A DNA stretch of 63,999 nt, the filler included, from an uncultured bacterium (lineage in GTDB: Bacteria > DAOPZR01): NCBI GenBank assembly GCA_964637655.1. It is 10 parts of 10 records of this genome, joined end to end, with 100 filler letters (N's around TTAATTAATTAA, not from the genome) between each part and the next. Parts side by side here need not be neighbours in the genome. Positions count along the whole stretch, not along the records: positions 13,149 to 19,593 come from CAZWUZ010000219.1; 9 more parts are not named here. One strand, given 5' to 3'. Under the pieces are notes generated by a model. That model made no database searches and was not told the DNA's origin. It was given only the letters and a program-made list of their open reading frames with translations. Both the position numbers and the translations under genes were made by a program. Position 1 is the stretch's first letter, and every line of letters begins with the position of its first letter. Shown in pieces: positions 1 through 63,999 of this stretch.

Positions 1-1
1 C

Positions 2-337
2 GAGGCCTGGCCGGTCATCAGCTACTTGTTTGCCCCCCCGGCGGCAGTGACGGACGCCAAGGCGCTGAAGGTGCTGCAGGATGCGGCGGCAGCACCGGCG
101 CTTGACGCGGCGGCAATGCTGCTCGAGGCGCAGGCGGACTGGTCGGCGCCGGCGCTCGAGACGGCGCTGCGCACGCTGCCGGAAAAACTCGGGCTGGGCA
201 TGGGCAAGGTGATGCAGCCGCTGCGGGTCGCGGTGTGCGGCACGACCGCCAGCCCGGGACTCTTCGAGTCGCTGGCCTTTCTCGGGAAGGATGAAACGCT
301 GCGGCGGCTGCGCGCCTGCCGCGCGACGCTCGGCTGA
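2..337 (+). CDS. gltX: Glutamate--tRNA ligase, C-terminal anticodon-binding domain (5' partial)
   Basis: LGMGKVMQPLRVAVCGTTASPGLFESLAFLGKDETLRRL is the typical GluRS C-terminus; the frame is open to the window edge. Confidence 0.9.
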   Translation, partial: EAWPVISYLFAPPAAVTDAKALKVLQDAAAAPALDAAAMLLEAQADWSAPALETALRTLPEKLGLGMGKVMQPLRVAVCGTTASPGLFESLAFLGKDETLRRLRACRATLG

Positions 338-338
338 C

Positions 339-1871
339 ATGCCTGACCTGCCGCGCCGCAAGCCGCTGCTGCCGCTGCGCGTGCGGCTGCAGCTCCGCGC
401 GCGCAGTATCTGGCGCGAACAGAAGCCGCTGCTCTTCCTGACGCTGGCGGAAGTGCTGCTTGCGGGCGGACTGCTTGCCTGGTGGCTGGCACCGCGCCCG
501 GCGGCCCCGCCGCCGCCACCGCTGCCGGTGGTGGCGGTTCCCGGCGATACCATTGCGGTCAGTACCGGGCCGGGCATCCCGCTGACGCGCGAGGAACTGC
601 TCTGGCTCGACGACAACCCGAACGAGGAAGTCCCGGAAACGCTGTACGAGGACCTGATCGCGCGCCCGCAGTTGCAGAACGCGGCGACCCTGGAACAATT
701 GCGCGACCTGCCGGCAGGAAAAGTGAGCGTGAGCAATGCGGCGCTGCTCTTTGCGCGGCGCTTTCACGGCGAACTGGACGTGGCGCAGTACGAGACGCAA
801 CTCGACGACCTTGCCCGGCAGCTCAGTTTGCGCCTGTCGGGGACCATGCCGCCGACGGAGCGCGTGCAGACCCTGCTCAACTTCGTCTACCTGCGCGACC
901 GCTTTGCCGCCACGGGTGAGAGCGCGTGGTTCGACGACCTGCTGCGGCGCGGCCGCGGTGACGACCTGACCATGGCCATGCTGCTGCTGTCGCTCGGGCA
1001 GCGGCTCGGCTTTCCGCTGACGGCGGTGCGCGCGCCTGACGGTCTCTGGCTGCGCATTTCCGTCGAGGGGGGCGAGCGCTGGTTCATCGATCCCGCCACC
1101 GGGGTGCCGACCAACGAGGCGGGGGCGCGGGGAAAATTCGGCGTCACCGAGGCGGTGACGCGGCGCGGGGTGCTGCTCGACGACGTCAACGCTCACGGGG
1201 TGGTGGCGGAATGCTACGCGCGGCAGGCGCAGGAGCGGGCGCGACAGCTGCGCGCGGTCGAGGCGCTCGACCTGGTCAACGCGGGACTGGGGTTCGACCC
1301 GGCGCATCCGCGCCTGCTGCTGCTGCAGGGTGAACTGCTGAGCGTAGCGCAGCCGCAGGCGGCGCTCCCCGTGCTCAAGGAACTGGCGGAACGGCGCGAT
1401 GCGCCGGCGCGGGCGCAGTACCTCTACGGGCGGGCGCTGCGCGCGCTCGGGCGCCCGGACGAGGCGCTGCCGTGGCTGCTCAAAGCGACCGCGACGGAGA
1501 ACGACAGCGCGGCATGGCGCGAGCGCGCCGCCTGCCGGCGCGAACTCAACCAGTGCACCGAGGCGGTGGCGGATTACCGCCAGGCGGCGCTGCTCATGTC
1601 CGGCGACATGGAAGTGATCCGCGGGTATGCGGACGCGCTGACCGAGTACGGGCTGGAACTGCGCCGGCAGCAGAAGCTGGCGGAGGCGGAACAGGCCTTT
1701 ACCCAGGCGCTGGCGCTTTACGGGCGCGACGCGCGGGCGCTCTTCGGACGCGCACGCACGCGCATCAACCGCAACGACCGCGCCGGCGCGGTCGCCGACC
1801 TCAAGGCGGTGCTGCGCCTCGACCCCAACCACAGCGAGGCGCGCCAGCTGCTCGCGCGCTTCGAACGCTGA
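339..1871 (+). CDS. Membrane-anchored SirB1/transglutaminase-like + TPR protein
   Basis: ATG 1 nt after the gltX stop; N-terminal TM and Pro linker; LLRRGRG...RLGFPLTAVRAP...WFIDP SirB1-like core; multiple C-terminal TPRs. Confidence 0.7.
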   Translation: MPDLPRRKPLLPLRVRLQLRARSIWREQKPLLFLTLAEVLLAGGLLAWWLAPRPAAPPPPPLPVVAVPGDTIAVSTGPGIPLTREELLWLDDNPNEEVPETLYEDLIARPQLQNAATLEQLRDLPAGKVSVSNAALLFARRFHGELDVAQYETQLDDLARQLSLRLSGTMPPTERVQTLLNFVYLRDRFAATGESAWFDDLLRRGRGDDLTMAMLLLSLGQRLGFPLTAVRAPDGLWLRISVEGGERWFIDPATGVPTNEAGARGKFGVTEAVTRRGVLLDDVNAHGVVAECYARQAQERARQLRAVEALDLVNAGLGFDPAHPRLLLLQGELLSVAQPQAALPVLKELAERRDAPARAQYLYGRALRALGRPDEALPWLLKATATENDSAAWRERAACRRELNQCTEAVADYRQAALLMSGDMEVIRGYADALTEYGLELRRQQKLAEAEQAFTQALALYGRDARALFGRARTRINRNDRAGAVADLKAVLRLDPNHSEARQLLARFER

Positions 1872-2849
1872 TCAGGAAGCGAGAATCTTTTTTGCCTCGC
1901 TGCGGATGAGGTCCCAGGTCGCGGGGGGCATTTTGGCGCCGATGACCTCGACGATCTTTCCCGAGGTGAGCGCCCCGAGGCGGCAGCATTGCTCGAGCGT
2001 GGCGTCGTTGAGAAACCCGTAGAGGAAGCCCGAGGCGTAGAGGTCGCCCGCGCCCGTGGTGTCGATGGCCTTGGCCGGGATGATGCCCACGTGGGCAATG
2101 TCGTCGCCGCGCTGCGCCAGCGAACCCTTTTTCCCGAGCTTGACGACAGCGAGTTCCACCTGGCGCGCGATGCTGGCGAGCGCCTCCTCGCCCTCGTGCC
2201 CGGTGTAGGCCTTCGCCTCCTCCTCGTTGGCAAAGACAATGTCGACAAAATTGGTGACGATGTCGGTGAGGAAGGAGCGGTTCTCCTCGACGACGTTGTA
2301 GGAGGCGAGGTCGATGGCGAGGCGGCAGCCGGCGGCCTTGGCCCGCTCGGCGGCGCGACGTACCAGCGCGTGGTTCTGCACGAGGTAGCCCTCGAGGTGG
2401 ACGAGCGTGCGCGTGGCGAACAGGTCGGCGGGGAGGTCGTCCGGGCCCATCTCGATGGCGGCACCGAGGTAGGTGGCGAAGGTACGCTCGACGTCGGGGG
2501 TGATCAGCGCGATGGCGTGTCCCGTCGGCTGCGTGCCGCGGCGCAGCAGCGGCTGCACCCCGCCCGCCTGCAGGTCGGCGGCGAAAGCCGCCCCGAGCTC
2601 GTCGCTGCCCGTCTTGCCGGCAAACGCACAGGGGACACCGAGCTGGCCCAGCCCGCTGATGGTGTTGGCGGTGGCGCCGCCGGCAGTGAGGCGCGTTTCT
2701 CCCAGCTGCGCGCGCAGCGCCTGTGCCCGCGCGTGGTCGACGAGGTTCATTGATCCCTTGGGCAGCTGCTGCCGCGCGAGAAAGTCATCATCGACGCGTG
2801 CCAGTACGTCAACCAGTGCATTACCGATACCGAGGACGGAAACGCTCAT
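1872..2849 (-). CDS. PfkB-family carbohydrate/adenosine kinase
   Basis: GIGNALVD, GGATANT, FANEEEA and DTTGAGDLYASGF motifs. Confidence 0.9.
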   Translation of the reverse strand: MSVSVLGIGNALVDVLARVDDDFLARQQLPKGSMNLVDHARAQALRAQLGETRLTAGGATANTISGLGQLGVPCAFAGKTGSDELGAAFAADLQAGGVQPLLRRGTQPTGHAIALITPDVERTFATYLGAAIEMGPDDLPADLFATRTLVHLEGYLVQNHALVRRAAERAKAAGCRLAIDLASYNVVEENRSFLTDIVTNFVDIVFANEEEAKAYTGHEGEEALASIARQVELAVVKLGKKGSLAQRGDDIAHVGIIPAKAIDTTGAGDLYASGFLYGFLNDATLEQCCRLGALTSGKIVEVIGAKMPPATWDLIRSEAKKILAS

Positions 2850-2903
2850 GTCAGCTCTCCCGGGTGCCGCGGATGCCGCCGTCACGGACAGCGGTCAGGC
2901 AAT

Positions 2904-2934
2904 AAAAAAACCTGCCGCGGCAGGCCGCGGCAGG
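2904..2934 (-). terminator. Rho-independent terminator after rpsU
   Basis: 10-bp stem cctgccgcgg/ccgcggcagg followed by a T7 run on the minus strand. Confidence 0.85.
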
Positions 2935-2952
2935 CATGGTGAGCAGCATCGC

Positions 2953-3135
2953 TCAGGTGTGGGTCTTGCGACGGGCGCGCTGGATCGCTTTCTTCAGCGC
3001 GCGCCGGCGGGCATCGCTCGGCTTCTCATAGCGCGAACGCTTGCGTGCCTCGCGCAGGTTGGTTGCCGCCTCCTGCTTGAAGCGCTTGAGCGCCTTCTCC
3101 AGTGTGCCGAAATCGGCCACTTTTACATTGACCAT
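2953..3135 (-). CDS. rpsU: 30S ribosomal protein bS21
   Basis: LEKALKRFK...REARKRSRYEKPS; small and basic. Confidence 0.92.
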   Translation of the reverse strand: MVNVKVADFGTLEKALKRFKQEAATNLREARKRSRYEKPSDARRRALKKAIQRARRKTHT

Positions 3136-3162
3136 GTCTCTCACCCCATTTCCGTCAACGAT

Positions 3163-3432
3163 TCAGAAGCGGATACGGAACTCCGTCTCGCCGTCACGGA
3201 CCGGCTCGTCACTGACGAGGTTCCGGTCAACGCGGCCCGGCGGGTCGTCCAGCACCGCGGCGAAGAAGGCGGCCACCGTTGCCGGGGCACCCTGCGCCTC
3301 GATGAGTACCGACCCGTCCAGTTGGTTCTTCACCAGCCCGGTCAGGTCGCGGTTGCGGGCACAACTCGCGGTGTGATAACGAAATCCGACGCCCTGCACC
3401 CGCCCGTAAACGACCATTTTGCGACGCAGCAT
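3163..3432 (-). CDS. acyP: Acylphosphatase
   Basis: GRVQGVGFRY...GLVKNQLDGSV; 89 aa. Confidence 0.92.
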   Translation of the reverse strand: MLRRKMVVYGRVQGVGFRYHTASCARNRDLTGLVKNQLDGSVLIEAQGAPATVAAFFAAVLDDPPGRVDRNLVSDEPVRDGETEFRIRF

Positions 3433-3481
3433 ACTGTCCGCCCGGCAGGCACACGCCCGCCATCCGCTACAATAACATCCG

Positions 3482-3510
3482 ATTATAGCGCATTTTGCGG
3501 AAAAAAGCAA
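3482..3510 (-). promoter_or_regulatory. sigma70-type promoter for acyP-rpsU
   Basis: TTGCTT-N17-TATAAT on the minus strand. Confidence 0.65.
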
Positions 3511-3531
3511 GTGATATTTTACTGCTGACTC

Positions 3532-3560
3532 TTGACCGGCAGGCGCCGCTATGATACCAT
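3532..3560 (+). promoter_or_regulatory. sigma70-type promoter for tRNA-Gly
   Basis: TTGACC-N17-TACCAT with an extended TG, 11 nt before the tRNA. Confidence 0.7.
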
Positions 3561-3571
3561 AGGAACGTAGA

Positions 3572-3646
<75 letters not shown>

Positions 3647-3697
3647 TACTCTCCCGGTGCCGCGGTGCGGTACGGGGCGACCGGAGACCGATGCCCC

Positions 3698-4057
3698 ATG
3701 TGGACGACGATCAAGTACCTGGCTATCATCATCGGTATCGTGTACGGCGTCAACTGGTTCTTCTCTGATTTCCAGGAGACGCGGATGAAGCAGCAGCATC
3801 AGGCGTCGCTCAAACGCTTCTATGAGGAACAGAACCGCTATCCGCGCTCTTTCGAGGAAATGGAAAGCATCAAGTCGCGTCAGGACGGGTTTCCGTACGT
3901 GGAGCCGTATACCAACCGCGACGACCCGCCGAAAAACGGGCGCTGGATGGTCAACGAGGACCGGGGCGTGATCTTCATCCGCCGCTTTGTCTTCGACGAG
4001 CGCGGGCGCAAGGTGCTCGATGCGGACGGGCAGCAGCGTTACAAGGACGAGTACTGA
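3698..4057 (+). CDS. Hypothetical N-terminally anchored protein, weakly pseudopilin-like
   Basis: GGAG RBS, N-terminal TM helix, LKRFYEEQNRYPRSFEEM segment. Confidence 0.6.
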   Translation: MWTTIKYLAIIIGIVYGVNWFFSDFQETRMKQQHQASLKRFYEEQNRYPRSFEEMESIKSRQDGFPYVEPYTNRDDPPKNGRWMVNEDRGVIFIRRFVFDERGRKVLDADGQQRYKDEY

Positions 4058-4065
4058 CGTGTCCT

Positions 4066-4674
4066 ATGCCGCTGCTCATTGCCACCAACAACGCGCATAA
4101 AATCACCGAGATTACCGCCATCCTGCAGCCGCAGCGGCTGCAGCTGGTGACCCCCGCGCAGCGCTCCGTGTCGCTCGACGTCGAGGAAAACGGTGAAACC
4201 TACGCGGCCAATGCGCTGCTCAAGGCGCGGGAGGGCGTGCGCCTGACCGGACTGCCGACGCTGGCGGACGATTCCGGGCTTGAAGTCGCGGCGCTGGACG
4301 GCAAACCAGGGTTGCACTCGAGCCGCTGGCACGGGCACCTGCCGCAGGCGGAGAAGAACGCGCTGCTCGTCGCGGAACTGGCGCAGCAACCCGCGGCACC
4401 GCGTACGGCGCGCTTTGTCTGCACGGCCGCGCTGGTGCTGCCGTCCGGCGAGGAATTCACCTTTTTCGGCGAGTGCCGCGGCAGCATCGCGGTCGCCGCG
4501 CGCGGGGCGCAGGGGTTCGGCTATGACCCGGTCTTCCTCGTCGACGGACGTGACGGGCTGACCATGGCGGAACTTCCCGAGGGGGAGAAGAACCGCATTT
4601 CGCACCGCGCCCGCGCCCTGCAGGCGCTGCGCGCGCATCCCGCCTGGGTGGCACTGGAAGCGGGGAAACCGTAG
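4066..4674 (+). CDS. rdgB: Non-canonical purine NTP pyrophosphatase (RdgB/HAM1)
   Basis: ATNNAHK, ADDSGL, GFGYDPVF and KNRISHR motifs. Confidence 0.95.
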   Translation: MPLLIATNNAHKITEITAILQPQRLQLVTPAQRSVSLDVEENGETYAANALLKAREGVRLTGLPTLADDSGLEVAALDGKPGLHSSRWHGHLPQAEKNALLVAELAQQPAAPRTARFVCTAALVLPSGEEFTFFGECRGSIAVAARGAQGFGYDPVFLVDGRDGLTMAELPEGEKNRISHRARALQALRAHPAWVALEAGKP

Positions 4675-4681
4675 GCGCGCG

Positions 4682-6476
4682 ATGCGCTCGTCGTCCGATT
4701 TTGCCAACCTCGTCGTACTCTGCCTCATTACCACGCTCTTTTTCTCACCGCTGCTGACCGCCGGCACCGTCTTCCACGGCGGTGAACTGGCGCAGTACGC
4801 GTTCTATGAGCGCGTGCGCAGCGTGCTCAATTTCCATGCCGGGGCCTGGCCGGCGTGGAACCCCGATTTCGGCACGGGGCTTCCCGAAGACCTGCACGGG
4901 CGCTACCTGTCGGCTTTCTACCCGCCCAACCTGCCCGTTTTCTTCCTGCATCCGTCCGACGCGTTCAACCTGTCACGCTGCATCCACCAGGTGCTGACCG
5001 GGTTCTTCATGTACCTGCTGCTGCGCGGGCTGTATGTCGGTCCGTCGGGGGCCTTTGTCGGCGGGCTGGTCTTCGCGCTCGGCGGCTACCCGCTGGCGCG
5101 GCTCTGGGACGGCGATGTCACGACGCTCAACGCGCTGACCTACTTCCCGCTGCTCTTCCTGTGCGGACTGCGTGCGCTGCGCGGCTCATGGCGCTATGTC
5201 GGTATCGGGCTGGTGCTGCTTTTCATGCAGGCGTGGGACGGCGGCCTCGGGACCACGCTCTGCCAGCTGCTGATTCTCGGGGCCGAGGCGTGCTGGGTGG
5301 CGGCGGAGATGAAATCGTGGCGGCCGCTCGCGGTTTTCGCGGCATGGCTGCTCGCCGCGCTGCTGCTGCTCGCCCCCTTCTGGCTGCCGTGGTGGGCGCA
5401 GACGCGGCAGGTGGCCGACGACGGGGCCTTTGCCCTGCGTGAGCAGCATGCGTTTTCACCGTTGCAGTGGCTGACGGTCCCCTTCCCGCACCTGTGGGGA
5501 GCGCTGACGGAGTTCACGTTTGTCCTGGATAACCCGGCGTACGCGGTGGGGTGCGGGCTGGGGAGGACCGCGGTGTGCCTCGTGCTGATGGGCTCTGGGC
5601 GCACGCAGCGCGGCCTCATTTTGCTCGACCTCGCGCTGCTGCTCGCGGTCGGGGCGATGGGCATCTTCCACGTTGCCGTCCGCGTGCTCTTCCCGCTGCT
5701 CGAACCGTGGCATGGCTGGTACGTGCTGACGACGGGCGCATGGTGGGCGGGCATCCATTTCTGTCTTGCCGTCCTTGCCGGGATGGGCTGGGAACGCCTC
5801 TTCTGGGATGACGGGCCGCAGCGCTCGTTCTTCGTGCTGCGCGTGCTGGGGGCGACGACGCTCGGGGTGGCGGCGCTGCTGGCGGCGCTGTCGTTCTGGC
5901 CGCTGTCGCATTTCGGCGCGCTCGCCCTGACCAACGCCTGGTTCGGCTGGGCGCTGGGGGCGGGCGTGTTCGTCCTGCTGGCGACAGCGGTGCTGCGCGG
6001 GGTGAACCGCGACCGGGCCTGGGGTGAAATTGTCGTGCTGCTGCTGCTGCTCGGTGAACTGGTCTACTTCAATGCGCGCTACCTCCAGATGCTGCCGGCG
6101 AACAGTTACCTGCCGCAGGAGGAGTGGAAGGAGTGGGCGGCGTGGGGACCGTTCAACCGCTGGCAGGGACGCCTGCTGCTCGACGACCGCGACGGGCAGC
6201 TGCTGACCGTCGCCCTGCCGGCGCTGGACGGCTGCCAGTGGGCGAACCTGCCGCTGGGTGGCAACCGCTCGCTGTCGTCCGGGGTGTACCGCCCGGCGGA
6301 GGAACCGCTCTGGGCCTACGCCTCGGTACGCGGTGTGGTGACTGCCGGTGAAGGAACTCCGGCCCGCGGTCCGCTCCCTGCGCGCGCGTATACCGGCCTG
6401 CACTTTGCCGACGATATCGGTGTCCAGCGCCCGGCGGCGTTTCTTCCCTTTGCCTTTTTCAGCGGGCGGGTGACGG
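4682..6476 (+). CDS. YfhO-like polytopic membrane protein (GT-C-like), 3' partial
   Basis: WPAWNP...G.P...FYPPN motif and many TM helices. Confidence 0.7.
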
Positions 6477-6576
6477 NNNNNNNNNNNNNNNNNNNNNNNN
6501 NNNNNNNNNNNNNNNNNNNNTTAATTAATTAANNNNNNNNNNNNNNNNNNNNNNNNNNNNNNNNNNNNNNNNNNNN
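6477..6576. other. Artificial contig spacer
   Basis: N-run with the TTAATTAATTAA linker. Confidence 0.98.
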
Positions 6577-6786
6577 CTCTACGCGTGGTTCGTCCACGAC
6601 TCGCTCGGCATGCCCCTGTGGTGGTCCTGTACCCGGAACGACCAGCCGCTGGTCATGCACGACGGCACTAACCTCGGGCTGCTGCTCGGGCTGCCGGGCA
6701 AATGGTCCCTGGTGCCGCTCCTGCTCGTCTGGCTGGCCGCTGCCGTGGTGCTGTGCCGGCAGACGCAGTCAGCTTCCGGGACCTGA
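6577..6786 (+). CDS. C-terminal fragment of a membrane protein (5' partial; not in ORF track)
   Basis: Open frame LYAWFVHDSLGMPLWW...TNLGLLLGLPGKWSLVPLLLVWLAAAVVL...SGT-stop with host-like codon usage. Confidence 0.6.
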   Translation, partial: LYAWFVHDSLGMPLWWSCTRNDQPLVMHDGTNLGLLLGLPGKWSLVPLLLVWLAAAVVLCRQTQSASGT

Positions 6787-6924
6787 CCTGCCCGCGTTTT
6801 TTTCTCCGTCACCACCGTCCGTGCCTGTCGCCGTGCGCGTGGCAGGACCTGACCGGGATCACGACGCGGGGCACGACGCCGGCTGGACGCACGCAACAGC
6901 GTCAAGGCCCGGCCGGGCGTACCT

Positions 6925-6958
6925 AAAGGCCGGCGGCGGGAACATCCCGCCGCCGGCC
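6925..6958 (-). terminator. Terminator-like hairpin downstream of PFOR
   Basis: 14-bp stem ggccggcggcggga/tcccgccgccggcc with a short T tail. Confidence 0.65.
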
Positions 6959-6977
6959 GCATGTCGCTGACTGACGT

Positions 6978-10559
<3,582 letters not shown>

Positions 10560-10630
10560 TTCACGCCTCCTCTGTGTGATGCTCCTCCGTGGGCTCTTCG
10601 CCGGCGCACTCCCGCGCCGGTGTTTTCAAG

Positions 10631-10664
10631 CCGGGAGGCGACGGTCGCAACCGTCGCCTCCCGG
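10631..10664. repeat. Perfect 15-bp inverted repeat between the DPD and nifJ genes
   Basis: ccgggaggcgacggt-cgca-accgtcgcctcccgg; no U-tract. Confidence 0.85.
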
Positions 10665-10670
10665 ACAGAA

Positions 10671-13048
10671 TCAATCTTCCTTCAGCTGCGCCAGTTCCTG
10701 CTTCGTGCGCGACCGCATGGTGATGGCGCCCGCGAAACACTTCTGCGAGCAGATGCTGCAGCCGATGCACTTCGCCGGGTCCGTGACCGGCTTGCCATCC
10801 TTGTTGAGGGTGATGGCCAGGTACGGGCAGCGGGTGCAGTTGCCGCACGACAGGCAGAGGTCGTGGTTGGGCTCGGAAATCTGCTTTTCCGGCGACAGTT
10901 CCATGAACCCGGTTACCGGGTTCGGCTGCGCCCGCCCGATGAGCTGCTGCATCGACTTGATGCCGCGCTGCTCCATCAGGTAGCTGACCCCCGACTCGAG
11001 TTCGCCGATGATGCCGTAGCCGTGCTTCATGACGATGGTGCAGAACTGCACCGTCTTGACGCCGATGGCGAGGAAGTCGGCGGTCGCCTTGTAGTCCATC
11101 GGCCCGCCGTTGCCGGAAATGGCGATGCCGTGCGGTACCGCGCTGGTCAGCGTCAGGTAAGAGATGGGCGTCACGCCCTCGCCGCTCATGCCGTAGACGA
11201 TCGCCTCTTCCCAGTTTTTCTTCTTCGGCTGCGGACGGAAGCCGACCACCGGGAAGGTATTGGCGAGCGTGATCCCCGCCTTTTTCTTCGGGTACCTGGC
11301 GAGCACGCCGTTGATCGCCTTGAGGATCGGGTAGATCGACGTCACCGCCGCCGTCAGCTTGAAGAGCTTCGGCACGTTCGGATCGCTCACCTCGAGGATC
11401 CAGTCGATGATCTTCGCCGTGAGGGCCGCGTTCTGCGAGACGATGTCGCCTTCCGTGCCGTCGCCGCCCTGCGGGCAGGAGAGCGAGTACTCGACACCGT
11501 ACGCGCCCGCATCCTCGCAGATTTTCGTGTTGCGCTGCCACCCGGCACGGTCGTTCTTGTCGTCACCGGTCACCGGGCCGCCCGTGGAGAGCATGGTCAG
11601 CCGGTCCGGCCACTCCTTCACCAGCCGCTTGCACTCCTTCGTCACCCGCGACAGGCAATGCCCCGAGACGTTGTCGCAGTTGCCGTAGGTGGTACCGTCG
11701 AACGCCTTCATGTAGCCCGCGGGAATGTGGATAGGCACCTTCCAGAAAGCGGTCTTCATGATGCCGCCCGCCCAGCCGGCTTCGTACGCCTTCACCATCT
11801 GCTCGTAGCCGTCCGACGGCGGCGCGGCGGAGAGCAGGAACGGCGAGCGGATCTTCCGTCCGAAGAAATCGGTTGCCAGCGACACCGGGGCATGCACATA
11901 GCCCGGCAGTTCGACATACGATTTCACCGGCTTGGCAATCTTCGGCGCCGGCTTGCGCTCGAGTGACGCCATCACCTGCGTGGCGACGTTTTTTCCCGCC
12001 GCCGTCGCTTCGACCACCGTGGTCGGACCGTTGGCGACGTCACCCGCGTAGAACACGTTCTTCGCCTGCTTCAGGTCGAGCCCGCGGCGCGCCCCGACGG
12101 CGATGATCACCGCGGCAAAACCGCCGCGCTCCTGGTCAGTGCCCGCCACCTCGGCGAGATCGCGCAGCGCGAATTTTTCGCCGTTGAGCTGCACCTTGAT
12201 GGTATCGAGCGCAAATCCCTTGGCGGTTCTGCTGATCGAGGAGACGCGCGTGCGCCCGTTCAGTTCGATCCCTTCACGCAGCAGTTCGTTCATCTCTTTC
12301 GCCGTGAGGGGCATCTCGCCCGCCTTCTCCAGCGTGAACATCTCGATGCGCGTCGCGCCGCGCAGTTTCGCCGTGACCGCGCAGTCCGCCGCCGTGGCGC
12401 CGCCGCCGATGACCGCGACCGCCCCCTTGAGCGGGAATTTCTTCGGGTCGCTGAGGTAGGCGATGGCGCTCAGGCCATGCTCTTCGCCCGGGATGTTCAT
12501 GGCAATGGGCTGCCACAATCCCGCCGCAACGATAACCGCCTTGTACCCCTTCAGCTTTGCCGGATCGTCGATGCGTTTGCCGGTCAGAATCTTCACGCTG
12601 CCGAGCGACTGCGCGAAAGCGATGTCCTCCGCCAGCATCTTGCGGTCGAGGCGGTACTCGGGGATGAGGTTGCACATGCCGCCGGCGCGCTTTTCCTTTT
12701 CATAGACGTCTACCGCATACCCCGCCTGCGCCAGCACCGCCGCCGCCCCGAGGCCCGCCGGGCCGGCACCAACCACCGCAACCTTGCCCTTCGTCGGCTT
12801 CACCGTTACAAACTTCCTGAACACCTTCAGGTCGCGCGCCTTGCGCACCACCGTCGCCTGCACCGCGGGGATATTGACCGCCCCGTCGAAGTTCTTGTGC
12901 GAACAGGCCGCCATGCAGTGGCGGTCGGGGCAGACGAGCCCGCAGACACCCCCCAGCGGGTTGTTCTTCATGATTTTTGCCGCGCTGCGCGCGAAGTCTG
13001 ACGGGTTGCCGAGGCGCGCCGCCATAATGAACTCGAACGGCGAGCAGT
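10671..13048 (-). CDS. Fused PreT-PreA dihydropyrimidine-dehydrogenase-like flavo-FeS protein (5' partial)
   Basis: NPLGGVCGLVCP, GAGPAG, GGGATAAD (GltD/PreT part); LSAAPPS, LSCPQG, KLT, ANT (FMN barrel); C-terminal 2x[4Fe-4S]. Confidence 0.85.
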
Positions 13049-13148
13049 NNNNNNNNNNNNNNNNNNNNNNNNNNNNNNNNNNNNNNNNNNNNTTAATTAA
13101 TTAANNNNNNNNNNNNNNNNNNNNNNNNNNNNNNNNNNNNNNNNNNNN
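13049..13148. other. Artificial contig spacer
   Basis: N-run with linker. Confidence 0.98.
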
Positions 13149-13691
13149 CAGATGACCCTCATCACGCATGCGGGTGAGGAGAAGGCCTTTGCCGGCGCTA
13201 TGCCGCAGGAGTACGGCAACCCGCTGCGCCTGCGGTTGCCGCTCGACGCCGGGTGCACGGTCATCGTCGCGCATTGCGCCGCCGGCGGCGAGGGTCTCGA
13301 CTACGACCACGCCAGCGCGCCGGTAGCCAACCTCGACCTGTTCCTCCGCCTCATGGCGGAAGATAAGTATCGCGGTCGTCTGTTCGGCGACATTTCCGCG
13401 GTCACGCAACTCAACCGCGCGACGACTGCTCTGCCCGTGCTGCTGGCGCATCCCGAGCTACACGACCGCCTCATCAACGGCAGCGACTACCCGCTCCCCG
13501 CCATCGATCCGCTGCACAGCGCATACTTTCTCGCCGCGCGCGGCTACCTGGCCTGGCGCGACGCGTGGTACCTCGAGGAAATCCAGGCGCATAACCCGCT
13601 GCTCTATGATATAGTGCTCAAGCGCACACTGCGTGAACCGCGCACGGGCAATCGCTTTGCCGGCGCGGTGTTCACTGACGGAGCCCTATGA
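13149..13691 (+). CDS. Amidohydrolase-family protein (5' partial)
   Basis: THAGEE, IVAHCA, GDISA, NGSDYP metal-barrel motifs. Confidence 0.8.
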   Translation, partial: QMTLITHAGEEKAFAGAMPQEYGNPLRLRLPLDAGCTVIVAHCAAGGEGLDYDHASAPVANLDLFLRLMAEDKYRGRLFGDISAVTQLNRATTALPVLLAHPELHDRLINGSDYPLPAIDPLHSAYFLAARGYLAWRDAWYLEEIQAHNPLLYDIVLKRTLREPRTGNRFAGAVFTDGAL

Positions 13692-14383
13692 CACCGGAAG
13701 CACTGCAGGTCACCGGAGAGTCGCTGTCCGCGGCGCAACTGCTCCGTGCCGCCGCGCGCTGCTTCGACCCGGCGCGCATGGTGTTTGCCTCGAGTTTGTC
13801 GGCGGAGGACCAGGTGCTGACGTGGCTGCTTGCGACCGAGGCGCCGGCCATCCGCATCTGCACCATCGATACGGGGCGGCTCCCGGAAGAGACGCAGGCG
13901 CTGCTGGCGGCCACCACGGCGCGGTTCGGCATGCGGTACGAGGTGCTCCGTCCCGACGCACAGGCGGTGGCGGCAATGGTGGCGGAACGCGGCGAGGACC
14001 TGTTCCGGCGCAGCGTGGCGGACCGGCGGCGCTGCTGCCGCGTGCGCAAGGTGGAACCGCTGCAGCGCCATCTCGCGGGTTGCGCGGCCTGGCTTACCGG
14101 TTGCCGGCGCGGACAGTCAGCCGCGCGCGCGGCGTTGTCGAAAATCGACCGCGATCCTGTCACCGGGCTGTACAAGTTGAACCCGCTGGCGGACTGGACG
14201 GAAGCAGCGGTATGGGAAACCATACGCCGCGAGCAGATCCCGTACAACGCTTTGCATGATTGCGGCTACCGGAGCATCGGCTGCGCGCCCTGCACGCGCG
14301 CGGTCGCGCCCGGCGAGGATGTGCGGGCGGGGCGCTGGTGGTGGGAAACGGAAGGGGAGAAGGAATGCGGCCTGCACCACTGA
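13688..14383 (+). CDS. cysH: Adenosine-5'-phosphosulfate reductase (Fe-S CysH type)
   Basis: DTGRL, CC-RKVEPL, SIGCAPCTR, GRWWWE, KECGLH. Confidence 0.92.
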   Translation: MTPEALQVTGESLSAAQLLRAAARCFDPARMVFASSLSAEDQVLTWLLATEAPAIRICTIDTGRLPEETQALLAATTARFGMRYEVLRPDAQAVAAMVAERGEDLFRRSVADRRRCCRVRKVEPLQRHLAGCAAWLTGCRRGQSAARAALSKIDRDPVTGLYKLNPLADWTEAAVWETIRREQIPYNALHDCGYRSIGCAPCTRAVAPGEDVRAGRWWWETEGEKECGLHH

Positions 14384-14385
14384 CC

Positions 14386-15486
14386 ATGCCCTCGGTTTCC
14401 CGGCTGACGGTCACGCCTGCCGGTTTCCGCCGTCTGCGCCGCCGCCTCTGCGCGGAGATCTACCGTGACGACCCCGCCTACCGCGACAATAACGCCGGAC
14501 TGCTTGATGTGGTGCTCAAGGCGCGCGGTGAATTTGCGCGCGGCGCCGCGGTGACACCCGTCACCGTGCTCGACGGCGGGCGTCCGCTGGCGTCGGCACT
14601 GCTGCTGTGCGCGGAGCGCCTGCCCGGCACGCTGCAGCTCGGGTTCTTCGAGGCGGTGGCCGGCCGGCCAGACGCGGTCGACCGACTGGTCAGCGAAGCG
14701 CGCCGCGTGGCCGCGGCAGCCGGCTGCACGACAATCGTTGCCGGGATGAACGGCCACGTCAACAACGGCCTGGGCATCCTCACCGGCCCGTTCGGCACCC
14801 GCGCGAGTTTCGGCGCGGCGTACAATCCGCCCCACTACGCCGACGAACTGGCGCGTCATGCCACCCGCAGCGAAGCGCTGCTCATCTACCGGCACGCGGT
14901 GAACGATTTCCTGCAGCATATCGGCGAGGAGCGTTGCCGCACGGCCGCGCGGCGCTTCCCTGTGCGCCACGGCAAGTTCCGCGACCTGCCGTGCGAGATG
15001 GCGGTGTACACCGACCTGAACAACCGCGCGTTCGCGCAGCATCCCTACTATTTTCCGCGCACCGCGGCAGAAGACCTGGAACTGTTCCGTGCCTTCGGTC
15101 CCCTGTTGCGCGAGGAGAATTTCCTCGTGGCGGAGCATCACGGCCGGCCGGTGGGCTTTCTGCTCTGGTACCCCGACTTCAACGAATGGGTGGCCCCGGG
15201 GAAAACCGTCGGCATTGGGGCAGCGCTCCGCTACTGCGTCCTGCGCCGTCGCCCCGCCTGTCTCAAACTGGCAGAGGTCGGGGTGTTGCCGCGCTACCAG
15301 GGGACGGGCGTCATCCTCGCCCTGCTGCACCACTGTTTCACCCTGGCGCGTGGCCGCTACCGCGAGGCGGAGACCGGGTGGATACACCAGGACAATGCGC
15401 TGTCGCAGGCGCTCAATACCCGCTGGGCGGGCACGCCGGCAAAGACCTGCCGCGTCTTCCACATCGACCCGGTGGTATCGGCGTGA
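14386..15486 (+). CDS. YghO/bacterial ceramide synthase-like tandem GNAT acyltransferase
   Basis: LGFFEA, YNPPHY, GFLLWYPDFN, GVLPRYQGTG, ETGWIHQDN motif order. Confidence 0.7.
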   Translation: MPSVSRLTVTPAGFRRLRRRLCAEIYRDDPAYRDNNAGLLDVVLKARGEFARGAAVTPVTVLDGGRPLASALLLCAERLPGTLQLGFFEAVAGRPDAVDRLVSEARRVAAAAGCTTIVAGMNGHVNNGLGILTGPFGTRASFGAAYNPPHYADELARHATRSEALLIYRHAVNDFLQHIGEERCRTAARRFPVRHGKFRDLPCEMAVYTDLNNRAFAQHPYYFPRTAAEDLELFRAFGPLLREENFLVAEHHGRPVGFLLWYPDFNEWVAPGKTVGIGAALRYCVLRRRPACLKLAEVGVLPRYQGTGVILALLHHCFTLARGRYREAETGWIHQDNALSQALNTRWAGTPAKTCRVFHIDPVVSA

Positions 15487-16481
15487 CAGAGGCAGCAATC
15501 AGCGACTGCGCTGACCGCCTGCCCGACGCGTGGGATGCGGCCGCCGGCGACAATCCCTTTCTCCGGCGAAACATCCTCGCCCTGCTGGAGCAGGTCAATC
15601 CCTGCGGCCAACGCTACCATCTGGCCATCGACAGCGCCGGCATTGCCTCGGTGGCGGTAACCTACCGGCAGCGACTGAACCTGCTCACCTTCAGCCGCGG
15701 TGCGCTGCGCTGGCCCGTGCATATTGCCGGCATCCCCTGCTCGGTAAGCGTGCCGGGCGTGGCGTTGCGCTCACCGGCCGGCGCCGCCGCGCTGCTCGCC
15801 TCCCTGCGGGCGACACGCGGCCTGACGCTGGTGCTGAACATGCCGGAAGCGCCAGCACGTGACGGCATGGTCTCCGGGCAGACCCTTCCCTGCTGCCGGC
15901 TGGAGGTGCGCTGGCCTGATGTTGCCGCGTACCGTGCGGCCATGCGCAGCCATTATCGCCATACGCTCGACCGCGTGCGGCAGCACAGCGCGGCGCTGAC
16001 GGCGGAACCGCTCGCCTCCCCGGCCGGCTTCACCGACGACATGCATGCGCTCTACCTGAACGTGTTCCGGCGCTCGGCCTATCCGCTCGAATGCCTCACG
16101 CCCGTATTCTTCCGTACCTTCCCGGCGGCGATTACCGTCTTCCGCGCAGAGGCGCGCTGTGCCGGTTTTGTCCAGACCCTGCGTCATGCCGATACCCTGT
16201 ACTTCATGTTCGGCGGCGTCGATGACACTCTGCTGGCGCGCCATGACACGTACCGTTGCATGCTGCTGCACATGATTCGCACCGGCATCGAGTCGGGGTG
16301 CCGCTGGATCGATCTCGGGCAGACCGCGGAGGCGATCAAACTGAAATTCGGCTGCACGCTCGAATCGCGCTGCATGCAGGCGACACACGCCGCCCCGGCG
16401 GCGCGCTGGTTGCTGCGTCACGCGGCGGGGCTGCTCAGCTACCGGCCGCCGGAGGAGAAGTACCGTGTCTTCCGCGACTGA
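15483..16481 (+). CDS. GNAT (FemAB/Acetyltransf_6-like) protein
   Basis: GTG overlapping the upstream stop; DNPFLRR, YRAAMRSHYR, FMFGG, DLGQTAEAIKLKFG. Confidence 0.75.
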   Translation: MTEAAISDCADRLPDAWDAAAGDNPFLRRNILALLEQVNPCGQRYHLAIDSAGIASVAVTYRQRLNLLTFSRGALRWPVHIAGIPCSVSVPGVALRSPAGAAALLASLRATRGLTLVLNMPEAPARDGMVSGQTLPCCRLEVRWPDVAAYRAAMRSHYRHTLDRVRQHSAALTAEPLASPAGFTDDMHALYLNVFRRSAYPLECLTPVFFRTFPAAITVFRAEARCAGFVQTLRHADTLYFMFGGVDDTLLARHDTYRCMLLHMIRTGIESGCRWIDLGQTAEAIKLKFGCTLESRCMQATHAAPAARWLLRHAAGLLSYRPPEEKYRVFRD

Positions 16482-17799
16482 ACTGCGGGTGCTGCTGGTG
16501 CGGCCTGCCTACCGCACCCGGCTGACGCAGGCGGTGCGGCTGGTCACCGAGCCGCTTGACCTCGAGTATCTTGCTGCCATCGTGACCGCGCGCGGCTGGC
16601 ACTGGCGCATCCATGACGGCATGGTTGACAGCGAACCGTTCAGCGCAGTGCTTGCCGGGTTTGCCCCGGACATCGTCGCCCTCACGGGGTACTATCCCGC
16701 GCTGGCGGAGATGCTGCACCTTGCGGCAGCGGTGAAGGCGTGGCGCGCGTCGACCCTGGTGGTGACGGGCGGCGTGCACGCGGAGCTCTGCCCGGCAGAT
16801 TTCGCGGTGGAGGCGGTTGACGTGGTCGTGCAGGCGGGCGGGGCGCATACCTTCGGGCGGCTGCTTGACGGGTTCCGGGCAGCACGTTCCGTCACGCCCG
16901 TGCCGGGCACCTGGCAGCGCGTCAGCGGCACCTGGCGCTACGAGCCGCTCGACCCGGCAGCGACACTGCCGCCGCTGCCGCACCCTGACCGCAGCCACCT
17001 CTACCGTCACCGCGCCGCGTTCACCTACCTGCACTGCGGGCCGGTGGCGCTGGTGCGCACGGCTGCCGGCTGCCCGCACGGCTGCAGTTTCTGCTGCTGC
17101 CGCCTGCTCAATGGGGGGCGCTACGCGCCGCGTGATCTTGCGGAGGTGGCGGACGAAATCGCCGCGCTCGATGCTCCCCTGATCTGGCTTATCGACGACA
17201 CGCTGCTTGCCGATCCCGGGCGCGCGGCGGCACTCGCGGATGCGCTGGCGCAGCGACAGGGACAGCGGCGATTCATCATCTACGCGCGCGCTGCGGATAT
17301 CGCCGGCAACCCCGGGGTGTGCGCCGACTTGCGGCGGCTCGGGGTGAGCGATGTGATTGTCGGCATGGAGGCGGTGGAACAGGCGCAACTGGACGGCTAT
17401 GCCAAGGGCTGCAGTGCGGATGACAACCGCCGTTGTGCGGAACTGCTTGCCGCAGCGGGGATCGCCTGCACGGGCCTGTTCATCGCCGACCCGTCATTCA
17501 GCCGCGCTGATTTTCGCCGGCTCGATGCTACAATCGCGTCGCTGCCGCTGGCCGCGGCGACGGTGTCGATCTACACCCCGTTTCCCGGTACGGCCGGGTG
17601 GGAGACGGCACAGGCACGGCTGACCACCCGCGATTGCCGGTACTGGGACCTCTGCCATCTGGTGCTCGACCCGCAGCGTATGTCGCGCAGCGAATTCTAC
17701 CTGCGTTTTGCCTGGTCGAATATCCGCCCGCTGCTGCACCGTCCGGCGCTGCGGCGTCATGTGCTCGGGCAACTGCGGCGCGGAGGATGGCGATTATGA
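16465..17799 (+). CDS. B12-binding radical SAM protein (HpnR-like)
   Basis: EPLDLEYLAA, GGVHA, GCPHGCSFC, IDDT, GME, TPFPGT, WDLCHLV. Confidence 0.88.
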   Translation: MSSATELRVLLVRPAYRTRLTQAVRLVTEPLDLEYLAAIVTARGWHWRIHDGMVDSEPFSAVLAGFAPDIVALTGYYPALAEMLHLAAAVKAWRASTLVVTGGVHAELCPADFAVEAVDVVVQAGGAHTFGRLLDGFRAARSVTPVPGTWQRVSGTWRYEPLDPAATLPPLPHPDRSHLYRHRAAFTYLHCGPVALVRTAAGCPHGCSFCCCRLLNGGRYAPRDLAEVADEIAALDAPLIWLIDDTLLADPGRAAALADALAQRQGQRRFIIYARAADIAGNPGVCADLRRLGVSDVIVGMEAVEQAQLDGYAKGCSADDNRRCAELLAAAGIACTGLFIADPSFSRADFRRLDATIASLPLAAATVSIYTPFPGTAGWETAQARLTTRDCRYWDLCHLVLDPQRMSRSEFYLRFAWSNIRPLLHRPALRRHVLGQLRRGGWRL

Positions 17800-18419
17800 A
17801 CCGCGCGCAGCTCTGGGATTTCTGGGCGGCGCATTACGACCGGCTGTGGGTGCAGCGTGTGTCGGTCGCTCCGACGCGACGCGCACTTATGGCGGAACTG
17901 GACGGGCTGGCGCCGGGGCGGCTGCTCGATGCGGGCTGCGGTACCGCGCAGCTGCTCGACGCACTGCAGTGTACCGGGACGCAGTGGGACTACACCGGGT
18001 TTGATGCGTCAGCGGCGATGCTGGCGCAGGCCGCGCGCAAGCATCCGGCAGCGAACCTCGTGCATGCAGGCATCATGGCGTACGCCGCGCCGGCACCGTT
18101 CGACGTGGTGATCTGTGCCCATGCCTTCCCGTATTTCACAGATCAACCGGCGGCGCTGGCGCGTCTCGCCGGATGGGTCAAACCCGGCGGGCACCTGCTG
18201 CTGGCGCAGGCCTGCACCGAGAATGCCTATGACCGGGTGGTGCTTGCCGGCGTCAAACTGACCACGTCGCCCGCGCGCTATCGCAGCGTGGCTGACCTGA
18301 GTGCGCTGGCCGCCCCGCTGCTGGGGCAGCCGCGCCGGGTCATTCGCCTCAACCGTCATCCCGGCGTCCCCTCGCTGCGCCTGCTGGTGTGGCGGAAGCA
18401 GGAGGGGAGCAGCACATGA
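17796..18419 (+). CDS. Class I SAM-dependent methyltransferase
   Basis: LLDAGCGT, FDVVIC, VKPGG; ATGA overlaps on both sides. Confidence 0.88.
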   Translation: MNRAQLWDFWAAHYDRLWVQRVSVAPTRRALMAELDGLAPGRLLDAGCGTAQLLDALQCTGTQWDYTGFDASAAMLAQAARKHPAANLVHAGIMAYAAPAPFDVVICAHAFPYFTDQPAALARLAGWVKPGGHLLLAQACTENAYDRVVLAGVKLTTSPARYRSVADLSALAAPLLGQPRRVIRLNRHPGVPSLRLLVWRKQEGSST

Positions 18420-19593
18420 AGATACTGTTGCTGCGTCCGCGCCCTGACGACGCAACCATCGGGCTGCAGCACCTGATGATCTGCGAGCCGCTCGAATTAG
18501 AGTACCTCGCTGCTGCCGTTGCTGACCTCGGGCATGACGTGGCCATCGTCGACATGATCCTCGAGCGGGAGCCGGTCGAGCACTTCCTTATGCTGCACCG
18601 TCCCGACCTGCTCGGAGTCACCGCGTATATCGCGCATGTAGCGGTCGTGCTTGCGTACTGCCGCGCGGCGAAGCGGCTGCTTCCCGGCTGCTGCACAGTG
18701 ATTGGCGGCGTGCATGCCGAGGTGGTGCCGGAAGATTTTCGCGATGATGCGGTGGACTGCATCGTGTACCGCAACCCGCTGACGACCTTCCGGGTACTGG
18801 TCAGCCGTCTCGCTGCCGTCGCACCGGTCGCGGACCTGCCCGGGCTGTGGCGTCCGGACGCTGTTCACGTCACCCGGGAAACGGTCTTTTCCCACCCGCA
18901 TCCCGCGCGCCATCTTGTCGCGCGCTACCGCGCCCGCGATTACTACCTCTTCCACAACCCGTGCGCCCGCATCAAGACCTCGTTCGGTTGTCCGTACACC
19001 TGCGCGTTCTGTTTCTGCCGGGAAATCACCGGCGGCACTTATTACGAGCGCGCCCTCGATGACGTTATCACCGAACTGGCCGCCATCCCCGAGCGCGAGA
19101 TCTACATCGTCGACGACAATTTCCTCGTGTCACGCGAACGCGTGCTGGCGTTCTGCGCGGCGGTGCGGGAGGCGGGCATCGACAAGCGCTACCTCATCTA
19201 CGGGCGCGCCGATTTCATCGCGGCCAACGAAGACGTGATCGCTGAGTTCCGGCGGGTCGGGCTGCGGGCGGTCATCGTCGGGCTCGAATCCTGCCGCCCG
19301 GAGGAACTGGCGCAGTTCAACAAGCGCAGCGATGTCGCGGCCAATGAGGCGGCGGTGCGCATTCTCGCGCTGCATGGGGTGGACTGCTATGCCACCCTCA
19401 TCCTCGGGCGGGACTGGGGGCGTGACGATTTTGCCCGGCTCGGTCGCTGGCTGCGCGGGCTCGGCCTCATCTATGTCAACCTGCAGCCCTTCACGCCGCT
19501 GCCGGGCACAGAACTGTTCGCGGCGCATCGCGAGCAACTCTGCGTTCCGCGCCGCGAGTTCGCCTGCTGGGATCTCGCACATTTGGTGGTCAC
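18416..19593 (+). CDS. B12-binding radical SAM protein (HpnR-like), 3' partial
   Basis: EPLELEYLAA, GGVHA, GCPYTCAFC, DDNF, GLES, TPLPGT, WDLAHLV. Confidence 0.9.
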
Positions 19594-19693
19594 NNNNNNN
19601 NNNNNNNNNNNNNNNNNNNNNNNNNNNNNNNNNNNNNTTAATTAATTAANNNNNNNNNNNNNNNNNNNNNNNNNNNNNNNNNNNNNNNNNNNN
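19594..19693. other. Artificial contig spacer
   Basis: N-run with linker. Confidence 0.98.
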
Positions 19694-20508
<815 letters not shown>

Positions 20509-22344
20509 TCAGCGGCGCAGGGTAAGGGCCAGGGTACGGTAGAAATCGCGCAGCGCGAACGGCTTGAACAGGTAGTTGTCGAACGACGAGAGGTTGAGTT
20601 TGTCGACCACCTCCGCCGTGGCAAACGCGGTCAGCGCCAGGCAGGGCACCGTGCTCCCCGCGGCGCGGATGTCGTCGAGGATGGCGAACCCGTCGCGATC
20701 GGGGAGGGCGATGTCGAGGATGACCAGGTCAGGCTGCAGCGCGCGGTACTTCGCCAGCGCCTCTCTGCCCGACGTACACCAGGCGCAGTCGCCATTCACC
20801 TCGGTGATGAGCATGGTCAGCATCTCGAGAGTGGCGCTGTCGTCCTCGACCAGCAGCACCTTCCGTCCCGCCAGGTCGAGCTCCTGCGGCAGCGGCAGGC
20901 CGCGCAGCGTCGGGCTGCCGCTCTTCTGCGCGCTCGTGCCGGCGCGGAACGTCACGGTGAAGGTGCTGCCGCAGCCGGGCCCGTCGCTCGCCGCGACGAT
21001 GTTGCCGCCCTGCAGTTCCATGAGCGTGCGCGCCAGGTCGAGCCCGAGCCCGACCCCGCCGAACTGCCGCGTGCGCGACCCGTCCACCTGCCGGAACCGC
21101 TCGAAGATGATCCCCAGGTGCTCCGCGGCGATGCCGATCCCCTCATCACGCACCGTCAGCAGCACGGTCGACGCGAGCGGTGCCAGCGACACGGTAATGG
21201 CCGTGTCGTCCGGGCTGAACTTGATGGCGTTGGTCAGCAGGTTCCACAGCACCTGGATGCTGCGATTGGCGTCCGCCTCGACCAGGCAGGGTTCCGCGCG
21301 CGGCGGCAGCACGAGGCGCAGGTTGCGCTGCCAGAGCAGCGGCTGCACCGTGTCGTGGCAGGCGGCGATGACGTCGTGCAGGTCGATGGTCTGGATGTGC
21401 ATGGCGATGCGCCCGGCGGAGAGTTGCGCCAGGTCCATCAGGTCCTCGATGAGGAAGACGAGCCGCGACGCCGCGCCGGTGATGCGCCGCACCGTCTCCT
21501 TGTGCTCCGGGGCGAGATCGCGCGCCCCGAGCAGCAGTTCGCCATAGCCGAGGATGGGGGCCAGCGGGGTGCGCATTTCATGCGACATGTTGTTGAGAAA
21601 ATCGACTTTGAGGCGGTTGCTCTTCTCGAGTTCCTGCGCATACTGCCGCAGGCAGGCCTGCGCCGCCTGCTGCTCGGCGCGATAGTGGAAGTTCTCGATG
21701 GCGAGCGTCGCCTGGTTGACGAAGAACCCGAGTATCTCGACCGTTTCCTGCGTGAGGAAATTCTTCTCCTGCTCGTCCGTGGCCACGGTCAGCGCGCCCC
21801 AGACGCGGTCGCGGCCGCAGAGCGGCAGCAGCAGGAACTGATGCGAGTACTCCTTATGCTGTCGCGCCGGGCCGTAGCGCTGGTTGTAGTCCGGGTCATC
21901 GGCGCGGTCGGCCACGAGGATGGGGCGCCGTTCCAGCACGCAGCGCGCGGCGCAGGCGCGCATGTACATCCCCTCGACCGGGACCAGCGGGATGCGCAGG
22001 GTATCGTAGTAGTGCTGCGGCAGTCCGAACCCGTAGGCATGCACGAGGGTATTGTCCTCCGGGTCGATGCGCAGCAAACCGATGCGCTGAAAGCCCCAGA
22101 TGTCGCGGATGGCGTGCACGATGGCGCGGTAGATGGCGTCGAGGTCGTCGCGCGTCAGCAGGTCACTGACCACCCGGGTGATGCTGCTGAACGCGTCCGG
22201 GTCGATGAGTACCGCCGCCCGCTCGATCCGGCCGAGGGCCTGCTGCTGCGCGCGGTAATGCGCCAGTTCCTTGTCGAGGTAGGAGATGCGGTCGCGCAGC
22301 TGCTGCTCGCGGTCGGGCGGCGCGCTCTCTCCCCTAGTGGCCAT
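20509..22344 (-). CDS. Cytoplasmic hybrid histidine kinase (GAF-HisKA-HATPase-REC)
   Basis: MSHEMRTPL, NLLTNAIKF, DEGIG, GGVGLGL, and a receiver domain (VEDD, LDIALP, KP). Confidence 0.92.
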   Translation of the reverse strand: MATRGESAPPDREQQLRDRISYLDKELAHYRAQQQALGRIERAAVLIDPDAFSSITRVVSDLLTRDDLDAIYRAIVHAIRDIWGFQRIGLLRIDPEDNTLVHAYGFGLPQHYYDTLRIPLVPVEGMYMRACAARCVLERRPILVADRADDPDYNQRYGPARQHKEYSHQFLLLPLCGRDRVWGALTVATDEQEKNFLTQETVEILGFFVNQATLAIENFHYRAEQQAAQACLRQYAQELEKSNRLKVDFLNNMSHEMRTPLAPILGYGELLLGARDLAPEHKETVRRITGAASRLVFLIEDLMDLAQLSAGRIAMHIQTIDLHDVIAACHDTVQPLLWQRNLRLVLPPRAEPCLVEADANRSIQVLWNLLTNAIKFSPDDTAITVSLAPLASTVLLTVRDEGIGIAAEHLGIIFERFRQVDGSRTRQFGGVGLGLDLARTLMELQGGNIVAASDGPGCGSTFTVTFRAGTSAQKSGSPTLRGLPLPQELDLAGRKVLLVEDDSATLEMLTMLITEVNGDCAWCTSGREALAKYRALQPDLVILDIALPDRDGFAILDDIRAAGSTVPCLALTAFATAEVVDKLNLSSFDNYLFKPFALRDFYRTLALTLRR

Positions 22345-25300
22345 GGTAGCCGTTCCAGCCGCGCGACAGCGCGTTGAGGTCGGCGCCGTCCACCACGCTG
22401 GCCGAGACGCCGTTCGGGTCGAGGTCGCAGTTCTCCGCCGTGCCGCCGTACGCGGCGCCCAGCGCGCCGACATCGTCGAGATCGATGCGCCCGTCGCCGG
22501 TGATGTCGTCGGTCAGCACGGTAAACGTGTCGCAGAGGGTGAAATGCCCGGCATCGTCAAAGGCATAGACCGCGTAGTAGTAGCGCGTGCCGTCGCTGGC
22601 GCCCGAGTCGGCGACCGCCGTGCAGGCGGCGTCGGTCACCCGTACCTCGGTCCACACTGCCGCCGCGTCGGTGCAGGTCGCAGGATGCGTGTCCGCGCGG
22701 CGCAGCAGGCGCAGGCCGAACCAGTCGCTGTCCGCCGGGCGCGCCCAGGTGAACCGCGCCCCGCTCCCCAGCGCCCGCACGCTGATGCCCGCCACCGCCG
22801 CCGGCGCTTCCGTATCAGCCACGACGAGATACGCCGTATCGCCCGTGGTTGCGTCGCTGTCACTGCCGTCCGCCAGCGCCTGCAGCGAGCGCGAATCGTA
22901 GCCGGCCACGTACGCGCTGATGACGATGGTCTCCGACCGCGTCCACTGCGGAATGCTGACGTAGTAGAGCAGCGTGTCGCTCCCCAGCGCCGGGATCAGC
23001 GTGGGGTTGCCGGCCGCCCGCAGCGCCGGGAAGCTGTCAGTGACGATGCTGCCGCTCTTGGTGAAGACCAGCGTGTCCGAGGTCAGCACCGCCGGACTGT
23101 CGCCGGCATTGCTCACGCAGACATAGACCGGGATGCTGTCCGCCTGCCCCTTCAGCACGATGCTGTCCGCTGCCGCGCGGGTGACGGCAACGATGTTGAG
23201 CGTGGTCGCCCGCGGGATGTACACGGTGAGTGTGTCGCTCAGCCACGAGACGTTGAAATACGACTGGCTGGTGGCATAATCATAATGGTAATCACGCGAG
23301 GAAAAGCGGTAGTAGTAGGTGGTGCCGGCAGTCACGCTGTTGTCCGTCCATGTCGTCGCCGAGCCGAGCCCCTGCCCCGTAGAACCGTACCAGTCATCGG
23401 GGTCGGGCGTCGTACTGCGATGGCGCGCATAGCGGAACACGCTCCCCTGCCGCGGACGCCCGTCCTCGTCGAGCGACGGGGCGCTCCAGGTAAAGGTGCA
23501 ACTGCTGCTGGTGGTGATGACCGTAAAACTGTCGGGCGCGGCCGGGGCGATGGTGTCCGCTCCTGCCGCCGTATCGATGCGCGTCTGCCGCCATGGCATC
23601 ACCAGCAGTGAATCGCCACCCAGACCGTGCGTAAAACTGTCGATTTGCGTCCGGCTGGTCGTGCTGACCGACGCGGACGTGTACCACTGGTTGCGCCGCA
23701 GGTCATGCGCGCTGTGCGTGTGATTGAGCACGCGCGAATCTGATGCCGTCGGGCGCGTGAAATGGCTGACGGTAATGGTATCCTCGCTGCTGCTGCCGGC
23801 AAAAACCACGTCGTACTGCATGGTCGAATCGAAGACGCACTGGTAGAGGATATTGCGTGACGCATCGGTGAATCCCGCTGCCGCCGCGCGATGATTGCCG
23901 AAATACGCGTTGCGCAGCAGGTTGCGTTCCGCCCCGCCGGTCAGCGCCAGCCCGGTATCACACTGCAGCAGCGTCAGGCCGGCATAACTGCCGCCGCTGC
24001 TCCCTGCCAGCCACAGGCCGATGCCGCTCCCGTCGCGGATATCGAGACCGCTCACCAGCGCGCTGTCACCATCGAGGCGCACCCCCGCCACGGCAAAATT
24101 GCGCACCTGCATGTCCGCCAGCTGCAGCCGCGCATGCGTCGCGTGCAGCGCGCAGCCGCCGCCGAGCGCGTCGATGATGGTCGTCAGTCCCGCCCCGCTC
24201 AGGGAGATGCCGTCCGTATCGATGCTCACCGTTTCACTGTACGTCCCCGCCGCAACATGCACCGTATCGCCGGCGCTGACCATGGCGTGGCCGGACGGGT
24301 TGGCGCTGCCGCGGAAAATAGTGCCGAGATAGCGCTTGGGGAGCGCCGCGGTCAGTCCGCTGTTGCCGGTGTCGCCCGTTGTCGCGATGTACCAGTGGTT
24401 AGGCCCGGCGGTATCGACGCTGACGCCCGACCCCAGCGGCATGCTGACATCGACCGTACAGCCATTGACCATGGCGATGGTGCCGGTATCGGTGGCATAA
24501 CAGATGGTGTCCGCCACCCCCTCCTTGTCGTAGACCGCGTAGCGTTCGAGTGCGACATTCCGCACGGACCCGACCCCCAGCGTCGCCACATCATGCACGC
24601 GCAGGCAGACCGTGTCGGTGCTGCTCAGCTGCGGCTGCAGTACCGTCGCGTCGAGCGCGAAAAAGGTGTCGGTCATCGCCACCGGGCCCGACCAGGCGAA
24701 CGTGGCACGGCCGTCCGCCAGCGGGGCAGTCGTATCGCCGCACATCACCGCGAGTTTCACCTGGTCGCGCGCGGTATGGGAAAGGTTGCCAGTGACCAGC
24801 AGGCGCGAGGCGTAGGCGAGGGAATCGGTGAAATAGTAAACCTCGTCGAAACAGCGTTTCATCGCCGCATACGAGATGAAGACAAACCCGTCATGCACGT
24901 GCTCCCAGTTCGACGAGGTGCCCCACTGGTTGGCGATTTTGAACGCCCCGTAGCGGGTGTCACCCTCCTCGCTGTAGGGCCCCCACGTATCGCTGTAGCC
25001 GACCACGGTATTGCCGTGGTTGGGCCCGGGACCGGTATCATAGTTGTCGAGCGTCCAGAAGTCATACTCAGTCATGGTGTCGTAATTGTCAGCATCCACC
25101 CGGATGACCGCGAGATTGCCTCCAGCCAGCAGCGTCTTGAGGTCGGTCAGCCCGGTATCCGTGTTGACCGGCAGGGTGATCATACTGCTGCTGCCGCGGT
25201 AGAGCGGCGCCTCGCGCCAGGCGCCCTGCCCCGGCCATGCATCGCTCGTGTTCACGTCGTAGGGCATCGTCTGCCACGTGGCGCAGCCGATATCGCGGAT

Positions 25301-26134
25301 GATGGCGATGGCATCGCCGTAACACGAGCCGTTATCCACGCCGTCATTGATGAGGTGATAGAGGAAATCGGGGCTCATGATGCGGTCATACGAACCGGTC
25401 GGCCGGATGTTGGTAAGATCCCAACCGGTGCTTGACAGGTCCCAGTCGTGCTCTTTCGCCTCCTGAAAGGTCTTGGTGTAGTAGCCGACCGCCCAGGTGA
25501 CACACGCCCCTTCTGTGTACTGGTTGCCGATGGGGGGAAACCATTTGGTCACGCTGTTATCGTGCGAGTCGGGCACACTGGCGATGTGCACGCCGTCCGG
25601 GAGCACCGCGGTGGCGAGACGCAACGTATCGCGCTGTGCCGCCCACTGCTCCTCCGTCGGCGGCTTCAACCCGGTGCCGTGGCCGTTCACGATGCGGTTG
25701 TAGTCGCGTCCTGCTTCTGCAGTACCAACCCGTGCGCGCAGTACCGCGAATTCCGCATCCGTGAGCGGGCGTACATCGAGCCGCGCCGTGCCGGCAATCA
25801 CCGTCTCCGGTACCGGTTCCGCCGCCGGGACAAGCAGCGCCGCGTGCGCGTCAACCACCCCGTGGCCGAAGATGTCGTCGCGCCCGGGCAGCCCCGCGTC
25901 GCGGGCCGAGGTCAGCAGCCGCGCGCAGAGCGCCGCGCTGCTCTCCCCGGGATACCGCGCCGCGCAGAGCGCCGCGATGCCGCTGACCACGGGGGCCGCC
26001 AGCGAGGTGCCGCTCGCCACCGCCCAGTCGCCGCCGCGCCGCGTCGTCTGCCGGTTGACTCCGGGCGCCGCGAGATCGCTGGCCGCGCCGAAATTGCTGA
26101 ACGTGGCGATGAGGTCATCGACTTGGTGTGACGC
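22334..26134 (-). CDS. Large multidomain protease: S8 C-terminus + C1A papain-like + beta-helix + FN3-like + dockerin-like (5' partial)
   Basis: FSNFG...DLAAPG...SGTSLAAP; GNQ-x4-ACVTWA, NHGNTVVGY, ANQWG; GDTVHVAAGTY; DITGDGRIDLDD. Confidence 0.82.
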   Translation of the reverse strand, partial: ASHQVDDLIATFSNFGAASDLAAPGVNRQTTRRGGDWAVASGTSLAAPVVSGIAALCAARYPGESSAALCARLLTSARDAGLPGRDDIFGHGVVDAHAALLVPAAEPVPETVIAGTARLDVRPLTDAEFAVLRARVGTAEAGRDYNRIVNGHGTGLKPPTEEQWAAQRDTLRLATAVLPDGVHIASVPDSHDNSVTKWFPPIGNQYTEGACVTWAVGYYTKTFQEAKEHDWDLSSTGWDLTNIRPTGSYDRIMSPDFLYHLINDGVDNGSCYGDAIAIIRDIGCATWQTMPYDVNTSDAWPGQGAWREAPLYRGSSSMITLPVNTDTGLTDLKTLLAGGNLAVIRVDADNYDTMTEYDFWTLDNYDTGPGPNHGNTVVGYSDTWGPYSEEGDTRYGAFKIANQWGTSSNWEHVHDGFVFISYAAMKRCFDEVYYFTDSLAYASRLLVTGNLSHTARDQVKLAVMCGDTTAPLADGRATFAWSGPVAMTDTFFALDATVLQPQLSSTDTVCLRVHDVATLGVGSVRNVALERYAVYDKEGVADTICYATDTGTIAMVNGCTVDVSMPLGSGVSVDTAGPNHWYIATTGDTGNSGLTAALPKRYLGTIFRGSANPSGHAMVSAGDTVHVAAGTYSETVSIDTDGISLSGAGLTTIIDALGGGCALHATHARLQLADMQVRNFAVAGVRLDGDSALVSGLDIRDGSGIGLWLAGSSGGSYAGLTLLQCDTGLALTGGAERNLLRNAYFGNHRAAAAGFTDASRNILYQCVFDSTMQYDVVFAGSSSEDTITVSHFTRPTASDSRVLNHTHSAHDLRRNQWYTSASVSTTSRTQIDSFTHGLGGDSLLVMPWRQTRIDTAAGADTIAPAAPDSFTVITTSSSCTFTWSAPSLDEDGRPRQGSVFRYARHRSTTPDPDDWYGSTGQGLGSATTWTDNSVTAGTTYYYRFSSRDYHYDYATSQSYFNVSWLSDTLTVYIPRATTLNIVAVTRAAADSIVLKGQADSIPVYVCVSNAGDSPAVLTSDTLVFTKSGSIVTDSFPALRAAGNPTLIPALGSDTLLYYVSIPQWTRSETIVISAYVAGYDSRSLQALADGSDSDATTGDTAYLVVADTEAPAAVAGISVRALGSGARFTWARPADSDWFGLRLLRRADTHPATCTDAAAVWTEVRVTDAACTAVADSGASDGTRYYYAVYAFDDAGHFTLCDTFTVLTDDITGDGRIDLDDVGALGAAYGGTAENCDLDPNGVSASVVDGADLNALSRGWNGYHGH

Positions 26135-26234
26135 NNNNNNNNNNNNNNNNNNNNNNNNNNNNNNNNNNNNNNNNNNNNTTAATTAATTAANNNNNNNNNN
26201 NNNNNNNNNNNNNNNNNNNNNNNNNNNNNNNNNN
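26135..26234. other. Artificial contig spacer
   Basis: N-run with linker. Confidence 0.98.
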
Positions 26235-26357
26235 CGCTGCTCTGGCCCGGCCGGGCGCCGTCGCCCGAAATCGCCGCCTTTGTCCTCGCCTCGGCAACCT
26301 TGCGTAACGTGACGGTGACCCGCCCGGCGGGACTGCGCCGCTACTTAGTGCAGGGTG

Positions 26358-27512
26358 ATGTCGCTGAAGATCGCGCTCGTCGTTCCACGCCGGGCGCCTG
26401 ACCTCGCGGGGGGCGCCGAGCGCCTCGCCCGCGAGTATGCCGCCGCCCTGCACCCCGCCCATGACCTTACTGTCCTGACCACCTGCGCGCGCGATCATGT
26501 CACCTGGCGCAACGAACTCCCGGCAGGCGAAACCACCGACGGCGGTATGCGGGTCATCCGTTTTCCGGTTGATGCGCGGGACAGCGAATGCTACGCGCAG
26601 CTGCAGCAGCGTATCGCGCGCGGTGAAACGCTCAGCGCCGAAGAAGAACGCGCGTGGCAGGCCAACGGCTGCGTCAGCAGTGCGCTGGTCGCGCATCTGC
26701 AGGCCACTGCCTACGACCGTAGTATCGGCATGCCCTACCTCTTCGGGGTGGTGCAGCAGGCGCTGCTCGTCGCCCCGGAAAAAGCAGTGCTTGTCCCCTG
26801 CCTGCATCCCGAGCCGCACGCGCAGCTCGGCCTCGTCCGCGACCTCTTTGCCCGCGCTGGCACCGTGCTCTTCAATGCGCCCGAGGAAAAGACCCTCGCG
26901 GAGGAGTACTACGGCGCGCTGCCGTCGTTCGGCGACGTCATCGGCATGGGGCTGGATTTCCAGCCTGACGCCCCGGACTTCCCCCCCCCCGCGGACTACC
27001 TCCTCTATCTCGGGCGGCTCGAGGCGGGCAAGGGAACCCACCTGCTGGCTGCGTATTTTCACGACTACTGCCGCGCGCACCCGGAGAGCGCGCTGCGCCT
27101 GGTCATGGCGGGTGGGGGCGATTTTCCGCGTTTCCCCGCGCTGGCCGGGCGGCTCGAGGTGCGCGGCTGGACCAGCGAGGCGGAGAAGGAGCAGCTCCTG
27201 CGCGGGGCGCTGGCGCTGGTGCAGCCCTCGGCACTCGAATCGCTCTCGATTGTCACGCTCGAAGCGTGGCGGCAGGCGCGCCCGGTGCTGGTCAACGGGC
27301 GCAGCGCGGTGCAGCGCGGCAATGTCGAGCGCTCGGGGGGCGGCCTCCACTACGACGACAGCGACACCTTCGGGCGCGCGCTGCACTGCCTGGCCACCCG
27401 CCCGGCGGAAGCGGCGGCCTGGGGGCGGCGCGGCTGGTCGTACCTGCGCCGCCACCACGACCCGTCACGCGTCGCGCAGCGCCTGCGTGACGCACTGGTC
27501 GCGCATGGATGA
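26358..27512 (+). CDS. Glycosyltransferase family 4
   Basis: GGAE, YLGRLEAGKG, PSALESLSIVTLEA. Confidence 0.9.
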   Translation: MSLKIALVVPRRAPDLAGGAERLAREYAAALHPAHDLTVLTTCARDHVTWRNELPAGETTDGGMRVIRFPVDARDSECYAQLQQRIARGETLSAEEERAWQANGCVSSALVAHLQATAYDRSIGMPYLFGVVQQALLVAPEKAVLVPCLHPEPHAQLGLVRDLFARAGTVLFNAPEEKTLAEEYYGALPSFGDVIGMGLDFQPDAPDFPPPADYLLYLGRLEAGKGTHLLAAYFHDYCRAHPESALRLVMAGGGDFPRFPALAGRLEVRGWTSEAEKEQLLRGALALVQPSALESLSIVTLEAWRQARPVLVNGRSAVQRGNVERSGGGLHYDDSDTFGRALHCLATRPAEAAAWGRRGWSYLRRHHDPSRVAQRLRDALVAHG

Positions 27513-28440
27513 ACCGGCCGCCTACGTCGCGCTTTCCGCGACGGGCGAACTGCCGCGCCGCGCGGAGGCGGCCATGGCGCGCCTGCGCGCCTGCGACCTC
27601 TGCCCGCGCCGCTGCGGCGTCGACCGCACCGCCGGGCAGACCGGCTACTGCCGCGCCCCGGCCGATCTGGTCATCGCCAGCGACACCCTGCATTTCGGGG
27701 AGGAGCCGCCCGTCACCGGCACCGGTGGCTCGGGAACGGTCTTTGTCGCGCATTGCGCGCTGCGCTGCTGTTTCTGCCAGAACTGGCCCTTCAGCCATCG
27801 CGGGCATGGCGAGACGGTCACGGTGCCCGAACTGGCGAAGCGCCTGCTGCGCCTGCAGCAGCGCGGCGCGCACAATCTCAACTTCGTCAATCCCACGCAC
27901 TACCTGCCGCAACTGCTTTCCGCGCTGGCGCTCGCCGCGCCGCAGGGACTGACCATCCCTGTCGTCTGGAACTGCAGCGGCTACGAGGCGGTCGATGCGC
28001 TGCAGCTGCTCGACGGTATCGTCGATATCTATCTGCCCGACGCCAAGCATGCCACGGCTGCTTCCGCGCAGGCCTGCTGCGGGACCCCCGACTACCCGGA
28101 GGTCAATCGCGCGGCGCTGCGCGAGATGTGGCGGCAGGCCGGGAAACTCCGCTGCGACGACGACGGCATCGCCGTGCGCGGCCTGATCGTCCGCCATCTC
28201 GTGCTCCCCGACGGACTCTCTGACACGCGCGCGGTGCTCCGCTGGCTGCATGACGACCTCTCGCCCGACGTCTATCTCGCGCTCATGTCGCAGTATTTCC
28301 CGGCGCACACCGCGACCGATCACCCGCGCCTCGGGCGGCGGGTCAGCGCGGCGGAGTATCAGGACGCGCTCGACGCGCTGGCGGAACTCGACTTCACCGA
28401 TGGCATGGCGCAGCCGGCGCCGGACGACGATGAACCTTGA
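27505..28440 (+). CDS. PflX-like radical SAM protein
   Basis: CDLCPRRCGVDR, HFGEEPP, CALRCCFCQN, DIYLPD, RHLVLP, MSQYFP. Confidence 0.88.
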   Translation: MDEPAAYVALSATGELPRRAEAAMARLRACDLCPRRCGVDRTAGQTGYCRAPADLVIASDTLHFGEEPPVTGTGGSGTVFVAHCALRCCFCQNWPFSHRGHGETVTVPELAKRLLRLQQRGAHNLNFVNPTHYLPQLLSALALAAPQGLTIPVVWNCSGYEAVDALQLLDGIVDIYLPDAKHATAASAQACCGTPDYPEVNRAALREMWRQAGKLRCDDDGIAVRGLIVRHLVLPDGLSDTRAVLRWLHDDLSPDVYLALMSQYFPAHTATDHPRLGRRVSAAEYQDALDALAELDFTDGMAQPAPDDDEP

Positions 28441-28465
28441 CAGGCGCAGCCGAAACACCTATAGT
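28437..28465 (+). promoter_or_regulatory. sigma70 promoter, near-leaderless
   Basis: TTGACA-N17-TATAGT, 9 nt before ATG 28475. Confidence 0.75.
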
Positions 28466-28474
28466 AACGCACCT

Positions 28475-30418
28475 ATGCTGAGCGTGCTGCGTGTCGTTGC
28501 CGCGTTAGGGTGTCTGCTGCTGCTGGCGTCCGCGGTCTGCGCGGACGATGCGGAACGCTACTACCAGGCCAACCAGGCCTACTGGAACGGCAAGTACACC
28601 AGCGCCATCGACATCTACCGTAACATCCTGCGCGACAACCCGCGCACGGAACTCCGTCCGCGCCTCTATTTCTCCATCGCCAGCGCCTACGTCGAACTCG
28701 ACGATTACGAGAAGGCGACCGGGTGGTACGAGAAACTGCTGACCGAAGAACAGCCGCCCGACGAACTGCGCACCGACGCGATGTTCCGCCTCGGGCAGTG
28801 CTATTTCCAGACGGGCGACTTCCAGCGCTGCGGGGCCGTGCTCGATGAACTGCTGGCAAAGTACGCGAACTCGCTCGTCTCCGCGCGTGCGTCGCTGCTG
28901 CTCGACCAGGCGCGCGAACGCGGCTATGTGGCCGGGGTGACCCCGTCAACCCGCCCGTCGCGCCCGGAGACGCCGCCACAGCCGGTGCAGCCCGTGCGCC
29001 CGGTCCAGCCGGTGCGCCCGGTCCAGCCGCAGCAGCCCGAGGCGGGGCAGCAGCAGACGCCGCGCGTGGCCGAGCATGTCGTTCGCCCGGGGGAAACGCT
29101 CACCGGCATCGCCGTCGCCGTCTATGGCGACGCGGGGCGCTGGCTCGACATCGCGCAGGCGAACGGCATCGGGGCGCCCTACACGCTGATTGTCGGGCAG
29201 CGACTGCGCATGCCGGGCGCGACGGCGCCCGAGGTACCGGTAGCCCCGGTACAGCCGCCGCGGCCCGTGCCCGTACCCGTACTGCCGGACCCGGTGACCA
29301 TCCCCGCCGTCAGTCAGCAGGCGTCGGAGGTGCTCGTTGCCTCGCTGCGCGACGAGATCCGCCGCCTGCGCGAGCAGCAGCAGCAGCTGGGTGAGCGCCT
29401 GCGCGAGGAAACGCTGCGTGCCGACCAGGCGGAAGGCCTGCTGCGCGCGCAGCAGGACGCCGCGCAGCAGCAGCGGGTCGACCGCGAAGAAGCGGTGGCG
29501 GCGGCGCGCGCGGAAGCGCGCGGGCAGCTGACCGAACTCGAAGCCGAACTCACGGCGCGTGACGAACTGCTGACGCGCACGCGGCACGCCTTTGATGCGC
29601 TCCACCTGCGCTACCAGGAACTGGAAAACCTGTTGCAGCGGCAGGAGCAGCAGGTATCGTCGCACACGCAGCTCAACGAGAGCGTGGTGCGCAAGCTCAA
29701 GGAACTGCAGCAGCAGGTGGACGACCTGACGGCGGCACTCGAACGCACGAAGGCCGCGGCCGAGGCGCGCACGACCCAGCTGACCCAGAGCAGCGACCAG
29801 CGCATTGCCGCGCTGACCGATGCCCTGCAGCGGGCGGAGGCGGAGCGCACCGCGCTGCAGCGCGAGACGACGGAACTGCGCCTCGCGCGCGAGCAGCTCG
29901 AAAGCCGCCTGCGGCAGCTGCAGGAGACGGCGGACGCCACGCAACTGGCGGTATCGCTCGTCGAACAGGGGCGGCGGCTGCGGCAGGATGGCGACCTCAC
30001 CGCGGCGATGGCGCTCTACCGCCAGGCGCTGGCGAAGGACCCGCGCGCCGCGGATGCGCTCAACGGCCTCGCCTATGTCTACGCCGAACTGGGTGACTCG
30101 CTGGCCGAGGCGAAGAACCTCGTTGCCGCCGCCATCGAGCAGAACCCGCAGGCGAAGGGCTACTCCCTCGACACGCTCGGCTGGGTCTATTACCGCGAGG
30201 GAAACCACCAGCAGGCGGTGCGCACGCTCACCCAGGCGCTGCCGCTGCTCCCGCCTGCCGACCGCGCCGCGCGCGCGGTGGTCAGTTTCCACCTCGGGCT
30301 CGCCTACATGAAACTCGAGCTGCGTGACAAGGCGTTCTTCGCGTTCATCGACACCGTCAACCTCGCCCCGGGAAGCACCTACGCGAACGAGGCGCAGGGC
30401 TATCTCTCCCGGCTGTAA
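28475..30418 (+). CDS. Exported TPR (BamD/CpoB-like) - LysM - coiled-coil - TPR protein
   Basis: Signal peptide, N-terminal TPRs, HVVRPGETLTGIA...IAQAN LysM, long coiled coil, LNGLAY/DTLGWVYY TPRs. Confidence 0.82.
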   Translation: MLSVLRVVAALGCLLLLASAVCADDAERYYQANQAYWNGKYTSAIDIYRNILRDNPRTELRPRLYFSIASAYVELDDYEKATGWYEKLLTEEQPPDELRTDAMFRLGQCYFQTGDFQRCGAVLDELLAKYANSLVSARASLLLDQARERGYVAGVTPSTRPSRPETPPQPVQPVRPVQPVRPVQPQQPEAGQQQTPRVAEHVVRPGETLTGIAVAVYGDAGRWLDIAQANGIGAPYTLIVGQRLRMPGATAPEVPVAPVQPPRPVPVPVLPDPVTIPAVSQQASEVLVASLRDEIRRLREQQQQLGERLREETLRADQAEGLLRAQQDAAQQQRVDREEAVAAARAEARGQLTELEAELTARDELLTRTRHAFDALHLRYQELENLLQRQEQQVSSHTQLNESVVRKLKELQQQVDDLTAALERTKAAAEARTTQLTQSSDQRIAALTDALQRAEAERTALQRETTELRLAREQLESRLRQLQETADATQLAVSLVEQGRRLRQDGDLTAAMALYRQALAKDPRAADALNGLAYVYAELGDSLAEAKNLVAAAIEQNPQAKGYSLDTLGWVYYREGNHQQAVRTLTQALPLLPPADRAARAVVSFHLGLAYMKLELRDKAFFAFIDTVNLAPGSTYANEAQGYLSRL

Positions 30419-30439
30419 CCTGTCGCGACCCTTCCCGCC

Positions 30440-31543
30440 ATGTCACTGCGCCGCATCCTGCTGACCGGGGGCGGCACCGGCGGGCATATCTTCCCCCTCG
30501 TCGCCATCGCCCAGGAACTGCGCGCACGCGGCCTGACTCAGCATATCGCCTGGGCGGGTCGTCCGCAGGGGATGGAGCGCGACCTCGTCGCCGGCTATGC
30601 GTGGCCGTATTATGCCGTGGCTGCCACGCCGTTGCGCCGCGGCGAAGCGCTTGGCCTGCCGCGCGCCGCGTGGCGCAATGCTGCGGGGGTGCTGCAGGCG
30701 GTGAAACTCCTCGGGCAGCTGCGCCCGGACCTTGTCATCGGCAGCGGCGGCTACGTCTCCGCGCCGGTCTATGCCGCGGCGCGCCTGCGCGGCATTCCCT
30801 ATGTCCTGCTCGAGAGCAATGCCGTGCTTGGGGTCGCCAACCGCTGGTTTGCCGACGGCGCCCGCGCCATCTTTGCCGCCTTCCCGCTGCGCGGGAAACA
30901 GCCGCGCGCCCCGCTCTTTGTCACGGGCAATCCCGTGCGGCGCGAATTTATGACGGACACACCGGCCCCGCTCCCCGACGCGTGGCGCGGCAAACCGCTG
31001 CTGCTCGTCACCGGCGGCAGCCAGGGCGCGGCCATCCTCAATCGCTGTCTCGCGGAGCAGGTGGACGCGCTGCATGACGCGTATCCCGATCTGCGCCTCG
31101 TGCTGGTGGCCGGGACGCGCGAGGCGGAGGCGCTGCAGCAGCGCCTCGCGGGGCGCGACTGGCTGCAGGTGCTCCCGTTCACGCGCGAACTTCCCGCGCT
31201 GCTGCGCGCGGCATCCTTAGTCGTCTCGCGCGCCGGGGCGATGACATTGTGCGAACTCGCCTTCTGCGGCGTGCCCGCCGTGCTTGTGCCGCTGCCGAGC
31301 GCGGCGGAAGACCACCAGAGCGAGAATGCGCGCGCGTTTGCCGCTGACGGTCGCGCCATGGTCGTCGCGCAGCGCCCGGGCGACGACGCGGCGACCGTGG
31401 CCGCGCTCGCTGACGCACTGATGCGCGCGCTGTCGTCTGCCACCCTCACCGCGATGCGTACGGCGGCGCAGAGCGGGGCCGGCCACAACCCCGCCACCGC
31501 CATCGCCGACGAACTCGCCCGTCTGTTTCCCGACGGCGTCTGA
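30440..31543 (+). CDS. murG: Lipid II GlcNAc transferase MurG
   Basis: GGGTGGHIFP, GGYVS, GNPVR, GGSQGA, SRAGA, HQ. Confidence 0.95.
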   Translation: MSLRRILLTGGGTGGHIFPLVAIAQELRARGLTQHIAWAGRPQGMERDLVAGYAWPYYAVAATPLRRGEALGLPRAAWRNAAGVLQAVKLLGQLRPDLVIGSGGYVSAPVYAAARLRGIPYVLLESNAVLGVANRWFADGARAIFAAFPLRGKQPRAPLFVTGNPVRREFMTDTPAPLPDAWRGKPLLLVTGGSQGAAILNRCLAEQVDALHDAYPDLRLVLVAGTREAEALQQRLAGRDWLQVLPFTRELPALLRAASLVVSRAGAMTLCELAFCGVPAVLVPLPSAAEDHQSENARAFAADGRAMVVAQRPGDDAATVAALADALMRALSSATLTAMRTAAQSGAGHNPATAIADELARLFPDGV

Positions 31544-31604
31544 CCCGCGTCGCTGTCGCCGCCGGAGTCCCTGTTAGTATACACGTTGCGCAATAACTCC
31601 GCGC

Positions 31605-31633
31605 CTGTTATTACGCTCAGCGCGTAATAACAG
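31605..31633. repeat. 12-bp inverted repeat at the GC boundary before the TA module
   Basis: ctgttattacgc-tcagc-gcgtaataacag. Confidence 0.75.
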
Positions 31634-31678
31634 CGGGCCTGACATCCTGTGGGCTTGTCTGATTCGCTAAAAAACCAC

Positions 31679-31706
31679 TTGACAATATATATAATAATGG
31701 TATAAT
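31679..31706 (+). promoter_or_regulatory. Consensus sigma70 promoter of brnTA
   Basis: TTGACA-N16-TATAAT with extended TG, 9 nt before the ATG. Confidence 0.85.
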
Positions 31707-31715
31707 AAATACACC

Positions 31716-31976
31716 ATGGAATTTGAATCTGACGAAAACAAGAACCGGACCAACAAGGCGAAACACGGGATTGATTTTGTCGCAGCACAAGCCCTGTGGG
31801 ATGATGTTGATTTGCTCGAAATCCCGGCGTTGACCGAGGAAGAACCGAGAATGATTATAATTGGAAAAATCAACGATCAACATTGGTCGGCCATCATTAC
31901 TCATCGGCAAAATCGAATACGGATTATTTCGGTTCGACGATCGAGTAAAGAAGAGCGTGAACTTTATGAAAGCTAA
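31716..31976 (+). CDS. brnT: BrnT-family toxin
   Basis: MEFE-D--K---N--KHGIDF, R---IG, RIRIISVRR; low GC. Confidence 0.9.
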   Translation: MEFESDENKNRTNKAKHGIDFVAAQALWDDVDLLEIPALTEEEPRMIIIGKINDQHWSAIITHRQNRIRIISVRRSSKEERELYES

Positions 31977-32193
31977 AGAATTTGATAAGCGATTCGATAA
32001 TGGCGAAGATGTGTCCAAGCATCTTGACCTCACACGGGCCAGGCGGGTCAATCAACAGGCAAAACGTGTAAACGTTGACTTCCCGCACTGGATGATCCAT
32101 TCCCTTGACAAGGAAGCCAGACGTCTCGGCGTAACTCGTCAATCCGTCATCAAGGTTTGGATTTCTGAAAGGTTAAAGCGAAAATCCGCCTGA
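31966..32193 (+). CDS. brnA: BrnA/CopG-like ribbon-helix-helix antitoxin
   Basis: EFDKRFDNGED, RVNVDFP, LDKEARRLGVTRQSVIK; overlaps the toxin stop. Confidence 0.85.
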   Translation: MKAKEFDKRFDNGEDVSKHLDLTRARRVNQQAKRVNVDFPHWMIHSLDKEARRLGVTRQSVIKVWISERLKRKSA

Positions 32194-32431
32194 ACGCGGC
32201 GAGATGATTGCCCGACAAGCGAACTTCGCGCTGCTGTGCGCCGTCGCCTGTGGCGGCAGCACGCAGAGCGTTCATCGTACCGTAGACACTTCCCTGCCTT
32301 AGATAACGACGCTGCATCAGGATGCTTCCTCCCGGGCGGCCGCCAGGCAACAGCGGCAGGCGGCGGTGCGCGCCGTGAGGCGCGTTGACCTGCCGCGCGC
32401 CCCTGTGCTACGGTAGGGTGTGGAGGCGACG

Positions 32432-32672
32432 ATGAGCGGCACAGAACAGATACTTCAGGATAATCATTTCCGCGCGGAGGTCTTCGCGCGGCTGCAGGAT
32501 GCCTGCCGGCGCGGGGAACTGAGCGCGGCGAGCAACGTGCTGCAGGCATCGCTCGCCCCGCTGCGCGACGGCGATGTCACGCAGCTGCCGGAAGGAGAAG
32601 CGGCGGCGGCGCTGGCGCGGCGCGGCAGCGCGGCAATCGCTGCGGGGCAGGTGGCGGTGCTGGTGCTCAACG
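32432..32672 (+). CDS. UDP-sugar pyrophosphorylase (UDPGP type 1) family, N-terminal fragment
   Basis: GGAGG RBS; G--AIAAGQVAVLVLNG at the contig end. Confidence 0.65.
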
Positions 32673-32772
32673 NNNNNNNNNNNNNNNNNNNNNNNNNNNN
32701 NNNNNNNNNNNNNNNNTTAATTAATTAANNNNNNNNNNNNNNNNNNNNNNNNNNNNNNNNNNNNNNNNNNNN
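32673..32772. other. Artificial contig spacer
   Basis: N-run with linker. Confidence 0.98.
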
Positions 32773-34873
32773 CGCCGAAGCCGACGTCGGCGGTCAGCGC
32801 GCAGCTGACATGCGGGTCGCCCGCGTCGGGAAGCGCCCAGCGCACCGCCTGCTCCCAGAAGCGCGTGTAGCCGTTCCACCCGGGCCACGCCTGCGCCCAG
32901 CGCGACCCGGCATCGGAGGCGAAGGCAACCGACTTGCCCAGCCCGCTGCGGATGGCGGTCAGCAGCGGGTCGTCCTTGTCGGTGGTGAGCAGCACATCCG
33001 CCTGCGGCTTGGGCGAGGTGCCGACATAGCCGAGGAGTTGCGGCAGCGCGGCGGCGTCGAGCCCGCGCAGGATGTCGTGCGTGCGCCCGGGGACCGGGGT
33101 GAAGGGCTCCTCGATAATTGCCTTCTTGACCGCCAGCAGCGTCTCGCGCGTGAAGATGCGCGGGATATCGGCGATTTCGCGCGTGACGTAGGCGCGGCCG
33201 CCGCCGGCATCAGCCATCTCCTGCATGAGTTGCACATTGGCGTCGCTGCCGATGGAGACCGAGGTGACGGAAATCCCCGCTGCACGCATGGCGGTGGCGA
33301 TGCCGATATGGTCGCCCCCCGCGGTACAGCCGTCGGAGAGCATGATGACGTGCTTGTTCATCGCCGGGATGGAGTCGAGCCACTCGCGTGCCTTCTGCAG
33401 CGAGGGGAATAGGTTGGTGCCGCCCCCCGGCTGCAGCGCGCCGATGGCGTCGCTGACGCGGCTGACGGAATTGAGCGGGCCGAAGGGGACAACCTCAAAG
33501 GCGGCATCATCGAAGCCGAGCACGCCGATGTAGTCGCCCGGGGCGAGCAGTTCCGCGGTGAGCACTGCGCCCTTCTTGGCAAGTTCCAGCTTGGTCAGCC
33601 CGTTTTCGGTCATGCACATCGAACCCGACTTGTCGATGCAGAAGACGAGCGCGGAAGCGGGCATTTCGCGGCGGTTGCGCAGGTCCATCGTCACCGGCAG
33701 GACTTCCTCGACCGGGGTGCGGTAGTAGCCGCCGGGACCGAAACTCTGCGGCCCGCCGAGCATGAGCAGCCCGCCGCCGCCGTCGCGCACGTAGGCGCGC
33801 AGGTTCTCCATGCCGCGGTTGCCGATATCGGTTGCCGGGATATTGGCGAGGATGACGGCATCGTAGGCGCGCAGGTCGCGCAGGGTGGGGGGGAGCGCGG
33901 TGCCGGCGGTGGTGTTGACCCCGAATTTCGCCACGGCGAGCGCGCGCGCGACCCCGTCCGCCTCGGCGGCGGCATCAGCAACGATGAGCACGCGCGGCGG
34001 CCCGTCCGCCTGCACGAACGCCTCGCGGGTATTGTTCTGCGGCACGGCATCGCCCTGCGTCTCGACCTGCGCGCGGAAGTGGTGGAAACCCGGTTCCGTG
34101 ACGGTGAGCGGCAGCGCCGCGGCGACCTCGCCGCCACCCGCGTGCGGGAAACGGTAGCGGTCAATGAGCGCGCCGTCACGGTAGAGCGAGAGGACGAGGG
34201 TGTCGGGACGCGCGCTGTGGATGACGACGCGCGCTTCGAAGGGCTGGTCGACGCGCGCCTGGCGCGGCAGGTCGAAGCCGCTGAGCGCGGCGAGGTCGCC
34301 GGCGCGCGCGGGGAGCGGCAGCAGGTCGAGTTCGGCACCGGCAGCAAGCAGTTCCTCCGCGGCGGCGGCCGCGTCGCCGCGGTTCTCGCGTCCGTCGCTG
34401 ATAAGCACGAGTCGCGCACCGTAGCCGCGCGGGACGAGCGAGGCGGCGAGGCGCAGCGCGTCGGCCGGGTTGCTCGCCTCGGCATTGAGCGTGCGGCGGT
34501 CGACCGGCATGGTGGTGCGCCCGGGCGCCTTGAGCACCAGCGCGCGGTCGCCGAAGACGACGGTGCCGTAGAGTGCGGACGGGGGCATGGCGGCGGCGGC
34601 GCGGCGGATGGCGTGCTCCGCGGCGGCGGCGGCGCGCGGATCGGCGCTCAGCGACTGGTCGAGCACAAAGACGGTGCAGAGGTCGGTGCGCGGCTGGTCC
34701 CAACGCAGGCCGGCGGCGGCGACAATGAGCAGCGCCAGCAGCACGAGGCGCAGCCAGAACGAAGCGCGGCGACGCGCCGGGGCGAGCGCGGTGAAGGTGT
34801 GGCGGTGCAGCCAGAGCATGAGCGGCACGAGCAGGAAGAGGAGCAGGAAGAGGGGGCGAGAAAAGGCGATCAT
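32773..34873 (-). CDS. Membrane-anchored double-vWA protein with a GATase-like domain (3' partial)
   Basis: DQSLS and DKSGS MIDAS motifs, SDG, GGGLLMLGG. Confidence 0.85.
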
Positions 34874-36669
34874 ACGGTGAACAGCCGCCGGTGATAGATC
34901 CACCACTCCGCGAGAAGGGTGAGACAGGCAAGCAGGATGAAGAAGGGCCACATCTCGGTCAGCGCCTCGCGGCGCGGCGCGCCGGCGGCGGCGCCATCTT
35001 CCGGCGCGGGCGCCACGTGGAGGTTGGCATCCTGCTCACTGTGTAGCGACACGGCAACGACCGGCTCGCCGGTCTCCTGCAGCCGGTAGAAGCCCGCCAG
35101 TTCGGTCGCGGCAGTCGCGCCGTCCTGTAGTGGCGTGCTGCTGCCGTCAGGGCGGATGACCGCGGTGCCGTAATCGGTCGGGTTGGTCCAGCGCGCGGCC
35201 GGGGGCCAGGCGAGGATGGAGCGGGGATCATGGCCGCGCGCCCAGGTCATCAGGTCGGCGAGAAAGACAGGGAAGGCGACGCGATAGGGAAAATCGCTGG
35301 CGCTGAGGGCGAAGCCGCAGACGATGCTGTGCTGCCCGTTGTCACTGCGTTCCACGGCCAGCGGGCCCTGCGCGCCGCGTACGAGGACGCGCCCGACCGC
35401 GGGGAAGTCGAGGCGTCGGCTCTCCGCGATGAAGAGGCGGGTGAGGTTGCAACGGGCGAAGGGGCCGCTGACGCGGTCCCAGGCGACCACCTGCGGCTGG
35501 CGGGCAAGCGAATCACCGGCCCCGAAGGTGCCGGGACGCGGGGCGAAGATGCAGTGCGCGCCTGGGAGGTCCGCGGGCGGGCCGTCTTTCTCCCAGATGG
35601 CGAGATCGAAGGCGCGCGGCGCCAGTTTGATGGACGGGTGGACATTGGCGTAGGCGATGCCGGGCCAGCGCTGCAGCGCGCGCGCAGCGATGGCGTCAAA
35701 GCGGCCGACATAGACGACGCGCAGCGGCTGCGCCGGCTGCAGCAGGAGGTAGGCGCTGTTGTCCTCGGGCAGGGCATCGGGCGGGTCGAGTTCCACCTGC
35801 AGGGCGGCGGCGCCGGACGGGGCGGGGAGGGAGAAAACCGCTGCCTGCCGCTCACGCGGGGCGAGATGCAGTTCGCGCGCCTCGACCAGGTTGCCGTTGA
35901 CGTAAACACGCAGCATGGCGGCAGCCGGCACCCCGCCGTAATTGGCGGCTGCCGCCATCAGTTCGGCCGGCGCGCCGGGACGCTGCTGCCGCAGGTCGGC
36001 GGCAACGACCGCAAGGTTGGCCTGCGGGGTGCCGACGGGGAGCCAGGTCATGCGCACGGGGGCGGGGATGCCGAGCGGCTCCGTCTCGCCGTCACCGTCG
36101 CTGAGCAGGTAGGCATAGCGCTCGGGCGCATGCGCGAGCAGTTGCTGTGCGAGGAGCAGGGCGCCGGTGCGGTCGCCGCGCCCGGCCGGCACGATGGCGC
36201 GCATCGCGGCGGTCAGTTCGCGCTCGTTGTCGGCATTGCTGAGCAGCAGGCGCGGCTGCGGCGCGGTCACCATCAGCGTGACATTGTCCTGCGGCCCGAT
36301 GCCGGCGATCAGTTGCCGTGCCTTCGCCACCGCCAGTTGCAGGCGGGTGTTGTCCCCCTCGCGCGTACGCATCGAGGCGGAATTATCGATGATGAGCAGG
36401 ATGTCGCGTCCGAAGACCGTGCCGGCGGGAAGATAGGGGCGGGCGAAGGCGATGGCGAGCAGGGTGATGACCAGCAGTTGCAGAAGCAGAAGCAGGTGGC
36501 GGCGCAGACGCTGCCAGAGGGTGTTGGCCTGCGCATCGAGGCAGACGCGCCGCCAGAGCAGGGTGCTGGAAATCGCGCGGCGGTCGCGGCGCAGCTTGAG
36601 CATGTAGAGGAGCATGACGGGCGGGAGAAAGGCGAGGAGCCAGAGCCCGGCAGGTTCGAGAAAGGCCAT
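34870..36669 (-). CDS. BatA/vWA domain protein
   Basis: F-EP--LWLL, SSTLLW, AFARP, DNSASM, C-terminal LAEWW. Confidence 0.85.
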   Translation of the reverse strand: MAFLEPAGLWLLAFLPPVMLLYMLKLRRDRRAISSTLLWRRVCLDAQANTLWQRLRRHLLLLLQLLVITLLAIAFARPYLPAGTVFGRDILLIIDNSASMRTREGDNTRLQLAVAKARQLIAGIGPQDNVTLMVTAPQPRLLLSNADNERELTAAMRAIVPAGRGDRTGALLLAQQLLAHAPERYAYLLSDGDGETEPLGIPAPVRMTWLPVGTPQANLAVVAADLRQQRPGAPAELMAAAANYGGVPAAAMLRVYVNGNLVEARELHLAPRERQAAVFSLPAPSGAAALQVELDPPDALPEDNSAYLLLQPAQPLRVVYVGRFDAIAARALQRWPGIAYANVHPSIKLAPRAFDLAIWEKDGPPADLPGAHCIFAPRPGTFGAGDSLARQPQVVAWDRVSGPFARCNLTRLFIAESRRLDFPAVGRVLVRGAQGPLAVERSDNGQHSIVCGFALSASDFPYRVAFPVFLADLMTWARGHDPRSILAWPPAARWTNPTDYGTAVIRPDGSSTPLQDGATAATELAGFYRLQETGEPVVAVSLHSEQDANLHVAPAPEDGAAAGAPRREALTEMWPFFILLACLTLLAEWWIYHRRLFTV

Positions 36670-37577
36670 CAGCGGAGCAGGTGGCGCTGGCGCAGGTAGC
36701 GCAGCACGACCGTGTCGAGCGGGTCGGTGGTGAGCAGCCGCGCGTAGGCGCAGCCGGTATCGCGGGCGAGTGCCGCGAGTTCTTCCGTCCACGCGTCGCG
36801 CGCGGAGCGGTAGCGGGCGAAGAGTTCACCCGAGGCGGTCACTTCGACAGTGTGGCCCGTCTCGCAGTCGCGGAGGAGAAAGTCGCCGGTGAAGGACGGC
36901 TCCCACTCGTCGGGGGAGAGCACCTGGAGCAGTGCCGCCTGATAGCCGCGGTAGCGCAGGAATTTCAGCCCGTCGGCGAGGCCGGCGGGATCAAGGCAGT
37001 CAGAGATGATGACGGCGAGGGCATTGCGCGCCGGGCGCGCCGCGTAGCGGCGCAGCGCGGCATTGAGGGCAACGGGATGTTCCGGGCGCAGGCCGCGCAG
37101 AAAATCGAGCACGCCGAAAATGGAGCGCTTGCCGCGCGTGAGCGGCGTCGCCTGCGGTTCGCCGGTGCGCAGCGCGCAGACAGCCGCCTGGTCGAGTTGC
37201 GCGAGCGCGACATAGGCGAGCGCGGCGGCCAGCTGCCGCGCGTAGGTGAATTTGCCCGGGGTGCCGTAGTCCATCGACGGGCTGCAATCGACGAGCAGGT
37301 GGAGCGCGAGAGGCGCCTCCTCGTGGAAGAGTTTCAGAAAGAGGCGGTCGAGCCGTGCGAAGGCGTTCCAGTCGATGAAGCGCGGGTCGTCACCGGGCAG
37401 ATAGTCGCGGAAATCGGCGAATTCGACCGAGGAACCGTGGCCGCGCGACAGGCGCTTGCCCGGCTGGCTGCTGCTGCCGAGGCGGCGCGCGACCAGCGCG
37501 AGTTGCTCGAGCCGGCGGAAGAACGCCGGGTCAAGCGCGAGCGGGTCAGCAGCGTGCGGCAGCGGCGACTCAGCCAT
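36669..37577 (-). CDS. DUF58 protein
   Basis: GSSVEFADFRDYLPGDDPRFIDWN. Confidence 0.92.
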   Translation of the reverse strand: MAESPLPHAADPLALDPAFFRRLEQLALVARRLGSSSQPGKRLSRGHGSSVEFADFRDYLPGDDPRFIDWNAFARLDRLFLKLFHEEAPLALHLLVDCSPSMDYGTPGKFTYARQLAAALAYVALAQLDQAAVCALRTGEPQATPLTRGKRSIFGVLDFLRGLRPEHPVALNAALRRYAARPARNALAVIISDCLDPAGLADGLKFLRYRGYQAALLQVLSPDEWEPSFTGDFLLRDCETGHTVEVTASGELFARYRSARDAWTEELAALARDTGCAYARLLTTDPLDTVVLRYLRQRHLLR

Positions 37578-37581
37578 GCCG

Positions 37582-37665
37582 CACCCTCATCCTGCCTTCT
37601 CCCGCGCAGCGGGAGAAGGTGAAGACCCTCTCCCTCCGCCGGAGGGAGAGGGATAGGTGAGGGTG
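37582..37665 (-). repeat. 84-nt structured intergenic repeat (copy A)
   Basis: Outer stem caccctca/tgagggtg enclosing two hairpins; its reverse complement aligns without gaps to 58158-58241. Confidence 0.85.
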
Positions 37666-37681
37666 GCGGGCAGCAGCGAAC

Positions 37682-38665
37682 TCATACCGTTTCGGGGACG
37701 GCAGCGAGCAGGTCGCTGACCACGCGGTCGGTGCTGATGCCGGCGGCCTCACCCTCGAAGTTGAGGATGAGGCGGTGGCGCAGTGCGGGGAGGGCGAAAA
37801 CGCGCACGTCCTCGACCGCGGCGTGCGTACGCCCGTCGTAGAGAGCGCGCACCTTGGCGGCGAGGGCGAGCACTTGCGCGGCGCGCGGGCTGGCGCCGAA
37901 ACGGACGTACTTCGTCGTAACTTCCGGGGCGTCCGCGGCGGCGGGATGGGTGGCGAGAACGAGGCGGGCGATATAGTCCTGCACGTGCTCCGCCATGAGT
38001 ACGGTGCGCGCCAGCGCGCCGAGGGCGAGGAACTGCTGCCGGTCGAGTACGCGGTCGACCTGCGGCGGCGCGCTCCCCGTGGTGCGCGCGATGATACTGC
38101 CGAGCGCCGCGGCATCGGGTGAAAGCACGACCAGCTTGAAAAAGAAGCGGTCGAGCTGCGCCTCGGGCAGCGGGTAGGTTCCCTCCATCTCGATGGGGTT
38201 CTGCGTGGCGAGCACGAAGAAGGGCTCATCGAGTTTGAAATGCTCGCCCGCCACGGTGACACTGTGTTCCTGCATCGCCTCGAGCAGCGCCGATTGCGTC
38301 TTGGGGGTGGCGCGGTTGATCTCGTCGGCGAGGACGAGCGAGGCAAAGAGCGGGCCGCGGCGGAAGGTGAAGGCGCGTTTGCCGCCCTCCTCCGTGATGA
38401 GGTGGGTGCCGGTGATGTCGGCGGGCATCAGGTCGGGCGTGAACTGGATGCGCGAGAAGGGGAGGTCGAGCGCCTGCCCGAGGCAGCGCACCAGCGTCGT
38501 TTTGCCCAGCCCGGGGACCCCCTCGAGCAGGACATTCCCCTGCGCCAGCATCGCGGTGAGCAGCTGGCCGATGAGCTCGTCGTTGCCGACGATGTATTTC
38601 CCGACCGCGGCGCGCACCGCGTCGAACTGCGTGCGGAATTCCGTCAATGCCTGCTGCATCTCCAT
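37682..38665 (-). CDS. moxR: MoxR-family AAA+ ATPase
   Basis: EGVPGLGKT, RIQFTPDLMPAD, DEINRA, ATQNPIE, LDRF. Confidence 0.95.
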   Translation of the reverse strand: MEMQQALTEFRTQFDAVRAAVGKYIVGNDELIGQLLTAMLAQGNVLLEGVPGLGKTTLVRCLGQALDLPFSRIQFTPDLMPADITGTHLITEEGGKRAFTFRRGPLFASLVLADEINRATPKTQSALLEAMQEHSVTVAGEHFKLDEPFFVLATQNPIEMEGTYPLPEAQLDRFFFKLVVLSPDAAALGSIIARTTGSAPPQVDRVLDRQQFLALGALARTVLMAEHVQDYIARLVLATHPAAADAPEVTTKYVRFGASPRAAQVLALAAKVRALYDGRTHAAVEDVRVFALPALRHRLILNFEGEAAGISTDRVVSDLLAAVPETV

Positions 38666-38703
38666 GGTGTATTCTCCCGTGACCGGTAATTGTCTGGAAC
38701 AGC

Positions 38704-38840
38704 TTTCCCCGCAGAGCACGCAGAGAAAGGCAGGGCAGTTGCTGAAGTGGCGCTGCAGGCAGCGCTACCCGCGCAGATAACAGTTATTGCGACAGGCAGA
38801 CCGCGGGCTCTCTGTGTGCTCTGTGTGCGCAGCGGTGAAA
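38704..38840. repeat. REP/MITE-like element with imperfect terminal inverted repeats of 9-nt units
   Basis: tttccccgcagagcacgcagag ... ctctgtgtgctctgtgtgcgcagcggtgaaa. Confidence 0.6.
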
Positions 38841-38857
38841 ATTCAGTGGCAATCATG

Positions 38858-39184
38858 TTAGTGAATGACGTCGGTGAAATAGGATTGCACGGCGTCGCGG
38901 CAATCGGCGGGGATGTCTTCCGTCGACATGGCCGCGCCGGCGGCGTCGCGGTAGACCGCGGCCCCCGCCCCGGTCAGCGCCACCTCGCTGCTGCCGTCCC
39001 CGGTGCCCGGCGGGGTGATGGAGAGGTAGTTGACGGTCTGCTGTCCCTGGCCCTCCCCCTGGCCGTTGACCTGCACATCGCGTCCCGTGCCGCCGATGAG
39101 TTCCGGCGCGTAGAGCTGCTGATAGGCACGGACCTTGTCGGGTGCGGGCGCGGCAGTGCCGCCCTGGCCGGGCTGCACCGGGCC
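38858..39184 (-). CDS. C-terminus of a MoxR-operon-associated protein (5' partial)
   Basis: Ends in IPADCRDAVQSYF, the P-x6-V-x2-YF tail typical of such proteins. Confidence 0.65.
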   Translation of the reverse strand, partial: GPVQPGQGGTAAPAPDKVRAYQQLYAPELIGGTGRDVQVNGQGEGQGQQTVNYLSITPPGTGDGSSEVALTGAGAAVYRDAAGAAMSTEDIPADCRDAVQSYFTDVIH

Positions 39185-39284
39185 NNNNNNNNNNNNNNNN
39201 NNNNNNNNNNNNNNNNNNNNNNNNNNNNTTAATTAATTAANNNNNNNNNNNNNNNNNNNNNNNNNNNNNNNNNNNNNNNNNNNN
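39185..39284. other. Artificial contig spacer
   Basis: N-run with linker. Confidence 0.98.
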
Positions 39285-39814
39285 CCATGCGCGCGGCGGG
39301 ATGCTGGCAGGTGCTCTTCGGTCTCGAATCGGGAAGCGCTGCCCTGCTCGCGCAAGTGCGCAAGGGGACGACGGTGGCGCAGAACCGCGCGGCGGTGCGC
39401 GCGGCGAAAGCGGCCGGGCTCGAGGTGCGCGGCGATTTCCTTGTCGGGGTGCCGGGCGAGACGCGTGACATGCTCGACGCGACGCTGCAGTTTGCCATTG
39501 ACGAGAAACTCGACTTCGCGCATTTCAACCGCTTCGAGCCGTTCCCGGGCACTGCTTTGTACGCCACCGCGTTCACCGACCGCCCGGAACTTGCCGCGCA
39601 GGACTGGGCGGCCTTCCGCAGCGTGCAGGATGTCGAGCAGTTATTCTACGTGCCGGACGGGATGACCCGCGCGGAGTATACCGCCGTGCTGCGCTCCCTC
39701 ACCCGCCGCTTTTACCTGCGGCCTGCCTATGTCGTGCAGCGCCTGCGCGGCATCCGTACCGTCACCCAGTTGCGCGGCCATCTGCTGGGCGCGCTCGGGA
39801 TGCTGCAACTGTGA
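39285..39814 (+). CDS. B12-binding radical SAM protein, C-terminal part
   Basis: FGLESG, GVPGET, PFPGT, RRFYLRP. Confidence 0.85.
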
Positions 39815-40707
39815 CAACGCTGCCCCTGCGTTTCTGCGCCGCGGCCTGCCTGGCCGTGCTGCTGCTCACCGCCTGCGGTCGTGATGCCGCACCGCCGCCG
39901 ATTACGCCGCCGGCAGCGCGCGGTCCGCTGCTGCTTGACGACACCGCGGTGCAGGCGTTCCTGCCCGCCGGGTTCGCGCTCAATGCCTGCGAAACGGCGT
40001 CGCTTTCCGGGCGCGTGCCGCCGGAATACCTGCTTATCAGCCGCAGCACCACGCGCGGCGGAACCGCGGCGCTGCTGCCGACGGTGGTGACCATCGTCGG
40101 TCATGATACTGACGGCTGGCGCAAACTGACCGAACTCAACCTCGCCTTTGCCGAGGCACTGAGCATACATCGCGGCCCGCTCATCGATACGCGCGACGCG
40201 GTCATCATCGCCACACAGGCGGGGAGCGGCGGCTACCTCGATTACCGGCTGCTGGCGCAGGTGCATGACCATCTCGCGGAACTGCGCGCGCGGCAGGCGC
40301 TCTTCCAGGGACAGGTGCGCATCCGCGACCGTGTGCTCTACGAGACCGCGCACGGCAGTGTGCGCGCGTTCGCGTGGAACGGGCGCGAACTGGCGGAACG
40401 GCTTTTGCCTGACGGCCGGCAGCCGGACGAAAAGCCGGAAGACCGTATCGTCACCTTCCGCGTGCGGCCTGACGGCAGTTGCGATCTGCGCGCGGAGACA
40501 GTGACCATCGCGGTCGGGCAGCGGCTGCGCGTGCGGCGCGCCGTGCCGGTCCCCGGCGAAAGCGCCGATCGCATCATCGCCGGCGGCGACGTGCTGGCCT
40601 GGACGGACGGCTTCCTCGTCGGCCGCACGGCCGGCACCGGCGTGGTTGAGGTGATACCCGGCTACTACGCCGATACCAGCGTTTCGTTTCCCGTGGTGGT
40701 GCGCTGA
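39811..40707 (+). CDS. Hypothetical lipoprotein
   Basis: LLTAC lipobox; GTG overlapping the upstream stop. Confidence 0.65.
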   Translation: MTTLPLRFCAAACLAVLLLTACGRDAAPPPITPPAARGPLLLDDTAVQAFLPAGFALNACETASLSGRVPPEYLLISRSTTRGGTAALLPTVVTIVGHDTDGWRKLTELNLAFAEALSIHRGPLIDTRDAVIIATQAGSGGYLDYRLLAQVHDHLAELRARQALFQGQVRIRDRVLYETAHGSVRAFAWNGRELAERLLPDGRQPDEKPEDRIVTFRVRPDGSCDLRAETVTIAVGQRLRVRRAVPVPGESADRIIAGGDVLAWTDGFLVGRTAGTGVVEVIPGYYADTSVSFPVVVR

Positions 40708-40711
40708 GGGG

Positions 40712-41173
40712 TCAGAAGTAGAGCGGGCGGTTGGTGCGCAGGCGCAGGGCGCGGCGCAGTGTCTCGAGCAGCGGCTGCAGGGCGGGATCGACCGCCGCCT
40801 CGTGCGGCCAGATCTTGATAAAATGTTCCTGCCGGGCGTTGACGACCGTGAACTGGTAGAGCGGCTCACCCGCCCGCGGCGGTGCGGTGCTCGAGACGCG
40901 CGCGGGAAAATCGCAGGCGGCGATGCGCTGCTGCAGTTCGTCGCGCAGTGCGGCGGGGAGCGGCGCGGGTGCGTACGGCTCGATGAAGGTGCCGCGCTGG
41001 AAGGTGAAGGAGAGCATGCCGGCATCGGCGTACACGATGCGCCACAAGTCGCCCTCGGTGCCGAGCGGGCGCACCTCGAAGACGAACGAGTCGCCGCGCG
41101 GCGTCAGCGGGGTCTCCGGGACGGCCGCGCAGGCGGTAAGCAGGCAGCAGCAGAACAGCAGCAAGTAGCGCAT
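40712..41173 (-). CDS. Hypothetical lipoprotein
   Basis: MRYLLLFCCCLLTAC lipobox. Confidence 0.65.
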   Translation of the reverse strand: MRYLLLFCCCLLTACAAVPETPLTPRGDSFVFEVRPLGTEGDLWRIVYADAGMLSFTFQRGTFIEPYAPAPLPAALRDELQQRIAACDFPARVSSTAPPRAGEPLYQFTVVNARQEHFIKIWPHEAAVDPALQPLLETLRRALRLRTNRPLYF

Positions 41174-41179
41174 GCGCCA

Positions 41180-41208
41180 ATCGTAGCACAGGCGCACAGG
41201 GGAGGCAA
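41180..41208 (-). promoter_or_regulatory. Leaderless sigma70 promoter
   Basis: TTGCCT-N17-TACGAT with extended TG, 6 nt before ATG 41173. Confidence 0.6.
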
Positions 41209-41209
41209 C

Positions 41210-41836
41210 ATGGACTGGACGGCATTGGGCAGCGAACTCGGCCTGACCTTCAAGCCGGGCATCCGCGCCTTCCTTGAATCTGACGCGGTGCGGCGGCTGG
41301 AGACGGGTGATCCGCAGCAGGCGCAGGCGGCGGCGCAGGCGCGGAAACTGCTCGATAACCCGCTGGTGGCGGGACTGCTCGACCGGGTATTTACCGGGGT
41401 GCTTACCGGGCAGTGGCAGGGTTATGAGGCGGTTATCTACCGCGGGGCGCGCGCGTCGGGCGGGAGCAGCGGCTCCCATCCGTCGGTGACGGCAGCACTG
41501 CTCTTCAACCAGCCGCCGCGTTGCGGCCTGCAGGTGCGCGAGCGGCTGCTGGCTGACCGCCTGCTCGCGTGGTTCGGGCGGCGCGGCCTGCCAACCGGCA
41601 ATGCCGCGCTCGACCGCGCCGTGCATATCAGCGCCCGCGAAATTGCGCAGGCGCAGGTGACCTTCAGCGACGCGCGTGTGCAGCAGCACCTGCTGACGCT
41701 GCAGGGACTGGGCGGAACGCTGCTGCTGACCGACGAAGGCATCCGCCGCAAACGCCAGGGTGAGACCCTCGACGCAACGGAAGCGCGGCGTGTGCTCGAC
41801 GCGCAGGCTGCTTTCGCGCAGTCTGCCGGCTGGTGA
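41210..41836 (+). CDS. Hypothetical protein
   Basis: GGAGG RBS and host-like codon usage. Confidence 0.65.
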   Translation: MDWTALGSELGLTFKPGIRAFLESDAVRRLETGDPQQAQAAAQARKLLDNPLVAGLLDRVFTGVLTGQWQGYEAVIYRGARASGGSSGSHPSVTAALLFNQPPRCGLQVRERLLADRLLAWFGRRGLPTGNAALDRAVHISAREIAQAQVTFSDARVQQHLLTLQGLGGTLLLTDEGIRRKRQGETLDATEARRVLDAQAAFAQSAGW

Positions 41837-41921
41837 AGGCCAGCCGGGCCCGGAGAACTTCCGGCCCCATCGGGGTCTCGTACCGCGTTGGTTTGCTGTG
41901 CCCTGCCGTGTGCTGCATGGG

Positions 41922-42083
41922 TCAGACGGAAATCTGTTGCGGGGTGAGTTTGACGACCTTGCCGTTGCGGGAAACATAGATGCAGCGTCCTGCGCGCTTG
42001 TGTTCGCGCAGGGCGTCACGCACACCCTTGCGGGTAACGCGCGGCAGAATATTCTTTTCTTCAGCCGCCGTTCGTGGTCTCAT
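41922..42083 (-). CDS. 53-aa small protein (below the ORF-track cutoff)
   Basis: MRPRTAAEEKNILPRVTRKGVRDALREHKRAGRCIYVSRNGKVVKLTPQQISV. Confidence 0.6.
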   Translation of the reverse strand: MRPRTAAEEKNILPRVTRKGVRDALREHKRAGRCIYVSRNGKVVKLTPQQISV

Positions 42084-42096
42084 TACATCTTTGCTG

Positions 42097-42249
42097 GTAA
42101 CTTTTCAGCCCGTCTTTCTCTTCGCCCGCTGTTTATAGCGGGCGAGGCTGCGGAACGGCAGGTGCGGGCGGACATGGTCGGACGTATCCCCTCGACGCTG
42201 CGCGTAGTTCTCTCCCCTAGGAGAGGGGACAGAGTGGCTGAATACAAAT
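42097..42249. mobile_element. Degenerate IS66-type MITE
   Basis: Ends gtaacttttcagcc and ggctgaatacaaat; internal hairpins; no target duplication visible. Confidence 0.5.
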
Positions 42250-42397
42250 GAACAGTGTTTTTTCTGGCAGTTGTTGGCTATAAGCCGGGAAACGGCAGGG
42301 GCGCGATTGCGCAAGCGACCGGAGCCGGTTTGTGGTATACTATGGGTGAGGACGATGGGTGGGTGAATTGTCTGCCCGATGAAAGGCGGCGCAATTG

Positions 42398-42880
42398 ATG
42401 CGGAAAACCTGCTACATTGAAACATCCATTCCCAGTTACTATTTCGAGACGCGAGAAACAAACGATTGCGTCGCGAAACGTGACTGGACTCGTGAGTTTT
42501 GGCGGATGCGTGAGTCGTTTGAGTTTGTCACGGCGAATGCGGTGCTCGAAGAATTGCGACGCGGGGACTATCCGATGCAGCAGCAATGTCTTGAACTGCT
42601 TGTGTCGCTGCCCTGCCTGCATGTGGCTAATGAGATTCCCGGCATTACGGAAACCTATATCCGCCATTTGGTGATGCCGCGTCAGCCGTTGGGTGACGCA
42701 CTCCATCTGGCGTTGGCGTCATTTCACCGTTGTGATTTTATTGTTACCTGGAATTGCGCGCATCTTGCCAATCCGCATAAACAGAATCACATTCGCATCA
42801 TCAATGCCACGATGGGATTGTTTACTCCGGGATTGGTGACCCCATATGAATTATTGGAAGGGAGAGAGGACAATGGTTGA
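42398..42880 (+). CDS. PIN-domain (VapC-like) protein
   Basis: YIETSIPSY, V-EEL, DALHLA, DFIVTWNCAHLAN, TPYEL. Confidence 0.88.
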   Translation: MRKTCYIETSIPSYYFETRETNDCVAKRDWTREFWRMRESFEFVTANAVLEELRRGDYPMQQQCLELLVSLPCLHVANEIPGITETYIRHLVMPRQPLGDALHLALASFHRCDFIVTWNCAHLANPHKQNHIRIINATMGLFTPGLVTPYELLEGREDNG

Positions 42881-43052
42881 TGATCCGGTGGTGCAGCGGG
42901 TACGCGAGGCCCGCCAGCAAATTTCGGCGGAGTTCCACCATGATGTGGCGGAATATGTCGCCCATCTGCGCGAATTGGACAAGCAGAATGAGGGACGGCT
43001 TTGGCAGGGACGGGCTGGAGTTGAGTGTAAACAGACGGATAAGGCGGTTTGA
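42873..43052 (+). CDS. Small putative antitoxin partner
   Basis: DPVVQRVREARQQISAEFHHD; overlaps the PIN gene end and has a GAGGA RBS. Confidence 0.7.
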   Translation: MVDDPVVQRVREARQQISAEFHHDVAEYVAHLRELDKQNEGRLWQGRAGVECKQTDKAV

Positions 43053-43074
43053 TGTCGGGGTTGGTTGTCGATAT

Positions 43075-43260
43075 TTTGTATTCAGCCGGTGCAGACAGTT
43101 TCAGGAAAGAACGGGGCGCCGCGCACGGCGGCAGCGATGGCGGCGAGGATGTCCCACCCCTGTTTGCGCGCCGTGGAAATGTAGCCGCGAATCCGGTAGA
43201 AATCCTGCGCCGCTGACACACTGCGGAAGCTGCCCGAGATCTTTTCCTTCACCTTGAACG
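43075..43260 (-). mobile_element. IS66-family transposase C-terminal remnant with right end
   Basis: KVKEKISGSFRS...F-RIRGYISTARKQG...PF-P, followed by ggctgaatac. Confidence 0.8.
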
Positions 43261-43358
43261 GTTCCTGAACGGTCATGCTGTTAAAACCCCGCTGGAAATT
43301 GAAAAATCATCAAGTATAGCAGTATCCGCCTGTCCACATAGCTATTGTACCACCGCCG

Positions 43359-43490
43359 CCTTTCCGTGCTGCGCACGGGCCCGGCCGCTCACAGTAAGCC
43401 AACCGTCACTGTCGTTCCGGTTGCCCCTGCGGGGCGGGGTTCTTCTCGCGGCAACCTTTCCCTGCTGCGCACGGGCCCGGCCGCTCACAG
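43359..43490. repeat. Two 36-nt direct repeats separated by 60 nt
   Basis: cctttcc(g/c)tgctgcgcacgggcccggccgctcacag at 43359-43394 and 43455-43490; 1 mismatch. Confidence 0.9.
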
Positions 43491-43824
43491 CGGGATGCGG
43501 TCAGCAGCAGGAGAATAGCGCGGAGGCGGGGATGGAATTACCTACGGACTTTTTCATTCCGGCGAGGACAGCCGCGTTAGCAGATTCTTTCCGGAAGGTT
43601 TGGCTGCAGGAACATATTCCGCCATTTGCCCCGAACCCGGCAAACCGGCTTCGCAGGAATGTTATGATAATCCCCGCGCCCAAAGCGCCTTGTTACGCTG
43701 GTCAATCCGCAGCGTAAAGTGAGAGCCAGTCACTGGTGTTTGAATCTGGAACTTGCCTGGCATTTTGCGCCATAAAGACGCACATTTTCAATATTGCCGT
43801 AGCGGGCACCGCTGACCCCGCTGG

Positions 43825-45528
43825 TTATGTCCGTAAAAAGAATCGGATCATGCGGCGGCCGGGTTCGTAGTCGTGGAAACTCACTTCGCTCATAAGGCCC
43901 TTGAGGATTTTCAGTTCCAGTCCGCTGCTGTCGCCGGTTGCGAGGGCCTGCGCGGCGTCGAACTCCGGCACCAGTTCGGGATTATGGCCGGGTTCGCGGA
44001 TCAGCAGTTGCACCGCAAACCCGTCGCTACATTTTTCCAGATGCAGCCCGAGATACTCTGTGGCGTCGGACGGTGGTGCCGTCCGCACCACCAGCGCCAG
44101 CGCCTCCTCGATCCCTGCCTCCAGTCGCGTCGCCTGCGCGGCGCTCGCGCCGTGCAGGACAGCGAACTGGCGCGTGGTCGCGGTGAACGTCGCCAGGAAG
44201 CGGAGGTCCTTGGGCAAAGTGAGCGCAAGCGTGCGCCCTCCCTCCGCTGGCACCGGTTGCGCCGCCGCCCGTGTGTCCATGGCGAACAGTCCGTCCTGTT
44301 CCATGGCACGGATGGTCGCGTAATCAGCCTCCACCACCGCCGCGTCCTCATGCGTCAGGAGCACCGTGCCGGGCATGGTGAACATGTCCACGGTTTGCGG
44401 CAGGTAGTCGCCGACCCGCACCGAGAGCGACGAGGAAAAATACGAAGCCAGATTCTCGACTCGCTTCCAGCCCGGTATGCCGGTGAGCCGGCCTGCCTTC
44501 TCCGTGAGCAGTGACTTATCGAGGATATGCCGGCGGATGGTGTAAGGTTTGGCGGCAAGCTGATGAAAGGTTTCGGGTTCGAGATAACAGGCGATGGTCC
44601 AGTCCACCTGGCTGTGACCGATGGCGTCGATGACGAGGTCCTGCGGCAGGGAGCCGCCCATGACGCGGGCGCCGATTTCCACCAGGCGCGGCCCGTCGGC
44701 GGTGAGCATGACTTCGGCGTGGGCCGGGCCGTTCTTGATGCCGAGCGCGTCGAGAACACCGAAAACATACTGCTTGAGCATGTCCACTTCGGGGCCGGAC
44801 GACGGCAATAGCCGGGTATAGTTGTAGATCAATGAATCGCCGCCGGGCAGGCGCAGCTTGTCGTACCGCCAGGCGTCACTGAGATAGTGGACGCCATCCA
44901 GGCTGACGGTGTTCACCGGATGCTCTATGCCCTTGAGGAACGATTCGGCCAGCACCGCGGTATTGTGAGTACCGAAGTGGTCGGTGTGATTGTGGATTTC
45001 GCGGAATCGCCGTTCGACGTCGCCCGGGCTCTCGCAGAAAAATACGCTGTCCGTGCCCGCGCTCATCAGCGGCTTGAGCACCACGGGCCATGACTGCTGC
45101 TGCTCCGCCCACGCCATTATCTCCTCGAGTTTATCCGAACAGCAGAACGCGCAGGTGGGCAGGCCGTGGCGGTGCACGGCTTCTATCATCCGGAACTTGT
45201 CACGCCGGGCCGCGGACAGCGCCGTGCCGTTGCTGCGCACACCCAGCCGTTCGCTGAGCAGGTCGGCCAGCGCGACCGCGGGCTCGCTCGCCGCAATCAC
45301 TGCGAGCGGTTCATAGACAGCTAAGGCCGTGAGCGTGGCCTCGATATCGCCCTCGTGGGTGTAACAGGCGGTATAATCCTCGGACTTGACCATCGCCTGG
45401 TATTCCGGCGGCAGTTTGCGGGAACTGAGCACGTGGACGGACTCATAGCCGCGCGCGCGCAGCCGCGGCGCGAAGAACATGCCGGTGGAAATGCCATCAA
45501 CGATGATAACGACTCTTTTTCTGGTCAT
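43825..45528 (-). CDS. ATP-grasp (L-amino acid ligase-like) enzyme fused to an RsbW-like domain
   Basis: RRDKFRM, VLKP, ESFLKG-E, HAEV, LVEIGAR-GG; C-terminal IEEA...G...GL--L---MSEVSF. Confidence 0.82.
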   Translation of the reverse strand: MTRKRVVIIVDGISTGMFFAPRLRARGYESVHVLSSRKLPPEYQAMVKSEDYTACYTHEGDIEATLTALAVYEPLAVIAASEPAVALADLLSERLGVRSNGTALSAARRDKFRMIEAVHRHGLPTCAFCCSDKLEEIMAWAEQQQSWPVVLKPLMSAGTDSVFFCESPGDVERRFREIHNHTDHFGTHNTAVLAESFLKGIEHPVNTVSLDGVHYLSDAWRYDKLRLPGGDSLIYNYTRLLPSSGPEVDMLKQYVFGVLDALGIKNGPAHAEVMLTADGPRLVEIGARVMGGSLPQDLVIDAIGHSQVDWTIACYLEPETFHQLAAKPYTIRRHILDKSLLTEKAGRLTGIPGWKRVENLASYFSSSLSVRVGDYLPQTVDMFTMPGTVLLTHEDAAVVEADYATIRAMEQDGLFAMDTRAAAQPVPAEGGRTLALTLPKDLRFLATFTATTRQFAVLHGASAAQATRLEAGIEEALALVVRTAPPSDATEYLGLHLEKCSDGFAVQLLIREPGHNPELVPEFDAAQALATGDSSGLELKILKGLMSEVSFHDYEPGRRMIRFFLRT

Positions 45529-45685
45529 GACTCACCGATGATGCCATAGCGGGCGGATTATCGCAAGTCAGGTCCGGTGCCGGCACGCGAACGAAAAGTC
45601 ATCCTGTCACCGCTTGTTGATATGAATTTACTTGAATTCAGACCGTTTTGTATACACTAGGTTTTCAACAAGCGTTTGTCAACCG

Positions 45686-45785
45686 NNNNNNNNNNNNNNN
45701 NNNNNNNNNNNNNNNNNNNNNNNNNNNNNTTAATTAATTAANNNNNNNNNNNNNNNNNNNNNNNNNNNNNNNNNNNNNNNNNNNN
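45686..45785. other. Artificial contig spacer
   Basis: N-run with linker. Confidence 0.98.
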
Positions 45786-46779
45786 CCGCCGCGCGGTTCT
45801 GCGCCATCGTCGTCCCCTTGCGCAATTGCGCGAGCATGGCATCGCTTCCCGATTCGAGACCGAAGAGCACCTGCCAGCATCCCGCCGCGCGCATGGTACG
45901 CAGAAGGTCGGGATCGGCACGGTCGACGCGGGTCAGGCAGGTCCACGGCAGGCGCGGGTAGCGCTGGCGCAGCGCAGCGCATAGTTCGCGCACCCACTCC
46001 GGGTGGAAGGTGAAGGTATCGTCGAAGAACCTGATCTCGCGCACGCCGTGGTCCTGCACGAGGCGGTCGATTTCCGCCAGCACATGTGTCACGCTGCGCC
46101 GCCGCACCTGCTGCCCGAAGACCGCGCGGTCGCAGAAGGTGCAGTGCGCGGGACAGCCGCGCGCGGTCATGACGGTCGCCAGCGGCAGGCGGCGATAGGA
46201 CGCGGCGGTCGGGATATACTCCGTCAGCGGCGGGATGAGGTGATAGGCGGGAAACGGGAGCGAGTCAAGGTCGGTGAGGCGCTGCGGCGGGCCACCGTCG
46301 CGCAGAGTGCCGTCCGCCGCGCGCACACTGACGCCCGGAATGCCGGCCGGATCGTCGCCACGGGCCAGCGCGCGCAGCGGTTCTTCGCCTTCGCCGCGCA
46401 CCAGCAGGTCGAAATCGGGGAGCGTGGCCAGCGCGTCAGGCACCGCGCTGGCATGCGCGCCACCGATGACGAAACGCGCTGCCGGGCAGGCCGCGCGCAG
46501 GGCGCGGGCGAGCGTGACCGCAGCGGCCAGCGACGGCGTGGTGGCGGATATCCCGACCAGTTCCGGGGCAAACGCCTGCGCGCGCGCCACCACTTCTGCT
46601 GTCGTTGCCAGTGTCGCGTCATGCACCGCCACGGCATGCCCGTCACGTTCGAGCACCGCCGCCATGCTGAGCAGTCCGAGCGGCGGAATGACATTGACGA
46701 CGTACTTGAGGAAGGCGCGGCGGCGCCCGCTGACGAAGGTCGCGGGAGCGTACGGCGGGCTGATGAGCAGGACGCGCAT
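45786..46779 (-). CDS. B12-binding radical SAM protein, N-terminal part
   Basis: PPLGLL, GGAHA, GEGE, RGCPAHCTFC, DDTF, GLESG. Confidence 0.9.
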
Positions 46780-47936
46780 CAGGCGTCCCCTTTCACCATG
46801 AGCAGCGCGCGGAAATAGTCGCCTTCGGGGAGGGCCGCACTGACCGGATGGTCGAACGGCTGCCCGTAGACGCCGCAGAGATGCAGCATGCTCTGTTCCG
46901 CCGCCGCCGCGCGCTGCAGCGCCGCGCGCAGTTCGGGTTCACCGTAGTGGTGCGAGCAGGTGCAGGCGAGGAGCATCCCGCCGGGCGCGAGACAGCGCAG
47001 CGTGCGGGTGAGCAGAAAGTGGAAGTAGCGCTGCGCCCCCGCCTGTGCCGCCTTGTTCTTCGCCGGGGCGGGCGGATCGACGATGGCCAGGTCGTAGGTG
47101 TTGCCGTCCTGCTGCAGGAAGTCGAAAACATCCTGCTGCCGCGCGTCGACGGTCAGGGCATTGGTGGCGGCATTGCGGCGCAGCAGGTCAACCGCCGCCG
47201 CGGAACTCTCGACCGCGATTACCGCGGTCGCCCCGCCGGCCGCCGCGTTGAGCGCAAAGCCGCCGGTATAACTGAACAGGTCAAGCACGCGTTTGCCCGC
47301 GGCCAGTGCGCGGATGAGCGCGCGGTTGTCGCGCTGGTCGAGAAAGAACCCGGTTTTCTGCCCGGCGCACAGGTCAACCTGCCAGCGCAGGCCGTGCTCG
47401 GTGACGGTCACGGTGGTATCGCCCGTACCGCGCACGGTTGCCGCTGCCGCCTCCTGCCCCGCCCCGCGGTTCCCCCGCTCGACGATGAGGGTGACCTGCT
47501 CCTCCTCGCGCAGCCAGGTGTCGATGGCGTCGCGGAAATGCGTCATCCCCGCGCAGAGATACTGTACCACCGCGGCATGGGCGTAGCGGTCGATAATCAG
47601 GCCGGGCAGGGCATCCGCCTCGCTGTGGCAGAGGCGGCGTGCCTGCAGCGCGGCCCAGGCAGGGAAGCGGGCACGGCGTGCGCGGGCCGCGTGCAGCCGC
47701 GCGCGGATAAGCGCGGCATCGACCGGCCCGTCATCGAAGCGGATGAGCCGCAGCGCAAGAGCGCGCTGCGCGTCGTAGAACGCGGTGCCGAGGCGCCGCC
47801 CCTTGCCGTCGAAGACGGAGACGATTTCGCCGTCAGCGAGGTCCTGCGGGCGCCCGGCAAGATGGGCGGCAAAAACCCACGGGTGGCGCTGCTGCAGGCG
47901 CGCGAGCGCCGCCGGGGCGACGGTAACCGCGGGCAC
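46779..47936 (-). CDS. rlmI: RlmI-like rRNA m5C methyltransferase
   Basis: PUA domain HPWVF, GQKTGFFLDQRDNR, LFSYTGGF, DPP, CTCS. Confidence 0.85.
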   Translation of the reverse strand: MPAVTVAPAALARLQQRHPWVFAAHLAGRPQDLADGEIVSVFDGKGRRLGTAFYDAQRALALRLIRFDDGPVDAALIRARLHAARARRARFPAWAALQARRLCHSEADALPGLIIDRYAHAAVVQYLCAGMTHFRDAIDTWLREEEQVTLIVERGNRGAGQEAAAATVRGTGDTTVTVTEHGLRWQVDLCAGQKTGFFLDQRDNRALIRALAAGKRVLDLFSYTGGFALNAAAGGATAVIAVESSAAAVDLLRRNAATNALTVDARQQDVFDFLQQDGNTYDLAIVDPPAPAKNKAAQAGAQRYFHFLLTRTLRCLAPGGMLLACTCSHHYGEPELRAALQRAAAAEQSMLHLCGVYGQPFDHPVSAALPEGDYFRALLMVKGDA

Positions 47937-47942
47937 GCGCGA

Positions 47943-48923
47943 TCAGCGCGCGGGCGCCGACTCGATGCCGTGCGCGCGCAGGCGCTCGACCGTGCGCGAG
48001 TGCTCGATGGCGATGGCGATCTGCCCGGCGATAATCGAGCAGAGTTCGAGGTCGGTGCGCGTGAAGGGGGCGGGCGTCTCCTCGCGGTTGATGTTCATGA
48101 CGCCGATGAGTTTCTGCCAGAACGACAGCGGCACGCTGAGCGACGAGATGATGTTGTCGCGCGGGGTGAGCGACGAGAAGCGCGCGTCCCCGGTGATACT
48201 CTGCAAAATGAGCGGCTCCTGGTGCTGCGCCACCCACCCGGCGATGCGCTCACCGAGGCGTACCGCCACCGAGGCGTCCACTTCCTCGCGCAGGCCGACC
48301 TGGCAGCCGACGCGCAGGGTCTGGCTCGCCTCGTCGAAGAGCATGATCGAGCCGCTGGTGGCGTGCAGCATGTCGAGCACCGTCTCGAGGGCGAACTCGG
48401 CCAGGACATCGACGTCCATCATCGAGCTCATCGCCTGCGTCACCTCGGCGATGGAGATCAGTTCCTTGAGTTGCACGTTCTCGAGGTTGAGGAAGTGCTT
48501 GTCGGCGCAGCGTTCGAGCGAGAGGACGAGCATCTCCTTGTCGAACGGCTTGGGAATGTAGTCGAAGGCGCCCGACTTGAGCGCCGCCACCGCCGACTCG
48601 ATGCTGGTGTAGGCGGTCATCAGCACCGCTTCGAGCGACGGGTTGACCCGTTTCGCCTCGCGGATGAGCGTGATGCCGTCGCCGTCGGGAAGTTTCATGT
48701 CGGCGAGCAGGATGCCGATGGCCTCGCCCTGCAGGCGCGTCTGCGCCCCGGCGAACGACGTCTCGTAGACGGCGCGGAAACCCGCCTCCTGCAGCGCCGC
48801 GAGGCAGTACTCGCAGATATTCTCCTCGTCGTCGACGATGAGCACGAGCGTGTCCTTCTTGCGCTCCTCGCGGGGGACCAGCGGCCCCCGCCCCACCGCC
48901 GCTGTTTTCAGTTCATCAAGCAT
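47943..48923 (-). CDS. Response regulator: REC + GAF, no output domain
   Basis: IVDDE, ADMKLP, GAFDYIPKPF, then GERIAGWVA...SVPL GAF. Confidence 0.85.
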   Translation of the reverse strand: MLDELKTAAVGRGPLVPREERKKDTLVLIVDDEENICEYCLAALQEAGFRAVYETSFAGAQTRLQGEAIGILLADMKLPDGDGITLIREAKRVNPSLEAVLMTAYTSIESAVAALKSGAFDYIPKPFDKEMLVLSLERCADKHFLNLENVQLKELISIAEVTQAMSSMMDVDVLAEFALETVLDMLHATSGSIMLFDEASQTLRVGCQVGLREEVDASVAVRLGERIAGWVAQHQEPLILQSITGDARFSSLTPRDNIISSLSVPLSFWQKLIGVMNINREETPAPFTRTDLELCSIIAGQIAIAIEHSRTVERLRAHGIESAPAR

Positions 48924-48936
48924 CGTTTCTCTCCCG

Positions 48937-50298
48937 TCAGGCGCGCGCTGCTGCGCGTGCCGCGTCCCGCAACCCCTCGGCGAAGGTCGGGTGCGCCTGC
49001 ACCGTCTCCGCCAGTTCCGTCACTGTCATCCCCGCGCGCAGCGCGCAGGCGCCTGCCGCCACCAGGTCGGTGGCCCGCGCCCCGAGCAAATGCACGCCCA
49101 GCAGCGTGCCGTCCCGCCGTGCCACCACCTTGGCGACGCCGTCGAGTTCGCCCGTCGCCTGCGCCCGCCCGAGCGCGCGTACCGGCACCGTGCCGGTGAC
49201 CACGTCGTCACCGTGCGCCGCGTGCGCCGCCTGCTCGCTCAGCCCGACGCTGCCGATTTCCGGCTCGGTGAAGAGCGCCCAGGGCGCGGTCGCCGCGTCA
49301 TAGGTCTGCGCCCCGCCGAGGATATTCTCCACGGCGGTTTCCCCTTCTTCCGCCGCCACATGCGCCAATTGGATGCCGCCGCGCACATCGCCTGCCGCCC
49401 AGATGCCGTCACCGGCACGCAGGCAGTCGTCGGTGACGATGCCGCCGCGCGGAGCGAGCGTGCAGCCGTGATCCGTGAGCCCGGGGATGTCCGTCACCGG
49501 TTGGCGGCCGGCCGCCAGCAGCACCGCGTCACCCTGCCAGTCGCTCTCCCCGGATGCCGTGCGCAGTTGCACGCGCACCCCGTCACCGTCGCGCGCGATA
49601 TCCGCCACCGTAGTCGCGGTGAGCGCCGCGATTTTCTCCTTGCGGAAGCAGCGCGCCAGCCCGGAGGCCAGGTCGGTATCCAGCCCGGGAAGGAGTGACT
49701 CCCCCATTTCCACCACCGTCACCTGCGCGCCCAGTGCCGCCAGCGCCGAAGCGAATTCACAGCCGATAACCCCGCCGCCGACGACCAGCAGCCGGCGCGG
49801 CAGTCGTTCCCAGCGCCAGACCTCGTCGCTGCTGACGAGGCGCGGCGCATCGACGACAAAACCGCGCGGCAGCAGCGGACGGCTCCCGGTGGCGATAAGC
49901 AACGCCGCCCCGGTGCAGGTCGTGCCGTCAACGGTCACCGTGCGCGGACCCGTGAGTGCGCCGCTGCCGGTGACGATGGTGACCCCGGCGCGCAGTAACT
50001 GCTGTTTCAGCCCCTGCGCGAGAATGCCGATGGCCTTCGCCCCGGCCGCGAGCACCGCGGCAAAATCAGGTTCACCCTGCGGTACGGGAAGCCCGAAAGC
50101 GGCAGCCCCGCGCGCGAAGCGCCAGCGCCGCCCCGCCCCGACGAGCGCCTTGGTCGGGATGCAGCCGCGGTGCAGGCAGGTGCCGCCCGGCGTCTCGCGG
50201 TCGATGAGCGTGACCCGCCGGCCGCGCGCCGCCGCCAGCAGCGCGGCTGAGTAGCCGGCCGGTCCGCCCCCCAGTATCAACAGGTCACAATCAGACAC
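48937..50298 (-). CDS. lpdA: Dihydrolipoyl dehydrogenase
   Basis: GGGPAG, GGTCLHRGCIPTK, GGGVIGCE, HPTFAE. Confidence 0.92.
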   Translation of the reverse strand: MSDCDLLILGGGPAGYSAALLAAARGRRVTLIDRETPGGTCLHRGCIPTKALVGAGRRWRFARGAAAFGLPVPQGEPDFAAVLAAGAKAIGILAQGLKQQLLRAGVTIVTGSGALTGPRTVTVDGTTCTGAALLIATGSRPLLPRGFVVDAPRLVSSDEVWRWERLPRRLLVVGGGVIGCEFASALAALGAQVTVVEMGESLLPGLDTDLASGLARCFRKEKIAALTATTVADIARDGDGVRVQLRTASGESDWQGDAVLLAAGRQPVTDIPGLTDHGCTLAPRGGIVTDDCLRAGDGIWAAGDVRGGIQLAHVAAEEGETAVENILGGAQTYDAATAPWALFTEPEIGSVGLSEQAAHAAHGDDVVTGTVPVRALGRAQATGELDGVAKVVARRDGTLLGVHLLGARATDLVAAGACALRAGMTVTELAETVQAHPTFAEGLRDAARAAARA

Positions 50299-50326
50299 AG
50301 GTCACCCATATAATTGGAATGGCGGC

Positions 50327-50355
50327 ATTGTAGGCGATTATCGCGCGCGTGTCAA
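50327..50355 (-). promoter_or_regulatory. sigma70 promoter for lpdA overlapping the rnfD 3' end
   Basis: TTGACA-N17-TACAAT. Confidence 0.75.
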
Positions 50356-51294
50356 TGCACGGGCGCGCAAACGGAAGGCGAGCGCGTCGAGCGGCTCGCT
50401 GAGCAGGTTGACCGCGAGTACCGCGATGACGATTCCCTCAGGATAGTAGCCATGCCAGCGTACCAGCGCATTGAGCAGCCCGGCGAGCAGCCCGGCAATG
50501 AGCCGCCCGCTGCGCGAGGCGGGGAGCGAACGCGGGTCGGTAAGGATAAAGGCGGCGGCAAACAGCGTCGAGCCGGCGGCAAGATGGAAGGCAACGGGGA
50601 GGCCGAGGAGCGCGCAGCCCGCAGCGAAAGCGGCAAGAAAGCCGAGCGGGGCGCGCCAGTCGATAACACCCGCCAGCCAGAGGATAAGCCCGCAGAGCAG
50701 CGCCAGCAACGGGAAGACCTCGCCGGGCGACCCCGGGAGGATGGTGTAGAATCGTTCCCACACCTGCCCGGCAGGATCGGTGAGTATCAATAGCGGCGGC
50801 AGGGTTGCCTGCTCCGCGGCATAGAGACCGAGCGGGGTGGCGGAGGTGAGTGTGTCGACAGCGATGCCGGTATCCCAGCGCTGTATGGCATCCGCACACA
50901 GCAGCATCAGGAAGAGCCGTCCGAGCAGCATCGGGTTGAGCCGCACGCGGCAGTGTTCCATGAGCAGTTTGCCGATGAGTACCGCGACGGCGACACCGGC
51001 GAGCAGCGGCAGCAGCGGAAAACGCGCGGGTACGCTGAGCACGAGCAGCGCGGTCGTGACGAAATTGCTCGCGCGCGGCATGGTGAAACGACGCTCGCGC
51101 AGCAGGCGGTAGAGTACTTCAAGTGCGCCGCCGGCGGCGAGGCAGAGCAGGTAGCGCAGAATGAAGTGCGGGTCATGGCGCAGAGTGAAGACGACAGCGA
51201 GCAGGGTAAGGCAGCCGAGCATCCACGCCATCATCCCGGCGGTGGACGGCCCGCGGCGCAGGAAGGGGGCGGTCAGCGGCGCGCGCGCAGCCAT
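50338..51294 (-). CDS. rnfD: RnfD/NqrB-family membrane subunit
   Basis: LNPMLLGR, DTLTSATPL (FMN-Thr), PGSPGE, TDP, YPEG. Confidence 0.85.
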   Translation of the reverse strand: MAARAPLTAPFLRRGPSTAGMMAWMLGCLTLLAVVFTLRHDPHFILRYLLCLAAGGALEVLYRLLRERRFTMPRASNFVTTALLVLSVPARFPLLPLLAGVAVAVLIGKLLMEHCRVRLNPMLLGRLFLMLLCADAIQRWDTGIAVDTLTSATPLGLYAAEQATLPPLLILTDPAGQVWERFYTILPGSPGEVFPLLALLCGLILWLAGVIDWRAPLGFLAAFAAGCALLGLPVAFHLAAGSTLFAAAFILTDPRSLPASRSGRLIAGLLAGLLNALVRWHGYYPEGIVIAVLAVNLLSEPLDALAFRLRARALTRAR

Positions 51295-52180
51295 GCTTTG
51301 CCTTCCCGGAAGGTATGGGCCAGGCGGATGTCCGCCGGGCAGGCCGCGGCGCAGGCGCCACAGAGGAAACAGTCGTCGAGATGCGCCGCCAGCGCCGGCG
51401 TGTGACGCTCCGCGCGCAGTTCCTCGCGCATGAACGACGGGTGCAGACCGAGCGGACAGGCGTCGTGGCAGGCGCCGCAGCGGATGCAGCGTCCTTCTTC
51501 CCGCACCAGCCGCGCCGTGCGCGGCACCACGAGCAGCGCGTTGGTCGCACGCGTCACGCAGAAGTCCGGAGCTGCTTCCTGTCCCATCATCATGCCGCCG
51601 GCGATAAGCACGTCGTGCGCCGCAGTGTATGGCAGGGACGTCTGCGCGAGAATATGCGCGGCGGGGGTGCCGACCGGCACGATGAGATTGCGGGGCGCGC
51701 GGCCCGGCGACCAGACGGTGAGCGGGCGCTCGCAGCAGGGCTCGCCGTCACGCACCGCGCGTCCGAGCGCGTGCAGCGTGGCGACGCTGAAGACGAGGCA
51801 GCCGCGGCGCATCGGCAGCATGCCGGGGGGCAGCGATGTTCCTGTCAGCGCCTGCACGATGAGCCGTTCCGCGCCCGCGGGGTAGGTATCGGGGAGCGTG
51901 AGCAGTTCGCAGCCGCTGCGGCGTGCGCGCCCCGCCGCGGCATGCTGCACCGCCACCACGGTACGGGTCAGGCCAAGCAGGTGTGCCAGCCAGTCAGCGC
52001 CCGCGCGCACCGTGGCGGTTTCATGCAGCAGCAGTGATTCGTCGATGGCAAGATGCGGTTCGCATTCCACCGCGTTGATGATGAGCGTGGTCGCACCGGC
52101 GGCGGCACGCAGTTTTACCGCGGCGGGGAAGTGGCTCCCCCCCATCCCCGCCAGCCCGGCGACGGCAGCATAGGCGGGGA
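51273..52180 (-). CDS. rnfC: RnfC subunit (5' partial)
   Basis: G-GG--FP, INAVECEP, YPAGAE, GGMMMG, CIRCGACHDACP, CFLCGACAAACP. Confidence 0.88.
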
Positions 52181-52280
52181 NNNNNNNNNNNNNNNNNNNN
52201 NNNNNNNNNNNNNNNNNNNNNNNNTTAATTAATTAANNNNNNNNNNNNNNNNNNNNNNNNNNNNNNNNNNNNNNNNNNNN
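52181..52280. other. Artificial contig spacer
   Basis: N-run with linker. Confidence 0.98.
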
Positions 52281-52448
52281 GCCCTTGCCGACGCGGTAGC
52301 ACGGCAGTATCCCGTCGTTGGCCATGCGGCGCACTGTCGCCGCACTGACCCCGAGCATGGTCGCCGTCTCACTCACCGTGAGCATCTTTTCCAGGTCAGG
52401 TTCATCTCCCGACACCAGATTGTCGGGATCGACGAATTCAATGATCAC
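52281..52448 (-). CDS. Excisionase-family (HTH_17) DNA-binding protein, 3' partial
   Basis: MLTVSETATMLGVSAATVRRMANDGILPCYRVG. Confidence 0.8.
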
Positions 52449-52490
52449 AACCGCTCCGTAACTATAGCATTCCTGTCATAAGACGCCATA

Positions 52491-52518
52491 AGTATACTAT
52501 ATTGTCAAATTTTGTCAA
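52491..52518 (-). promoter_or_regulatory. Putative promoter with tandem TTGACA boxes
   Basis: TTGACA-N16-TATACT with a second TTGACA 10 nt downstream of the first. Confidence 0.55.
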
Positions 52519-52747
52519 GTGAAACGATACAAAAACCGGTAAGGCGCGAGTATTTATTTGTAATCGTTTATATTACAAAGAGATAAATCAGTTCAACTAA
52601 AGCCATACGTCGCTGTTTTTCATCGCAGATGCCTGTTTTTTGCTGTTACAGCGGGTTACGGGGTTACCCTTTTTGTCATCTTTTCCTTTTCTCACCCTCT
52701 TCTCACTCCCCCTATGGTATACTGACAGCGCAGGAGGCAAGGCCGAC

Positions 52748-53422
52748 ATGCGCATTCTCGTGGTTGAAGACGATCAGTCGCTCGGGGAAACGCTGCAGCA
52801 GGGGCTCGTCGAGGAGCGCTACGCGGTCGACCTGGCGCGCGACGGTGAGCAGGCCGCATACCTCGCGCAGGTCAATCCCTACGACGCGGTGGTGCTCGAT
52901 ATCCGTCTGCCGAAAAAGGACGGCTACACCCTCTGCCGCGAATGGCGCGCGGCCGGGCTGGCCATGCCGGTGCTGATGCTCACCGCCAACGATGCGCTCG
53001 ACCAGAAGGTGACCGGGCTCGACGCGGGCGCTGACGATTACCTGACCAAACCCTTCGAATTCGACGAACTGCTCGCCCGCCTGCGCGCGCTGCTGCGCCG
53101 CGCGCGGCAGCAGCCGTCGCCGGTGCTGCGCTGCGCCGACCTCGAACTCGACCCCGCCGCGCACCGGGTCAGCCGCGGCGGACGCGACCTGCTGCTCAGC
53201 GCGCTCGAGTTCCGCCTGCTCCACTACCTGCTGACGCGGCAGGGGGAGGTCGTCCCGCGCGGCGACATCATCGAGCATGTCTGGGACATGAACTACGACG
53301 GGGACAGCAATGTCGTCGACGTGTACATCAGTTATTTGCGGCAGAAACTCGACCGCGGGTTCCCGGTCAAACTCATCCACACCGTGCGCGGGGTGGGCTA
53401 CACCGTGCAGGCACCCGCGTGA
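52748..53422 (+). CDS. OmpR-family response regulator
   Basis: MRILVVEDD, GADDYLTKPF, SNVVDVYISYLRQK, HTVRGVGY. Confidence 0.95.
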   Translation: MRILVVEDDQSLGETLQQGLVEERYAVDLARDGEQAAYLAQVNPYDAVVLDIRLPKKDGYTLCREWRAAGLAMPVLMLTANDALDQKVTGLDAGADDYLTKPFEFDELLARLRALLRRARQQPSPVLRCADLELDPAAHRVSRGGRDLLLSALEFRLLHYLLTRQGEVVPRGDIIEHVWDMNYDGDSNVVDVYISYLRQKLDRGFPVKLIHTVRGVGYTVQAPA

Positions 53423-54957
53423 AATTCCCCCTGCCGCACAGCGTCCATGTGCGCCTCGCGCTCTGGACCACCGGGGTGATGGCGCTGCTGCTCCTGTTTT
53501 TCGCGGTCCTCTTCCACGAACGGCTCGCCACCGTGCTGAGCGCCACGCAGGACGGGCTGCTCTTCAACCGCGCCGTCGCCATCGCCTCGGGGTTCACCCC
53601 CGGGCGCGGGCTGGTCCCGCCGCCGCCCGACGCGCGGCCGGGCGGCGAGGCCAGTGACCGCGAACGACGCTGGCGCGAGCGCGACGACGATGACAGCCCG
53701 TCCTGGCGCGACCGCCGCCGTGCGGAGCGCGGCGATAACGAGGGGGAACGCGGGCGTGACCGCCGCTGGCGCGGTCCGCGCCGCCCTGACGAGCCGCTCA
53801 TCCGCATCCTCGAGCGCGGGCGGCAGCATCACGGCGATTACTGCATCGTCATCACCGACAGCGCCGGCAGCGTGGTCGAATGCTCGCGCCACATGACCTA
53901 CGCGGTCGCCGCGTTCCCCGCGCACCCCGTGCAGGCGCAGTTTTTCACCGCGGCTGATACCGCAGGCATCGTCTCGCGTTTCGTCGCCTACCCGCTGCAG
54001 ACCCCCGAGGGACCGCACACGCTCTACGTCGGGCAGGCGCGCGACCGGGTCGAGGAGCCGCTGCAGCGCATCCGTCTCTTTCTCGCCGTCGTCGTGCCGT
54101 GCGGCATCCTGCTGCTCGCCCTCGGCAGTTATTTCATCGCCGCGCGCGGACTCCGCCCGCTGCGCCGCCTCGCGCACGATGCCGCAGGCATGGACGGGCA
54201 CGACGCCACCGCGCGGCTCGCGGTGCCCGCGCGGCGCGACGAGGTGGCGGAACTCGCCGGCGCCTTCAACGGGCTGCTGACGCGCATCGCCGCCGCCACG
54301 GCGCGGCAGCGGCAGTTCACCGCCGACGCCGCCCATGAACTGCGCACCCCGCTGGCCGGGCTGAAGAGCCGCCTGCAGGTGGCGCGCCGGCGCGAACGCA
54401 GCGCCGACGAATACCGCTCGCTGCTCGCCGCGCTCGAAACCGACACGCGCCATCTCGAGTCGCTGCTCGACGGGCTGCTGCTGCTCGCCCGGCTCGACCA
54501 CGCGCGGGAACTCCCTGTGGCGCCCGTACCGCTACGGACACTGCTCGACGCGCTGGCCGCCGGCCCGCACGCTGCCGGGCTGCGCCTGACGCTCACCGTG
54601 CCGGACGCCGTGAGCGTGCGCGGCAGCGAGACCCTGCTGCGCCAGCTCTTCAGCAACCTGCTCGACAACGCGCGCAAGTACGCGGGAGAAAGCGCTGCCG
54701 TCAACATCGCCGCAGCCGCGGATGCCGGCCGGATCGTCGTCACGGTCGCTGACAACGGGCCGGGCGTGCCGCCCGACGTGCTGCCGCAGATATTCGACCG
54801 TTTCTACAAGGGGGACAGCGCGCGCAGCGAGCGCGGCAGCGCCGGGCTCGGCCTGGCCATCGTCGCGGCCATCGCCGCCGCGCACGGCGGCAGCGTCGCT
54901 GCCGCCGCCGGCGACCCGCGCGGCCTGCGCTTCACTATCACGCTTCCCGCCGCCTGA
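53419..54957 (+). CDS. Membrane sensor histidine kinase with HAMP
   Basis: Two TMs, HAMP, AAHELRTPL, NLLDNARKY, DNGPG, GLGL. Confidence 0.93.
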   Translation: MKFPLPHSVHVRLALWTTGVMALLLLFFAVLFHERLATVLSATQDGLLFNRAVAIASGFTPGRGLVPPPPDARPGGEASDRERRWRERDDDDSPSWRDRRRAERGDNEGERGRDRRWRGPRRPDEPLIRILERGRQHHGDYCIVITDSAGSVVECSRHMTYAVAAFPAHPVQAQFFTAADTAGIVSRFVAYPLQTPEGPHTLYVGQARDRVEEPLQRIRLFLAVVVPCGILLLALGSYFIAARGLRPLRRLAHDAAGMDGHDATARLAVPARRDEVAELAGAFNGLLTRIAAATARQRQFTADAAHELRTPLAGLKSRLQVARRRERSADEYRSLLAALETDTRHLESLLDGLLLLARLDHARELPVAPVPLRTLLDALAAGPHAAGLRLTLTVPDAVSVRGSETLLRQLFSNLLDNARKYAGESAAVNIAAAADAGRIVVTVADNGPGVPPDVLPQIFDRFYKGDSARSERGSAGLGLAIVAAIAAAHGGSVAAAAGDPRGLRFTITLPAA

Positions 54958-55004
54958 CAGTACGCTGCTGCCTGCAAGTATGCTACACTTCCTCCGGATT
55001 GTCC

Positions 55005-55808
55005 ATGCGGGAGGATGTCTTGGCTAACCTGTCCCAGCAGCGCCTGCGCCGGCTCGTACTCAATCTGCGTCTGCTGTGGTCCAATCTGACTGTCGGCTGC
55101 CGCAGCCGACTCAGTTGCCTCCGTGCAGGTCTGTATTTTCCAAAATTTCTCGAATACCCACTGGTTCGACACCATCTTGGGAACATAGCAGATAAAACTG
55201 TGCTCGACCTTGGCGCAAATTACCGATATTTCACCGTCTGGCTGGCCACCGCACGACAGGCAAGAATTATCGCTGTCGACCTGCTGCATCAGCCGCTGAC
55301 ACTCTACCGCCGGCTTCCCTTCGTGCAGCAACATCCGCAATGCATACTTCCCTGCACGGCAACACTCACCGCACTACCGCTTTCTGACGCAACGGTAGAT
55401 GCTGTCTGCTGTGTCAGCACGATCGAACACATCAGCAATGATACTACCGTCATGCAGGAAATCGCCCGGGTGCTCAAACCGGGCGGCCGGGCGGTCGTGT
55501 CGTTCCCTTGTGCCGCCCGCGGGATCGTGAATCCCAACCCCGACTTCACCCAGACACGGCTGTATGATGAACAGGATGTTCGTCTTCGCCTGTTCGAACC
55601 CTCCGGCTTGCGCTGCGATACAATCGAATGGTGGCAGATAGCGGACACCACAACCGACGGCCGCGAAGGCTACTTACGCGGGATACTATACAGCCTGTTT
55701 CGCTATCGCCGCGTTGCTTCTTGCGTGAGAATGGGCAGCAACGCCCTGCATACCGCCGTTCTGGTTCTCTCCAAACCGTTGCCCAGCGACCGGCAAGCCA
55801 GCCACTAA
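55005..55808 (+). CDS. Class I SAM-dependent methyltransferase
   Basis: EYP, VLDLGA, VSTIEH, RVLKPGG; lower GC than neighbours. Confidence 0.82.
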   Translation: MREDVLANLSQQRLRRLVLNLRLLWSNLTVGCRSRLSCLRAGLYFPKFLEYPLVRHHLGNIADKTVLDLGANYRYFTVWLATARQARIIAVDLLHQPLTLYRRLPFVQQHPQCILPCTATLTALPLSDATVDAVCCVSTIEHISNDTTVMQEIARVLKPGGRAVVSFPCAARGIVNPNPDFTQTRLYDEQDVRLRLFEPSGLRCDTIEWWQIADTTTDGREGYLRGILYSLFRYRRVASCVRMGSNALHTAVLVLSKPLPSDRQASH

Positions 55809-55809
55809 G

Positions 55810-56891
55810 TCAGGCGGGGGCGGATTCGGCGGCGAAGGCCGCGTCGAAACGTTCGTGACAGACGCGGAAGGCGTCGAGCAGGCGCGGATCGAAATGTTCC
55901 GGGCGCACGCGCCCGTCACCCGCGAGGATAATGCGCACTGCTTCCGCATGTGACAGCGGCTCCTTGTAGGGGCGCCGGCTGCGCAGCGCGTCATAGACAT
56001 CCGCCAGCAGCATAATGCGCGCCGCCAGCGGGATCTGCTCGCCGCGCAGCCCCTGCGGATAGCCCGACCCGTCCCAGTGCTCGTGATGACCCAGCGCGAT
56101 CTCCGCCGCCATCGCCAGCGACGGTTCGTCCCCGCCCTGCAAAATGGCAAAACCCTGTTCCGGATGGCGCCGCATCACTGACCATTCCCCGTCGCTGAGC
56201 GGCCCGTGCTTGAGCAGCACGCTGTCAGGCACCCCGACCTTGCCGATATCGTGCATCGGCGCCACCCAGGCGATCATCGCGGCAAAATCGGGCGACTTGC
56301 CGAGCGCCTCGGCGAGGGTGCGGCAGTATTCGCCGGTGCGGCGGATATGCGCGCCCGTTTCCGGGTCGCGGCATTCGCCCGCCCGCGTCAGACGGGCGAT
56401 GGTTTCACGATAGGCATGCTGCAGCGCGGCATGCGCCGCCTGCAACTGCGCCGTGCGTGCCGCCACCTGCCTTTCCAGCAGATGCGCATGGTGCTGCAGG
56501 AAATCCTCGTATTCCTTCAGGTGCAGGTTGTTGCGCAGCAACAGCGTCAGTTCATCCTGCACCACCGGCTTGTTGAGAAAACGCGCAGGCGGTTCTCGTG
56601 CGAATTGAGCGCGGTGAGGATGATAACCGGGATATGCGCCGTTGCCGCGTCCGCCTTGAGCGCGCGCAACGCGGTAAACCCGTCCATGACCGGCATAGTG
56701 ACGTCGAGGATAACGAGGTCAGGTGGCTGCGCCGCCACAGCATCCAGCGCCGCCTGCCCGTTGGCCGCCTCACGCACCGTATAGCCGAGATGCTCGCAGA
56801 GCACGCGCAGCAGGTAGCGGTTCTGCTCCTCGTCATCGACGACCAGAATCTCGAACAGGCGCTTGTCCGGCACCTGTCCGGCATCGCTCAC
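55810..56891 (-). pseudogene. REC + HD-GYP c-di-GMP phosphodiesterase, frameshifted near 56582
   Basis: REC in one frame to ENRLR; FLNKPVVQDEL...HDIGK, HHEHWDGSGYP, RPYK in another frame. Confidence 0.8.
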
Positions 56892-58078
56892 GGCAGCAGG
56901 CCCAGCCGTTTCGCTACACTCTCGACATCCTTGTCACCGCGCCCCGAGAGACAGACGACGATTTTCTTCCCGCGCGCGCCGGCGGCAACCAGTTGCGGCA
57001 GGTACGCGAGCGCATGCGACGATTCGAGCGCGGGGATGATCCCCTCGGTCTGCGTCAGGTTGCGGAAGGCGGCCAGCGCCTCGTCGTCGGTGGCGCTGAC
57101 ATAGGTGGCGATGCCCCGGTCCTTGAAGTGCGCATGTTCCGGGCCGACCCCGGGATAATCGAGTCCGGCGGAGATCGAGTGCGCGGTCTGCACCTGCCCA
57201 TGCTCGTCCATCAGCAGATACGACAGCGAGCCGTGCAGCACACCGGGCCGCCCCGCGGTAAGTGAAGCGCCATGTTTGCCGCTTGCCAGCCCGAGCCCGC
57301 CCGCCTCCACCCCGACCATCCGCACTTTGTCCGCGACATCGACAAAGGGATGGAAAAGCCCGAGCGAGTTGCTCCCCGCCCCGACACAGGCGACGAGGTA
57401 GTCAGGCAGACCGCCGCACTGCTGTGCAAACTGCGCGCGCGCCTCGAGCCCGATGACGCGCTGGAAATCGCGCACGATTTCCGGGTAGGGTGCGGGACCG
57501 ATGGTCGAGCCGATGAGATAATAGCTGTCAGCGACATTGGTCACCCAGTCGCGGATCGCTTCGGTGCAGGCGTCCTTGAGCGTTTTGCTGCCGCTGTCGA
57601 CGGGACAGACCTCCGCCCCGAGCAGTTTCATCCGCACGACATTGAGCGCCTGCCGCCCGGTGTCCTCGCGTCCCATGTAGACCGTGCATTTCCGGTTGAA
57701 CAGCGCCGCCACCGTGGCGGTCGCCACCCCGTGCTGCCCCGCGCCCGTCTCCGCGATGATGCGCTGCTTGCCCATCTGCACCGCGAGCAGCACCTGCCCG
57801 AGCGTGTTGTTGATCTTGTGCGCCCCGGTATGCGTCAGGTCCTCGCGCTTGAGCCAGATCTCCGCGCCGAGTTGCGCCGACAGGCGCTGCGCATGGTACA
57901 GCGGGGTCGGCCGCCCCGCATACTGCTGCAGGTAGCCGTCGAGTTCGCGCTGCGCCCCGGGATTCTTTTTGAACGCCGCGTATGCCTGCTGCAGTTCCGC
58001 CAGCGCCCCCATGAGTATCTCGGGCGCGAACTGCCCGCCAGAGGGGCCGAAATAACCCGGCCGCGTGTTGTCTGTCAT
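56888..58078 (-). CDS. trpB: Tryptophan synthase beta chain
   Basis: [53 protein letters not shown]. Confidence 0.96.
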
Positions 58079-58100
58079 GGTCGCCTCCACCGCTGCCGCC

Positions 58101-58129
58101 ATTATACTTGACATGCTCCTGTCCATCAA
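58101..58129 (-). promoter_or_regulatory. sigma70 promoter for trpB
   Basis: TTGATG-N17-TATAAT. Confidence 0.7.
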
Positions 58130-58136
58130 TTAGTAT
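58108..58136 (+). promoter_or_regulatory. sigma70 promoter toward the histone gene
   Basis: TTGACA-N17-TAGTAT. Confidence 0.7.
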
Positions 58137-58144
58137 CTCGCGCG

Positions 58145-58250
58145 GTAACTGTTCAGCCACCCTCACCCTCCCCTCCCCCGCCGCAGGCAGGAGAGGGTGG
58201 TCACCTTCCCCCTCTTAGAGGGGGAAGGTTGGATGAGGGTGAATGGTTGC
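58145..58250. mobile_element. 106-bp IS66-type MITE containing the 84-nt structured repeat (copy B)
   Basis: Ends gtaactgttcagcc / gggtgaatggttgc (10/14 inverted match), flanked by ctcgcgcg / cttgcgcg (7/8 direct repeat). Confidence 0.7.
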
Positions 58251-58299
58251 CTTGCGCGAAGCAAACTACGGCCTGCTACGGCTGACAGGGAGGCGGAAC

Positions 58300-58479
58300 A
58301 TGGCAGATATGGACCTGGTGGTGAAGAGCAAAGTGAAGGAATTCGTCAACGGCAAGGACATGAGCTGCAGCAGCGAAGCCGTCGACGCGCTCAGCGGCAA
58401 GGTGGCGGCGATCCTCGCAGCGGCAATTGCGCGCGCCAAAGAGAACGGCCGCAAGACCGTGAAGGCCTGCGACCTGTAA
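58300..58479 (+). CDS. Bacterial histone (single histone fold, 59 aa)
   Basis: MADMDLVVKSKVKEFVNGKDMSCSSEAVDALSGKVAAILAAAIARAKENGRKTVKACDL: RKTV-x3-D motif and a GGAGG RBS. Confidence 0.88.
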   Translation: MADMDLVVKSKVKEFVNGKDMSCSSEAVDALSGKVAAILAAAIARAKENGRKTVKACDL

Positions 58480-58494
58480 TCGTGCACCGGCATC

Positions 58495-58529
58495 ACCGGG
58501 CCCGCCTCCTGGCGGGTCCGGTTTTTTTT
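58495..58529 (+). terminator. Rho-independent terminator after the histone gene
   Basis: accgggcccgcc-tcct-ggcgggtccggt followed by a T-run. Confidence 0.9.
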
Positions 58530-58663
58530 ATGGTCGTTGCGTGCTCCGGCCCCATGACGATCACCCCACCATCAGTGATTCCGCATCTGGGCAAGCCTAA
58601 CAGCTAAGCAGGGACGGCAGCAGTCTCTTCTCAAACGGCAGAGCATATTCGCTTTCGCAAAAT

Positions 58664-58763
58664 NNNNNNNNNNNNNNNNNNNNNNNNNNNNNNNNNNNNN
58701 NNNNNNNTTAATTAATTAANNNNNNNNNNNNNNNNNNNNNNNNNNNNNNNNNNNNNNNNNNNN
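58664..58763. other. Artificial contig spacer
   Basis: N-run with linker. Confidence 0.98.
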
Positions 58764-60246
58764 TGATGACGTTGGCGGTGATGAAGACCGTGATGTTCGA
58801 CTTGTCCGAGTAGCGCCGGTCATGGCTGAACAGGCGGCCGAACAGCGGGATGCGGCCGAGCAGCGGGATATGGTCGTTCCCCTGCTGCGACTGGTCCTGC
58901 ATCAGCCCGGCGATGACCAGCGTGCCGCCGTCGCGCAGCATCACCGTCACGTTGGTCGTGCGCTCGTTGATCAGCGGCAGCTGCACCGGGTACTGCGCGT
59001 TCCCCGCCGAGGCGAGGTCGGAGAGGATGCTCACCGTCGGCTGCACCGTCATGGTGACGATGTCGTCGTTGCCGATGGTCGGGGTGACATTCAGCGAAAT
59101 GCCCGTCTCCACCGTCGAGATGGTCGGGGTCCCGCTGGTGATCTGCCCGTTGTCGTCGTAGGTGTAGGTGTAGCCCGAGATGTAGGCCTGCGACGAGGTG
59201 ATGTTCACCGACGCCGCCTGCCCGTTCACCGTCGTTACCCGCGGGGCGGAGAGCAGGTTCAGTTTCCCCTGCTTTTCCAGCGCGCGCAGCGTCCCCGCCA
59301 GGTTGGTGATGGCCAGGTCCTTGAGGTTGCCCGTGGCCGCGTTCAACACCATGGCGATCCCCCCGGAACTGTGCGAGGTGCCCGGATCGAGCGGGTTGGT
59401 CTGCCCGGTGAGGGTGGTGTTGCGGAAACTGGTGTAGCCGAGATCCCAGTTGAGCCCGAGTTCTTCGGTCGCGGCTTCGGTCAGTTCGACAAATTTCGCC
59501 TCGATCATCACCTGCGCCGTGGTCTGCTCGTCGAGCCGGTTGATGAACCGCCCGATGGTCTCGATGTTCTCCGGGGTGTCGATGACGATCAGCGAGTTGG
59601 TGCTGGCATCGACGATGATCTGCCCGTCCTCCGACAGCATCGAGGAAAGCACCGTGCTGAGGTCGCTGGCCGAGCGGCTGCGCGGGGTGAACAGCTTGGT
59701 GACGACCGTGGTGTCCGACAGCGTCAGCCGCCCTTCCACCAGCTGCGCCAGCAGCGGGGCCTCCTCGCCGGGAAGCAGCAGCCCGTCGGTGACTTCGGAA
59801 AAGTAGACGCGCGCGAGGTTCATTACCTTGGCGCGGGTGGCGGCGTCGCGGACGAAGCCGCGCACCAGCCAGGTGTTGTTCGGCTGCTGCTGCACGTCAG
59901 CGTCATACACGCCGGTGATCTTCGCCGCGTCGCTGGCGAACATCTGCGCCCGCGTCAGCACCTGCAGCGAGAACTGCCGCACTTCGCGGTTGTCGTCCCA
60001 CACGTGCAGGGTGGTGACCCCCGCAGCGGTGCCGTTGAGCATCAGTTCGTCGTGCCCGGTGACCGTGACGGTGACCAGGCCGGCGGTGCCGACCGCGACC
60101 CGGGCGATGCCGTTGGGGAAGCGGACCACCTTGCTGTCGCCCACCCCGACGCGGATGAGCGGGATGTCGGGCGAGGCGGCCCAGGCGGCGAGTGCGAGGA
60201 CGATGACGGCCAGCAGGCCGGACAGCAGGATGTGTGGATTCTTCAT
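58764..60246 (-). CDS. Secretin with a CpaC/RcpA-type N-terminus (3' partial)
   Basis: Signal peptide; IARVAVG...GVTTLHVWD; D-STNSLIV-D N3 repeat; QVMIEAKFVE; IPLLGRIPLFGRLF. Confidence 0.88.
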
Positions 60247-60257
60247 GGCCGGCCTCC

Positions 60258-61271
60258 TCACCATTCCCTGACTTCTTGGGTGGTCGACACGGCACCGTTG
60301 AAGACCTCGACGGTCTGCCGCACGCCGTGCCCGAGCAGGGTTTCCGTCGTCGCGTTCTCCGCGTCACGCACGGTGCGCTGCACCGGGGAACGCAGGACGA
60401 AGCGCACCTCCGAGGCGTGCTTGCCCGCGAAAGTCAGTTTCTCCGCCTCGCGCGGGGTCACCGCCAGCGTGATGAAGGCGAAGGCCGCGTTGGTGTCGCT
60501 CCGGTCGATTGCCTGGTTCAGCGCCAGCACTTCCGCCGTCTGCACGATGGTGCGCGTGACGTCCACCCCGGCGTAATGCTCCTCGAAGCGCGCGATGACG
60601 TCGACGATATCGCCCTGCTTGATCATGAAGTTGTTCACCAGGTCGGGCGCCTTTGCCGGCATGGTGATCGCCCGCTTGTAGATCGGGATCAGGTAGGAGA
60701 GCTGCGCCGGGCCCTGCGCGAACAGGTCGCTGATGGTCAGCAGATGCCCCGCCCGCAGCCCGGTGCGCGTTACCTTGCGCAGGAAGTCGTTCCGGCGCGC
60801 CCAGTCGATGTAGGCGGCGGGGGCCTCTTCAAACAGCGCCACCTCGAGCAGGTCATTGGTGATAATTGTGTTGGGCGGGACGTCCATCTTCAGCGCGATG
60901 GCCTGGATCATTCCTTCACGCAGCGCGGCGGTCATGACCGCCGCGCCTGAATCAATCTCCTGCAGCGTCACGAATTCCTTGGCGCGCAGCGTGTCCGGGC
61001 TCGTCAGGGCGCCCGCCGGAGTCGGGGCGGTATCACGCCGCACGTACACCATCTCGGGCTTGACTAAGGTGCCGCGCGGAATCGGCTGTTTGGCGAGCAA
61101 AACCGGGTACGTCGGCGGTGCGACCGGGCGGGTGTCCACCGGGGCCGCGACGGGCGGCGGGGCAGGGGGCGTGCTCCCCTTGATGTACTTCGTGTAGACG
61201 ACGGCAGTCACCAGGCCAACGGCGATGATGCCGAGCACGACGGCAATGAGTATCAGCGATTTGTTCTGCAT
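60258..61271 (-). CDS. cpaB: Flp pilus assembly protein CpaB/RcpC with two SAF domains
   Basis: TM, SAF repeats (LAKQPIPRGT, ALKMDVPPNT), KRAIT, GDIVDVI, ITLAVTPREAEKL, FVLRS. Confidence 0.85.
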   Translation of the reverse strand: MQNKSLILIAVVLGIIAVGLVTAVVYTKYIKGSTPPAPPPVAAPVDTRPVAPPTYPVLLAKQPIPRGTLVKPEMVYVRRDTAPTPAGALTSPDTLRAKEFVTLQEIDSGAAVMTAALREGMIQAIALKMDVPPNTIITNDLLEVALFEEAPAAYIDWARRNDFLRKVTRTGLRAGHLLTISDLFAQGPAQLSYLIPIYKRAITMPAKAPDLVNNFMIKQGDIVDVIARFEEHYAGVDVTRTIVQTAEVLALNQAIDRSDTNAAFAFITLAVTPREAEKLTFAGKHASEVRFVLRSPVQRTVRDAENATTETLLGHGVRQTVEVFNGAVSTTQEVREW

Positions 61272-61336
61272 CTGTCGAGCACCTCGTCCGACACGTAGTT
61301 CAGTCCTTGCCCCTCCCCCCCCATTTTTGTTGAGTT

Positions 61337-61365
61337 ATTCTACCATAGCGCTGGTACGTTGTCAA
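61337..61365 (-). promoter_or_regulatory. sigma70 promoter for cpaB-secretin
   Basis: TTGACA-N17-TAGAAT with extended TG. Confidence 0.75.
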
Positions 61366-61399
61366 GTGCTTATAATTATGGATACAAAAAGAGGATGTC

Positions 61400-63721
61400 C
61401 TACCCGGCCGACCCGATGCGGGCCAGCCGCACACCACGCTCAGCGGCAAACCGGGCTATCCCCGCCAGCAACTGCGGGGCGCTCAACCCCGCCTCATCCA
61501 ATACCTCGCCTACCGACCCGCCGCCGCGCCAGCAGTTGTCGCTATCAGCCGATAACGAGTATTCTGCGCAGATCTTATTGGCAACCCATTGCTGCATAAC
61601 GCGTAAGCCGCCATTGGTGATGAGCATCGAATCCTGCCATTCAGGCCATGGCAGCACGCTGTCGCGATACTCCTGCGGCTGCCGCGTGAACAGTTCGAAT
61701 GAGGTCAGGCATATAACCTTGACATTCGGTCCGTTCGCGGCAAAGGTGGGGAGCAGGGTCAACAGGTTGTCGACCGCGCTCGTCCCGTTCACCAGCACCA
61801 CCCCGCCTTTCGGCCGGTCGCAATCATACGCACGCAGCACGTACGCGCCCCGGGCTGCGGCAAAATGAGTGGGAATGCCCAGTTTTTCCCGGTCCGGCAC
61901 GGTGATGGGCGGGCGCGTCAGGTGCAGCGCGATAAGGTTGACATCCTCCCTGAGTGCCGCCGCCAGCAGCACGGGCACCTCGTTGTATTCCCACGGGAAG
62001 AGGTTGATGATCTTCCCCTCGGGGAACAGTTGCGCCACCGCCGGTTCCATGATGCCGAAATGCGTGCGCGAATCCTCCGCCGTCTCCGGCCCCGAATGCC
62101 CCGCCACCCACAGGATCTTGCCCAGTTTATGGTCGCAGTCCTGCGCCATCTGCGAAAAGAGGCGCAGCGGGCCGTAGTTGAGGTAGATGAACGACCCGTA
62201 GGTCGAGGTGGCCGCCAGAAACCCGTTGAATTCACGGGTCGGGTCATCGGCGAAATTCACCGACGCCAGCCCCGCCGCGACCCCGGCATTGCTGAACTCC
62301 GTTATCCCCATCGGCAGCAGCGCGCCGCGCGGGTTGCTCTTCCGGTCGTAATACCCCCACCCCGGGAAGTCACCCCATGGCTTGGCGAAGCCCGCGATGT
62401 TGGTCGATTCCGCCAGATCTGCCGACGAGGCGATGCACAGCGGACGCCCGTACTTCTTGGCGCAGTACGCGTTCACCCATGCCCCCCACGCGCCCAGCGC
62501 CGCGCGGTTGGGCTGCCTGTCTCCCGGCCTGGCCCACACCTCTGCCGGATACCGCTCCGCGTCGTACAGCACCGGGTCGCGCAGCGGATTCTGCCGCACG
62601 CTGAAATGCAGCGCGTGCTCCTCCGGGACCATCTCGCCCAGTGCAACGAGCCGGTCGCTCAGGCAGGTGGTGAACCCGTCATCGCCGGTCATCACCTGCA
62701 TGACCTTCTGCAGGTTGGCGCGCGTCTGTGCCGCCTGCGCCCGCGCCTCCGCGCACGGCCCTTCACCGAACCCGTCAAAGCGCACGCCGTATTTTTCCTG
62801 GAACGCCCGCCTGCTCTCCCAGAATGCGTCGCTGTTCATCCGGTGCGGAACGCCATGCGACGCCGCATCGTAGACGCCGTAGCCGCGCCCTTTCCGTGTT
62901 TTGAACCACCCGCAATTCGGCACCCCGTCAGGATTGGGGCCGTGCACGAGGTCGAGCAGCACCCGCGTGACACTCTCCCACGCCATCCCCTGTTCCGTCC
63001 CCGCCACGCGCCACCCGTACGGTGTGAACCAGTCGTCAGGTGTGCCGTGCACGATGGCGCTCGTCGGGTGCGGGTCGATGCCGTAATCGTTCCAGTCGAG
63101 CAGAAAATAAAAATTGTCCGTGCCCAGTCCCCACGCGGAGTTCTTCGCCTCGTGGTTGCCCCCCGCGGTATGCCCGCCTTCGCCTTCCAGCCCGAAGACG
63201 CGGATATCGCCCGCCCCCGCCAGTTTCAGCGCCAGCGCCTGCCCGAGCGCCGCCGGCGTGCCGTGTCCCGTCGGGCCGGTGTTGAATTTGAACAGCAGTG
63301 TCTTGCCGCGGCATTCCGGGTGTCCGGAAAGCCCGTGGCAGTGCCGCAGGGTCAGCAGGTCGTCCGCCAGCACCTGCCGGTCGTCCGGGACAAAATAATC
63401 GCGGTTTTGGGTCTTTTTGTATCGGTATTTGAGCACTTCCGACAGGCAGGCGAGGGTCGCGTAGACCAAAGGCACCGTATGCCCGGCAATCAGGATGAAG
63501 CGGTCGCTGAAACGTTTCTCCGGGTGGCGGATGTCCCAGCGCATCGCCCCCGACAGCAGCAGCGCGATGAGAATGTGCGCCTTGGAATGCGAACCGCCGG
63601 GATGACCGCTCTGCCGCAGGTTGAGGGTGAAGTCAAGCGTCGCGTCGACGCAGTCGAGCAGTTTCTCCCAGTGCGGAAAATGCGGCTGCACCTCCGCCAG
63701 GGCGCGTTGCGGGTCGCTCAC
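61400..63721 (-). CDS. Divergent single-chain transketolase-family enzyme
   Basis: SGHPGG, DRFILIAGH, GHPE, TGPTGHG, SADLAES, GITEF, ED--TH. Confidence 0.82.
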   Translation of the reverse strand: MSDPQRALAEVQPHFPHWEKLLDCVDATLDFTLNLRQSGHPGGSHSKAHILIALLLSGAMRWDIRHPEKRFSDRFILIAGHTVPLVYATLACLSEVLKYRYKKTQNRDYFVPDDRQVLADDLLTLRHCHGLSGHPECRGKTLLFKFNTGPTGHGTPAALGQALALKLAGAGDIRVFGLEGEGGHTAGGNHEAKNSAWGLGTDNFYFLLDWNDYGIDPHPTSAIVHGTPDDWFTPYGWRVAGTEQGMAWESVTRVLLDLVHGPNPDGVPNCGWFKTRKGRGYGVYDAASHGVPHRMNSDAFWESRRAFQEKYGVRFDGFGEGPCAEARAQAAQTRANLQKVMQVMTGDDGFTTCLSDRLVALGEMVPEEHALHFSVRQNPLRDPVLYDAERYPAEVWARPGDRQPNRAALGAWGAWVNAYCAKKYGRPLCIASSADLAESTNIAGFAKPWGDFPGWGYYDRKSNPRGALLPMGITEFSNAGVAAGLASVNFADDPTREFNGFLAATSTYGSFIYLNYGPLRLFSQMAQDCDHKLGKILWVAGHSGPETAEDSRTHFGIMEPAVAQLFPEGKIINLFPWEYNEVPVLLAAALREDVNLIALHLTRPPITVPDREKLGIPTHFAAARGAYVLRAYDCDRPKGGVVLVNGTSAVDNLLTLLPTFAANGPNVKVICLTSFELFTRQPQEYRDSVLPWPEWQDSMLITNGGLRVMQQWVANKICAEYSLSADSDNCWRGGGSVGEVLDEAGLSAPQLLAGIARFAAERGVRLARIGSAG

Positions 63722-63999
63722 GGAACACCGCCACCGACGGGGAACAGGTCGTGCACGATAAGCAGCACGATGACCACCGCCGCCAGCCAGCGCCAGAAGA
63801 TCCGCGCGCTGCGCCGGTAATGCCGCGCGAAGTAAAAGGTCTCCGCCGCCTGCAGCCCGTCGGCAGTGTCGATGTCATGCCACGGCAGCCCGGTGATGTC
63901 CACCGTCCCCATCTGCCCGTCCGCCGCCGCGCGCGCGCCGGCCTGCGCCCGCGATTCCTCCCCCATGCCCGGCGCCGGGCGCAGGGACGCCGCGACCGC
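63718..63999 (-). CDS. Nucleotidyltransferase C-terminus with a TM anchor (5' partial)
   Basis: VDITGLPWHDIDTADGLQAAE followed by a hydrophobic helix. Confidence 0.6.
   Translation of the reverse strand, partial: AVAASLRPAPGMGEESRAQAGARAAADGQMGTVDITGLPWHDIDTADGLQAAETFYFARHYRRSARIFWRWLAAVVIVLLIVHDLFPVGGGVP

Follow-up and report, generated by a model that had tools for sequence, protein, structure and literature searches.

The window analysed here is a stretch of 63,999 nucleotides from an uncultured bacterium, made up of a series of contigs of about 6.4 kb with N spacers between them. One of these contigs carries seven genes that the original prediction took for a lipid pathway, with a ceramide-synthase-like GNAT, a second GNAT, twin HpnR-like B12-dependent radical SAM enzymes (B12-rSAMs), a methyltransferase and an APS reductase. 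Which of these genes belong together, and what would they make?

Gene content of the contig

Positions 13149-19593 correspond to exactly one complete contig (C219; 6,445 bp), so that the cluster is cut by contig edges at both ends, as had been supposed. Reading of the sequence also confirmed seven co-oriented and translationally coupled genes, with overlapping or 2-nt-spaced junctions:

g1, 13149 (5' cut)-13691, + strand: 180-aa C-terminal fragment of an amidohydrolase-related protein
g2 (cysH), 13688-14383, + strand: thioredoxin-dependent APS/PAPS reductase, PAPS_reduct in Pfam
g3, 14386-15486, + strand: putative 366-aa tandem-GNAT N-acyltransferase, Acetyltransf_1 in Pfam (31 bits)
g4, 15483-16481, + strand: 332-aa tandem GNAT of the Fem/MprF type, Acetyltransf_6 (PF13480)
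g5 (rA), 16465-17799, + strand: 444 aa, B12-binding and Radical_SAM domains (Pfam), accessory orthogroup
g6, 17796-18419, + strand: 207-aa class I SAM methyltransferase (methyltransferase domains in Pfam), accessory gene
g7 (rB), 18416-19593 (3' cut), + strand: B12-binding and Radical_SAM domains (Pfam), core orthogroup

The g1/g2, g5/g6 and g6/g7 junctions are ATGA overlaps and the g3/g4 junction is a GTGA overlap; a spacer of 2 nt separates g2 from g3, and g4 overlaps g5 by 17 nt, assuming that g5 starts at the GTG at 16465. The last ~57 codons of g7 are found on contig C423, with a gap of about 9 codons, and the relatives of g7 (50-86% identical) are ~455 aa long.

The first two genes are unrelated neighbours. 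Searches of Pfam and NCBIfam matched no family to g1, which a feature search assigned to amidohydrolase-related clusters (0.97), and this gene was found in none of 80 related loci. The product of cysH scores 242.5 bits on NF002537 (cut-off 154) and displays the CC...CxxC motif. Because no other copy was detected in this genome and none occurs in the 80 related loci, cysH counts as a neighbour rather than as part of the pathway: it is co-transcribed with the other genes at this locus, yet lies outside the conserved unit, and the predicted participation of an APS reductase was not borne out.

A conserved cassette and its upstream modules

The conserved unit consists of five of the seven genes (g3-g7). 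A survey of homologues gave 138 species-level matches, from which we fetched the 80 loci that are the basis of all locus counts. Neighbourhood analysis found the gene order g3-g4-rSAM-(methyltransferase)-rSAM conserved elsewhere, its carriers belonging to at least 10 phyla. The g3 gene is adjoined by g4 in 78 of the 80 loci, and at least one B12-rSAM gene follows this pair on the same strand in 69. For the remaining 11 loci, without a full rSAM gene, the contig ends 1-362 bp past g4 (1,018 bp in L015), and the leftover DNA of two of them (L015 and L077) holds a partial one. A B12-rSAM was found in every locus where the contig leaves room for it, and the g3-g4-rSAM arrangement is far beyond chance. 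A natural g3-g4 fusion protein also exists (P0176, 718 aa).

Minimal cassettes, in Cloacimonadota and Myxococcota, contain only g3, g4, rB and rD. These four genes form the core set, to which a cassette may add rA, rE, more rSAM paralogues and the class I methyltransferase. The g6-type methyltransferase is present in 38 of the 80 loci, always immediately upstream of rB. Each cassette encodes two to six B12-rSAMs, so the modification at two positions that had been proposed was an understatement. Two more cassette rSAMs of this genome, rD and rE, are located beyond the window, on contigs C423 and C276; the "twin" rSAMs of the original prediction are indeed a paralogous pair, but the genome holds four such genes. 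Otherwise, flanking genes differ between the four fully annotated loci. The cassette is widespread in anaerobic bacteria and uncharacterised. That g3-g7, rD and rE together make up one biosynthetic cassette, self-contained and spread horizontally among anaerobes, is in our view an evenly balanced proposal.

Some related loci carry additional modules. An AMP-ligase gene lies immediately upstream in 24 loci, and in 23 of these a gene for a 72-87 aa ACP is inserted between the ligase and g3; the best NCBIfam matches of the ligase are fatty-acid-CoA ligases, and this module characterises the Lachnospiraceae-type cassettes. A LysA-like PLP decarboxylase, of a family acting on diaminopimelate, occurs in 12 loci and downstream of g4 in 3 more. 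An AdoMetDC-like gene immediately precedes g3 in 6 loci and an arginase-family gene adjoins it in 3. The ligase-ACP, PLP decarboxylase and AdoMetDC-like modules are chemically non-equivalent. As none of the three is present in this genome's own cassette, its acceptor and acyl donor are guesses. In addition, DegV genes (of a fatty-acid-binding family) are found downstream of the cassette in 3 loci, and DegV, thioesterase and PPTase genes were seen in some loci.

The two GNATs and the proposed product

The g4 protein was fully modelled by AF2 (pLDDT 95.2) as a soluble tandem GNAT. Its top structural matches, of the same fold, are the aminoacyl-tRNA-dependent peptide synthases Sba18/Sbb17 (VIA Z 21.2, rmsd 3.1, 264 residues aligned), FemX/FemA (Z 18.4-19.2, the higher value for FemX) and the MprF/A-PGS synthase domains (Z 17.2). 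The best acyl-CoA tandem GNAT reached Z 16.4. Fold likeness among tandem GNATs is generic (Z still about 15 at rank 50), so that the choice of aminoacyl-tRNA over acyl-CoA rests on a difference of some 5 Z units, obtained by comparing predicted models with solved structures. However, identity to Fem, MprF and Sbb17/Sba18 in structural alignments is only 9-17%, the Pfam search returned only Acetyltransf_6 without a FemAB or DUF2156 match, no NCBIfam model matched, and the membrane domain of MprF is lacking. From this model, g4 is probably an aminoacyl-tRNA-dependent aminoacyl transferase; it is a second tandem GNAT, as announced, but its nearest structures are unlike a second acyl-CoA acyltransferase. 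Sbb17/Sba18 join an amide to the amine of a small molecule, and this is the step proposed for g4.

The reverse is observed for g3: acyl-CoA tandem GNATs score highest (MAB_4324 with Z 24.2, MshD and a glucosamine N-acetyltransferase with 21.4-21.8), and aminoacyl-tRNA enzymes reach 15.7. Its RxxGxG CoA/pantetheine motif is present (RYQGTG).

The exosortase-A-associated gene set comprises an acyl-CoA ligase, a PLP decarboxylase, an ACP and a FemAB-like protein (TIGR03098/TIGR03099/TIGR03019), and cassettes likewise combine an AMP-ligase, a carrier protein, a LysA-like decarboxylase and a Fem-like GNAT. Nevertheless, the cassette decarboxylases score 104-113 bits on TIGR03099, far under its cut-off of 478, g4 corresponds to none of the NCBIfam models, the annotated cassette flanks contain no exosortase or PEP-CTERM genes and, to our knowledge, the exosortase-A-associated system has no B12-rSAMs.

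The product of the cassette is probably an amine or lipid that is N-acylated and methylated several times. In the proposed pathway, g4 would transfer an amino acid from aminoacyl-tRNA to the amine (or hydroxyl) of an acceptor, and g3 would N-acylate the free amine from acyl-CoA or acyl-ACP. The acyl group would be delivered by the dedicated AMP-ligase and ACP in Lachnospiraceae-type cassettes, while in other cassettes the acceptor amine might come from the LysA-like PLP decarboxylase or the pyruvoyl AdoMetDC-like decarboxylase. The two to six B12-rSAMs would then act in sequence on unactivated carbons of the N-acyl(aminoacyl) amine or lipid, and g6 would place a methyl on a heteroatom. The rSAM reaction would most likely be methylation, by the canonical methylcobalamin/5'-deoxyadenosyl radical route; it is only most likely because B12-rSAM enzymes also perform cyclisations, ring contractions and other reactions. 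We give equal weight to the arguments for and against such an orphan pathway, whose product would be an N-acyl (aminoacyl) amine or lipid modified at two to six carbons; on the best reading, this is not a ceramide pathway, nor a hopanoid one.

Since no transporter, exporter or other membrane protein is kept with the cassette in the annotated loci, a lipid and a soluble metabolite are both possible. The homology of g3 to GNATs found between Spt-like and CerR-like genes, together with the AMP-ligase/ACP, DegV, thioesterase and PPTase genes, suggests a lipid or acyl flavour. A soluble non-lipid product, i.e. a short-chain N-acetyl or aminoacyl diamine or polyamine that the B12-rSAMs would C-methylate, appears unlikely, although it deserves consideration. 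The decarboxylases of the LysA/ornithine/arginine type (12+3 loci) and of the AdoMetDC type (6 loci), the arginase-family genes (3 loci) and the lack of a conserved membrane protein fit such a product, as do the nearest solved structures of g3, acetyltransferases with small amines and amino sugars as substrates, and the top match of g4, Sba18/Sbb17, which aminoacylates an amino-sugar amine. Against it stand the 24 loci with a fatty-acid-CoA ligase-like acyl-AMP ligase and an ACP alongside, the GNATs of sphingolipid-type clusters among the nearest sequence relatives of g3, the DegV genes after 3 cassettes and the lack of a conserved exporter. The amines concerned would be of the putrescine, cadaverine or agmatine type.

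Very unlikely is a role in modifying a cell-wall precursor or another aminoacylated component of the envelope, in which g4 would behave as FemX does with peptidoglycan precursors or as MprF does with lipid headgroups. The structural neighbours of g4 (FemX/FemA and, at Z about 17, MprF-type aminoacyl-phosphatidylglycerol synthases) and the diaminopimelate-related decarboxylases would agree with this role, but g4 is devoid of the MprF membrane domain, the neighbourhood of the cassette shows no conserved mur, fem or envelope gene, the carriers belong to what we take to be both monoderm and diderm phyla, and we know of no precedent for two to six B12-rSAMs in cell-wall precursor synthesis. In such a scheme, g3 would cap the new amine.

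Returning to the N-acyl amine or lipid pathway, the relation of g3 to ceramide synthases had to be weighed. It is homologous to E. coli YghO over its full length (hhalign probability 98.6%, E 1.4e-15, 347 columns) and shares 25-26% identity with GNATs located between Spt-like and CerR-like genes on metagenome contigs, which are labelled bCerS type by their gene context. YghO and bCerS presumably form one family, and the g3 tree is consistent with this. All trees come from quick or FastTree searches and are unbootstrapped. In the g3 tree, the rSAM-linked relatives group with g3 in a separate clade (36 rows, SH-aLRT 95), whereas a 15-row clade (SH-aLRT 97) contains YghO together with the Spt/CerR-context GNATs; the g3 of L034 is unplaced at the base. 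On sequence grounds, g3 is a distant true homologue of YghO, in a sister family of the YghO/ceramide-synthase-like GNATs. The predicted kinship therefore stood as full-length homology, but the tree, set beforehand as the test, puts g3 outside the YghO/bCerS clade. The two groups have the same tandem-GNAT architecture (~360-400 aa), and presumably both use a thioester to N-acylate an amine, whereas g3 pairs with a Fem-like g4 (78/80) and B12-rSAMs, and never with Spt (0/80).

A ceramide or sphingolipid-like pathway, in which g3 would N-acylate a sphingoid base that the rSAMs methylate or cyclise, is highly improbable. Besides the homology of g3 to YghO and Spt/CerR-flanked GNATs, it could invoke the ACP and ACP-synthetase that passages of PMC9393093 place in the Caulobacter sphingolipid locus, which resemble the Lachnospiraceae-type ligase and ACP. 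However, the g3 clade is separate, a search for Spt-like genes near the cassette was negative in all 80 loci, and a CerR-like SDR was near only one. The five carrier genomes searched have no separate serine palmitoyltransferase and at most one alpha-oxoamine synthase (BioF-type) each; the copy in this genome scores above the BioF cut-off, and none was found in the Lachnospiraceae carrier. Moreover, nine distant g3 relatives, including the Spt/CerR-context GNATs, have neither g4 nor an rSAM nearby.

The radical SAM enzymes

The g5 and g7 proteins are paralogues (34% identity, E 1e-57) with the motifs EPLxLEYLAA and WDLxHLV and an intact CxxxCxxC in common. Like the lipid methylases HpnR (which methylates hopanoids at C-3), HpnP and Gmm, they have an N-terminal B12-binding domain and a radical SAM core that carries CxxxCxxC. 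How B12-rSAMs methylate is described for Gmm/HpnR in the review PMC13459092, and the methylcobalamin two-SAM route given there is likely in the cassette rSAMs too. In the tree, rB, rD, rE and the rA superclade each have an SH-like support of 98-100, rD being a very distant fourth relative of rA, rB and rE.

Proteusin and bottromycin pathways also contain several paralogous B12-rSAM C-methyltransferases, and ApyD and rSAM_ocin_1, two RiPP rSAM models of NCBIfam, gave weak matches. It is nonetheless barely credible that the cassette is a RiPP pathway whose rSAMs C-methylate a ribosomal peptide capped by the GNATs: genes that overlap or lie 2 nt apart leave no room for a precursor gene in this contig, the ACP is the only conserved small ORF among 1,142 clustered (at least 60 aa, 80 loci), and protease, leader-recognition and exporter genes are not conserved.

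The HpnR model (TIGR04367) gives the top NCBIfam score for g5, g7 and their orthologues, but HpnR-type C-methylation of a hopanoid or another polycyclic triterpenoid has a negligible probability, given that g5 and g7 score 174.4 and 183.2 bits (113-183 bits for the cassette rSAMs overall) against a cut-off of 650, that the two true HpnR proteins compared, which score 893 and 899 bits, are 27-29% identical and fall outside the rA+rB+rE clade, and that neither a squalene-hopene cyclase nor an HpnR match above the cut-off was found in any of five carrier genomes, including this one (90.55% complete). The resemblance noted at the outset stands for the best-scoring model, at a quarter of its cut-off, and not for clade membership. 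The cassette further differs from HpnR in joining several paralogues (rA, rB and rE) and the distant rD in one operon. The best NCBIfam matches of g6, all weak, are BioC, CpaM and Tam. The JGI auto-annotation names some relatives of the cassette rSAMs "hopanoid C-3 methylase", which is the other point in favour of a hopanoid product.

Gene content and extent of the cassette

The 63,999 bases of the window are a series of ~6.4-kb contigs with paired 44-N spacers between them, and positions 13149-19593 are exactly one of these, contig C219 (6,445 bp) of the source genome G000 (3.99 Mb in 485 contigs, 65.5% G+C, 90.55% complete, 3.64% contamination). The original prediction described seven co-oriented, coupled genes with two paralogous B12-binding radical SAM enzymes (rSAMs). 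At the gene level this was correct according to the reading of the open reading frames, the Pfam and NCBIfam assignments and the comparison of g5 with g7, which share 34% identity and both keep the CxxxCxxC motif. The genes are joined by ATGA or GTGA overlaps, apart from a 2-nt spacer between g2 and g3 and a 17-nt overlap between g4 and g5.

Genes of contig C219 (window coordinates, strand, assignment)
g1: 13149 (5' end cut)-13691, plus strand; no Pfam or NCBIfam family, amidohydrolase-related by atlas feature search
g2 (cysH): 13688-14383, plus strand; CysH, 242.5 bits on NF002537 against a cut-off of 154
g3: 14386-15486, plus strand; weak Acetyltransf_1 match (Pfam)
g4: 15483-16481, plus strand; Acetyltransf_6 (Pfam)
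g5 (rA): 16465-17799, plus strand; B12-binding and Radical_SAM domains (Pfam)
g6: 17796-18419, plus strand; class I SAM methyltransferase
g7 (rB): 18416-19593 (3' end cut), plus strand; B12-binding and Radical_SAM domains (Pfam)

The rest of the cassette was searched for by tblastn of the relatives' proteins against the whole G000 genome and by inspection of contig C423. This contig starts with the final ~57 codons of g7, after a gap of ~9 codons from C219, as deduced from the comparison with protein P0051, which is 86% identical to g7. It next encodes an additional B12-rSAM, rD, which shares 65-68% identity with its counterparts in the related loci L002 and L018. Another one, rE (59-62% identical), begins on C423 and has its C-terminus at the end of contig C276. 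The cassette of G000 therefore reads g3-g4-rA(g5)-methyltransferase(g6)-rB(g7)-rD-rE. Among the sequencing runs found by word search, six DNA runs contain 7-36% of the sampled words, and no RNA run was among those listed.

On the contig preceding C219 in the window, a 784-aa open reading frame lies at the end (10671-13025, minus strand); its translation resembles a fused pyridine-nucleotide oxidoreductase and dihydroorotate/dihydropyrimidine-dehydrogenase-like protein with 4Fe-4S motifs. At the start of the following contig, the translation of 19831-20484 (minus strand) looks like the N-terminus of CTP synthase. Neither of these two reading frames is linked to the cassette.

Distribution and composition across related loci

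We searched one-genome-per-species contigs with a profile of g3 relatives (A1), which gave 138 species-level matches; 80 loci were fetched, and tblastn with the seven window proteins was used to count genes in them. The g4 gene adjoins g3 in 78 of the 80 loci, the exceptions being L027, which is cut 25 bp after g3, and L069, which is without g4. At least one same-strand B12-rSAM was found in 69 loci and the g6 methyltransferase in 38. Of the 11 loci without a full rSAM match, 10 end 1-362 bp past g4 and one (L015) extends 1,018 bp; a partial rSAM is already visible in L015 and L077. Every locus with room for one thus has a B12-rSAM.

The 80 loci are spread over at least 10 phyla: Bacillota (49), Thermodesulfobacteriota (8, including Candidatus Electrothrix and Desulfopila), Myxococcota (5), Lentisphaerota (3), Melainabacteria (3), Cloacimonadota (3), Kiritimatiellota (2), Pseudomonadota (2), Verrucomicrobiota (1) and Armatimonadota (1), with 3 unassigned. 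Among 41 genomes searched in the lineage of G000, G000 itself was the only one with g3, and the one other genome of its family that was searched is without it. No common flanking genes were found outside the cassette among four fully annotated loci. The cassette is a self-contained unit with a patchy distribution. It is compact (4-9 genes), and its cultured carriers include Clostridium tunisiense, C. punense, Ruminiclostridium hungatei, Lawsonibacter faecis, Lachnospiraceae bacterium G41 and Desulfopila sp. IMCC35008.

Neither g1 nor g2 was found by tblastn in any of the 80 related loci. The g2 product passes the curated CysH test and scores slightly below the cut-off of the APS_reductase model TIGR02055 (229.1 vs. 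235.3 bits), and it is the sole cysH copy of G000. A role of cysH as sulfur supplier to the pathway was rejected, given this single genome copy and its absence from the related loci; cysH is a housekeeping neighbour, translationally coupled here by happenstance. The Amidohydro_2 family includes many metal-dependent decarboxylases. Since a decarboxylase is encoded 5' of g3 in other cassettes, g1 might replace it here as a non-homologous substitute.

We then clustered 1,142 ORFs from the 80 loci and placed 91 rSAMs in a FastTree tree. Four rSAM orthogroups were recovered: rD (22 rows, support 100), rB (25 rows, support 98), rE (14 rows, support 100) and rA, the last as a superclade of 28 rows (support 99). 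Cloacimonadota and Myxococcota have the smallest cassettes, with just g3 (sometimes duplicated), g4, rB and rD, and these four genes are the core. Lachnospiraceae cassettes have up to five rSAMs. The locus of Clostridium tunisiense TJ (L022) comprises g4, g3, rA, the methyltransferase, rB, rE and rD, and the minimal set of Ruminiclostridium hungatei DSM 14427 (L066) comprises a PLP decarboxylase, g3, g4, rB and rD with one additional rSAM.

Immediately 5' of g3 lies one of three alternative modules in many loci. The first is an AMP-ligase, in 24 loci; in 23 of these, a carrier protein of 72-87 aa stands between it and g3, and three representatives of this protein proved to be PP-binding. A LysA-like PLP decarboxylase was found by clustering in 12 loci (158-201 bits on the lysA model vs. 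a cut-off of 298), and after g4 in three more loci (Gastranaerophilales). A pyruvoyl AdoMetDC-like protein is encoded directly 5' of g3 in six loci (50-62 bits vs. a cut-off of 75.65). Some loci additionally carry an arginase-family gene, DegV, a thioesterase with a PPTase, AsnB, a ligase resembling LplA, or an ABC ATPase with a CobW-like GTPase. None of these modules occurs in the G000 cassette in the window, and no AdoMetDC-like gene was found in G000 by tblastn at E <= 1e-6.

Two side observations concern individual cassettes. In a Bacilli MAG (L065:3802-4467), a 150-aa ORF that by eye is phosphopantetheinyl-transferase-like lies between the AMP-ligase/ACP genes and g3; five HpnR-like rSAMs occur in this cassette, including three recent duplicates. 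In rumen Lachnospiraceae, the ~8 kb that immediately precede the AMP-ligase and thus the cassette (e.g. L054:290-8103) encode tandem paralogous TIR_2-domain proteins of 610-730 aa (16 ORFs in six loci, L045, L046, L049 and L052-L054), with four such genes in a row in L054.

Relationships of the encoded enzymes

The g3 protein had been predicted to be a ceramide-synthase-like GNAT. By hhalign, 347 columns of the A1 profile align with E. coli YghO (probability 98.6%, E 1.4e-15), and BLASTP of g3 against YghO gives 22% identity (E 2e-6). The AF2 model of g3 is a tandem GNAT (pLDDT 90.7), so that both the full-length homology and the architecture are those of YghO-like proteins. Its structure matches the acyl-CoA-using MAB_4324 best (Z 24.2, rmsd 3.1, 298 residues aligned), then a glucosamine N-acetyltransferase (Z 21.8) and MshD (Z 21.4), with aminoacyl-tRNA enzymes at 15.7. 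A PDB sequence search with the g3 profile was uninformative, its best match having E 0.017. Among 1.84 billion representatives, this profile had 202 matches at E <= 1e-30 and 1,706 at E <= 1e-10. A metagenome scan with g3 alone as query returned no close relatives, only nine proteins at 25-28% identity, and neither g4 nor an rSAM was found near these nine.

We used the distant metagenome relatives as outgroup in a quick IQ-TREE tree of 53 rows. A first clade (15 rows, SH-aLRT 97) groups YghO with the GNATs of loci L087, L088/L090 and L089 and with eight further distant matches, P0043-P0050, and a second (36 rows, SH-aLRT 95) contains the rSAM-linked g3 family; the g3 of L034 falls in neither, and the long-branch row L091 was retained. 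Full-length homology to YghO was confirmed, but g3 lies outside the YghO clade. By homology, fold and its separate clade, g3 is thus ceramide-synthase-like in descent and fold, yet belongs to a sister family.

The gene context of the two clades differs. In L088 and L090, the order is an Spt-like alpha-oxoamine synthase (Spt, serine palmitoyltransferase), the GNAT, a CerR-like NAD-epimerase (CerR, ceramide reductase), a CDP-alcohol phosphatidyltransferase and an MMPL protein. In L087 an Spt-like gene is followed by the GNAT, and L089 has LpxB, the GNAT and an epimerase in that order. This context is of the Spt/bCerS/CerR type (bCerS, bacterial ceramide synthase) of bacterial sphingolipid synthesis, as laid out in PMC11334938. 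From its gene content, L088:638-7351, like L090, looks like a complete cluster for phosphosphingolipid synthesis and export. The available portions of PMC11334938, PMC11087976, PMC9393093 and PMC10865984 give no family assignment for the Caulobacter bCerS (CCNA_01212).

By contrast with these YghO-like GNATs, the gene neighbourhood of the g3 sister family is a different and invariant one. An Spt-like gene was found in 0 of the 80 loci and a CerR-like SDR in one. In five carrier genomes, there is at most one alpha-oxoamine synthase each: that of G000 passes the BioF cut-off (457.7 bits), and none was found in Lachnospiraceae bacterium G41. No association of the g3 family with Spt and CerR was therefore seen across the 80 loci and five genomes, and the sphingoid-base option of the original prediction found no support in them.

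The g4 model (pLDDT 95.2) has aminoacyl-tRNA-dependent enzymes as its best structural matches, namely Sba18/Sbb17 (Z 21.2, rmsd 3.1, 264 aligned), FemX (19.2), FemA (18.7) and the synthase domains of MprF/A-PGS/L-PGS (~17), the best acyl-CoA tandem GNAT being at 16.4. The Foldseek ranking agrees with the Z ranking (E 1e-11), and the closest fold of g4 is thus of the Fem/MprF type. In Pfam, g4 matches neither FemAB (PF02388) nor LPG_synthase_C (PF09924), only Acetyltransf_6 (PF13480, 38.3 bits); its atlas neighbour clusters carry PF13480, some of them also FemAB_like or FemAB. In PDB sequence searches, the g4 sequence by itself had no match, and the g4 profile gave matches at E >= 0.48. From its modelled fold, g4 is probably an aminoacyl-tRNA-dependent transferase.

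One natural g3-g4 fusion is known, the 718-aa P0176; its C-terminal half shares 34% identity with g4 (E 2e-42). From this fusion, g3 and g4 may bind each other. A search for longer proteins detected no fused g4 forms at E <= 1e-10, and the same search missed the known P0176. Other g3-like fusions were noticed: the double-GNAT P0273 (784 aa), P0245 (530 aa) with an N-terminal 4Fe-4S ferredoxin, and P0302 (503 aa) with a PilZ domain.

The two rSAMs of the contig had been likened to the hopanoid C-3 methylase HpnR. They share its architecture, with PF02310 and PF04055 domains in both g5 and g7 and the motifs CPHGCSFC and CPYTCAFC. Among the curated models, HpnR (TIGR04367) also scores best on rA, rB and rE, although its 113-183 bits (g5 174.4, g7 183.2) are below the cut-off of 650. 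No match above this cut-off was found in the five carrier genomes. Genuine HpnR proteins were found in two of 301 genomes from a single phylum (893 and 899 bits), and both are 27-29% identical to g5 and g7. They branch outside the rA+rB+rE clade (35 rows, SH-aLRT 95) in a tree where long branches meet near the join of HpnR and rD. Squalene-hopene cyclase (TIGR01507) was found at E <= 0.001 in none of the five genomes. These three rSAM groups are thus placed apart from genuine HpnR, and the proposed link with HpnR was not upheld beyond domain architecture and best-scoring model. B12-rSAMs of other chemistry (BchE, HpnJ) also score on the cassette rSAMs, and rD is far more distant, with weak matches at best, to models of the PhpK and ladderane types and to HpnJ and BchE.

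The rB family has many members with good conservation (50-86% identity), and these bear generic names or the automatic JGI name "hopanoid C-3 methylase". In the PDB sequence search, g5 matched TokK (E 7e-5). The only PADLOC matches were mad2, a generic methyltransferase, for g6 and two weak ones of the rSAM kind (E 9e-6 and 4e-5).

Proposed pathway, product and novelty

The cassette can be described as a tailoring-rich biosynthetic unit assembled from known enzyme families. Its enzymes are of known kinds; for their combination in one operon, of a sister ceramide-synthase-like GNAT, a Fem-like transferase and two to six B12-rSAM paralogues, we found no description. As of June 2026, NCBIfam lacks models for g3, g4 and all of the cassette rSAMs. 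A full-text search of the main texts of openly accessible papers, on radical SAM/cobalamin with GNAT, ACP, decarboxylase or ceramide/sphingolipid, returned no description of the cassette. Nor does it figure in the available portion of PMC13459092, a review from 2026 on radical SAM enzymes that modify lipids, where only Tes, Mss, Gms, GrsA/B, Gmm, Cds, HpnH/J/P/R, Jaw5 and the ladderane enzymes appear.

We propose an outline that has, in our judgement, an even chance of being right, in which an amine acceptor would be aminoacylated by g4, N-acylated by g3, modified by the rSAMs and methylated by g6. The acceptor would come from general metabolism or from the cassette's own decarboxylase. It would be aminoacylated by g4 from an aminoacyl-tRNA, and the free amine would be N-acylated by g3 with acyl-CoA or with an acyl-ACP made by the ligase and carrier protein; these two steps could take place in either order. 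Then, rB and rD, plus rA, rE and other paralogues if present, would sequentially modify unactivated carbons. From the domain architecture, this chemistry would most likely be methylation via methylcobalamin and a 5'-deoxyadenosyl radical, the mechanism given for B12-dependent radical SAM methylases in PMC13459092. Finally, g6 would add an O- or N-methyl group. Within this outline, we somewhat favour a lipid-like product over a soluble one.

A more specific and rather unlikely possibility is that the product is an N-acyl-aminoacyl amine membrane lipid, a "pseudo-ceramide" bearing two to six methyl branches from dedicated B12-rSAMs, which would be a new class in strict anaerobes. Its hosts would include Lachnospiraceae of gut and rumen, cable bacteria, Cloacimonadota and PVC bacteria. 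The GNAT is of common ancestry with ceramide synthase, and by analogy the cassette methylases would take the role that HpnR and HpnP have in hopanoids. If true, such lipids could be the as yet unassigned origin of some multiply branched lipid biomarkers of anoxic sediments.

As the cassette is compact, self-contained and present in cultured strains, its product could be searched for directly by expression or knockout. Identifying it would give a function to many B12-rSAMs automatically labelled "hopanoid C-3 methylase" in organisms without hopanoids, and new C-methylation chemistry may come to light in anaerobes of the gut and of sediments.

G000 also holds dozens more B12-binding radical SAM genes, with tblastn matches on more than 30 contigs (e.g. 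C6, C16, C39, C54, C73, C100, C180, C184 and C368). A first look with the HpnR model gave 50 candidates in this genome, five of them at E <= 1e-30.
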